From: Octopus vulgaris
Taxonomy: Eukaryota
DNA length: 64,000 nt
Direction of reading: 5' to 3'
NCBI GenBank assembly: GCA_951406725.2
Contig: OX597814.1
Span: 104,780,001-104,844,000, forward strand
The notes under the pieces were generated by a model that ran no database searches, was not told the origin of the DNA, and worked only from the letters and a program-made list of their open reading frames with translations. Of this stretch, positions 1 through 64,000 are shown piece after piece. A program made the translations under genes and the position numbers. How positions within the stretch are numbered: the stretch's first letter is position 1; each line of letters begins with the position of its first letter.

Positions 1-497
1 TATGATGAGTAATGTATTATGGAGTAAAGGCTGCATAATGGATTAGGGGCTGGTTGAATGCTGCTAGATCGCTATTGAGTAAACAGAGGATTAAAGAGCA
101 ACTGGTGGAATACGAAATAAATAAACGAATCGACTTAAGAACACAGTGTTCCTGATTTTGGCGTAAACATGAAAGGGAGCGAAGAATATAGATGAGGAAG
201 GCAGGAAGAAAAAAAAAACGGAAAAGACAGGAAAACAAAGAAGGAGTGGGAAAATGAGGAATAAACGGAAGAAAGAAACAAAGAAAATTACAGAGAATTA
301 ATAAAAATAAATAAACAAACAAACAAATAAATAAATAGGGACGAGAGTGTGAGAGGAGGATAAAGAGGCAATCAGTGAACGATTCTGTAAGGGGTTTTTG
401 TTGTGTTTTTGGTGTTTATAAGGAAGTAATTCTGAAAATTTCTCGGGATTTGGGGTTGGTAAAACAACGAAAAGGATGTTGCAGAGATTGTGTTGTA

Positions 498-690
498 TGA
501 TGATGACGATGATTATAATGATGAAGATGGCGATGATGATGATGATGATGATGATGACGACGATGGCGATGATGATGATGAAGATGACGACAACGACGAC
601 AACGATGATGATGATGATGACGACGACGACGACGACGATGATGATGATGATGATGATGATGATAACGATGGTAATGTTGGTGGTGATGGG
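498..690. repeat. (GAT/GAC)n trinucleotide microsatellite
   Basis: Direct repeat run; produces the poly-D/M/S/I ORFs in the track. Confidence 0.95.
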
Positions 691-1039
691 CAGATGACTA
701 GCACATTCTGGTACAAGCTGTGATCGATCACCGATCACCACTACAACGTAACTTATTGATCCCTTTCGAAAAGATCGAACACTATGAAACGACAACTCGG
801 ATGTAATCGGACATAACACGAAATCGGAATGGTTTTCGTTCTATATTTCTCCGTTTCTGCTAGGTTCACCTGGTTATATAATTATATGTAATAAGGTGAT
901 ACTGTTCTAGATAAGCCCAGCCACCCTCACTGAGACCCTCTGAGGAATATATGGGTAATTTTTATATGGAATTCTTGCCGTCTTAGAATAGGAAGATATT
1001 AAGGAACTTTAGCATCCAGACAGGCTACCTGACACCATT

Positions 1040-1260
1040 TGGAAAAAAAAGTAAAAGAAAAAAACTGGTACCTTTCTTCAAGCCTGAATGAAAATTGTTT
1101 CTTTTTTTTTTGTATATACCCAGGCCTATTCACCCCCACACCAGGCATTCCATTCATTTTCCAGCTCGATAGGATGGTTAGAGAAATGGCTTTAAAGTTG
1201 AGGGTGGCTATAAAGTTGAGCTGAGGTTTACTGTAAATTCAGGAATACAATGACCTGATT
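1040..1260 (+). mobile_element. Possible decayed DNA-transposase relic (Academ-like N-terminal motif)
   Basis: Translation CFFFFC...FQLDRMVREMALKLRVAIKLS*G resembles the CFFC...F.LD..VR..A..L....KLS.G motif I recall from such elements; interrupted by stops. Confidence 0.3.
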
Positions 1261-1555
1261 GTTGAATTAAAAAACAAAATAATTACGGCGAGAAAGAAAG
1301 GCGTTTCAATGATTCATTTGTAAACAGCACAACTAGAATGATTGATAGCAGACACTTCATTGGAGATATCGATAGATTACCTCTAAAGATGGACATTAAA
1401 ACGGTCAAGAAAATAAAATGTATTAAGAACAATAAATATTTTTAGCATTCTCAGTCAATTTTTGTTAATCTTCTACAAGAAAAATATAACAAAAAAAGAG
1501 GAAACTTTTGAAATATATTTCAAATATAAATAGCTAAAATCAATGAAAATAACAA

Positions 1556-1995
1556 TCCTTTCTACTCCAGGTAGAAGGCCGCAAATCTTGGGGAAGCGGG
1601 GTTGATCGACTGCATGGACCCAGTTCTTGACTGGGATGTTATTATATCAACCTTGAAAGAATGAATGACGAAATTGACCTCGTCAGAATTTGAATATCAA
1701 AACGTAAAGACGAAGAAGAATCGCTGCTAAACCTTTTTTATCCAACTCAGTAACGATTCTGCCAGTTATTATAATAATAACCCTTTCCACTGAAGATACA
1801 AGGCCCGAAAACTTTAGGGGGGGAGACTAGTCGATTACATCTATACCCAGTGTTTCTCTGGTACTTGATTTATCAACTCTGAAAAGATAAAAGGCAATGT
1901 CGACCTCGGCAGAATTTGAACTCAGAACGTAGCGACGGGCGAAATATCGATAACGATTTCGTCCAGCGTGCTAACGTTTCTGCCAGCTCACCACC
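1556..1995 (-). mobile_element. Two diverged copies of tRNA-derived SINE family A
   Basis: Reverse complement shows B-box GAGTTCAAATTC and central core GCCTTTCATCCTTTCGGGGTCGATAAA..AAGTACCAG in degenerate form. Confidence 0.8.
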
Positions 1996-2014
1996 TTTTT
2001 TGTATTCTTTTCTT

Positions 2015-2360
2015 CTCGGCACAAGGCCCGAAATTTTGGGGGAGCGGAGGAGAGGAAGTCGATTAGATCGACCCCAGTACCCAACTGGTACTTAATTTAT
2101 CGACTCTGAAAGGATGAAAGGCAAACTCGACAGAATTTGAACTCAGAACGTAAAGTCAGACGAAGTACCTATTTCTTTATTACCCACAAGGGGCTAAACA
2201 CAGTATCAACCCCAGTGCGTAACTGGTACTTATTTAATTGACCCCGAAAGGATGAAAGGCAAAGTCGATCTCGGCGGAATTTGAACTCAGAACGTAGCGG
2301 CAGACGAAATACGGCTACGCATTTCGCCCGGCGTGCTAACGAATCTGCCAGCTCGCCGCC
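2015..2360 (-). mobile_element. SINE family A, one head plus two body units
   Basis: Head GGCGGCGAGCTGGCAGA (revcomp, ending 2360), B-box, core duplicated; core resembles the Meta/MESC-type conserved SINE domain (recalled). Confidence 0.9.
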
Positions 2361-3000
2361 GTGAGTTATATAATAACACTAATAATAAAACCTGTATTAA
2401 ATAAATATTAAAAGTTTGTATTATTTTCTATAAATATTTAAGCAAATTCTGTAAAATTCATGGAAGGTTTTAATGATTAGAAATATTCAACATGGAGGAA
2501 ACGACGGACATTTTCTCCAAAATATTGATTTAGTCATTTATAGTTTCTGATAATATCATAAATTAATGAGTGATCACTTGTCAAGTAAATAATTATATCA
2601 ATTAAGTGAAGAGATATAATTAACTAATTAGTTCATGCTGTCAACAAATACGTAACAATCAATGCATGCATCTTATTATCTCCTTCTTTCCATTCTTTGT
2701 TCATCTTTACTCTTGCGGCCATTACACCATACTGCGTTTCACCTGGTTTCTATGAGACTTGCAATAATTGAGATTTTTAAAGCCAAAACCAAAAGCTTCG
2801 TTTAACGTTTTATTTTCTTTCAATTACGTTTTAATTTCAAAATGTTTGTTGTTTTATCATTAATAAATTGTTTGATAGATTATTTTGACACTTGATGTCA
2901 GATAATCATTTTCTATTATTGCCTTGCGGGCTAACTTGAACGATTATTGAAATATCTCGTCTATATTTCATTTTTCTTGTCCATTCAGTTAGAAAAGGAT

Positions 3001-3055
3001 AATAGTAATAATAATAATAATGATGATGATAATAATAATAATAATAATGCTGATG

Positions 3056-3125
<70 letters not shown>

Positions 3126-3139
3126 TGATGATGCTGATG

Positions 3140-3170
<31 letters not shown>

Positions 3171-3175
3171 TGATG

Positions 3176-3248
<73 letters not shown>

Positions 3249-3259
3249 TGATGCTGATG

Positions 3260-3329
<70 letters not shown>

Positions 3330-3331
3330 TG

Positions 3332-3407
<76 letters not shown>

Positions 3408-3437
3408 TAATAATGATAATAATGATAATAATAATAA
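3001..3437. repeat. (AAT)n microsatellite with GAT/GCT interruptions
   Basis: Direct repeat; source of poly-N/I ORFs. Confidence 0.95.
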
Positions 3438-3543
3438 CTTCAGTTAGTATTTCAGAAACGATAGAAAATATGAAATTATAAATAGATTAAATCTTCCAAA
3501 AAACACAAAAACAAGTTTGTTTCACATTGCGCCCCGTACTGAT

Positions 3544-3544
3544 G

Positions 3545-3621
<77 letters not shown>

Positions 3622-3626
3622 GCTAA

Positions 3627-3657
<31 letters not shown>

Positions 3658-3690
3658 ACAACTGCTGCTGCTGCTGTCGCTGCTGCTACT
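3544..3690. repeat. (CTA)n grading into (CTG)n microsatellite
   Basis: Direct repeat. Confidence 0.95.
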
Positions 3691-4502
3691 GTTGTCCAAA
3701 TGCTGGGTAAGGAAGTTTGAGACAATAGAAGTTGATGAAAGAAGATTTTCTCGCTGGTCGTGTTAGTTTAACAATGATCAATTGAGCAGTTTGTCTCTTA
3801 CTGATTAGAGCCAGAAAACACACAATTCACTGTCAATTTTTAACTTCGTGACATATTAATATATCAAATGTGCAATGGTATAAATTAATATTTAAAAAAC
3901 AAAACAAAACAAAAGACCGTTAAATGTCAATTCTTCGACAAAGTTTACGGAGTGTACTTGCACAGAAAAATCACATTTTTAACTAAAGATAAATAAATAT
4001 TGAAGGAATGATATTTCTCTGAACAATATTTGTGGAAGCAAATCATTTCCTGTTTCAATAAATTGGTAATTTCAATTTTACTTAACACACTCGAGTGCAC
4101 CTGGATATGGAGAGGACTTTCACTGCGGTGAAAAAAATTCTCCTCGTAGACAACATGCATGAAAACATATCGTTGGATTACGAATGTTGACACCGTAGGA
4201 CGCATGCGTTTCTGTGTCGACACACATCATCAGTGGTGAGAACCGAATCAGTCATTCATAGCGTCTTAAGAACGATATGCGCATTAGCAAATATGCTATT
4301 TGCTACTATATATGATAGAACAACCGTTATTGGAGAGTTTTCAACCAAAGATTCGTTGTCCGGTGCTGATGAAGCGTAGCAGCGCATAAATAAGTGCCCT
4401 ACAATCCGATGGCGTCATTCATAAGCAAATGGTGTGTTTCCACATGTGTCGTTTATCGAGAGAAGTTTAACAGAGACTGTTACACCAGATAAAGACCTTC
4501 CT

Positions 4503-4787
4503 TCTCGAGCCATGCCTGGCTCATAAGGGCCGATTTCCTTGGCGTAAAGGTTCCCCACCTGGACGGGACGCCGGTCCGACAGAGGTGAGCTGCAAGATGC
4601 AGGAGGAAAGAGTAAGAGAAAGTTGTGGCGAAAGAATCAGCAGAATTTCGCCATTACCTTCTACCGGAACCGCGTGTTGCTTACGTGTTTCGCCCATAAA
4701 CACACATATTGCCCGGTCTGAGATTCGAACCCGCGATTCCTCGACCGCGAGTCCGCTGCTCTAATCACAACGCCATGTGCCTCCACA
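4503..4787 (-). mobile_element. tRNA-derived SINE family C (tail type 1) with 17-bp TSD
   Basis: Head TGGAGGCACATGGC...GGGTTCGAATCTCAGACCGGGC on the minus strand; TSD CAGATAAAGACCTTCCT at 4486-4502 and 4788-4804. Confidence 0.9.
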
Positions 4788-6052
4788 CAGATAAAGACCT
4801 TCCTGCGTCTCAGTCTACAGGAACATGTTAAATTTGGTATTACACCCCTATATTTTATTCAACGTTGAAATGAAGGCTACACACAAACACAGTGAAAAAG
4901 AGAATCGTGGCATATATACATATGTATACATACATATTCACACACACACACATACACACACACACATAAACATACACAGACACTCGCACATACACACGCA
5001 TACACACACACACACACGCACACACACATAGGCAGAGAGGGATGTTTGAGTGACGAGGGTATCTGTGTGTGATACCCTCGCTAAACGGTGATGTCAATCA
5101 ATACAAACTTGTTACCAATTCAATTATGTCTGAGAGGCATTCAAATCCATAAGAAGGCCATTCATTGTAATTTGTGATGGAGAAAATTTTTCGCTGTGGA
5201 TAAATAGGTGTAAATACAGCGAGTTAGCTCCCAGCACCTACTATCCAGACTGTCGGATACATGTGTTTAAGAGTGGTTATCTCCTCTCCAGACGCCGATA
5301 CCGGAAATGCAGACGCTGCGAACTGACACGTGAGAGAGTTTCCTTTTATGATATTTTATGATATTCCCGGTCATCGTTCAATCAGCATTTTCGCTATTCA
5401 GCGGCTCGGCGTAAATAGAATACGGGGTGACAGCACTAAGTAGAGATGAGCAGAAATACAAATTTTGTTACCAGTTTAAATATATTTGGGGCCTATGTCA
5501 TGGGATATACACGGCTGGGGTGGCTATGAACACGGTTTTTCTTGATCAAGTCTGGCCAAGCACTAAAGAACAACAATAACAACAACGTCTTGAATGTTGA
5601 AAAAATTATTCGATCAACTTCGATCAACTTCGATCAATCATGTATAATTATTTCTCCTTTTTCCTGTTTACTTCAACTTAAGCAAAATTCAATAACAATA
5701 ATCTTTAAAAAATACCCGGTGCAAAAATGAATTAATTTGACATTTCATTAAAAAAAAAATATTTGTTTTCCGACATATTGGAAGTTAATTATAGAGGGAA
5801 TAACAAAACTGAAGAGAGTTTAGCTGAATAGTCAACAGTCGGCTGGATCAAAGAGATGGTGTAGGTTCTGACTACGTAAGTGGACGTGTATGGTTGTAAA
5901 CATTCTTTATGATATTGTGTTTATACTATAAACATAATGGCGGATGTATTTGGACAGAGTTTACCTCTTTGGACGAATCACCTGTCGCTGCGAATATTCT
6001 CGTTATTTACTTCAATTCATACAGGTACGCAGACATATACAAACACAAGCAT

Positions 6053-6155
<103 letters not shown>

Positions 6156-6647
6156 TAAATAGATAGATATGAATATACATACGAGCATATATGCATAGAA
6201 GCAAAGAAAATAATAGGCAGTCACGCACTATGTGGGTAAATATACAATGTGTGTGTGTGATTGTATGTATGTATACATGGATGAATGAATTGATGTACAT
6301 ACACATGCGAGTATATACGTATGTATGTGTATGTGTTTGCACGCATGAATATATGGATTATCTTACACACACAAAACACACGTAAGTATATATATATAAC
6401 ATCCATATTATGTCTTGTAATTATATATACACAATACATATATAGTTATATATATTCATACAATACATACATACATACATACATGCATACATACCTGTAA
6501 CCATATGTAAGTATACACACACACATACGTAAATATATATGTATATGGTGCTCATGTAGTTGTATGCAAAATCTGAACGTGTTTACTTGAAACTAAGAAG
6601 TAAGCATGTATGCAAATTATAGCTGGATGGGATGTATGATAGCTGAC

Positions 6648-7070
<423 letters not shown>

Positions 7071-7605
7071 TACATCTGTGTGGTTCTTCTGTAATATTTT
7101 CTTTCAACATCTGTAACAATAATGTTTATCTTTAACACATAATCCGTTCATTTCAGCACAAACGAGGCGCAATTTAGACTTTCCTTTGAAGTCGACCGCC
7201 GTTCTACGAAACTAACCAAATGAAATGAACATATATCAATTATATACATAAGGAAGGAGAAAGAGTAAGAAGCCGAATTATTAATCACTCTCTCTTACGC
7301 GCGCGCACACACACACACAAACATGGAAACAAGCAGACACACACACAGAGCTAGCTACACAGGCACCTTACAAACGCACGCATAGACGTAGGCAGAGCCA
7401 TGCTGAAATACAACCTTACACATACAGTATGATGTTGATTACCAGCTTGACAACACAGTTGTTGTCAATTCCTTCTAAATTAGCAAATCACATGAAAAAT
7501 AAGTCTATTTATTAATGGAACAGAGTGCAATATTAATGATCACGAAAAAAAAAGAATTAGAAGAAAAAGAAATTGGAGAAAAATAGAGGGAGGTTGAGGG
7601 AATAA

Positions 7606-7652
<47 letters not shown>

Positions 7653-7888
7653 GAAGAGGAGAAAAAGAACACATCAGAGATGAAGGGAGTGGGGAGAGGA
7701 AAGTTATATGGGAAGACATAGAACAGTGGAATAGTGAAGAAATATGGAAGATTTGCAAGGAAATTTTCTTTGGAAACATCTGGTTAAAATTTTGCTTGAA
7801 AACCAATTACCACACTGAAAGTACACATTTATGCGCAAAAATGCAATACACCGTACAAACATATATTGACACATATACGAATGTATAG

Positions 7889-8182
<294 letters not shown>

Positions 8183-8346
8183 ATTTATACGTGCATACAT
8201 ATGTTTCTACAAACACGAGCAGGCGATAGGCAAACACCTAATAGTTATTAGTAGCTAAGACTGTTTACTTGGTAGTTTATGTGATAATCGTTTTCTGGAA
8301 AAAAAGTTTTAGAAAGGTGTAATTTACAAAACTCGGGAAGTAAATA

Positions 8347-10771
8347 CCGTATTTACTGGCGCATTGGACGCACCTTTACATAAGACGCATCCCTATTTTG
8401 CAAGGGTATTTTGAGGGGAAAAAAAAAACAATTTTAGTATGCTTAATCGTACATTTATTGAAAGATATTTTAAAGTGGCTTTCTATGCAAAATTGTCTGA
8501 TTCTGTGCACAAAATACAATACCGTGAAAATATACAGAAATAAAGTATGGAATCATATCTAGCTTTACACTCACCTTCAAAGGAAACCAAATTAAATTTG
8601 CCATAGGAAAAAAGAAATGTACATTGGTATCAAATAATCCTGGTAAATGCAAAGAAACAATGCAAATATCCTGAAAAGAACTGGTAGAAACCAACCAGCA
8701 AAGGACAATAAATGTGATGAATTCCTATTGTTAGTTACAGTTACTGATTCTCACTGCAACCGCCACATATTACCGGTACTCTCTTCATCACTGGAATACT
8801 CTGCAATGGGATCTGGGTCATCAATATCTTCTTCAAACAATAAATTGTCCTCGGTACCATCAAGGACATTACTAATGCCACATTTTTTTTAATGATTTCG
8901 CATCTACCTCTTCTTTTTCTATGGACTTTTTACCCACTCCGCTATGTAATAGTAGGCCTCTTCCTTCTTCTTGTTGGTGTCACTTCAAAATCTGAAGACT
9001 GCATCCACTTGTTCCATTCCTTCCGCAAGAATCTTTCAGATGGTTTATTGATTGAAACGTCTAAAGGCCGTAACTGGCTGATTGGGCCTCCTGGAATTAC
9101 AGCTAACCGGGTCTGCAGTTCTCCAAGTTTTCTCTTAACAAACTCTATGAGCTCCAAAACTGGTCCTCAACCAATAAGGCAAGTTTCTTTAATAGACCAC
9201 CAGAACCACACTTTATCAAGCGACAATCTTATTCCTCCCTCATCCATACAACCTTTTGGGTGGACACGAACATAAATTCCACTGGCTATCCTTTCTATAG
9301 GCAAAATCTTTCTTTTAAAAATTTAGAAAAGGTAACAGCTTTGTGCCATCAGCGCAGCATGCTAATACAACTGTGTAGTGTTTTTTTTCATGGCCACATG
9401 TTTTAACAGTCACAATTTCAGTACCCTTGGGCCCTACCGTCTTGTTTGGTGGCACATCAAATCTCAAAGAGACTTTGTCCATATTTGTTATCTCTGAAAG
9501 TTCAAAATTAACTTTTCTTGCACTAATGACATACCTGTGAAACTTAAGTATTTGATCTTCATATTCAGGGGCCATATTTCGTGCTATTCTTGTCCTAGCC
9601 CTCATACAGAGGTTATTTCTCCTCATAAACCTGGAACACCGTGTTGTTGACCCTTTAAAATCATTGATATCTCTATCCATTGCTATAAGTCTTATAATCA
9701 TTGGAGTGGATATTGAAGATCCCGATCTTCTTTGGTCTAAAATCCATGTTTTTACTTCTTCTTCATACTACTTTCCAACTCCCCTGCGGAGACAGTGTTT
9801 GCTACGTTTAGTAGCTTTCATCTGCTCTTATTGTTTCCTCCAAGTCCTTACCACTTTCTTAGTTGGTAGTAGACCAAAATACGTAACAGCTGCCATATTA
9901 CCATGGTGCTTTGCATATGCTACGACATCTAGGTTAAATTTAATGTTTTAACAGTGCCTTTTTTAAATTTTCAGCCATGGGTTTGGTCTCTGGACGAGAT
10001 TTACCGTAACTAAACGTACCGGTACGTTATGAGAAACCGTACCCCAACTCTTGCCTCCTCTCAGATCAGCCGTATGGTTGTTTATATTTTGGGCGAGAGA
10101 ATTCTAATACAGGATGTGAAACTCGTATTTATGAATATGATGTTTTGTGTTACTGCGACAGGCCACAATGTGGAAAATAAGGGAAAAAAGACTAAACGAG
10201 CAAAACACAAATGAATGACTAAGAAAGGAACATAACAAGAAGGAGGCTCTGTTGCAAAAGTGAAGCTTCCGACACATCATCTGATCTGATCATTGCAAAT
10301 GGCTGCCAGACGGATGAAAATTTATTAACATACCTTTCAATTTTCTAGGAGCATTTTTCATCTAGATAATGAACAAATGTTTCTTAAAGGTTAAATACTG
10401 TAATTCATATATCAGGTGTGGGTTATGTATGCTGGGGAAAGAGGTAAGTAAAATGATGTGAGCTTCTTTCATAACTGACGACGTCTCGTAAGCAATTTTT
10501 TATAAGTTTGGAATAACAGACTGTGATAATTAGGCTTCTTTTCAATATTTTATTATTAGTAACACAATTTACTGTAATAATTTGGCTTGTTTTCATTATT
10601 TTATTATCAGCAACAATTGTTGTGACTAGAGAACTTACCCACTATGCTCATCCGGCCCCCTAGCCTACGGCGCTCGGTCGCCCATCCGTAATACGGCTGC
10701 ATTAGACGCAGGGAAATTTTTTGATACATTTAAAAATAAGAAAAGCGACTCCAATCTGCCAGTAAATACTG
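8347..10771 (-). mobile_element. pogo-superfamily DNA transposon (POGK/Passer-like), full extent with TIRs
   Basis: Imperfect TIRs CCGTATTTACTGGCGCATTGGA (8347) and TCCAATCTGCCAGTAAATACTG (ending 10771); TA on both sides; internal transposase relic. Confidence 0.9.
8750..9978 (-). pseudogene. Frameshifted pogo transposase (Brinker-like DBD, CENP-B HTH, DDE_1)
   Basis: Motifs LDVVAYAKHHGNMAA, FKGSTTRCSRFMRRNNL, NMDKVSLRFD, GHEKKHYTVVLACCADGTKL, VIPGGPISQLRPLDVSINKP; several frameshifts and an internal deletion. Confidence 0.85.
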
Positions 10772-10799
10772 TAATTGCTCTTTATGTTGCATATTAATT

Positions 10800-11570
10800 A
10801 TAAACCATTTTGAGTTCGAAGTTGGCTTCTCTGCAGGTCGAAGAATGTTTGATCTTTTGCTACAATCAATTGATGCAGCTCTTCGTCATTTATCTTTCTC
10901 AAAACAAACTTGTTTTCTCTTCTGAAGGCCAAGCTTATCTTTACAAGGTATCAGTGATGATGTTCTTATCTTTTCCCAATGGGTGATGATTTCGTTTGAG
11001 AAATTGTTGGATAACCTGGAATTATAGGATTCTTTACCGAATTACGGAAGCCAGCAATGTTAAATTTTCATATATTAAATTTTTTTAGAGTTAATTCAAA
11101 ACTGTCAGATGATTCGATTGTTCCATTCAGTCTTTGAACATATCGAATGGCGGTCTGCGAGCGTTTTGGTTGATAACAAGTCCTGTTGTTCAGAAGATAT
11201 AGTCCTGTAAATGCTAATGTCCAGTGGGCGGGCGGGGGATGCTGCGGGAAGATTTGAAGTTAATCTTCTTTTGAAAATTGTGTTAGGAATGATCTGATTA
11301 TTGTTTTCGGTAGATTTACAGAGAAGAAGGGCTCCGTTGCCTTCTGTTTGCCAATCTATTATCTCCAGCGATTGTCTTTGAGGATAATGTCGTCTTAATG
11401 TTGCATTGAAGTCTTCGAGGACTATGATTTTGTCAATCTCGGGAAGAGTAGGAAAGATGGAATCCAGCTAGTTACAGAAATTTATTATTTTCAATATATA
11501 TTATTAAGCCCTAAGTTTGTAGCCAGTGACTGGTGAATGTTGTATATTGGACTTTTGAAAGTTGAAGGGA
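10800..11570 (-). mobile_element. RTE-clade LINE relic (apurinic endonuclease region)
   Basis: Minus-strand DKIIVLEDFNA (GDFNA motif), GNGALLL, QHPRP..W..DYI, HWEKIR...LGLQKRKQ; heavily degenerate. Confidence 0.7.
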
Positions 11571-11744
11571 AAACATCATTCGTTGTCCGTTGATGTCGAC
11601 CGGGAATTCTGGTGCTTCCGAAGTAGCAGAATTTTTCGAAAAAATCTTAATATTTTATACATGTCAGTCGTCATTCAGACACACAAAAACACACTTTACC
11701 ATTTCACTATCCAAATATATATCTGGTGTGTAAGGGATGACGAT

Positions 11745-11885
11745 GTTGGTTTCAAATTTTGGCAGAAGGCCCCAGTAAGTTGTGGAGGAAGGGCTGAGTT
11801 CATTACATCGAACTCAGTGTTCTACTGGTACTTATTTTATCGACCCCGAAAGGGATGAAAGACGAAGTCGACCTGGGCGGATTTT
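11745..11885 (-). mobile_element. SINE family A fragment
   Basis: CTGGTACTTATTTTATCGACCCCGAAAGGGATGAAAGACGAAGTCGACC core. Confidence 0.75.
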
Positions 11886-12319
11886 ATAAAGGATGGTAAT
11901 ACTAACGATTACAATAAAATTGATTGATCTGCTATAAATCACGCTTGTCCACATATCAATGCTCACAGTTGTGATCTCATTGTTCTGGGGGAATTATGAC
12001 ATTCTAGTCCACCCTTTCGCAATTTTGAACAAAAGATCGCAAACTGTGGACGCTTGTGGTCATTCCCATTGATATTTATGGAGCAATTTCTAGATACCAT
12101 CTGGCTGAAGTAATTTGCTTCCAGTGTCACGAGTTTGCCAAATCCAAAAAGATGGTTTTATACCGGAAGAAAATATTCAATTAATAGTCAACAGTAAAAC
12201 TATTTAAGTCTTCCTTGCTTTTGAGGTCTTTTTAACATATAAAATATTGAAAATACTACAATATCACATGCTTTTATATATGAATACATGAATATATCAC
12301 GTGTGTATACGTGCATTCG

Positions 12320-12360
<41 letters not shown>

Positions 12361-12622
12361 CAGTAGTCATAGACATCAGTCGCAGAACTCATTTTTCAAC
12401 ACTTAATGTGACGTTCACTTGAAAACACATCTTAATATCCAAAAAAATTGAAAAGACGAGAAATATAAAGAGAGCAAGCGTGTTAGAAAGAGGAAGAAGT
12501 TCTCTATAAAAAGAGTGATTGATATATAAATGGACTGGCAGATAGACAATTAGATGGGTAAATAAAGAAACAAGAATATAGGTACATATATAGAAAGGCA
12601 GACAAAGAGTGTTAGCTAAACG

Positions 12623-12700
<78 letters not shown>

Positions 12701-12710
12701 CAGACAGATA
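12623..12710. repeat. (GATA)n microsatellite
   Basis: Direct repeat. Confidence 0.95.
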
Positions 12711-13044
12711 GGTAGGTGAGAAAGAGAGAGTGAAAGACAGTAAGGGAAAAAAGGAGAGGGAGAGGGCATAAAAGAAGCTAATCCCAAACAGATCATGATG
12801 CACCTCATTTTCGTCATCAAAAGAATTGTTTGTTGAGAGATAATTCTTTAAACGAAACTGTCAATTGCCGGAATTCTTGATTTCTGAAGCTTCTGTGACT
12901 TTGTAATTTTTTTACTAACGAACAAAAGAAAAAAACACAGAAAAGGAAAGGAAAATTGTATCCCCGTAAAGAAAGAAAAGAAAACAAAACAATAATCATG
13001 ATATGCGTTAAATTCTAGTCAGGATAATGTCTAATATACATGAG

Positions 13045-13362
<318 letters not shown>

Positions 13363-13697
13363 CGACGCAGATGGAGATATAAAAAAAAAGAAAAAAATAT
13401 AAAAAGGAATTGTCTCGCCAACATGAACAATAACAAAAACCAACACCGAAAACATTAGCAACAGCAACAACAACAACAATAACAGCAATTGCACTAACTA
13501 TTACAAAACTAAGAGGAACATTGATAAACAACCACAACCATATCTCTAACGGTAACGGAAGCAATACAAACACCAGTCATAACATCAACATCAATGGCAC
13601 GAACCCTAACTAAAATTGCCTCCACCACGAACAACAACAATAATTTTAACAACAAAGCAACGTTAAAATACCAACAGCTTTAACTCCTAAGAAAGCT

Positions 13698-14055
13698 GGG
13701 AGCTGGAGGAATCGTTAACCCGTCGGTCGAAACGCTTAACGGTATTTTGCCCGTCACTACGTTCTGAGTTCAAATTCCGCCGAGGTCGACTTTGCCTTTC
13801 ATCCTTTCGGAGTCGATAAATTAAGTACCAGTTACGCACTGGGGTCGATGTAATCGACTTAATCCGTTTGTCTGTCCTTGTTTATCCTCTCTGTGTTTAG
13901 CCCCTTGTTGGTAGTAAAGAAATAGGTATTTCGCCCGTCACTACGTTCTGATTTCAAATTCCGCCGAGGTCGACTTTGCCTTTCATCCTTTCGGGGTCAA
14001 TAAATTAAGTACTAGTGAAAACACTGGGGTCGGTATAATCGACTAGTTCCCCACG
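13698..14055 (+). mobile_element. SINE family A, one head plus two body units
   Basis: GAGCTGGAGGAATCGTTA head, B-box GAGTTCAAATTCC, core; body restarts at GGTATTTCGCCCGTCACTACG (~13925). Confidence 0.9.
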
Positions 14056-14122
14056 CCTCACTACCCCGCAAAATACCAACAATTTCTGTAGCAACAACAA
14101 CAACAACCACAATAATAATAAC

Positions 14123-14421
14123 AACAAGAGCTCTCAGAGAGCGCAAACCTCCGCCAAGGCAACACCAACGTCCTCTCAACGATTAGCCAGAGATGATTCT
14201 TAAAATGAGAATATCTGAAATAAACTCAGCTGCTCTCACAAACGAGAATACTAAAAATGAACCCGACCGCTCGCAAAAATTAAGTAAGAAAACAGAAAAA
14301 ATCATCCGGAATCCTTGTCCGGCATCGGATCGATTCCAAAATCTAATCAGTTCGTGTCAGACACAAGGTCAAACATTCCTGAAAGTTTCATCTGAATCCA
14401 TCAAGCGGTTCTTGAAATATC
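14123..14421. mobile_element. Non-autonomous DNA element (Crypton/Helentron-like repeat), truncated
   Basis: Begins AACAAGAGCTCTCAGAGAGCGCAAACCTCCGCCAAGGC and contains AAAGTTTCATCTGAATCC...GCGGTTCTTGAAATATC, motifs I recall from mollusc/fish non-autonomous elements; family assignment uncertain. Confidence 0.5.
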
Positions 14422-15602
14422 TACTAGTAGTAGTAGTACAACAACAACTAGTACTACTACTACTACTACTACTACTACAATAGCATTAGTGGAATTTGTA
14501 GTGTTAGCAGTTGCGGCAGTAGTAGTTGTGGTAGTAGTGATAACAACAGCAGAAGTATTAGTAACAATAATAACAACAACAAAAATGACGATAATAATTT
14601 CAGAAGCACCGTGAGGAAATGTGATCCACCATAGATATTGGTCAAATATGGTTGAAAAGCATAAAACGCGAAAAAAAATATGAAAGAGAAATTCAGAAAA
14701 GAAAAAAAAACAGGAGCCGATTTTGACTGGCGAGAAAATAGCGAGGCGTTAATTGCAGATCGAGGAGTTTTGGGGTTTGAAGAATCACTGAGTTATTAGG
14801 AACGTCAAAGAATAAATATCTAAGATAGTCTTGTGAGATGCTATTAGTTCATGGTTCTGTGCTGTTGGAAAAGATAGGGAGGATAATACAACAAGAATAA
14901 ACAATATGAACAGCAATAAGAACGAAAACAACAGCAGCGGCAACCACGACAACAAAAACTCACGGCGGAGAATCGCAAAAAAAGAGGGAAAAAATCAAAC
15001 GAAAAATAAAAAAAAATGATAATATATAATAAGCGTAAAAAATCTGAAATGGAAACGAAAAATTGCCCTTTCCTTGGAAAAGGAATTGAAAATACATCAC
15101 GTGACTGTCATCAAATTATTGAATCCCATCGGCAGAATGAGGGAGATGGAGCGAATGAGAGAAGAACATTATATGATGAAAGAGAAAGTGTTTATGTGTG
15201 TGTACGTATACATGTTAGCTTCATGTCTGTATGTATGGTTGAGTGTCAAGAAAGCGTAAATAAATGAGAGAATTATATGTAGAAAGGTTCGAATGAAGTC
15301 GGCATGAGTTGTATGTGTTCGTTGGATTATCTAAACAACAATACGCGTGTGTACGGAAATATTTCTCTTTTTTTATAAACATTTACGTCTGATAGAATAT
15401 ATATATGTATATATATACACGTGTGTATGTGTGTGCGCACGCTGAATATGTACATATATGTATGTTTATATATGTATATATATATATATATGTATAAATC
15501 AATATGGATATGAATATTAATGGATATCATAAGTAAGTGTTTCTGTGAGATTTAGCGGTAGAAAAATGAGCGATGTGCTATATTTGTCCATACACGTACG
15601 GA

Positions 15603-16171
<569 letters not shown>

Positions 16172-16245
16172 TATACATTTATATGTATATCTTTATATAT
16201 ATATATGCATGAATATATATGTATATATATATATATATATGTACA

Positions 16246-16361
<116 letters not shown>

Positions 16362-16783
16362 TATATGTATGTATTTATGTATATATCCACATACTAAGAA
16401 GTTTGATCTTTCAATTACGGCAGCTGGTATTGCCAGGAAAATATTAACATTCGAAGAAGAAAAAAAATCACCCATAGAAAGAATATTAGAGAGGATATAA
16501 CTGCATGTGTGTGTGTGTGTGCGCGCGTGTATTCAATCTATCTACGCCTCTGTCTACATACATATACATAGAACGATATATATTTACACATGTACATGTG
16601 TATGTAAGTTTGCCAATATTTTATGTAGATACAAACAGTCGGAGAAGGGTGAGGTGCGAAGAAAGATCGGAAGGAACCAAACAGCAGAAAATCACAGAAG
16701 ACTGAAGGGGAACAAGAATATAATATGGAATTCCATGTGGAATATGAGAAAGACATGTTTGGCAAAACAGCGGGAATGAGCGT

Positions 16784-16787
<4 letters not shown>

Positions 16788-16863
<76 letters not shown>

Positions 16864-16872
16864 GAGAGAGAG
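16788..16872. repeat. (GA)n microsatellite
   Basis: Direct repeat. Confidence 0.95.
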
Positions 16873-17199
16873 ATTGGGGGAAGTTATTGATAATACAAAA
16901 TGCTGATATGTAAGAAAGTAGAAGGTATGTTAGGGGGGAGGGGTGAATAATGGTAACATATGACTGGATGGGTGTATATAGAGTGTGCGGGGGAACACTT
17001 GACACGGATGCACGCGCACGCACACAAACACACATACATACAAACATACACATACACATACATGTATACATAAGTGTTTATTGGTTACATAAGCAAGAGT
17101 TACTATCAAATAGTTACGAGATGCGTTAGTACTAAATATAATCAGCTGACACTGATTAACTATGCGTGCTAATACATAACACTAATTAATGAAATATAC

Positions 17200-17315
17200 A
17201 CACATACATGCATACATACATACATACATACATACATACATACATACATACATACATACATACATACATACATACATACATACATACATACATACATACA
17301 TACATACATACATAA
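17200..17315. repeat. (CATA)n microsatellite
   Basis: Direct repeat. Confidence 0.95.
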
Positions 17316-18054
17316 GCATACATATACACACATATTTATTATCAGTCGTCAGTACTCTTCGTGCATTATACATACGTATGTACATATGTATGAATAGACA
17401 TGTGTATGAGGGTGTGTGGAATTATGGTTGAGTGTTCAAGATGCTTGCTTTGCAATCCCGGTATCATGTGGATCGGACTCCTTGCAGATATCTTGAAAAA
17501 CTATCCCAAAAAACATCATAGCATTCCGTGAATGTGGGCATTCAGTAAACTCACCTTTTTTTCTACTGCGAGTGTATTGATTGTGTAAACATACGTCTCT
17601 AAGCGTTTGTATACAAAGTGATAAGTACACTAAAACATGTGTGTGTAAGTGTATCCGTGTATATTTTGGATTCGGTTGTTGATTTGCTTTCAGTTTGACA
17701 GGAAGTTGAACAGTCAGCTGTTCTTGGGAACAGGTGTGTACGGGAAGTTGTGTTCTGCTCGCAACGGAGTGCCTGGAACAGGGTGTATTGTATAGACTAC
17801 AAGGTATGTAAAGAAAAAAACAAACAAATAATTTGGCACTAATTAAATACGTGTGCTGATAAATAACACTAATTGCTGATTGATTAAAAAAAGTTTAGTT
17901 AATTTGATTAATTCACATGCCAAGTGAGTGAGAGTGCGCGTGGTTGTTTCACCCCCATTCACGAAACGCAGTGTACTCTTTCATAGGAGATAGTTTCAGG
18001 CAGCACCAACTCGGTGTTGTCTAACAGCGAATAGCGGCGATTTCGTTTTTATAG

Positions 18055-18750
18055 CCGCGATGAAGAACATCAAATACTATTTAAGAAATACCATAAACCT
18101 CCTTTTAATAAACTTTTCAGTTATCACATAAAATGGGAAGCTTTGTTGTAAATGGCAATCAACTCTTGCTTCCGAATATGACTTTAGAAGATGAAACCTT
18201 TTAGATTATCTCCTAAAATGGGTTTACCTGCAAACACGACAGAAGAATATTTGCAAATAATATGGCGCATCAAAACCTAAGGCCTAAATTGAGACAATCG
18301 CTCAAGCTTGTCAGAAACTTAGACTTATCACCTACAGCATTATAAACACAGGTACAAAACATTCGTCGCTTTGCATGGAATAGAAAACAGCACGGATCGT
18401 CTTATCGCACATAGACCTTACAAAACTGCTGAGGACCTTAACAAAAATTTTTTATTTACTCCCAAGTTTCGACTCCACTATCGTCAAGATTATAAACGCC
18501 ACTGCATTGATTCGATATGGCTGCAACGCCAGTGTCATCATGTTATTCTATAGCTTTGAAAATAAAGTGCAATGAGATTTATTCAATTCAATATAATGGA
18601 ATTATTCTCATCTAATTTAAATAATTTACTTGATTGCCTGGAATTTGGGAAAACAATTTGGTTCAACCCACCCTACAACATGAACATCAACATCAACACA
18701 ATAATAATTTCATGCCCCCTCTTAAGCAAACGTTTATCAAGCATACATGA
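18055..18750 (+). mobile_element. Penelope-like retroelement relic
   Basis: IWFNPPYN motif (18655-18680) typical of PLE ORFs upstream of GIY-YIG; N-terminal KNI...IKWEA resembles the KNIP...MRWKA motif; very degenerate. Confidence 0.6.
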
Positions 18751-19136
18751 ATAGGAACGGTTTTCAGCGTGAGTGGATGGTGGCGGTGCTTGGTGGCAGT
18801 GTGGCTTCTGAGGAAGAGAAAAAGAAACGGAAAATAATTATCATTAGGGAAAGCAGTGAGCATTAATTTAAAGTTGTAAACTCGGAAATAAAAAAAAAAT
18901 CGATCGGCTTCGTTTAATAGGAAAAACAAAACTGCAATGAATTTATTTACATAATATCTTTCTCTGTTGTTTTAAAACTATCTTAGAAGGATCCATCAGA
19001 TATCGAACGCCGAAACTGTAAATTGCTGACCTATTGATTAATGTGTTCATTACAAACGTGTCTCTAAACACACCAACACTCTCATCTATATACATTATAA
19101 ACACACCACGTGTGTATATATATATGTGTGTGTGTT

Positions 19137-19172
<36 letters not shown>

Positions 19173-19219
19173 CACACATACACACCTATATGTATATAGG
19201 TGTGTGTGTACATATATAG

Positions 19220-19275
<56 letters not shown>

Positions 19276-19658
19276 ATATGTCTGTGTGTGTGTACTTATA
19301 AACACACGCACATTAATACATGTTTGTGTTGGTGTGCACGTGTGTGTTAAATGTGACACTGGTTTATATATATTTCTAGAGATGTTTATCAACTGATAAT
19401 CGATAAGCTGTAAAGATAATCGATTTGCTGTAAAGATGTAATACTTTGTTTTTATTCTTTCCTTCCTGTATTTTTCCATGTCGCCACCCACCCCAACCCC
19501 CGCATTCCTTAGAACTCTGATTTCTTTAATCCATCCTCGACTGCGTAAACAATCTCTGAGAGACAATCGCTATCAATAAGCGATTAGAAATCCATTCCTT
19601 AACTGTTTCACTTCGTTACATGATTTCATTCGCGGCCAGATTGCGAAAAGACAAAAGC

Positions 19659-19673
19659 TACTACTACTACTAT

Positions 19674-19735
<62 letters not shown>

Positions 19736-19775
19736 TGATGATGATAATAATAATAATAACAACAACAACAACAAC

Positions 19776-19828
<53 letters not shown>

Positions 19829-20071
19829 GAAGAAGAAGGAGGAGGAGGAGAAGAAGAAGGAGGAGGAGGAGAAGAAGAAGAAGAAGAAGAAGAAGAAGGT
19901 GGAGGAGGAGAAGAAGAAGAAGAAGAAGAAGAAGAAGAAGAAGAAGAAGAAAAAGAAGAAGAAGGAGAAGGAGAAGAAGAAGAAGAAGAAGAAGAAGAAG
20001 AAGAAGAAGAAGAAGAAGAAGAAGAAGAAGAAGAAGAAGAAGAAGAAGAAGAAGAAGAAGAAGAAGAAGAA
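19659..20071. repeat. Compound (CTA)(GAT)(AAT)(AAC)(AAT)(AAG/GAG)n microsatellite
   Basis: Direct repeats. Confidence 0.95.
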
Positions 20072-20456
20072 GGTTTTTGGTCCAATGAAATCAAAGAATG
20101 CTCATTAAACTGGCTGCCATTAAATTCTTTTTTTTTAAGAATCCCCCCACTTCTTCCTTTCGTTTCGATTCAGTATTTATTCATTGTTTTAATGATTCCA
20201 AGTATCATAGGAGTCTTTTGGTCCCTTTACCATCTTCTCTACCCCTGTCCCCTATAATCTTTCCTTGTATTCTAAACGAGATGATGAGATAACCAATGAC
20301 ATTATGTAAGGCGGGAAAGGAAGAAAAAGAAAAAGATGCATTTCCTTCGTTCTTCTCGCCCTCTTTTTTCTTTTGCTTTGTTATTTGAAAGGGATACTTT
20401 TGACGTCAGCAGGAAATTTCTAACAGGCAAGCTGTACCCCATTTAATACTATCTAT

Positions 20457-20512
<56 letters not shown>

Positions 20513-20551
20513 GATTTCCCCTACCTTTTTTCGCTATCATCATCATCATCA

Positions 20552-20619
<68 letters not shown>

Positions 20620-21433
20620 GACTTTGCACAACTTCTGACACTGGAGGTGTACTACAGTGTCAGCTGTTCACTACCAGTGAACTAAGGTAACACCTCTTAT
20701 TTTCCGAGCACATTCCAAAGTATTCGAGCGGTTCCAAGCAGTGCTATTTCTGCAAGTGCCCCACCCTTATTACAGCCTCTATTTGTTTCACGTACTTCTC
20801 GAGATTTTTAATCACTGTTCCCAGGGCTCCGACAATTATTGGTACTACTGCTACCTTTTTCTTCGACCTCAACTGCTTAACTTCCCAAGCTAACCTGTCA
20901 TATCTCTCGACGTTTCTTTCTTCCTTATCGCATACCTTGTTGTCAGCTGGGCATTCTATATCTATGATCCAGCATAGTTTGTTTTCTTTCTCAATGAAGA
21001 CTATGTCTGGCTTCCTATTCTCTATCTCATGGTCTCACTGAATCATAAAATCCCATAGGATCTTTGCACTTCTATTTTCGACGATGCCTTCAGGTTTGTG
21101 GTCGTACCAATATTTTGCTCTGTCAAGTCCATACTTGTTGTAAAATGTCCAATGGACAAACCTGGCTATATTGTCGTGGCATATCTTATATTCCTTCTGG
21201 GCTAGTGGCATACATTGTTTGGTAATATGCCATACGGTTTCAACATTTTGTCCACAGATTCTGCACTTATCACTTTCTGCTCTGTTGTCTATTCTGTATT
21301 TTACGTAGTTTGTTCTTAGTGCTTGCTCTTGGGCAGCACAGATTAGAGCCTCCGCTTCCGGTTTTAAATCCCTTTTAGTCATTCACAGCCATCTTTTTTC
21401 TCTGTCTTGTCTTGTCTTCAACATCTCTATGAG
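20620..21433 (-). mobile_element. R4/Dong-clade non-LTR retrotransposon, 5'-truncated (CCHC knuckle plus RLE endonuclease)
   Basis: KPEAEALICAAQEQALRTN, CRICGQNVETVWHITKQC, HDNIA, KILWDF, RKPDIV, VVPIIVGALG; 3' end abuts the (TAA)n run at 20555-20619. Confidence 0.9.
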
Positions 21434-21650
21434 GCTGGTGATATGTGTATGTAAGTGTGAGCGGTGATATGCATTGTGTAATGTGTGTAGCATATATGTA
21501 TGCATTAGGTAGTATGTTTGAAAGTGTAGATGCTTTATGTGTAAGTGCGTTTTGTGGTATGTGTGTGCGTGTCTGTGTTTCGGCATGTGTATGTAAGAGT
21601 GGTTGTTGGCATTTGTGTGTGTAAGTGAATTTGGTGGTGTAGAGGTAGTG

Positions 21651-21926
21651 AGCTGGTAAGGCGGCGAGCTGGCAAAGGCGGCGAGCTAGCAAAGGCGGCG
21701 AGCTGGCAGAAACGTTAGCACGCCGGGCGAAATGCTTAGCGGTATTTCGTCTGCGTTACGTTGTGAGTTCAAATTCCGCCGAGGTCGACTTTGCCTTTCA
21801 ACCTTTCGGGGTCGATAAATTAAGTATCAGTTACGCACCGGGGTCGATGTAATCGACTTAATACCTATGTTTGTCCTTGTTTGCCCCCTCTGTGTTTAGC
21901 CCCTTGTGGGTAATAAAGAAATAGGT
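21651..21926 (+). mobile_element. SINE family A monomer with 18-bp TSD and triplicated head
   Basis: TSD GGTGGTGTAGAGGTAGTG at 21633-21650 and 21924-21941; AAGGCGGCGAGCT(G/A)GCA repeated three times at the 5' end. Confidence 0.92.
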
Positions 21927-22004
21927 GGTGTAGAGGTAGTGTAGTGAATGCATATGTAGGTGGTGGTGTATCTGTGTAAATTTCGTTTGTGAAAGGGACG
22001 TGTA

Positions 22005-22981
22005 CAAGGTCTGATCAATAAGTATCCCGACCGGTGCTATAAAAACAAAACGGCAGCACGTACCTAGTTGGCATTGAATCTCCTTCAAAGTAGCCCCCCT
22101 CGGAAGCCACACACTTAACCCAGCGCTGTTTCCATCGATGGAAGCATTCCTGGAACTCGCACACACATACACACACGCACACACACAAACTCACACATAT
22201 ATACCACTTCCTACATTATACGCACATAAACACAACACATATTAACACAGATACACCACCACCTACATATGCATTCACTACACTACCTCCATACCACCAA
22301 ATTCACTTACACACATAAATGCCAACAACCACTCTTACATACACATGCCGAAACACAGACACGCACACACATACCACAAAACACACTTACACATAAAGCA
22401 TCAACACCTGCCTCGTCGCATTCACTTTAATTTCCTCGACATCCAAAAACTGCTGCACGACCTGCGCTGAGTGGGCAGGTGCGCGGTCAGCTCAATGCAG
22501 TTTTGGTACGAACTTGGCAGACTTGCATCTCATACCCAAAATTCTCAGTGATAATGGACTGAACTGAACCATAACTAATCTGCACATTTTTTGATAACTC
22601 ACGGATGGTGATTCGACGATTTCTTCTCACACAATTCACGAACAACTGCGACGTTTTTCTCTGTTGGTTGCGGGTCGGCTCATATACCCCTTCCATACAG
22701 TTTCTGCAAATTTGTGTTGGCCTCTGAGCAGGTATCACCAAGCTTCTGGCAAAATTTGATGCAGATTCTGTGCTCAGCTTTCTCTGTCATGGTCAATGCG
22801 ACGGTCACGCTACACACGTTACTTCCAAGCACTGCTGTAAACATCGGAAGTGACCCAGAACGTTAAAAGTTAGTGTTCATGCACACAGCGTTCAAGGTCA
22901 ATCTGTGCCAAGCGGCTTCACTCTGCGTGCTTTAGCTTCGTTACTATGGCAACAGTCCGAATACTTTTTGATCAAACCACA
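22005..22981 (-). mobile_element. Internally deleted mariner element
   Basis: Imperfect TIRs CAAGGTCTGATCAATAAGTATCCCGACCG / CAGTCCGAATACTTTTTGATCAAACCACA, flanked by TA; transposase pieces NRRITIRELSKNVQISYGSVQSII, SAKFVPKL, APAHSA, EFQECFHRWKQRWVKCVASEGGYFEG. Confidence 0.85.
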
Positions 22982-24170
22982 TAAACATTTGAAGTAACCA
23001 ATGTGTATGTGTGTAAAAGTGAGTAGTTATGTGTATGTGTGTATATGTGCTGAGTGGCGCGTGTATGTAAGTGTCGGTGGTGTATTGTAAGTGTAAGTAT
23101 ATTTAGCGGTGTGCATGTTTAAGTGTGGGTGTCAGTGGTCGAATATGTAAGTGTGGTTGTGTGGCGTAGATAGTGGTGGTCTGTGTGTAAGTGTAGTAGC
23201 GTGTGAGGAAAGGCTTGTGTGTGCGTGTGTGTGTGTGTGCATAGGTGTGATGCAACATGCATGCGTAAATGCGTTAACTGATAGAAATGGCGGAATGCGC
23301 GTATGTTTATGAGATATTTTAGTTGTTTTCTTTTCCTCAAACAAAATTCTTAGTGACAGAAAATATCGACATAAATCTCAAGAATTGCAGGAAAATAATA
23401 CTTTCACTGAAAGGTATTATTAGCTCAGAATGCCTGCTTACCATTTCAGGGATGTCTTTAGAGATAGCAGTTAGGGTTTCGATTTTTTTTCCCACCTTCA
23501 TCCAGCTTGCATATAATTGTGTGTGTATGCAGAGATATATGAAGAAATGAGTGAAAGAAAGAAAGCGAATGAATTTTGGCCTTTACAAAGTATTTTACAT
23601 TCGTTAAAAAAATTGAATTCATAAACTGTGGCCATACCTATAATCTTGCAATGGATTTCGAATAACGAGCCTCCATTTGCAGAAACAGATATATCAACAA
23701 TTCTCAAATCATCTTTAAAATGGTGTATTATCTTCATCTTCATTATTCACGTTCTACCTCGATAATTCACTCCTACCCTCGCCCTCTGCCTTGCACACAC
23801 ATCGCCATGTGTATATCTCATGCGAGTGTGTATGAACATCTCTCTTCCTCTCCCTCTCCCCTCTCTCTCTCTATGTTTGTCTGTCCGTCTATCTAAAACG
23901 CATCTCTCACACAGATACACAACGCAGGTACACACAGACACACACACACGCACACACATACACACACGTATACGCACACACGCATACGCACACACTGGCA
24001 TATGCGGACACACAATGAACAATGTTCATAGAAGGGAAATACAAAATGTACAAAAAGTATCGCACACGCACTATGATAAACATACACACCCATAAACACA
24101 CACAGGCATCATTAGATATAACCAGAATCATCGGGAGAAAGAGAGAGAGAGAAAGAAAGAGAGAGAGAGA

Positions 24171-24213
<43 letters not shown>

Positions 24214-24849
24214 GCTCGGGATATACCTGACACATCAACCATAAGTCACGCTACGGTCTTACAATACGAAAAAGATGTGACCTTCAGAGGGTTTTAGAAA
24301 CACAAAAATGCGAGATGGTCAAAAGTGGAGCGTCTTGCTCATAACTTTGGTTAGATAGGAATGAAACAGGGCGAAACAAGCATCAACAGCAATACAACGG
24401 CAACAGCAGAAGCAGCAACATCACCACAACAACCACCACCACCACCAACAACAACAACATAATGACGATCAAAGAATTAGTTACTCGTTCATTCCCTATT
24501 CTATAAATGTAATATGACCTACACATCGAGACATAATATTAAGAGACACGTTAAGAGACATGTTTTTTAAGCGCTATTTAAACCCCTCAGCGTTCAGTTT
24601 AATCTGTCAATGAAATACTTATTGACATTTTTTTGAATTCATCCTGCATTATTTCGTGGCTTTGAGATTCCGATGATGTGACTGTTTATCTTTAGAAAGA
24701 CATTGTTGGATAGGTGTGAAAGGATGGATCTGTGCAGTTTGAACATCATCATCATCATCGACGACGTCGTCGTCGTCGTCATCAATCTCATCACGCCAGA
24801 AATGATTATGATAATTAACGTTTTTCTCTCTCCATTGCATCCCTATCCG

Positions 24850-25697
24850 AGTGGCAGGTGTTGCGGTTGTATGGAGTAGATGATAAATTGATGAGAGCTG
24901 CACGGAGTTTTTATAGAGAAAGCAGGGCGTGCGTTAGGGTGGATGGTGAAGTAAGTGAGTGGTTTGATGTGAAGGTGGGGTTAAGACATGGTTGTGTGAT
25001 GTCCCCGTGGCTGTTTAATTTATATATGGATGGTGTCGTAAGAAAGATGAATGCTAGAAGCTTTGGTAGGGGAGCCCAAACGGTGGGAGAAATGGAGAGC
25101 ACTGGTGGCGGATTCGGAAGAGCAACTGAGGAGACTGGTGGTAGAGTTTGGAAGAGTGTGTGAGAGGAGGAATCTGGAAGTGAATGTAGTTAAGACTAAG
25201 GTGATGAGATGTTCAAGAGATGGAACGGCTGGTAGAATAGATGTGAGTATAAATGGTGAGATGTTAGAGGAGGTGAGGGTTTTTAAGTATCTGGGATCAC
25301 ATGTGACGGCAGATGGAGGGTTGGTTGACGAAGTGGGATACAGAGTAAAGGAGGGGAGTAAGATACTTGGAGTTGTGAAAGGTATGCTGAGAGATAAAAG
25401 GTCGAGCATGAAAGCAAAAAGAGGTGTGTATGAGGGTGTGATTGTGCCGACAATGTTACATGGTGCAGGGACGTGAGGGATGAGGGAGACGGAAAGGAGG
25501 TGACTAGATGTGTTTGAGATGAGATGTTTGAGTGCTATGGTTGGTGTGGCACGGTTGGACAGGATTAGAATGAGGAGGTGCGAAGACAGCAGGAATGAAA
25601 GAAAAACTAACAACCAAAATGAATAGATGAATGTTGAGGTGGTTTGGTCACATGGAGAGGATGGATGAGGAGCGGATGGTAAGGAGGGTGATGAATA
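24850..25697 (+). mobile_element. RTE-clade LINE reverse-transcriptase fragment
   Basis: GLRHGCVMSPWLFNLYMD, ALVADSEEQL, NVVKTKVM, FKYLGS, IVPTMLHG, VFEMRCL, RWFGHMERM; FADD region deleted, stops present. Confidence 0.9.
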
Positions 25698-26124
25698 TTT
25701 GAATAAATTTGCTCCATGATCGAAACTGCATTTACTGCGGTCAGTTCTTAACGCATTGCACGTGGGTATAAAAGAAAGATGTGATTTCTACTTGGCAGTA
25801 TATTTTACGAGTGTGGATAGGTATTGGTTACGCGATGTTGCCGATCGCATGCATATTTTGGGATACTCGTAAATCTATGCTATGGAATACTGTCGCTGAT
25901 GAGAACAGTAAGTAAAACATTTTTTACTTTAAGCGTGGAACATGATCTTCTACGCAGTTAACCGAACCTTGTTGATTCATTATTTTTCTTTTGCTCGCCT
26001 ACAATATAGTGTGTTATTCTCAGAGATTTTAAGGTAGTAATAGGGGCTTTAGTGTCTATTTCTTGCAGTACGTGGTGAGGGGTAAAGCCGATCCCTAGTT
26101 ATAATTATGTATATAAATATAAAA

Positions 26125-26162
<38 letters not shown>

Positions 26163-26171
26163 TTTTATTAT

Positions 26172-26238
<67 letters not shown>

Positions 26239-26278
26239 ATGTATGTATATATTGATATATATATATATATATATATAT

Positions 26279-26820
26279 CATCTCTCCTTTCATGTTCCCA
26301 CCCGTCAACCAGAGCCAGAATTCTTTGCTTCCAGCATTCTCAGTTTGTTGCATGAATTGGCCATGCAGTTCCATTTCTTTCTGCTGTTGTTCTTCCATTT
26401 CTCTTTGTATTCTCCTGCTGTTCTAGTTACTTTTTGGGAATCTCTGACTTCCGATAGTATTTTTTTCTTTACTCTGCACAACATAATTTTTCAAACGCAG
26501 TATCGCACGATAAATAATGCTTTATGCATTTAGTAACTAGGTAGAGTGGGTCTGTATTGCTTTTAGTGTGGGCTGTGTCGTGTATTGCGAGCAGCTTTCT
26601 AGTTTTTCTATCCAAGTCCTGTAGCTCGACCTTTGTCCATTTCAGAAAGGGAGCAGAGTATCTCAGAGCTTTGCCTATGTTTCTATGGCTTTAATGATGT
26701 CTCCTCGATTTAGTTTTCTTTCGAGCTGTTTCCTACTCCTCCTCTGGCACAGTTTAGTGAGTCTTTCTCTTAGGTCTCCATTATTCCATCGTCTTGCAAC
26801 ACTCCTAAATATTTGAACGC
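26279..26820 (-). mobile_element. Second R4/Dong-clade fragment (RT thumb region)
   Basis: FKYLGVLQ, RYSAPFLKWTKVELQDLDRKTRKLLAIH, LHGQF...[10 protein letters not shown]. Confidence 0.8.
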
Positions 26821-27854
26821 CTCATTATTCAGTCGGTCTAGGAATTGAAACCACCATCTCGCGATCGTGAGCGCCACACCTAAAAACACAAGGCCATGCG
26901 CCCGCTTTTAGAATAAACCCCTAAGGAACAGCTGACGATCTTCCGATAGAAGCTTCGTAATCTTCGAAAATGAAGGAAACGTGTTGTTTAATAAAAGACA
27001 CAACAAAGAGTTTGTAACAAAAACGAACTCACAATCCATGTGTTGCTGATACGATACTTTAGTCACTGAGTGATATAATGCTTCATTTAGATGTTAGTAC
27101 AGACAGTTGAGTAGATAGTATATTAGGCATCAAACCGGGAGTTTGGGAGTTCACATCCTGTGTGTGGCCAAAACAATAGACAGTCGATTGTTACATCGTA
27201 GGCTGTAATCGTTGATGGAAACCGCAGCGTCATGAGAAAATTGACGAGTGCTTCATTACTTCTCCCTTATGATCAACCGTCGCCCCCTCTGGGCATTTGA
27301 AGGGGTAACGGACTATGATGAAGCGAAAGCCTTCTAGTATTTCATCGATGACGTCACGATTCGCCTTGGAAATATATTTGGATATTGTCTTTATTTACAG
27401 TGCATGCGTGTGTATGTGTTCATGTGTGTGTATGCGTGTGTGTGTTTGCATGTGTATGAAACAGTGTGCAAGACTGCCGTTTGTGGAATACATCATTCAC
27501 AGCCATTTAATACTAAGGGGATAATTTACACTAAAACAAGGGATTCCACATAAACTATATTTAGAAAGGTTAAACGATATCACTTTGCGGATTTTCGCAT
27601 CTGGGAGTTTTCAGCAACAAAATTGCCAATTAAAATATATTTATAACAGCTTACTACGGTTAATTAGCATGCATTTGGAATGAAACGAAAATGAAGGAAT
27701 GAGATACAAATTGAAATTCAGTATGATGTGTGACTGAATAATGTGTGTTTGTATGTGTGTGTGTATGCGTGTGTATGTGTGTGTGTCCACGCCATCTTGA
27801 AGACACACATGTCTTACATCATATACAACCTCGAAGAGATGGAAGCGCGCAAGC

Positions 27855-27904
<50 letters not shown>

Positions 27905-28092
27905 ATGTATGCATGCATGACTAGTATGCCGCAATATATATATATACATACACAAACATACACACTTGCTCATTTACATTCAGAGACACACGGATACAGA
28001 GGCGCATTCATCCATCTGCACATACATTAAATGAGTCGGCATAAATAAAGCTGTAATTATTATTTTGCCTTTCTCGTCTCAGAAACCCGCAC

Positions 28093-28140
<48 letters not shown>

Positions 28141-28734
28141 ATCCTGTAGCTAGGTGCATTAATATAATTTGTGATTAAGTTTCTCAATGAAAGACATAAT
28201 GAAACCTCCACAACGGACAGAAACTCCATTTGTGTATCTGCGCATCTAATCTCTGAAATAACGTTCATTTGCCATTCGAGAAAAGCATTCAATTATCATC
28301 CTGAACATTCGAATTCATTTAACTCCATATTTTCTAACTAATATATAGCATTAGCACCGCCAGCAGATAGTTTTACTCTTGTAGCCTTTCAACTCTAAGT
28401 TGTTTTCATAGCTGTATGCTATTATATCTGTCACGTGAACGCCCCCCTCCCCACATACACATACACACACATGCACACAATTATATATTCGCATTAAGTA
28501 ATGAAGTTACCTTTTCTACATGGTCTCTCTGTCTGCTCGAAATAGCAGCCTAATCTCTCTAAAATCGAACGTTGCCATCTAAAAAGAAAAGAAGGACGCA
28601 TTGGAACAATATATACTATGAATCAACAGTCTTCATATTCAATGTCTCCCCAGTGTTACTGCTGGACTCTATTCCTTTCGACTCTTCCAGCTGCACGGAC
28701 GGAAGCTGCTTTCCGCTTGCTATCTGCTCAAATG

Positions 28735-28953
28735 TATTTCACTACTGCCCACAAAGGGCTAAACACAGAGAGGACAAACGGATTATGTCGATTACATCGA
28801 CCCTAGGGCGTAACTGGTACTTAATTTATCGATCCCGAAAGGATGAAAGGCAAAGTCGACCTCGGCGGAATTTGAACTCAGAACGTAACGGCAGACGAAA
28901 TACGGCTACGCATTTCGCCCGGCGTGCTAACGAGTCTGCCAGCTCGCCGCCTT
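28735..28953 (-). mobile_element. SINE family A monomer
   Basis: Full head, B-box and core; flanked by TGCTCAAATG direct repeats. Confidence 0.9.
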
Positions 28954-29139
28954 GCTCAAATGGCGTCTCAAATGGCGTATCTGCTCAAATGGCTTCTCGT
29001 CAAAGACTTTCGGAAGATACTGAATCAATTCCTGCTATCCCCGCCTGCCGCAGAATGCAATCCAACGTGGGGTAGTTGCCGCCATAGTATTCAATCTTTG
29101 GCAAGATTTTACAGGGAAAGTGTACGAAGACCTGTTCGC

Positions 29140-29600
29140 ATGTTGTAATGTTATCTCTCCATCTCGAGTTGGCGACCTCTGTTTCTCTTTCCATTGACCA
29201 CGCCCTCCGGACAGATCTTGCTGATGCTAGAAACAACTCGCTTAGTGTGGCCAAGCAGTTGATGTACTTTAGCTATGATGACAGATGTGATTGGTAGTAA
29301 TTTGGTTATTTATCTTAGATAATCAATTCTGACATAGTCTGAGAGTTTGGTGTCAGTGATAAGTCGCTTTACATGACTTTGTTTCTGAAGTGCAACAGAA
29401 GTCCATTTGGCACATTTTAGACCGTATAAAACGATTGGAAGAAAATAGGTGTTGTAGATGCTAGAATTAATGTGGTATGGCATCCTTTTTGAAGGAAATG
29501 TAATATCATTCTTTTTGTGAAGGGTTACTAAATAACTAATATGACAACACCTGGGAGCAGGGCCTTGAAACTTGAGTAAAATCGGCGACAGAATCATATT
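29140..29600 (-). mobile_element. RTE-clade LINE C-terminal relic
   Basis: LPIVLYG...W, LGHTKR, EGVVNGKRNRGR, RWRDNI motifs. Confidence 0.7.
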
Positions 29601-31720
29601 AAATATAAAGTAAGCTATGTAAGTGGAGTATAATCCAGAGGCTGAGAGAAAAACTTACTGGCTTTATGTCAAAATCAATAAAGATTTATTTATGAATGTG
29701 TATTTGTGAAGAAAGGATATATTTGAAAGAAGAACGCAGAAAAAAATTATATCCATCCATAAACGCATTCTTTAAATTAAATATACCAAGAAAATCAGGA
29801 CAGAAACATTTGAAAGTGCGGCGGTATTCGATTAAATTTCACTTAAAAGGAAGGATATTTCAGAACGAAATAATATAGAGCATCAAAACAAACATGTAAA
29901 TATGAATCTACTGATCGTGAGAGAGAGGGGAGGGGAAGAGAGCGTCTATAAAGGTAGAATATATTAAACAATGAAAGCAAATTTCAAGAAAAATAATATT
30001 CCAATAAGTGAAGGATTAATGATTTATTTAAAAACTTTCATATCGATTGTGGTGAAAGAATTTCATTTTTATTGAAAGACAGCGCAAGCGAGAAGAAAGA
30101 AAAGTTTATATTAATAAATCTAACAGCTTTGCTAGCCACCGTTTAATTTCATTAACTCCTCCTGATGGCTTTCCAGCTCTCATTCATTTATGTGTTTCTA
30201 TATTTATCAAAGCTACTTTTATGAGCTTTCTTAGACAAAGTAAATTACTTCATATGTGTATGCATGTATTTGTTGGTTTGTGTGTGTGTTTGTTTTTATG
30301 TACCTGTAAAAGAGAGAGAGAGAGCGAGAGAGAGAGATAGAGAGAGAAAGAGAGAGAGAGAGGGGGGAGGTAGCATGTCTGTGTGTGCGTGTCTGTTGTT
30401 AGTGTGCGTGTCCTTTACACAAACTAGGTTTATAGAGTACAGAATAAAGCCGCCATTGTTCAGGGAAATATTTGTTAAAGTATAACACTTTCATTAAAAC
30501 TTAATATTTATCTTCATTAAATTGATTTCGTTGTAGAAAGCCTGGAATTCTTTCTTTTATATTAGCGCTGATACAACAGGAAATTTAATTGGCAAAAACT
30601 GGCTTCAAATTTCTTTAGAGAAGCTCAAGCAACATTATTTGATGATATAAGAAAGCTATCGATTATTCCACGCAAAGATTACCGTTTTGGAATATGTTTA
30701 GCGATCTATATATAATATATACAATTGACGAAACGGTAGTCTTTACAAAGTTAGTTAGAGCAATTGTTAATATGGGGATAAATTGGAACTGTCGCCATTG
30801 TCAATTCCACCTCGATTCTGTGGATTTCAGAAAGCTTTATTGTCATTTCGATATTGTGTTTCATTCCTTTTACTGAATGATTTTACAATTAAAAAAAGAA
30901 ATACAAGGAAAATCAGTATCACACATGTAATATTACACATGTAGTGTAGTATACATGTGATTATAAATATTTTGTATCACGCATTTGTATTGCATATGTG
31001 TAATACAACACGGCTTGAGATGTGGTGTCATAAATAAATGACTTCTTTGCTAAAGTTTCCAGAGTTCAAATCCTAGTGTTGTTATGCTTTCTTTCCTCAA
31101 AGGCTTGGTCCCGCAAATATGGTCTTTAGTAGTAAAAAATTTACACCAGAGCCCGACGCTGCTTTACTATGAATGCATAACGTAAGTCCAAACATATTCA
31201 TAAACATACACAAACACACATATACGCGTATACATGCACACACACACGCGTATATACATGTATGTATATATATATATATACACATACATACATATATATG
31301 TGCATATATATATATATATATATACATGCACATACATACGCATATACATATAATATATATACCAAATGCATATGTATGTAATTATGTATGTATGTATGTA
31401 TGTATGTATGTATGTATGCATGTATGTATGTATAGACGTATGTGTATGTGTGTGGTGGGGGCGGTGTTTGTGTGGTGTTTTATTGAAGCTAAAATGTCTT
31501 CACAAACAGTTAATCAGAGTTTCACGTAACTAATGATCGGTTACGGGAAACATTGAGTTACCGTTTGCGAAATATTTCAGCTTCAGTAAAATACTAGTTT
31601 CCTCTGTCTTTGGTATTTTATTGCTATTTTCGCCATCATACACACACATATATGTATATGTGTGTGTGTGTGTAACACTCTGAATTTCTTATATATATAT
31701 ATATATATACATACACACAC

Positions 31721-31923
31721 TATGGGGTTCTTGGATTTAAGGGTGTCGCAGAAGACCTGACTGGAGGCCCAACCCTCTGAGATGTTTTACAGAGCTTACA
31801 AAGGCTGAGAGCCCGCTGTAATAAGTGAGTCTGAGATGGGATTATGTTGAATAAAATCATAATTAACTGATCCTCCTGTATTTTATTTTTCCCAAAGCCA
31901 AGAATTTTTTAGCACTCTCTCGT
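31721..31923 (-). mobile_element. Mariner-derived MITE, diverged copy
   Basis: Reverse complement of the element at 33457 (shared GTTGAATAAAATCATAATTA.CTGATCCTCCTGTATTTT). Confidence 0.7.
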
Positions 31924-31939
31924 GTTTCTATATATACAC

Positions 31940-32003
<64 letters not shown>

Positions 32004-32172
32004 ACATATGTATGTGCATGTATATTCACACATATATATTTCTATTTTTATGTATATGTCTATGTGCGGTTGCGGGGAACTGAGATCTGCAACAATGAAT
32101 CGGTGACAATATCGATAATAGTGATGACTTGATTTGATACACACACATACACACACTCACACACACACACAA

Positions 32173-32228
<56 letters not shown>

Positions 32229-32263
32229 GTATATATATGTATATATATGTATATATGTATATA

Positions 32264-32679
32264 GGCGCAGGAGTGGCTGTGTGGTAAGTAGCTTGTTTAC
32301 CAACCACATGGTTCCCGGTTCAGTCACACTGCGTGGCATCTTGGGCAAGTGTCTTCTACTATAGCCTCGGGCCGATTAAAGCCTTGTGAGTGGATTTGGT
32401 AGACGGAAACTGAAAGAAGCCCGTCGTATATATGTATATATGTATATATATATGCGTGTGTGTGTTTGTGTGTCTATGTTTGTCCCCCTAGCATTGCTTG
32501 ACAACCGATGCTGGTGTGTTTATGTCCCCGTTACTTAGCGGTTCGGCAAAAGAGACCGATAGAATAAGTACTGGGCTTACAAAAGAATAAGTTCCGGGGT
32601 CGAATTGCTCGATTAAAGGCGGTGCTCCAGCATGGCCGCAGTCAAAATGACTGAAACAAGTAAAAGAGTAAAAAGAGAG
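32264..32679 (+). mobile_element. SINE family B, full length (CORE-SINE, OR2-like)
   Basis: A-box TGGCTGTGTGG, B-box GGTTCAGTC, CORE-like CTTGGGCAAGTGTCTT, internal (TA)/(TG) tract, tail GGCGGTGCTCCAGCATGGCCGCAGTCAAAATGACTGAAACAAG followed by TAAAAGAG repeats. Confidence 0.9.
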
Positions 32680-32684
32680 TATAT

Positions 32685-32979
32685 ATCACAATGATCACCG
32701 TGACCGACCAGGCTATCAGATGTTGCTACACATCGCTGGTCACAATACGGTTCGCATTGTTTTAGCCTTCAAAGGACGCCACCCTACTGGCTAAGCGAGC
32801 AGGCCAACAGAAGAAAGAGTGAGAGAAAGTTGTGGCGAAAGAGTACGGCAGGGATCGCCACCAGCCCCTGCCGGAGCCTCGTGGAGCTTTAGGTGTTTTC
32901 GCTCAATAAACACTCACAACGCCCGGTCTGGGAATCGAAACCGCGAGTCCGCTGCCCTAACCAGTGGACCATTGCGCCT

Positions 32980-32982
<3 letters not shown>
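32685..32982 (-). mobile_element. SINE family C (tail type 3)
   Basis: Head TGGAGGCGCAATGGTCCACTGGTTAGGGCAGCGGACTCGCGG; tail unlike types 1 and 2. Confidence 0.88.
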
Positions 32983-33046
<64 letters not shown>

Positions 33047-33053
33047 TATATAC

Positions 33054-33089
<36 letters not shown>

Positions 33090-33456
33090 CACTAGCTCAC
33101 AATGTGTGATCTTGTATTTACGTAAAGAACCATTGTTAGACACCTGGTATCATAATTCATAGAACATCGTTCAACAGTGTCTTCCATAAAGCTAAGTTTA
33201 TGAACGAAGTAGTAACACTGTTGGATATCATTCTAATTATAAAGCGTTATTCATAGCAGCTTAACAGAATTAGAGTGACAATGACTTACTGTAATAAACT
33301 CTCTTGCTGTCTCTACATGAGAAACGCTTCTACAGAACACTTGTACTTTCTAATATCTGTAGATAACGTGAGATACTCAAAATATGCAATAATCAGACTT
33401 GTATTTAATCTGTTATGATATTATTGGAATTATTGCTCGTACTTCCGCAATATATA

Positions 33457-33672
33457 CGAGGAGTGTGGAAAAGTTCCTGTTATTGTGTAAAAGAAAATAC
33501 AGGAGGATCAGCTAATTATGATTTTATTCAACATTCTCCCCTCCCAGATTCATACATTCATTGCAGCTAATCTTCAGTTTTTTCTAAGGCCTGTACAAGG
33601 ATTCAGAAGGTTGGGTCTCCAACCAAGCCTTTCACGATATATTTTAAGCCTGGAACTTTTCAGCATCCCTCG
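33457..33672 (+). mobile_element. Mariner-derived MITE
   Basis: Imperfect TIRs CGAGGAGTGTGGAAAAGTTCC / GGAACTTTTCAGCATCCCTCG, TA flanks. Confidence 0.8.
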
Positions 33673-33687
33673 TATATATATAAATAA

Positions 33688-33856
33688 CCATGGAATTACA
33701 GCTAGAAAGTTCCTCTCCGAAGTACAAGTCCAGGCAAGTTTGTTTTGTGGAAGACCAGCTGTCGCCCATGCAGACCAGTGTCCCCCTCACTACGCCACCG
33801 ATGTTGTCCTAGGGGAGGGCAGAGCCTGGCACCAGTGACGACGCTGCCCTCATTTG
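33688..33856 (-). mobile_element. Fragment of a fourth SINE or RTE-related repeat
   Basis: GGAAGACCAGCTGTCGCCCATGCA...ACGCCACCGATGTT motif resembling cephalopod/shark SINE bodies (recalled). Confidence 0.5.
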
Positions 33857-33861
33857 CGAGG

Positions 33862-34525
33862 TGGATTCATTCAGATCTCTTGACAGGAGGAGATCCATTT
33901 GTGTTTTGAAGACACATCCACCCGATGTGAGTCCCTCAGTCCTTTTAGGAAGGTACTGAAAAGCAGTGGGCCTTGAAATCCAAGTCGTTGCACAATCTGC
34001 TCTTGTATCTTGATAACGATGTTAGGATCTTTCGTGCTATGCAGTGACGCCCAGTTCTGCTTCATGTGTAGCTTTCAATGCTAAAGTTTAGTACAAATCT
34101 TTTCAGGATTTCCCAGATGTGTATCACTGCATACCTTCTATCTAGGGAGTAAAGACGTAACTTTTTAGGGCTTTCCCAATAGCTAACCTGTCGCACAGAG
34201 ACAATCTTCCTTGTGTAGCTTCGCTAGATTGCTTCCAGTTCCGTTATGTTTACTATGCGTGATGACTATAGTTAGGAGCAGTATTCTAAGCGGATAAGAA
34301 CAAACTAAAGCGGCTAAGAACATAATGGTTCTCAAGAGAACCATTATGATTTCTCGTTCTTTCGTTCTGAATGTTCTAAGGATCCATCGAGCCTGATGCC
34401 TATATTTTATTGCCAACTTAGTAATATGCAACTCTGGAAAAATACATCATTACTCATGTTAATACCCAGGTCACATACTAATTTTGATTCGGAGATTACA
34501 ATCCCTCCTGGATCAGTCTATACCC
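33862..34525 (-). mobile_element. CR1-clade LINE 3' relic
   Basis: WILRTFRTKERE, LGFQGPLLFS..KGLRD; homologous to the copy at 39772-41265. Confidence 0.85.
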
Positions 34526-34701
34526 ATCAGCAGTTATACATTCTTGATACGCGTTTTCAAATTTACGTATACACGCCAGCGATTATATTTCTGGCGTATA
34601 CACACACACGTTTCTAATACATACGTAGATTTTCGATATACATCATTGGTTATACATTCGTCGTACATGCATCCGCACATATCCACAATATACGTCGCTA
34701 G

Positions 34702-34739
<38 letters not shown>

Positions 34740-34799
34740 CAATTGTTCGTTTGTTTTCCACCTGCCTTCGTCTTTTGTTTATTTTCATAAAGCTTCCCG

Positions 34800-34849
<50 letters not shown>

Positions 34850-34946
34850 ATATAAGTAATTACTTAAACTTTCCTCGAATGGGGCTTTTAGCCGAAAACT
34901 TGGTGAAATTAATGATTACTCCAAATTAATTGATTTCACCCTATAT

Positions 34947-34994
<48 letters not shown>

Positions 34995-35025
34995 AGGTTT
35001 GGAGATGATGTACAGGTATTATATA

Positions 35026-35154
35026 TTAGAAGAAATAAGGTAATCAGAAGATCGGATGGTTTATATTTACAGATGTTTATTTATATATGTAATATATAAA
35101 TAAATATCTGTAAATATAAACCATCCGATCTTCTGATTACCTCATTTCTTCTAA
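35026..35154. repeat. ~129-bp near-perfect palindrome
   Basis: TTAGAAGAAATAAGGTAATCAGAAGATCGGATGGTTTATATTTACAGAT... mirrored by ...ATCTGTAAATATAAACCATCCGATCTTCTGATTACCTCATTTCTTCTAA. Confidence 0.9.
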
Positions 35155-35166
35155 AATACATATATA

Positions 35167-36458
35167 CGAGGGGCGTTCAATAAGTAATGCCTCTGACCCA
35201 CTTCCCATAGCATTAGGGCAACGAAACTTGGCACATTTATTAGTCTTTTTCTACATAGGAACCACCCAGAGTTACGCATTTCTCCTATTGTTTGATGCAG
35301 CTCTGGAGACCGTTTTTGTAGAAGACCCCAGCTTGGTCCTCCAACCACGACATGACTTCAGAAATCAAGGCTGCATCATCTGGCAAACGCTTTCTTTTCA
35401 AAAACAACTTCATGGCTGGGAAGAGGTGAAAATCAGAGGGTGCAAGGTCAGGAGAATAGGGGGGATGGGGAGGAGTTCATAGCCGCACGCCTGTGCTTCT
35501 GATCTGACGACACGCAAGTTGTGGACCGGAGCGTTGTCCTGCAGGAGGAGGATGCTTTTGCTGATCTTGCTCCGCCTCTTGATTTTGATAGCTTCTCTTA
35601 ATTTCCTCAAAAGTGAAGCATAATAGGCTCCTGTAATTGTGGTACCCTTTGCCAGGAAATCTGTCATCACTACTCCGTCCTGGTCCCAGAAGACTGTGAG
35701 CATGACCTTGCCAGCGGAGAGCTGCACCCTTGCCTTCGTTGGAGGAGGTGAGTCACGGTGCTTCCACTGCATTGACTGAGTTTTGGTCTCTGGATCATAG
35801 TGATGGACCCAGGTTTCGTCCTGTGTAATCAGTCTTTTGAAAAATTTTGACTCATCTTCTTGGCACATCTCTAAATTCATCCTCGAGCACTCAACGCGTT
35901 CTTGCTTCTGGAAAGTTGTGAGTAACCTGGGAATCCATCTGGCTGACACCTTTTGCATATGCAAATGGTCATGAATGATAGTTTCCACAGACCCGGTACC
36001 AATCTTGACCTCATGGGCTATTTGGCAAATAATTATGCGTCGATCTTCCAAAATGGCAGCCTCAACTAGACGGGCCGATGCCTCATCAATGGCAGAAGGG
36101 GGGCGACCAGATCTGCGAGCTGTTTCCACAGAATTCTGACCATGTTTGAATTCACGATGCCAGCGTTTTACAAAGTCATATGATGGGGCATCATCACCAT
36201 AAGTTACTTTCATTTCATCAAAAGTCTCCCGTGGTGTGCGTCCTTTCAAATACAAAAACTGGATCACTGCTCGATACTCAACAGGCTCCATTTCACACTT
36301 GACTCAGTTCAAACACCTGTAAATCAGAAACTACAATTAGTTCAGAGCTGTAATTTGTCACTTAATCTATAGAAATATAAATAATTGCACATGCAAAATG
36401 TCAGCTAGATCAAACGACGGCAAGTGGGTCAGAGGCATTACTTATTGAACGCCCCTCG
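35167..36458 (-). mobile_element. Full-length mariner (DD34D, irritans-like), 1292 bp
   Basis: Perfect 37-bp TIRs CGAGGGGCGTTCAATAAGTAATGCCTCTGACCCACTT; TA TSD. Confidence 0.97.
35240..36291 (-). pseudogene. Mariner transposase with one frameshift and one premature stop near the C-terminus
   Basis: WIPRLL, TQDETW, QDNAPVH in frame; PPYSPDLAPSDFHLFP only after a frameshift at ~35465; Q*EKC (TAG where Trp is expected) before the native end YVEKD*. Confidence 0.93.
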
Positions 36459-36489
36459 TATATAGTAGAGATATGTTACAAAAAGAAAA

Positions 36490-36545
<56 letters not shown>

Positions 36546-36770
36546 GAAATATTAAAATTACTAAGTCTCTCTAAAAGAGAACAACGGCAGCGTTCCCGGA
36601 AAATATTAGTTATCGCCATACTAATGTGGCATTCTTATAAAAATAAGAATAAAGCTGTCCGCTTATTAGCTCCATGAGGCCATCGCCTTAAGTTAGCTAT
36701 TTGATACACAAACTGTATCCATATAACCTTTGAACAAGGAGGTCAGTCGCTCCACACTACTTGGCCGGCA

Positions 36771-36812
36771 GCTACAGACGCGTTTCGGGGTATTGCCCCT
36801 TTTCAATGCAGC
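36771..36812 (-). ncRNA. Minimal type-I hammerhead ribozyme (U3-A8 variant)
   Basis: Revcomp reads GCTGCA-TTGAAAA-GGGG-CAATA-CCCC-GAAA-CGCG-TC-TGTAGC. Confidence 0.78.
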
Positions 36813-37169
36813 GTAGCCAGACCAGTAGGTGTCGCTTCTGACAATCTCTGTTCAAAGGTTTTATTTACCTAGCTTCGGTGGAAACATCCACTTGTTTTCA
36901 ATAATAGAAATATTAAAATTACTAAGTCTCCTAAAAGAGAACAACGGCAGCGTTCCCGGAAAATATTAGTTATCGCCATACTAATATGGCATTCTTATAA
37001 AAATAAGAATAAAGCTGTCCGCTTATTAGCTCCATGAGGCCATCGCCTTAAGTTAGCTATTTGATACACAAACTGTATCCATATAACAAGTGGATGTATT
37101 CCACCGAAGCTAGGTAAATAAAACCTTCGAACAGAGATTGTCAGAAGCGACACCTACTGGTCTGGCTAC

Positions 37170-37211
37170 GCTGCATTGAAAAGGGGCAATACCCCGAAAC
37201 GCGTCTGTAGC
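37170..37211 (+). ncRNA. Minimal type-I hammerhead ribozyme (U3-A8 variant); predicted cleavage after 37205
   Basis: Stem I GCTGCA/TGTAGC, core TTGAAAA, stem II GGGG/CCCC, GAAA, palindromic ACGCGT stem III, GUC triplet. Confidence 0.8.
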
Positions 37212-37532
37212 TGCCGGCCAAGTAGTGTGGAGCGACTGACCTCCCTTGTTCAAAGGTTATATGGATACAGTTTGTGTATCAAATAGCTAACTTAAGGCGA
37301 TGACCTCATGGAGCTAATAAGCGGACAGCTTTATTCTTATTTTTATAAGAATGCCATATTAGTATGGCGATAACTAATATTTTCCGGGAACGCTGCCGTT
37401 GTTCTCTTTTAGAGAGACTTAGTAATTTTAATATTTCTATTATTGAAAACAAGTGGATGTATTCCACCGAAGCTAGGTAAATAAAACCTTTGAATAGAGA
37501 TTGTCAGAATCGACACCTACTGGTCTGGCTAC

Positions 37533-37574
37533 GCTGCATTGAAAAGGGGCAATACCCCGAAACGCGTCTGTAGC
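37533..37574 (+). ncRNA. Minimal type-I hammerhead ribozyme (U3-A8 variant); predicted cleavage after 37568
   Basis: Identical motif 363 nt downstream of the previous copy. Confidence 0.8.
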
Positions 37575-37736
37575 TGCCGGCCAAGTAGTGTGGAGCGACT
37601 GACCTCCCTTGTTCAAAGGTTATATGGATACTGTTTGTGTATCAAATAGCTAACTTAAGGCGATGGCCTCATGAAGCTAATAAACGGACAGCTTTATTCT
37701 TATTTTTATAAGAATGCCATATTAGTATGGCGATAA

Positions 37737-37794
<58 letters not shown>

Positions 37795-38454
37795 CCGTTT
37801 TATTCTTTCTTACCTCTTTCAATCAGTAGACTGCGGTCAGGCTGGGGCACCCGCCTTGAAAGCTTTACTCGAATGTACACAAATATATAGCTCAATTTAT
37901 GTACACAAATATAAAACATAAGTTACACCGAACCAACAGCACCATATGTAAATGGTCTCTCAGCCAATTAGGAAGACATAGCAGCCAAACCTTCGCCATC
38001 TCATATACTATCGTCCTAAGAAAAAGAAGGGCATACTGTATATGATTACCCATGATATAAACAGACGAGATGACCTAGACTCGAATATCTTAACATTTTC
38101 AGCTTGCTCTATCATGGCTGTGCTGAAGCTAAACAAACAGCGACAATTTATGTAAACCGATATTTAAACGTACATAAATATATTGTAATTAGTATGTTTT
38201 TATACACCCATTGCAGGTTCCAGTTGTGTTGAATATTATTCTAAGTAGCTCGTAATATATTTTATTGATTATAAAATCTTTAGACATTCGTACAGAGTTT
38301 CCAATCTTTTTTACACTCCCTTCTCCAGGGAATGTTTATATATTTGCCATACGCCGTAAAAATGGGCCCATTTAATGGCAACTTTGAAATTAATATATAT
38401 TTTATTGAAGAGACATTATAAAAAGAAAGCATACAAAAATATACGTCTGCGTGT

Positions 38455-38511
<57 letters not shown>

Positions 38512-38575
38512 TATAAGCACAAGCATTTGCGTTCACACACATGTATGTATGTAGGTACGTATAAACATATATGTG

Positions 38576-38618
<43 letters not shown>

Positions 38619-38980
38619 ACGTGTGTGTGTGCGTGCGTGTGTGTATGTATATATAAGTGTATATACAGAGTTTGACATATTATTACCGTGTGTTTATGTA
38701 ATTATAATGAGAATTTAAACTATCGTGTTTTAGCCACATTCTTGGGAATTTCCCGAAGCAAATAGTTTAGCAGCTATTCGTGTATGTGTGTGTGTGTTTG
38801 CTTGCGTATATAGATATATGTGTGTATAGATATCGTTATATGTTTGTATACAGTGTACACACAACATACAATGTCATATAAACAGACACCAACCAGTTCA
38901 TACGGATACACGCACAAATGTATTCAAACGCACACATATACACACACACATACACAAACGCGCACACATACACAAACCCG

Positions 38981-39041
<61 letters not shown>

Positions 39042-39279
39042 ATACATATATTATACGTACGACATGGACAACGCATAGAAAGTCAGGTATAATTTCACTG
39101 AGATAAATCTATATTAGTGTAGACACATGCCTTACAGTTAGTCTAAAATGTCTCTGGTAAAATCCTGAGACATATCCTTGGAGAATAAAAATGTGTCATT
39201 TAAATTCGGTGTAAATGTCAGAGCATCGGAACAAATATAAAAAAAATAAGAGAAAAAACAATGTATGCATATACAGCTA

Positions 39280-39325
39280 CGTATGTACGTATGTATGTAT
39301 GTATGTATGTATGTATGTATGTATG

Positions 39326-39356
<31 letters not shown>

Positions 39357-39715
39357 GTATGTGTGTGTGTGTGTATGTATGTATGTACGTATGTGTGTAT
39401 GTATGTATGTGTATATATGTATATATGTATATATGTATGTGTGTGTGTATGCATGCATGTATGTATGTATGTCATTGTTCAGTTTTATTTCAAGATTTCT
39501 TGCCAATAGAGAAAAAACCGGTTTCTAACCTAGATCCGAGGCTTCTTTATTGGAATTTCAACATCAACAACAGGGTATTTTTGTTTGTTTGTATGTATGT
39601 ATGTATGTATGTATGTATGTATGTATGTATGTATGTATGTATGTATGTATGCATGTATGTATGTTTGTATGTATGTATGTATGTATGTATGTATGGAGGT
39701 ATGTATGGATGTATG

Positions 39716-39748
<33 letters not shown>

Positions 39749-39755
39749 GTGTGTG
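39280..39755. repeat. Two (TATG)n microsatellite tracts separated by a short unique spacer
   Basis: Direct repeats. Confidence 0.9.
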
Positions 39756-39771
39756 CAGATTGTGTATTATT

Positions 39772-41265
39772 TTTTTCTTGTTTCAGCTCAGAGCTGCGGC
39801 CATGCTGATGCACCGCCGTTTTGTGCTACACTGTTGTTACGAAGATCCTCCTCTAATATGTGGCACTTGGTGAAGAATGGAGTTTGATATAGCTACTCTC
39901 ATTTGCACCTCTTGCCGTGAGGTAGGTTCATCTGGGACTCTTGACAGGAAGATGTCCAGCTTTGATTTAAAAACCGCTACATCTACTTTGTGCAAGTTCC
40001 TCAGACTCTTTGGGAGAATAACAAAAAGCTGTGGGCCCTTGAAACCCAGGCTGTTGCAGAAGCTTGTCCTGAAGCGTGATGGCATTGCTGGGATCTTTGG
40101 CACTATGCAGTGTCGTCTCGTTCTAGCATTGGTGTAGCTTACAATGCCAAAATTTGGCACAATTCCTTCCAGGATATTCCAGACATATATTACTGCATAC
40201 CTCTCCCGTCTTCTCTCCAGGGAGTAGAGTCTTAGCTGTTTCAACGCAGTAGCTGAGCAGTTGCAAAGAGACGATCTTCTTTGTGTATCTTCTCTGGATT
40301 GCTTCAACGTCCGCTGTTAATTTCACACTGGTGGGTGACCATAGCTGTGAGCAGTAATCCAGGCGGCTGAGGACGAATGTCCGCCAGAGGACCATCATGG
40401 CTTCCTTATCTCTGGTTCTGAATGTTCTTAGGATCCATCCATCCAGTCGTCTGCACTTTGTCGCCATCCTGGTAATGTGCACTTGGAAAGATGTATCCTC
40501 ACTCATGTCGTTACCCAGGTCCCTCACAGACTTAGGCTCTGGGATTGAAATTCCCTGTGGACCGGTGTATCCTGTAAGTTTAATATTCAGTTTAGGATGC
40601 TGGTAGCGCAGGGCCTGGAATTTTTCAGCATTAAACTGCATATTATTATCCTCAGCCCATCTGTAGATTGAGTCCAACTCCTGCTGCAGGTGTGCAACAT
40701 CGCTGGGGTTCTGTATTTTCTGCGAGACTTTCGTATCGTCTGCATAGCTTGCCAGAGTGGCTATCCGGGCATTTGAGGGCATATCTGAGAGGGCCACTAT
40801 AAAAAGCAGTGGTCCCAAGACAGTGCCCTGTGGAACACCACTCACTATTTGTGTGTTCATAGAGGTGGCTCCATTAACCACTACTGCCTGACTCCTATCT
40901 TTCAGGGAGTCATGTAACCACACTCCAAGTTTTCCAGCTATGCCGAGGTCACGCAGTTTGTGGCATATCATACCATGATCTACCTTGTCAAAAGCTTTTG
41001 CAAAATCAAGGTATATTACATCCACATTTGATTTGTTGAGTAACTGCCTCAACACCCAGTCATAATGTTGTAAGAGCTGGGTCAGGCAGCTCCTACCTGG
41101 TCGAAAACCATGCTGGGTATCACTCAGCAAGTTATTTTTTTCAAGGAATGCGATTAGTTTCTTTCTGACTATCCGTTCCATGACTTTGCTGATGTGTGAA
41201 GTCAGAGAGATAGGCCTATAGTTTTTGGCATCTGCTCTACTTCCCCCTTTATGTATTGGGCATAT
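39772..41265 (-). mobile_element. CR1-clade LINE, 5'-truncated, RT domain largely open, 3' UTR intact
   Basis: PIHKGG..NYRPISLTS, QHGFRPGRSCLTQLL, YLDFAKAFDKVDH, SGVPQGTVLGPLLF, YADDTK, RLDYCSQLWSP; frameshift at ~40250; 3' end GGCGGTGCATCAGCATGGCCGCAGCTCTGAGCTGAAACAAGAAAAAAA. Confidence 0.95.
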
Positions 41266-41473
41266 TATGTTGTTTAGTTTTATGTATATCTTCTCATGCA
41301 TATAGTTGCATATCTAGACACGCTCATATATATTTAAATGATAAACTTCTGGAAAGTTTTACAGATTTTTACAGTTCCAGTGATGGATTGGATCTGTTGT
41401 TCTCGAATTAGCTTTCTCCTTTCTGGTTTTGAGAAGCTTAATTTCTCAAGATTGGTATTTAGGCAGAGTTGTA

Positions 41474-41518
<45 letters not shown>

Positions 41519-42395
41519 TTATAATATATATCTTAAACAAGAATATTATTGAGAGTGACTTTGAAATTTCAGCCAGTTAATCCATCGTCGGACTGCGATG
41601 AATTTAAGTTACTAACCGCTTTATAAAGTCTCTTTGGGTGTGTCTGCGTGAGTGGAGTGATAAATAGGGTTTAGCGTGGACTCCTATGGAAAGGTGTATG
41701 GAAGAAATTTTTATTGATTACATTTGGCGTTGATTTATTGTTTAGAATGTATATTGAAGTTAATCCTTTGCTTTGACAGTGTAAAGATCAAAAGTACAAA
41801 GTTAAGTATTCAAAACCTAAATAGCTGGGTGTGTCAAGTTTTTTGATGGAATTTTTTAGGGGTTCACAAAGAATGTAATTTAGGTGTATGTTTTAGCAGG
41901 TCAGTCTCTTTGCTTGTTGCTATTTAGGCTACTTTTTTTTTGTTTTTCTTTGCAAGGTGATGGTTATTAGTGAGGCATTTCATGGTGTATTAGTAAAGAA
42001 ACGTGTTTGTTTTGTGTCTTGATGTTCACAAAAGGATTTGGTTTGATGTAGAGGTTGTTAGTCTGTATGATTTTCTGTGGGCATTTAGTGTTCTATAAAG
42101 GATTTGATTAGCATATGCGGAAGTGGGGCACTATAAAAGGTGTGTATATTCCAGCATGAAAATGGGATTAAAAATAAAATTTAATCTGTACCTGTGTTTT
42201 TGTATGTGTGTGTCTGTGTGTGAGTGTCACCATTACTGTTTAACAACTGGTGTTGGTTTGTTGATGTCCCAATGACATAGCTATTCGGTGAAAAAATAGA
42301 CATAATAAGTACCAGACTTTAGCACTGAGATTCATGTATCTGAATAAAACCGTTCAAGGCAGTGTCCCCCACACAAACACGCGTACGTATACGTA

Positions 42396-42459
<64 letters not shown>

Positions 42460-43160
42460 TTCAAAGCCATGTATTAAAACTTGTAGGGGAAAATATATTA
42501 AAGAAGCGAAATAATCACACTAGTTAAATATATTTTATGGATATAAATATAAATAGAATAATTAGTTTCATGTGTGTGTATGTGTGTATGAGAATTTGCG
42601 TATGTATTTCTGTGTATGAGTGTGTGTGTGTGTGTGTGTGTGTGCGTGTGTGTGTGAACGCTGTGTATGTGTGCGTGTCTCTGTTTGTGTATGTGCGTGT
42701 GTGTGTATGTGTGTGTGAACATGTGTCTGTGCATGTGTGTATATGAGTGTGTGTGTATGAGTGTGTGTGTGAACATCTGTATGGGTATGGGTGTGTGTGT
42801 GCATGTGTGTGCGTGTATGTGTGTATGTGTGTATTAATGCTTCTTTTTATGTTCAGTTATAATAAAAATAAACTGTTACCTTAATCTGACGGGTTACTTT
42901 ATACTTTTTCCAGAGTACAAAACCCCTCTGCATAACAATTTCACCCCCAGATCTAATTATCCCTCCACTCAAACACACACACACACAAGGAAGATTTTAC
43001 TCAGCAGAGACTATATTAACCAACTTTAACTTTAATGCATCGCAGTTCGACTATGGTTTAACTCACCGAATCTTCGACGTCACTTTCAACAACATTCTTG
43101 TTTAAAAAGAATAAATGAACACACACACACACAGACTAACACTCACGCATGTACGTATTT

Positions 43161-43551
43161 CTTTCTTTCTTTTACTTGTTTCAGTCATTTGACTGCGGCC
43201 ATGCTGGAGCACCGCCTTTAGTCGAGCAACTCGACCCCGGGACTTATTCTTTGTAAGCCCAGTACTTATTCTATCGGACTCCTTTGCCGAATCGCTAAGT
43301 AACGGGGACATAAACACACCAGCAATGGTTGTCAAGCATTGCTAGGGGGACAAACACAGATACACATATATATATATATACATATATACGACGGGCTTCT
43401 TTCAGTTTCCGTCTACCAAATCCACTCACAAGGCTTTGGTCGGCCCGAGGCTATAGAAGAAGACACTTTCCCTAGGTGCCACGCAGTGGGACTGAACCTG
43501 GAACCATGTGGTTGGTAAGCAAGCTACTTACCACACAGCCACTCCTGCGAC
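43161..43551 (-). mobile_element. SINE family B, full length
   Basis: Reverse complement of the copy at 32264-32679. Confidence 0.92.
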
Positions 43552-44535
43552 TATGTATGTATGTATATATGTATGTATGTATGCATGCATGTATGTATGT
43601 ATGTATGTATGTATGTATGTATGTATGTATGTATGTATGTATGTATGTATGCATGTATGTATATACATATACATATGTGTGTGTGTGTGTGTGTTAGTAT
43701 GTTTATATTAACATACAAAGCTATACTTGTAATTTTGCATTCATCAGTCGACAAGTCGGTCATCCGGTGAACGACGCTCTCGTTGTAGATTCATTGAACC
43801 ATTCACCCAGTGACGTTCTTCCTCTCTGTCCCTCCCTCATTGTTCAATCAACCGTGCAGTTATTGTAGCAGTCCCTCCGCCGCCTTACTTCACAGTTCGG
43901 TTCGAGATCCAAATCCAAGGGAAAACCTTTCCCCACCACATTTCAAAACCCTTATCTAAAGCGACAGTTGGCTGTCCCTTGGAAACTCGCCTTCCACTTG
44001 TTGTCTTTTCTTATAATCATTTCCTATTCGCATTCTTTATGCTCAACCTCCACATTGGCACGAGGGAGGGTGCGGAGGGGTGGTGGGGTGGTGAGTGCCA
44101 GTTGTAGTCAAGTGATTCGCCCTCACAACTGTGCTGCTATTTAATCGTTGTTGTTGCTGCTGTTCTTGTTGTTATTACCGTTTTGTTGATGCTGTTGTTT
44201 AGCTCCAGATCAAACCAGATCTTTTATCTTCTTGTAAATTTCGGTCATTGGACTGCCTCGAGGTGTGAGTGTGTGTGTGTGTGCGTGGGGGGCGTCTACA
44301 CGAACGAATCGAACCCGGTGCCCATGTGTCTTTAAGTCTGCTATTTATTCTATCTTTCTCTCCTGTCGAACCGCTACATTACTAGAACGTAGACCAATAG
44401 AATACCGGTTATCAGAGGTGTTTGCCTGTGACACACACAGACACACGCGCGCGCACGCATACACAAACACACACATACACACATACACGCACATATACAC
44501 ACATACTTACACATACACACACACACACAAATACA

Positions 44536-44986
44536 GATGATGGGCTTCCACAGTTTCCTTCTATCAAATGCACACATTCACTCACAAGGCATTGGTCAGC
44601 CCAGGCTATAGAAGAAAACACTTGCCCAAGGGGGTACCACACAGTGGGACCGAACCAGAAGCCACATGGCAGCAAGCGAACTTCATAGCCACACAATCCC
44701 TTGCCTAAGGAACTTATCTAAAGAACATTCTAGCTTAACCCCTTTCATACCAACCCTCACGAGACTGACCATTGTCCTATGGTACAGACAGTCAGTTTTA
44801 AACTAATCCCAAACCCTTTCATCCAAATTCTTTGTTGATTATATTTCAAAGGCACAGACGTGGTTGTGGGGTACCAGGTTCAGTTTCATTGTGCGGCACT
44901 TTTGGCAAGTATCTTCTAATGTAGCCTCACGCTGACCCAAGTCTTTTGAGTGGATTCGTTAGACGGAAACTGTAAGAAGCCCTTTG
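44536..44986. mobile_element. Two diverged family-B SINE heads in divergent orientation (44536-44706 minus; 44850-44986 plus)
   Basis: CORE-like GGCAAGT.TCTTCTA and GTGGATT..TAGACGGAAACTG motifs. Confidence 0.7.
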
Positions 44987-44992
44987 TATAGT

Positions 44993-45236
44993 CAGGATGG
45001 CCCAATAGTAGGTTTACAATTATTCAACTATCTCTTTCGCATTCATATATTAACAGTTTAGATCTTAATTATGAAAAAAATATGTCAAACCATTATTCTC
45101 TGCTAATTCAGTTCATTTTGTCAGGGTTCCTTTTCAGTTTGTAAGATAGAAATTTAAATGTAATGTAATAAAATGTTTTAAAAGAAATTTAAAGTGCCTA
45201 CGTCATAACTGTAAACTTACTTTTGGGCCAGGCCTG
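44993..45236. mobile_element. Tc1/mariner-type MITE
   Basis: Imperfect TIRs CAGGATGGCCCAATAGTAGGTTTACAATT / AACTGTAAACTTACTTTTGGGCCAGGCCTG. Confidence 0.65.
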
Positions 45237-46264
45237 GGCCTATACGGGCCGAAACATATCAAAGTTATGTATATATATATATATATATACACACATATAA
45301 AAGTAGATAAATGGTCCAACAAGGCACTAATATTTACTGGAAAATAGCAATCGATATAAATACGATGCTTTTGTATAGCTTCACAGCGTATATACTAGCA
45401 AAGATGTGTGTGTGTGCAACAAAGATGAAAAAAAGTTGTCTTACCTCTGGGAAGAACATTCGATAAATGGACAACCTAGAATCGGATAATGTAGGGCCGG
45501 TTTCTAACTCTTCAAATACGTTTGACAACGTAAATTTGATCAGTCTTCATCAAATATATATATATTTATACATATACATACACACATAGATACACAAGTA
45601 CTGGTGTCGATACCTTCGACTAAAATTCTTCAAGGTGGAGCCCCAGCAAGGCCGCAGTGTAAGTAAAACGAAAAAGAAACGATGAAAGTTAAACTGTAAG
45701 CGAATAATAACAATTTCATTATGAAACAAGGGCAGTAAATTTCAACAGAAATATAGCTACAAAACGGTTTACCATCTGGTTTTTGTTTTTCTCTCAAAGT
45801 CTATCCAAGACTACATTATCTGAATGTGTTCTTCCTTTCTTTAAGGCTGTTGTCTGTGATTCAGGTACACTTGACACGCGAACGTAGGGGAACAGAGGAC
45901 AAAGGCGACGTTGATAGAATTTGAAAATATATTTCTGTGGAAGTGGCGTTATGTTCATTCCACTCATCATCCATTTTTTGCTGATGGGGGCCACACGTGT
46001 CGAATCTATATTTTGAGGGCACACTGCGCAAAATTTAATCGTGCTCATTATTCTGTTGTGGTTGCCCTGTACCCAATCGGTTCTACCTCGATATCTAGCC
46101 GTGGTCTCACTATTTTACTCAATTCACTTGTCATCAACAAATTGCTGCTTATTTATATCAATGATTCTGGAGAGGAAACCAAGTCAATTGATATTGGTTG
46201 TTATTGGTTGTTCAAATGAAAAGTAACATAATTCAACACTTCAGACCATTTAAACCGGAAGTAT

Positions 46265-46984
46265 ATTCTTTTCTGCTCTAGGCACAAGGCCCGACATTTT
46301 GGGGGATGGGGCCAGTTGTTTAGATAAACCCTAGTACACAACTGGTACTTAATTTATCGACCGCGAAAGGATGAAAGGCAAAGCCGGCCTCGGCGGAATT
46401 TGAACAAAGAACGTAAAGGCAGACAAAATACCTATTTCTTTACTACCCACAAGGGACTAAACACAGAGGAGACAAACAAGGACAGACAAACTGATTAAGT
46501 CGATTATATCGACCCCAGTGCGTAACTGGTACTTTATTTATCGACCCCGAAACGATGAAAGGCAAAGTCGACCTCGGCAAAATTTGAACTCGGGACGTAA
46601 CGACGGGCGAAATACCCATTTCTTTACTACCCACAAGGGGCTAAACACAGAGAGGACAAACAAGGACAGACAAACGGATAAAGTCGATTATATCGACCCC
46701 AGTGCGTAACTGGTACTTATTTGAACTCAGAACGTAGCGGCAGACGAAATACCTATTTCTTTATTACCCACAAGGGGCTAAACACAGAGGGGACAAACAA
46801 GGACAGACATAGGTATTAAGTCGATTACATTGACCCCAGTGCGTAACTGGTACTTAATTTATCGACCCCGAAAGGATGAAAGGCAAAGTCAACCTCGGCG
46901 GAATTTGAACTCACAGCGTAACGCAGACGAAATACCGCTAAGCATTTCGCCCGGCGTGCTAACGTTTCTGCCAGCACACCGCCT
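46265..46984 (-). mobile_element. SINE family A multimer: one head plus four body units
   Basis: Head at 46940-46984; unit junctions AAATACC.ATTTCTTTA at ~46430, ~46615 and ~46750. Confidence 0.9.
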
Positions 46985-49019
46985 AAAAACCGGAACTATA
47001 TTGAGTCTATTCCTCTCAGTTTGCCTTCATTTCCCGGTAGCAATGGAGATATTTCATACAGACTGTGCAGAATTTTACACGTTTTCCCCAAAATGACGAG
47101 TTCAATAAATAAAGATAATATTCAATAAACTAGACAAGAAATCAATCACCAAAATTTACCGATGATATTGATTAGAGTTGAGAACAACACGATAAAGTTT
47201 AAAGTGGCATCGGAAAGAAAAATGGTGGATCTTTTAAATTTTTACAATTGGCTATTTAGATTTCTTTCTTTTTTATTTATTTATTTATTTATTCATTTAT
47301 TTATTGTTAGTTTCGTGTTCAAATCCCGACGACCTCAATTTTCCCCTTTATTACTCTCCAAGATTGATTATAGAAATTATCAATCAAATATTGGAGCTGA
47401 TGGTATCGATTAACCCCACCCTTTAAAATTATTGACCTTGTACCCAAATTAAAAACCGTTATCAGTTGATTTAAAGGTTTTATATTGGGCGAATCGGCAG
47501 AGCATCGGATAAAATGCCTTTCGGTATTTGTTCCACTTGTCTACATTCTGAGTTCAAACCTCATCGAGTCAAGCTTTAATTTTTTATCTTTTGAAGAGTG
47601 ATGAGGTAAATATTGGTCAAGTACTCGGTCGGGTAAAATCGATTAGCCCCTCCCTTCAAAACTGCTAGCATTGGACCTAAACAGAAATCATTAACTGGAA
47701 GTTTAAGAATTGTTTATGGATATCAGAATCTATAGAATGCCAGCATTTAGGTGTTTCCTGTCTGAGTTCAAATATCACCTGGGTTGATTTTCTCTTCCAA
47801 TCTCCCGGGGTCCATGAAAATGGCACCACTCAAATACCGTTCCCTTGTGCAGAAAAATGGGTGACTAGCACCTCTTAAGTTAGAAATTGTTATTGGTCAG
47901 TTCTGTGGCTTGGTGAATGATTCAAACCCTATGAGATGCCGGACCAAATGTCTTGCCGGACAAAATGTCTTGTGGTATTTCGTTACATTTATTTTGTTCC
48001 AATATCAGTTTCTGTTTCAGACAGATTCGATAAACAAAACAAACGGCGAAGTATTGGAATGTTGCAATCGACTGAAACCCACCCCACCCCCTCCTTTGTC
48101 TCGTTCCTTATTCCTGGAATTATTGGCATTGGTGCCACGGACGGAAATTATTAGGGTGTGTAAGGTTTTTCAGGTCAGTGAATTTGGGGTCGGGGTAGAG
48201 AAGACATTTGGAAGTTGGTCTGATTAATGTTCAATGTGAATTAGAACATGGCGTTCTTTGAATGGAAACATGAGAGAGAAATATGGAATTCCTGAGAGAA
48301 TTTGTTCTAAAAGACAGAACAGAATATTTCGTTTGAGGATGGGGAATGGGATATATTGGTGTGAGGAAGGAAGGGTTTAGGTGATGGCAGTGGCGGATGA
48401 AATAATGTGTCAGAGTTCAGTGGAGCAAGGAAGGTGTGTTTGTTTATTTATTGTTTCGGTAAAGGAAATGAAATTCAACACGGTTCGCAGTCTCGAAATG
48501 TAACCAAAGTGTGAGGAAGTAAAGAATTTGGGTACACAGACTGACAACTTTATTTGCATGAGTGTGTGTGTATCGTTATGATATGTTGTATGCGCCTGAA
48601 GAATATGTTTGAGTTTTTTCAACATATGAAACAATTAGTAGCGCTTTAATATGTATTGTGACCTTTTGATAAATACCTACATTATATATGTGTGTGTGTA
48701 TGTGTGCGTGTGTGTGTTTGTGTGTGTGTATGTATGTAAGTATGTATGTGTATGTATGCATGCGTATCTATTTATTGATATATGTATACATACACAAACA
48801 TATATATATGTATGTACAATATATATATATATATGCATATATAGTTACACACATACAAAAATGTATGCCTAAATATATATATAAAAGAAAATAATATATA
48901 TATATTATTTATATGTGTGCGTGCATATATATATGTATGTGTGCGTGTGAATCATTAAGAGCGAACCATGAAAATTGTTTTAAAATGTTTTTTCTCAATG
49001 GATTTAAAATAAATATTTT

Positions 49020-49360
49020 ACGTCTTTAATTCGTTGGACTGCGGCCATGCTGTGGCACTGCCTTGGGCGGTTTTATTCAAATACATGGATCCCAGTGCTT
49101 AATTCTGGTACTTATTCTCTCTATTTTTTTGCCGAACAGCTATGTCACTGGGACATCAGCAAACCAACGCCAGTTGTTAAACAGTGATGGTGACACGAAG
49201 CAGAGACACAAAGACACACACACCGTTTCCGCCTGCCAAATTGAACTCATACGACCCGGTGCATATCCTAGAACACACTTACCCAAAGTACCGAACGGTG
49301 GAACTGAACCCGAATGCATGTGGTTGCGAAGAGAATTTCTTCAGCACATAGCCATGCCTA
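49020..49360 (-). mobile_element. Diverged SINE family B
   Basis: GACTGCGGCCATGCTG tail and GGAACTGAACCCG..CATGTGGTT head. Confidence 0.7.
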
Positions 49361-50104
49361 CGCTTCTGTTTAGTAACTTGTGGTGAGGCCTTGTAATGGT
49401 TGTTGCAAGATCTCCATCTTTCAGTACAAACCTGTAAAAGAATAGAACATCCCTTCCTCCGAATTATAACAAGATTATTGCTAAAATCCGAATAGAAACG
49501 ACCAGCTGATATGTAAATCATTTCGTTGTTGTGTAAATATCACAGCATGTCGGCCATGAAAGCGTTTACCGTCTTGAATAGGTGGAACATGTCTCAAGTT
49601 TTAATGGAATTAGTTTCCAAGAAAGATTCCAAAATACTCCGTGTTTATATTTGAACATTTCTCGTGTGGTTTGGTAGATAATTGTTAATTAGCGAGACAC
49701 TGATAATCAATAAGATAGTAATTATAAATATAATACGCATAACTAGGCATTGAGTAATTGTCGGCATGCCATTAATAGAGGCGACAGTACTAAATAATGG
49801 AAGACTTAATCCATGATTCATGTGCGTCTAATGTGGACTTGACGACTAATTTCCTAAAAAATAAACTGTCAGTTATATTGCATATATACATCCGCAAATT
49901 ATACACGCGAATAAGCATAGAGAATGTAAGACGTGAATGGAGGTTTTTAAAGCGGTCATTGAAAAAAAAAGAAAGAAAAAGGTTAACCGAATGAAAAATG
50001 AATGAATGAGCGAAGTGGCTTTTGATGTTGTAGCAACTGCAAGATGGCTGACTATGATATACATACATACATACATATATACATACATACATACATACAT
50101 ACAC

Positions 50105-50157
<53 letters not shown>

Positions 50158-50247
50158 CATGCATACATACACACGCCCAAACGCACAGACTCACGCACAC
50201 ACGCACACACACAGACACGCGCACAAACGCGGTCCACATATATATAC

Positions 50248-50293
<46 letters not shown>

Positions 50294-51217
50294 TTACACG
50301 TACAAAAATAACATGCATACTGACACATACAGACGCAGATAGTCACACGTACACATGCATATGCACACACGCAATGAGACATGCACCAACGCATGCGTTC
50401 ATACGCACACACGCACATTTAAACAAAGAGGTGCATTCATACATACATACGTTCATGCAAGCACAGACACATACACAGAAATACGCACAAAGCACGCTCA
50501 CACACACTCATACACACACGCACTCACACACACACATACTCACTTCCTCTCTCTCTCACACACACACACACACATACACACACGCACACACACAAAGAAA
50601 ACGAAAGGAAAGAGGCATTCCTTTGGTTCGAGTGGCTCCATGTTATGATTCCATCGTCCAAAAATTGCCAGAAAATTCCAAGAGAGTTTTTTTTTCAGGA
50701 TCACCCCCTGCCCCTCCAACCGACCGTTTTTGTCCCAATATCTTTATCCGGCACAGCATAGTTTACAGGCTGGAATGTCTTTGATCAAAGGTCGGCTGGA
50801 ACAGTGCTGACCCGGGGCTAAACACCTCCACTACCACCACAAACAAGAACAATAAGAACCATACCTACGACCGAACTATGACTGTGTCAGGAAACCCTCC
50901 ATCCATGCCAGACAATGATTAATGAAACACATTCTCATACAAACATAGTCACTTGTTTACTGTAATAAAGTATTTACAGTAAAGAGGGAGAGAGAGGAGG
51001 GAGAGCGTGTGTGTGTATGTGTGTGGAGAGAGGGGGAGAGAGCGGAGGGTGTATGTGTGGAGAGAGACAGAGGGGGGAGTAAGGGAAATAACTACAGTGG
51101 GTACATAACTTTATTCATCAACTTTATTTTCATCAACAGTTATATTGACAACGTAATGGCGACTGAACCAGCGGATGCATTCAGACGTTGTTTCTATTAA
51201 TTCTATATACATAAGGT

Positions 51218-51593
51218 CTTCTTCTTCTTCTTCTTCTTCTTCTTCTTCTTCTTCTTCTTCTTCTTCTTCTTCTTCTTCTTCTTCTTCTTCTTCTTCTTCT
51301 TCTTCTTCTTCTTCTTCTTCTTCTTCTTCTTCTTCTTCTTCTTCTTCTTCTTCTTCTTCTTCTTCTCCTCCTCCTCCTCCCTCCTTCTTCTTCTTCTTCT
51401 TCTTCTCCTTCTCCTTCTCCTTCTTCTTCTTCTTCTCCTTCTCCTCCTCCCCTTCTTCTTCTTCTTCTTCTTCTTCTCCTTCTCCTTCTCTTCTTCTTCT
51501 TCTTCTTCTTCTTCTTCTCCTTCTCCTTCTTCTTCTCCTTCTTTTCTTCTTCTTCTTCTTCTTCTTCTCCTCCTTCTTCTTCTTCATCTCCTC

Positions 51594-51624
<31 letters not shown>

Positions 51625-51630
51625 TTTTTC
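51218..51630. repeat. (CTT/CCT)n microsatellite
   Basis: Direct repeat; source of poly-E/R/S ORFs. Confidence 0.95.
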
Positions 51631-51959
51631 CTCCACCTTCTATTCTTGTTCGTCCTTTCCTCGTCCTTCCTCGTCCTTCCTCCTCCTCCTCCTCTATCTT
51701 TTCTTTTTTTATTACTGTATCATCTTCATCATCTAATACCTGTTGTTTCACTCCTCCTCCTCCTCCGCCTCCCCACCTCCTCTATTTCTCCTCCTCCTTC
51801 TTCTTCTTCTTCTTCTTCTTTTTCTCTTCCTTTTGTTCGTTTCTTTTTCTTTTACTTCATCGCGATCATCATCCTCTACTCCTCTTCTTTTCATCTTCAT
51901 CTTCATCTTCTCCTCCCCCTTATCTCCCCTTCCCATCCTTCTCCTTGATTATCCACATA

Positions 51960-52440
51960 GATGTCTGAGTCTGTGACATCCCCAGACATTCCTAGCGGTC
52001 TGTTGGTGTGCCTGGGTATGCTTGCTATTTATCAGGTACGTTTCTCGTCTGTTCGTCTCTTTGACGGAAACTGTAGTTCTGGGTCGAGTGAAGGTGCTGG
52101 TTGTACGTCAATCCTTACATTCTATAGAATACCACTGGCGGCAAGAGCAACGATTTCTCTGAGACACTTTAGACATCGATAGAGGCCAGCTAAACAAATG
52201 ATTAAGAATAACTTCCACAGCGAATGGCTTTGTTGATATGAGATAAGTTCTTCAGGTGCACGAGTGGAGTCCGCTTGGCCTGCATGAGGTGCTTGAAAAA
52301 CGATGATACCATTGTTGAACAAACTTGTTTTCTGTTCAGACATTGCTGTCGTGTGGGATTATGTCGAACAGCTATTCTTATCGTTGCGGTTGATCCAACA
52401 ATTCGCCGAATCTTCCGCGAGGATAAGAAAATGGCCATCT
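51960..52440 (+). mobile_element. L1/Tx1-clade LINE C-terminal relic (zf-RVT region)
   Basis: ALLI*DKFFR...ACMRCLKNDDTI...VWDYVEQL...FAES matches the ALPVRDKL...CPRC...DET...W.YVEQLL...SAES pattern I recall for Tx1. Confidence 0.65.
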
Positions 52441-52767
52441 TTTAATCGAGAAGTGGTCACGATATAAACATAAATACACAAAATGTTTCCCTCCCCTCTT
52501 TCTCTCTGCTTCTTACACACACACACACACACAGACACACACGCACACACATACACACACACACTTATATGGAGCAGCAAAGTATCCCCGACCGTCAGAT
52601 AACCTATGTCGCTTTATTAACGTCCTCATAAGTAAGCGTTTAGGCAAACGCGACCAATATAATAAATACCAAACAGAAAATTGGTATTAGGGACGATTTG
52701 TTTAACTAATTCTACAAGGAGGTGCTCCAGCATCGCCACAGACTGAAACAAGCTAATATATATATAT

Positions 52768-52887
52768 GGAGTGGCAGTGTGGTAAGAAGCTTGCTTACCA
52801 AGCACATGGTTCCGCGTTCAGTCCCACTGCGTAGCACCTTGGCCAATATATAAGCTCGGGCCGACCAAAGCTTTGCCAGTGGATTTG

Positions 52888-52943
<56 letters not shown>

Positions 52944-53152
52944 TTGTGTGTCAGTGCTTGTCCCCCATCATCGCTTGATAACCGATGCTGGTGTGTTTAT
53001 GCCCCCGTTCCTTATCGGTTCGGCAAAAGAGAAGGCGATAGAATAAGTACTAGGCTTACAAACAATAAGTCCTGGGGGCGATTTGTTCGACTAAAGACGG
53101 TGATCCAGCATGGCCACAGTCAAACGCCTGAAACAAGTAAAAGAATAAGAGA
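52768..53152 (+). mobile_element. SINE family B
   Basis: Head, internal (TG)n and tail homologous to the copy at 32264. Confidence 0.88.
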
Positions 53153-53398
53153 ATGTGCATTCAATCTGCCGGTATAGAGGTGGGAAAGCCAGAGTTCGAA
53201 TGACGATTAAGCAGCAATTCTGGTATCAGGTCGACTGGGTTTATTAACGGCAAAAGATGTTTTGGAAAGATCAACGGTTTGTACGGGTTTCGTGGATAAA
53301 ACTGGACTCACACCATCAAGTGCTGGTGTGTGGTATACGCATGCGTACGAGTTACGAATACACTCCGTAGCTGGATATGTCGGATGCTACCTAATAAA

Positions 53399-53449
<51 letters not shown>

Positions 53450-53677
53450 TGTGTGTGTGTGTGTGTGTAAGAACGAGCGTCGAAACTATATTTTGTTAAC
53501 GTATTAGGTTTGACTAATAAAACTGTCTTGGTTCTTGTTAGCTTCCTGTGTCGTGTTTGTGTTTGTGGTATGTGCGGTATGTGTGTGCGCACGTGTGCGA
53601 GTGTGCGTGCGTGTTTGTGTTTGCACGTGTGTGCGTGTATGTATGTGTATGTGTGTGTGTGTGTGCGTGTATGTGTG

Positions 53678-53743
53678 TGTGGAACCGTGAATAAATGAAT
53701 GTGGAACCGTGAATAAATAAATGTGGAACCGTGAATAAATAAA
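53678..53743. repeat. 22-bp minisatellite, three copies (TGTGGAACCGTGAATAAAT(G/A)AA)
   Basis: Direct repeat, period 22. Confidence 0.9.
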
Positions 53744-54200
53744 TAAAAGAATGAGCGATAAGAAGCGTTTAAATGCGGTATCATAATACAGTCCTTGCAG
53801 ACTGGTATGGACTGTCATTTCTGTGTATCTATATATCTGTCTGTATATGCGTGCGTTCGTGTGTGTGTGTGTGTGTGTGTGTGTGGTGTTAAGTATGTGT
53901 CGGTTATATTGTTTGTATGTCAGCGTGTGTGTGTGCGCTGTATATTGGCGAATAAACGTGGTAGATGTTATGGTCAATGGCGTGAGTGGTTGCATCTGCG
54001 TAGATGTTTGGTTAATGGTGATTCCATATTGTTAATCCTTAGCTCGAGGTTACTAGTGCGCATGCGTGTGAATATGCTAGTGTGTGTGTATGTGTGTGAA
54101 GTTATACAGCACATCGGTTTGATACGGTGGGTGTCTGCTTTTGGTTATATATATGTAGACATTAGTGGGGTAGAAGTTGCGTTGTGCATATATATATATA

Positions 54201-54358
54201 GGGGCAGGCGTGGCTGTGTGGTAAGAAGCTCAAGCTTGTCAACCACATGGTTCCGGGTTCAGTCCCACTTACCTTAGGCAAGTGCCTTCTACTATAACCT
54301 CGGGGCGACCAAAGCCTTGTGAGTGAATTTGGTAGGTGGAAACTGAAAGAAGCCCGTC

Positions 54359-54407
<49 letters not shown>

Positions 54408-54496
54408 CAAAATATTTGAGATTCAGATGAATTAGGTACTTAAGTTGAAGCACCCAAAATTAATGCGGTATTATCCGTACAACTTTATGATAAAGT

Positions 54497-54558
<62 letters not shown>

Positions 54559-55073
54559 GTAGAAGTAAATGGAGAATAAATGGATGTAATTACCGATTTA
54601 TTTGCATGTTGTAGAACGATGACATTTTTTTAAAAAGGTTATAATGATCACCTAAGTGGAGTTAGCTCTTTTTGAACCCTGAAAATTCCAACCATGAAAT
54701 AATATAAATGTGGCAATTTCCTTGACATTAAACTTGTTTTGGAGATTCACATCTGCTTATCGCTTTGACAGAAACATATATGTAGGTTCTTTTTACGTTT
54801 GTTTTTCTGAACCTTTTGAGCTTTCAACTTCCAATTTTATATTTGTAATGATTTTTTTAAAAAAAAAACGTTATCTTTCTACAACTTGCAAATAAATCAG
54901 TAATTACATCCATTTATTCTCTATAATATTCTTCTTGTTTTTCGCTCAATATTAATGATTAATTTCAACAATCCTAAACATATGCAAATGGCTTGATATG
55001 GATTGAACTAGTGGAACACCTTGAATTATGTAATCCATGATGAGGACTTAACTTCCTCGAATTAACTAAATAT

Positions 55074-55121
<48 letters not shown>

Positions 55122-55315
55122 ATATTTGTGTGTCTATGTTTGTCACCCCATCATCGCTTGATAACCGTAACTTAGCGGTTCGGCAAAGAGAAAGCGATAA
55201 AATAAGTACTGGGCGTACAAAAAATAAGTCCTGGGGTCGATTTGTTCGACTGAAGGCGGCGGTTCTGCATGGCCGCAGTCAAATGCCTGAAACAAGTAAA
55301 AGAATAAAAAAAGAA
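54201..55315 (+). mobile_element. SINE family B split into head (54201-54360) and tail (55125-55315) by nested insertions
   Basis: Head ends GAAGCCCGTCG(TA)n; the tail resumes TGTGTGTCTATGTTTGTCACCCC after a second (TA)n. Confidence 0.75.
54553..54940. mobile_element. Foldback/MITE with long inverted arms
   Basis: GAGAATAAATGGATGTAATTACCGATTTATTTGCATGTTGTAGAA versus TTCTACAACTTGCAAATAAATCAGTAATTACATCCATTTATTCTC; termini AAACAAG / CTTGTTT. Confidence 0.8.
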
Positions 55316-55459
55316 TATATGTGCGAGCGTACACATATCAACATTATGTATGGGAATTCGAAGTATCGCGGTCGCACGAAAGTTGGGATTGTATTTTAAG
55401 CTAATACGTATAAACAGACGTGTGTGTGTGAATGTAGTTGCAGTGTGCGTGTATATATT

Positions 55460-55878
55460 TGTTACTTTATTGCCCACACAGAGGGCTAAACATAGAAGGG
55501 ACAAACAAGGACAGTCAAAGGGATTAAGTCGATTGTATCGGCACCAGTGCATAACTGGTTCATACTTACTCGACCTCGACAAGATGAAAGGCAAAATCGA
55601 CCTCGGTGGAATTTGAACTCAGAACGTAACGGCAGACGAAATACCTATTTCTTTATTACCCACAAGGAGCTAAACACAGAGAGGAGAAACAAGGACAGAC
55701 AAACGGATTAAGTTGATTACATCGACCCCAGTGTGCGACTGGTACTTAAATTATCGACCCCGAAAGGATGAAAGGCAAAGTCGACCTCGACGGAATTTGA
55801 ACTCAGAACGTAACGGCAGACGAAATGCCGCTAAGCATTTCGCCCGGCGTGCTAACGATTCTGCCAGCTTACTGCCTC
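55460..55878 (-). mobile_element. SINE family A, one head plus two body units
   Basis: Same architecture as the copy at 2015-2360. Confidence 0.9.

Positions 55879-55932
<54 letters not shown>

Positions 55933-64000: not shown

What the first reader, a model, noticed from the sequence alone, without database searches (positions are those of the whole stretch)
37170..37211. Hammerhead core has the compensatory U3-A8 pair and a dimer-type palindromic stem III
Seen: the core reads UUGAAAA rather than CUGANGA in all three copies. Positions 3 and 8 are both changed (C3>U, G8>A), while G5, A6, A9, G12-A13-A14-A15.1 and the GUC triplet are intact. Stem III is only ACGCGU, which is self-complementary. 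Known: positions 3 and 8 form a tertiary Watson-Crick pair and U3-A8 is a functional but uncommon natural variant; minimal hammerheads with short palindromic stem III cleave as dimers. Inference: the double change suggests selection for catalysis; the tandem layout supplies the partner ribozyme; searches requiring CUGANGA would miss this family.
Basis: partly seen in the sequence, partly recalled or inferred. Interest (0 to 1): 0.75.

Follow-up and report, generated by a model that had tools for sequence, protein, structure and literature searches.

The report
Hammerhead retrozyme with drifting core pair
This is one young copy of a protein-free jumping repeat carrying a predicted self-cutting RNA with a known rare base swap, and its sister families in the same genome have spread with all four versions of that base pair, so the swap likely reflects a loosely held pair rather than fine-tuned catalysis.

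Summary
Observation confirmed: three type I hammerheads (two tandem on +, one inverted on -) read U3-A8 with stem III ACGCGU. They lie in a 363-bp non-coding retrozyme inserted in (TA)n with a Penelope-type footprint. Natural U3-A8 and dimer-type palindromes are published (Perreault 2011; Cervera 2014).

The dimer reading gains support. The tandem transcript's predicted best fold is the double hammerhead, and subfamilies use all four possible 6-nt palindromes plus three 8-nt ones.

The claim that the double change shows selection for catalysis is weakened. Related subfamilies in this genome spread with U3-A8 (over 1,900 matches), U3.G8 (290), C3.A8 (29, at 21 loci) and C3-G8 (37). Cleavage and circular RNA are untested, and no autonomous helper was found.

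The scan has already noted the Penelope footprint and the four pair versions on other pieces of this genome and in other genomes. New member of a known kind; its value is as a natural mutant series.

The parts
36540..37743 (.). Whole insertion: two back-to-back arms of a 363-bp non-coding unit (about 40% GC), joined at a 3-nt overlap (37085-37087)
   Evidence: no stop-to-stop frame of 120 aa or more inside
36540..37087 (-). Left arm, unit positions 51-363 then 1-238 (numbered from the predicted cleavage site); ends at the 'tailed' site 238
   Evidence: L001
37085..37743 (+). Right arm, unit positions 243-363, 1-363, 1-175; ends at the 'short' site 175
   Evidence: L001
37170..37211 (+). Hammerhead copy 1: core U3-U4-G5-A6-A7-A8-A9 at 37176-37182, stem II 37183-37195, stem III ACGCGT 37199-37204, predicted cleavage after C 37205
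37150..37228 (+). Extended helix I around copy 1, with a UAC / U internal loop after the 6-bp stem; covaries across 13 subfamily representatives
37533..37574 (+). Hammerhead copy 2 (core 37539-37545; predicted cleavage after 37568); predicted dimer partner of copy 1
36771..36812 (-). Hammerhead copy 3 in the inverted arm (core starts at 36806)
37206..37568 (+). Unit-length monomer between the two predicted cuts (363 nt); predicted highly self-paired as a circle (z -5.6)
36540..36602 (-). 63-bp 'tail' (unit 176-238) that lengthens the left end and is missing from the right end
37716..37731 (+). GCCAYATT-N3-ATGGC hairpin 12 nt before the short end, kept in both lineages; candidate recognition site for the reverse transcriptase (inferred)
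36494..36542 (.). Left (TA)n flank
37740..37791 (.). Right (TA)n flank

Best explanation
The motif is a type I hammerhead inside a 363-bp non-coding repeat of the retrozyme kind, which is likely copied by a Penelope-type enzyme in trans and likely needs only modest self-cleavage. SHOWN from sequence and calls: the motif; the dispersed young family; (TA)n targeting; two fixed ends; covariation of helices I and II and of the stem III palindrome; spread of all four Y3/R8 states. PREDICTED: a read-through of two tandem units folds as a double hammerhead in which the two ACGCGU palindromes pair, so both sites could be cut to free a 363-nt monomer. INFERRED: the monomer is ligated to a circle; a Penelope-like reverse transcriptase/GIY-YIG protein cuts TA repeats and primes from both DNA ends, one at unit position 175 and one at 238, giving back-to-back arms longer than one unit. 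INFERRED: U3-A8 is the ancestral state of this radiation and is probably a slower core. The 3-8 position tolerates any pyrimidine/purine combination well enough for a subfamily to spread, and one lineage walked U-A to C.A to C-G in single steps.
For: Family: best 40 candidates scored gave 135 matches, most full-length ones 97-100% identical, on many contigs; 842 + 255 exact matches in the window's subfamily; 847 more with a 6-nt loop. Structure: 94% of 234 cells paired and 12 of 18 pairs with two-sided change over 13 representatives; slid controls 26-49% paired. Catalytic letters G5, A6, A9, G12-A14 and GUC are invariant in those 13. Palindrome: major subfamilies use ACGCGT, ACATGT, ACTAGT, ACCGGT (94 of the 100 listed, counted by eye) and ACTGCAGT, ACTATAGT, ACCGCGGT. 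Dimer fold is the best fold of 37148-37591; the monomer stem III has probability 0 in 11 of 11 tandems. Footprint: of 56 inverted insertions, 40 pair a short with a tailed end, 2 short/short, 0 tailed/tailed, 14 have another end; this matches the one-sided tail and the two start sites described for Penelope-like elements. Core states. Trees built without positions 3 and 8: C.A + C-G clade 100/99, C-G 98/90; C-G grouped with U-A but without C.A is rejected, p 0.0065; all U-A rows on one side of a branch is rejected, p 0.0005.
Against: No cleavage, circular RNA or strand of expression was shown; only assembled contigs of runs guessed to be RNA hold the unit. The double-hammerhead fold was not predicted in 4 of 11 tandems, including all three C3-G8 ones. 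No autonomous partner was found: the large Neptune-like family tested has a different ribozyme and no similarity to the unit beyond short C-rich matches. In a type III scaffold every core mutant except G3-C8 had low activity. Eight of nine Xenopus retrozyme dimers did not cleave in vitro. Trees rest on about 218 columns and mosaic copies occur. C.A as its own clade is not rejected (p 0.077), and a single origin of G8 is not rejected by the AU test (p 0.21) although its likelihood is 173 units lower. The four states differ only by transitions, the commonest mutations.
Confidence: 0.65

Rival explanations
1. The hammerhead fold is kept mainly as a structure (a protein-binding or packaging module). 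Catalysis is dispensable for spreading, so the 3-8 pair drifts.
For: Mismatch states spread: C3.A8 at 21 loci on 13 contigs including a tandem trimer, U3.G8 290 matches. Catalytic mutants of the anole Penelope hammerhead still supported insertion in vitro, and no RNA ends were seen at its cleavage site (PMC11167929). Insertion ends are at 175 and 238, not at the cleavage site.
Against: G5, A6, A9, G12, A13, A14, A15.1-U16.1 and C17 are invariant across lineages about 50% identical elsewhere. No subfamily with a purine at 3 or a pyrimidine at 8 was seen to spread, only single copies; the window's subfamily was searched fully, the other lineage only in its first 100 of 237 listed matches. The palindrome is kept through double changes.
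Confidence: 0.17
2. One reading: U3-A8 is a strictly compensatory change selected to keep efficient catalysis.
For: 1,097 of 1,104 matches in the window's subfamily are U3-A8. U3-A8 is reported active in vitro (cited in PMC3088659). Watson-Crick states outnumber mismatch states, and one lineage ends in C3-G8.
Against: Near-fixation in a young family follows from descent from one source element. Both single-change states founded their own subfamilies. U3-A8 was not a rescuing swap in the one deep scan read.
Confidence: 0.12
3. The copies are truncated ends (pLTRs) of an autonomous Penelope-like element rather than an independent non-autonomous repeat.
For: [quoted passage not shown] Most such insertions are 5'-truncated.
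Against: Arms run head-to-tail through several 363-bp units with no coding sequence between them.
Confidence: 0.05
4. An ordinary satellite expanded at the DNA level by unequal crossover.
For: Head-to-tail units.
Against: Short dispersed arrays on many contigs, two fixed ends, inverted arms and (TA)n flanks.
Confidence: 0.01

Closest known systems
Metazoan non-LTR retrozymes (Cervera and de la Pena 2020, PMC7229834: passages and section 14 read; Li et al. 2026, bioRxiv 10.64898/2026.07.22.740005: parts 1-3 of 5 read)
   Same: Tandem 350-390-bp, low-GC, non-coding units, each with a type I hammerhead with a weak palindromic helix III; highly self-paired monomer; proposed Penelope dependence.
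   Different: U3-A8 core, with U.G, C.A and C-G sister states; short dispersed arrays with inverted arms and two fixed ends; circular RNA not shown here.
U3-A8 hammerheads of Schistosoma Cercyon Penelope-like elements (Cervera and de la Pena 2014, PMC4209133, parts 1-2 of 4 read) and other natural U3-A8 cores (Perreault 2011, PMC3088659, passages)
   Same: Same 3-8 covariation; about 1,300 copies reported in one animal genome.
   Different: The Schistosoma motifs were found among minimal hammerheads (7-8-bp helix II, extra unpaired base, mostly single). This one has canonical helix sizes and sits in tandem units. The passages read do not describe amplified mismatch states.
Penelope-like elements (Frangieh 2024, PMC11167929, parts 1-2 of 4; Craig 2021, 10.1101/2021.04.23.441226, passages)
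   Same: AT-rich or (TA)n targets, cutting and priming on both strands, two internal start sites downstream of the hammerhead, tail on one end, inverted 5'-truncated arm.
   Different: No ORF; tail 63 bp (about 47 bp in the sister lineage) instead of 30-40 bp; helper not identified.

Membership tests
Type I hammerhead ribozyme | Three helices round the core, open helix I | tested here: met
Type I hammerhead ribozyme | U4 G5 A6 A9, G12 A13 A14, A15.1-U16.1, H17, purine-pyrimidine pair 10.1-11.1 | tested here: met
   invariant or paired in 13 of 13 representatives; G10.1-C11.1 in the window
Type I hammerhead ribozyme | Watson-Crick pair between 3 and 8 | tested here: met
   U-A in the window; U.G and C.A in sister subfamilies
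Type I hammerhead ribozyme | Self-cleavage at H17 | not testable with these tools
   only contigs were available
Rfam hammerhead models | Score at the gathering threshold | tested here: not met
   no hit at gathering or at E 10; the C3-G8 siblings in L075 and L123 were also missed at E 5, so the miss is not due to U3-A8 alone
Canonical metazoan (dimer-type) hammerhead | Helix I 6 bp, helix II 4 bp, 1-2-bp helix III with a palindromic loop | tested here: met
   against the definition in PMC4209133
Canonical metazoan (dimer-type) hammerhead | Conserved loop 1-loop 2 tertiary contact | tested here: inconclusive
   URC/U internal loop and CA(N)1-2UA loop recur; likeness to the Schistosoma contact is recalled, not tested
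Penelope minimal hammerhead (min-HHR) | 7-8-bp helix II, unpaired base between 9 and 10.1, 4-5-bp helix I | tested here: not met
Non-LTR retrozyme | Tandem 170-400-nt non-coding units, under 45% GC, each with a type I hammerhead | tested here: met
   363 bp, about 40% GC, no long frame
Non-LTR retrozyme | Highly self-paired monomer | tested here: met
   circular fold z -5.6, -9.1, -5.2 for three subfamilies, 60 shuffles each; prediction only
Non-LTR retrozyme | Accumulates as circular RNA | tested here: inconclusive
   contigs in four runs guessed to be RNA cover the unit; a circle junction cannot be told from a tandem junction
Autonomous Penelope-like element | Reverse transcriptase plus GIY-YIG ORF between pLTRs | tested here: not met
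Penelope-mobilised element | One-sided tail, inverted truncated arm, (TA)n target | tested here: met
Penelope-mobilised element | End sequence shared with an autonomous partner | tested here: inconclusive
   four Penelope-like families checked, none matched; the search was not exhaustive

The most novel reading that the evidence does not exclude
This genome preserves a complete natural record of a catalytic tertiary base pair changing by single steps (U-A to U.G and back, U-A to C.A to C-G), with each mismatch intermediate spreading as its own subfamily. That would show that animal retrozymes are mobilised with slow or protein-assisted cleavage, while the dimer palindrome is held more strictly than the core pair.
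Probability: 0.45. Interest if true: 0.6.

Novelty: new member of a known kind. Interest (0 to 1): 0.4.

Why it matters
How much self-cleavage a retrozyme or Penelope element needs in order to move is open: published hammerheads of this kind are often slow or inactive in vitro, and catalytic mutants still insert. Measuring them would relate cleavage rate to success in spreading. The U3-A8 variant by itself is already known.

Tried and rejected
Rfam gave no hammerhead hit in the window, nor for the C3-G8 siblings.

Helper search. A young Neptune-like family (11,513 first-look candidates, 150 scored) carries a different minimal hammerhead and no matching ends. Three other Penelope-like fragments beside family copies are separate insertions. 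Widely spaced same-strand hammerheads were separate insertions, nested LINEs or local duplications, not autonomous elements.

A-to-I editing as the source of changes was not supported: among rare variants in 133 aligned pieces A>G and T>C were 12 each. No extra conservation of the core among young copies was seen (10 of 1,060 core letters differ, 4 of them the N7 subfamily mark), as expected for inserted copies.

L089 has a canonical core but is not homologous outside the ribozyme.

Sequencing runs: no RNA holder on record was listed. Laid contigs showed no other letter at positions 3 or 8, but the tables also missed the common N7 variant, so I take this as uninformative.

Literature searches for U3-A8, octopus or cephalopod hammerheads and retrozymes, C3U/G8A and retrozyme twin priming listed no paper on this family or on amplified mismatch states. 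Przybilski and Hammann 2007, Lunse 2017 and Martick and Scott 2006 were not held, and no supplements were read; any of these may already list such variants.

Full report
Observation. The coordinates hold a type I hammerhead motif: stem I GCTGCA/TGTAGC, core TTGAAAA, stem II GGGG-CAATA-CCCC, GAA, stem III ACGCGT and C17. Cores start at +37176, +37539 and -36806. A relaxed pattern finds these 3 against 0.02 expected in shuffles. Only two copies are tandem on one strand. The helix sizes are those of the canonical metazoan hammerhead, not the Penelope minimal form (definitions in PMC4209133). Rfam does not detect it, but it also misses the C3-G8 siblings.

The element. The motif lies in a 363-bp unit. 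The insertion (36540-37743) has two back-to-back arms between (TA)n tracts. Numbered from the predicted cleavage site, the left arm ends at unit position 238 and the right arm at 175. The genome is 2.8 Gb and microsatellite-rich; an octopus is my guess, also named in earlier scan notes. The family is young and dispersed, with 842 + 255 exact core matches (lower bounds). In the loci examined, which were best hits and first-listed matches rather than a random sample, there were 56 inverted insertions: 40 pair a short end with a tailed end, 2 are short/short, none tailed/tailed, and 14 have some other end. Of 38 single-armed insertions 21 are tailed, 10 short and 7 other. Independent choice of ends would give at most half mixed; 40 of 42 is about p 2e-10 (worked by hand). 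A one-sided tail, an inverted truncated arm and (TA)n targets are described for Penelope-like elements. The purified anole enzyme cuts both strands and starts at two internal sites that define the tail. I infer mobilisation by such an enzyme. The helper was not found.

The dimer claim. The best predicted fold of the tandem stretch 37148-37591 is the double hammerhead, with the two ACGCGU paired to each other (pair probability 0.83-1.0). Of 11 tandems tested, 7 gave 0.39 or more and 4 gave about 0, including all three C3-G8 ones; the monomer stem III had probability 0 in all 11. Stronger evidence comes from variation. A wider pattern found 847 more hammerheads, and 94 of the 100 listed have one of the four possible palindromes ACATGT, ACTAGT, ACGCGT or ACCGGT (counted by eye). 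Other subfamilies use ACTGCAGT, ACCGCGGT and ACTATAGT. Each switch among the 6-nt forms needs two changes, and a monomer loop would not need to be self-complementary. Copies within a subfamily are not independent; at subfamily level all four palindromes and none of the twelve other dinucleotides were seen as major forms. Helices I and II covary: 94% of 234 cells are paired over 13 chosen representatives, against 26-49% in slid controls.

The U3-A8 claim. Natural U3-A8 is published (PMC3088659 passage; about 1,300 hits in Schistosoma). In the window's subfamily 1,097 of 1,104 matches are U3-A8; 6 differ at position 3 and 1 at position 8. A homologous lineage exists in the same genome, about 50% identical and significantly alike outside the ribozyme (z 4.5-5.8, 0 of 300 shuffles), with the same two-ended footprint. 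It holds U3-A8 (most of 237 non-G8 matches), C3-G8 (37 matches at 17 loci), C3.A8 (29 matches at 21 loci on 13 contigs, with a tandem trimer) and U3.G8 (290 matches). Trees were built with positions 3 and 8 removed, rooted on the window's lineage, with near-identical rows thinned (64 of 118 rows, 43). They place U.G inside U-A, a second U-A group inside U.G, and C.A with C-G inside that (C.A + C-G 100/99; C-G 98/90). Holding all U-A rows on one side is rejected (p 0.0005), and so is C-G with U-A but without C.A (p 0.0065). C.A as its own clade (p 0.077) and a single origin of G8 (p 0.21, despite a likelihood 173 lower) are not rejected. The simplest reading is change by single steps, each state able to spread. 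The constraint that remains is pyrimidine at 3 and purine at 8; other letters were seen only as single copies, although transitions are also the commonest mutations.

Mechanism. Shown: motif, family, ends, covariation, four core states. Predicted: double-hammerhead fold and a self-paired monomer (z -5.6). Inferred: cleavage at both sites frees a 363-nt monomer, which is circularised as in mussel retrozymes (PMC7229834 section 14) and copied by a Penelope-type enzyme from both DNA ends. Inferred: cleavage can be slow. In a deep scan of a type III hammerhead only the G3-C8 swap rescued the pair. The anole hammerhead needs protein to cleave and its catalytic mutants still insert. Eight of nine frog retrozyme dimers did not cleave. 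Expression is not established: contigs of four runs guessed to be RNA cover the unit but cannot show ends, strand or circles.

Novelty. The class, the variant, the dimer principle and the Penelope link are in print. My searches listed no paper on this family or on amplified 3-8 mismatches, but three key papers were not held and no supplements were read. Earlier scan notes already report the Penelope footprint many times and 'four versions' of the pair in this genome. I had found U-A, C.A and C-G before reading them; I searched for U.G afterwards and confirmed it. Verdict: new member of a known kind, interest 0.4, useful as a natural mutant series.

Noticed in passing
window 35410-36303 (-): Mariner-type transposase frame (label from recalled motifs) ending just before the TA tract that holds the retrozyme.
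   Followed up: no
window 48596 (+): A canonical CTGAAGA core with weak helices passed my descriptor; probably chance.
   Followed up: no
L244 (G000:C28 near 20675600-20675900): One insertion has C3.A8 on one arm and C3-G8 on the other, with different loop II, which suggests two RNA templates in one event.
   Followed up: partly
L269, L270: A LINE with endonuclease and reverse-transcriptase frames (Tx1-like by recall) begins about 40 nt after the cleavage site of U3.G8 copies.
   Followed up: no
L155-L157: Young Neptune-like element in 6.2-kb tandems with a long RT plus GIY-YIG frame and a minimal hammerhead with a CCGACGA core.
   Followed up: partly
L023 / L205 2098-2448: A different small inverted element with its own U3-A8 hammerhead-like motif and ACCGGT stem III.
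   Followed up: no
L123, L163: A diverged third lineage with a C3-G8 core and ACTAGT stem III.
   Followed up: partly
L268: A 1.38-kb tandem duplication carrying a retrozyme piece and a LINE fragment.
   Followed up: no
window 46340-46856 and 55465-55826: Related 137-184-bp tandem repeats, possibly a SINE family.
   Followed up: no
window 40123-41313 (-): LINE-type reverse-transcriptase frame of 396 aa.
   Followed up: no
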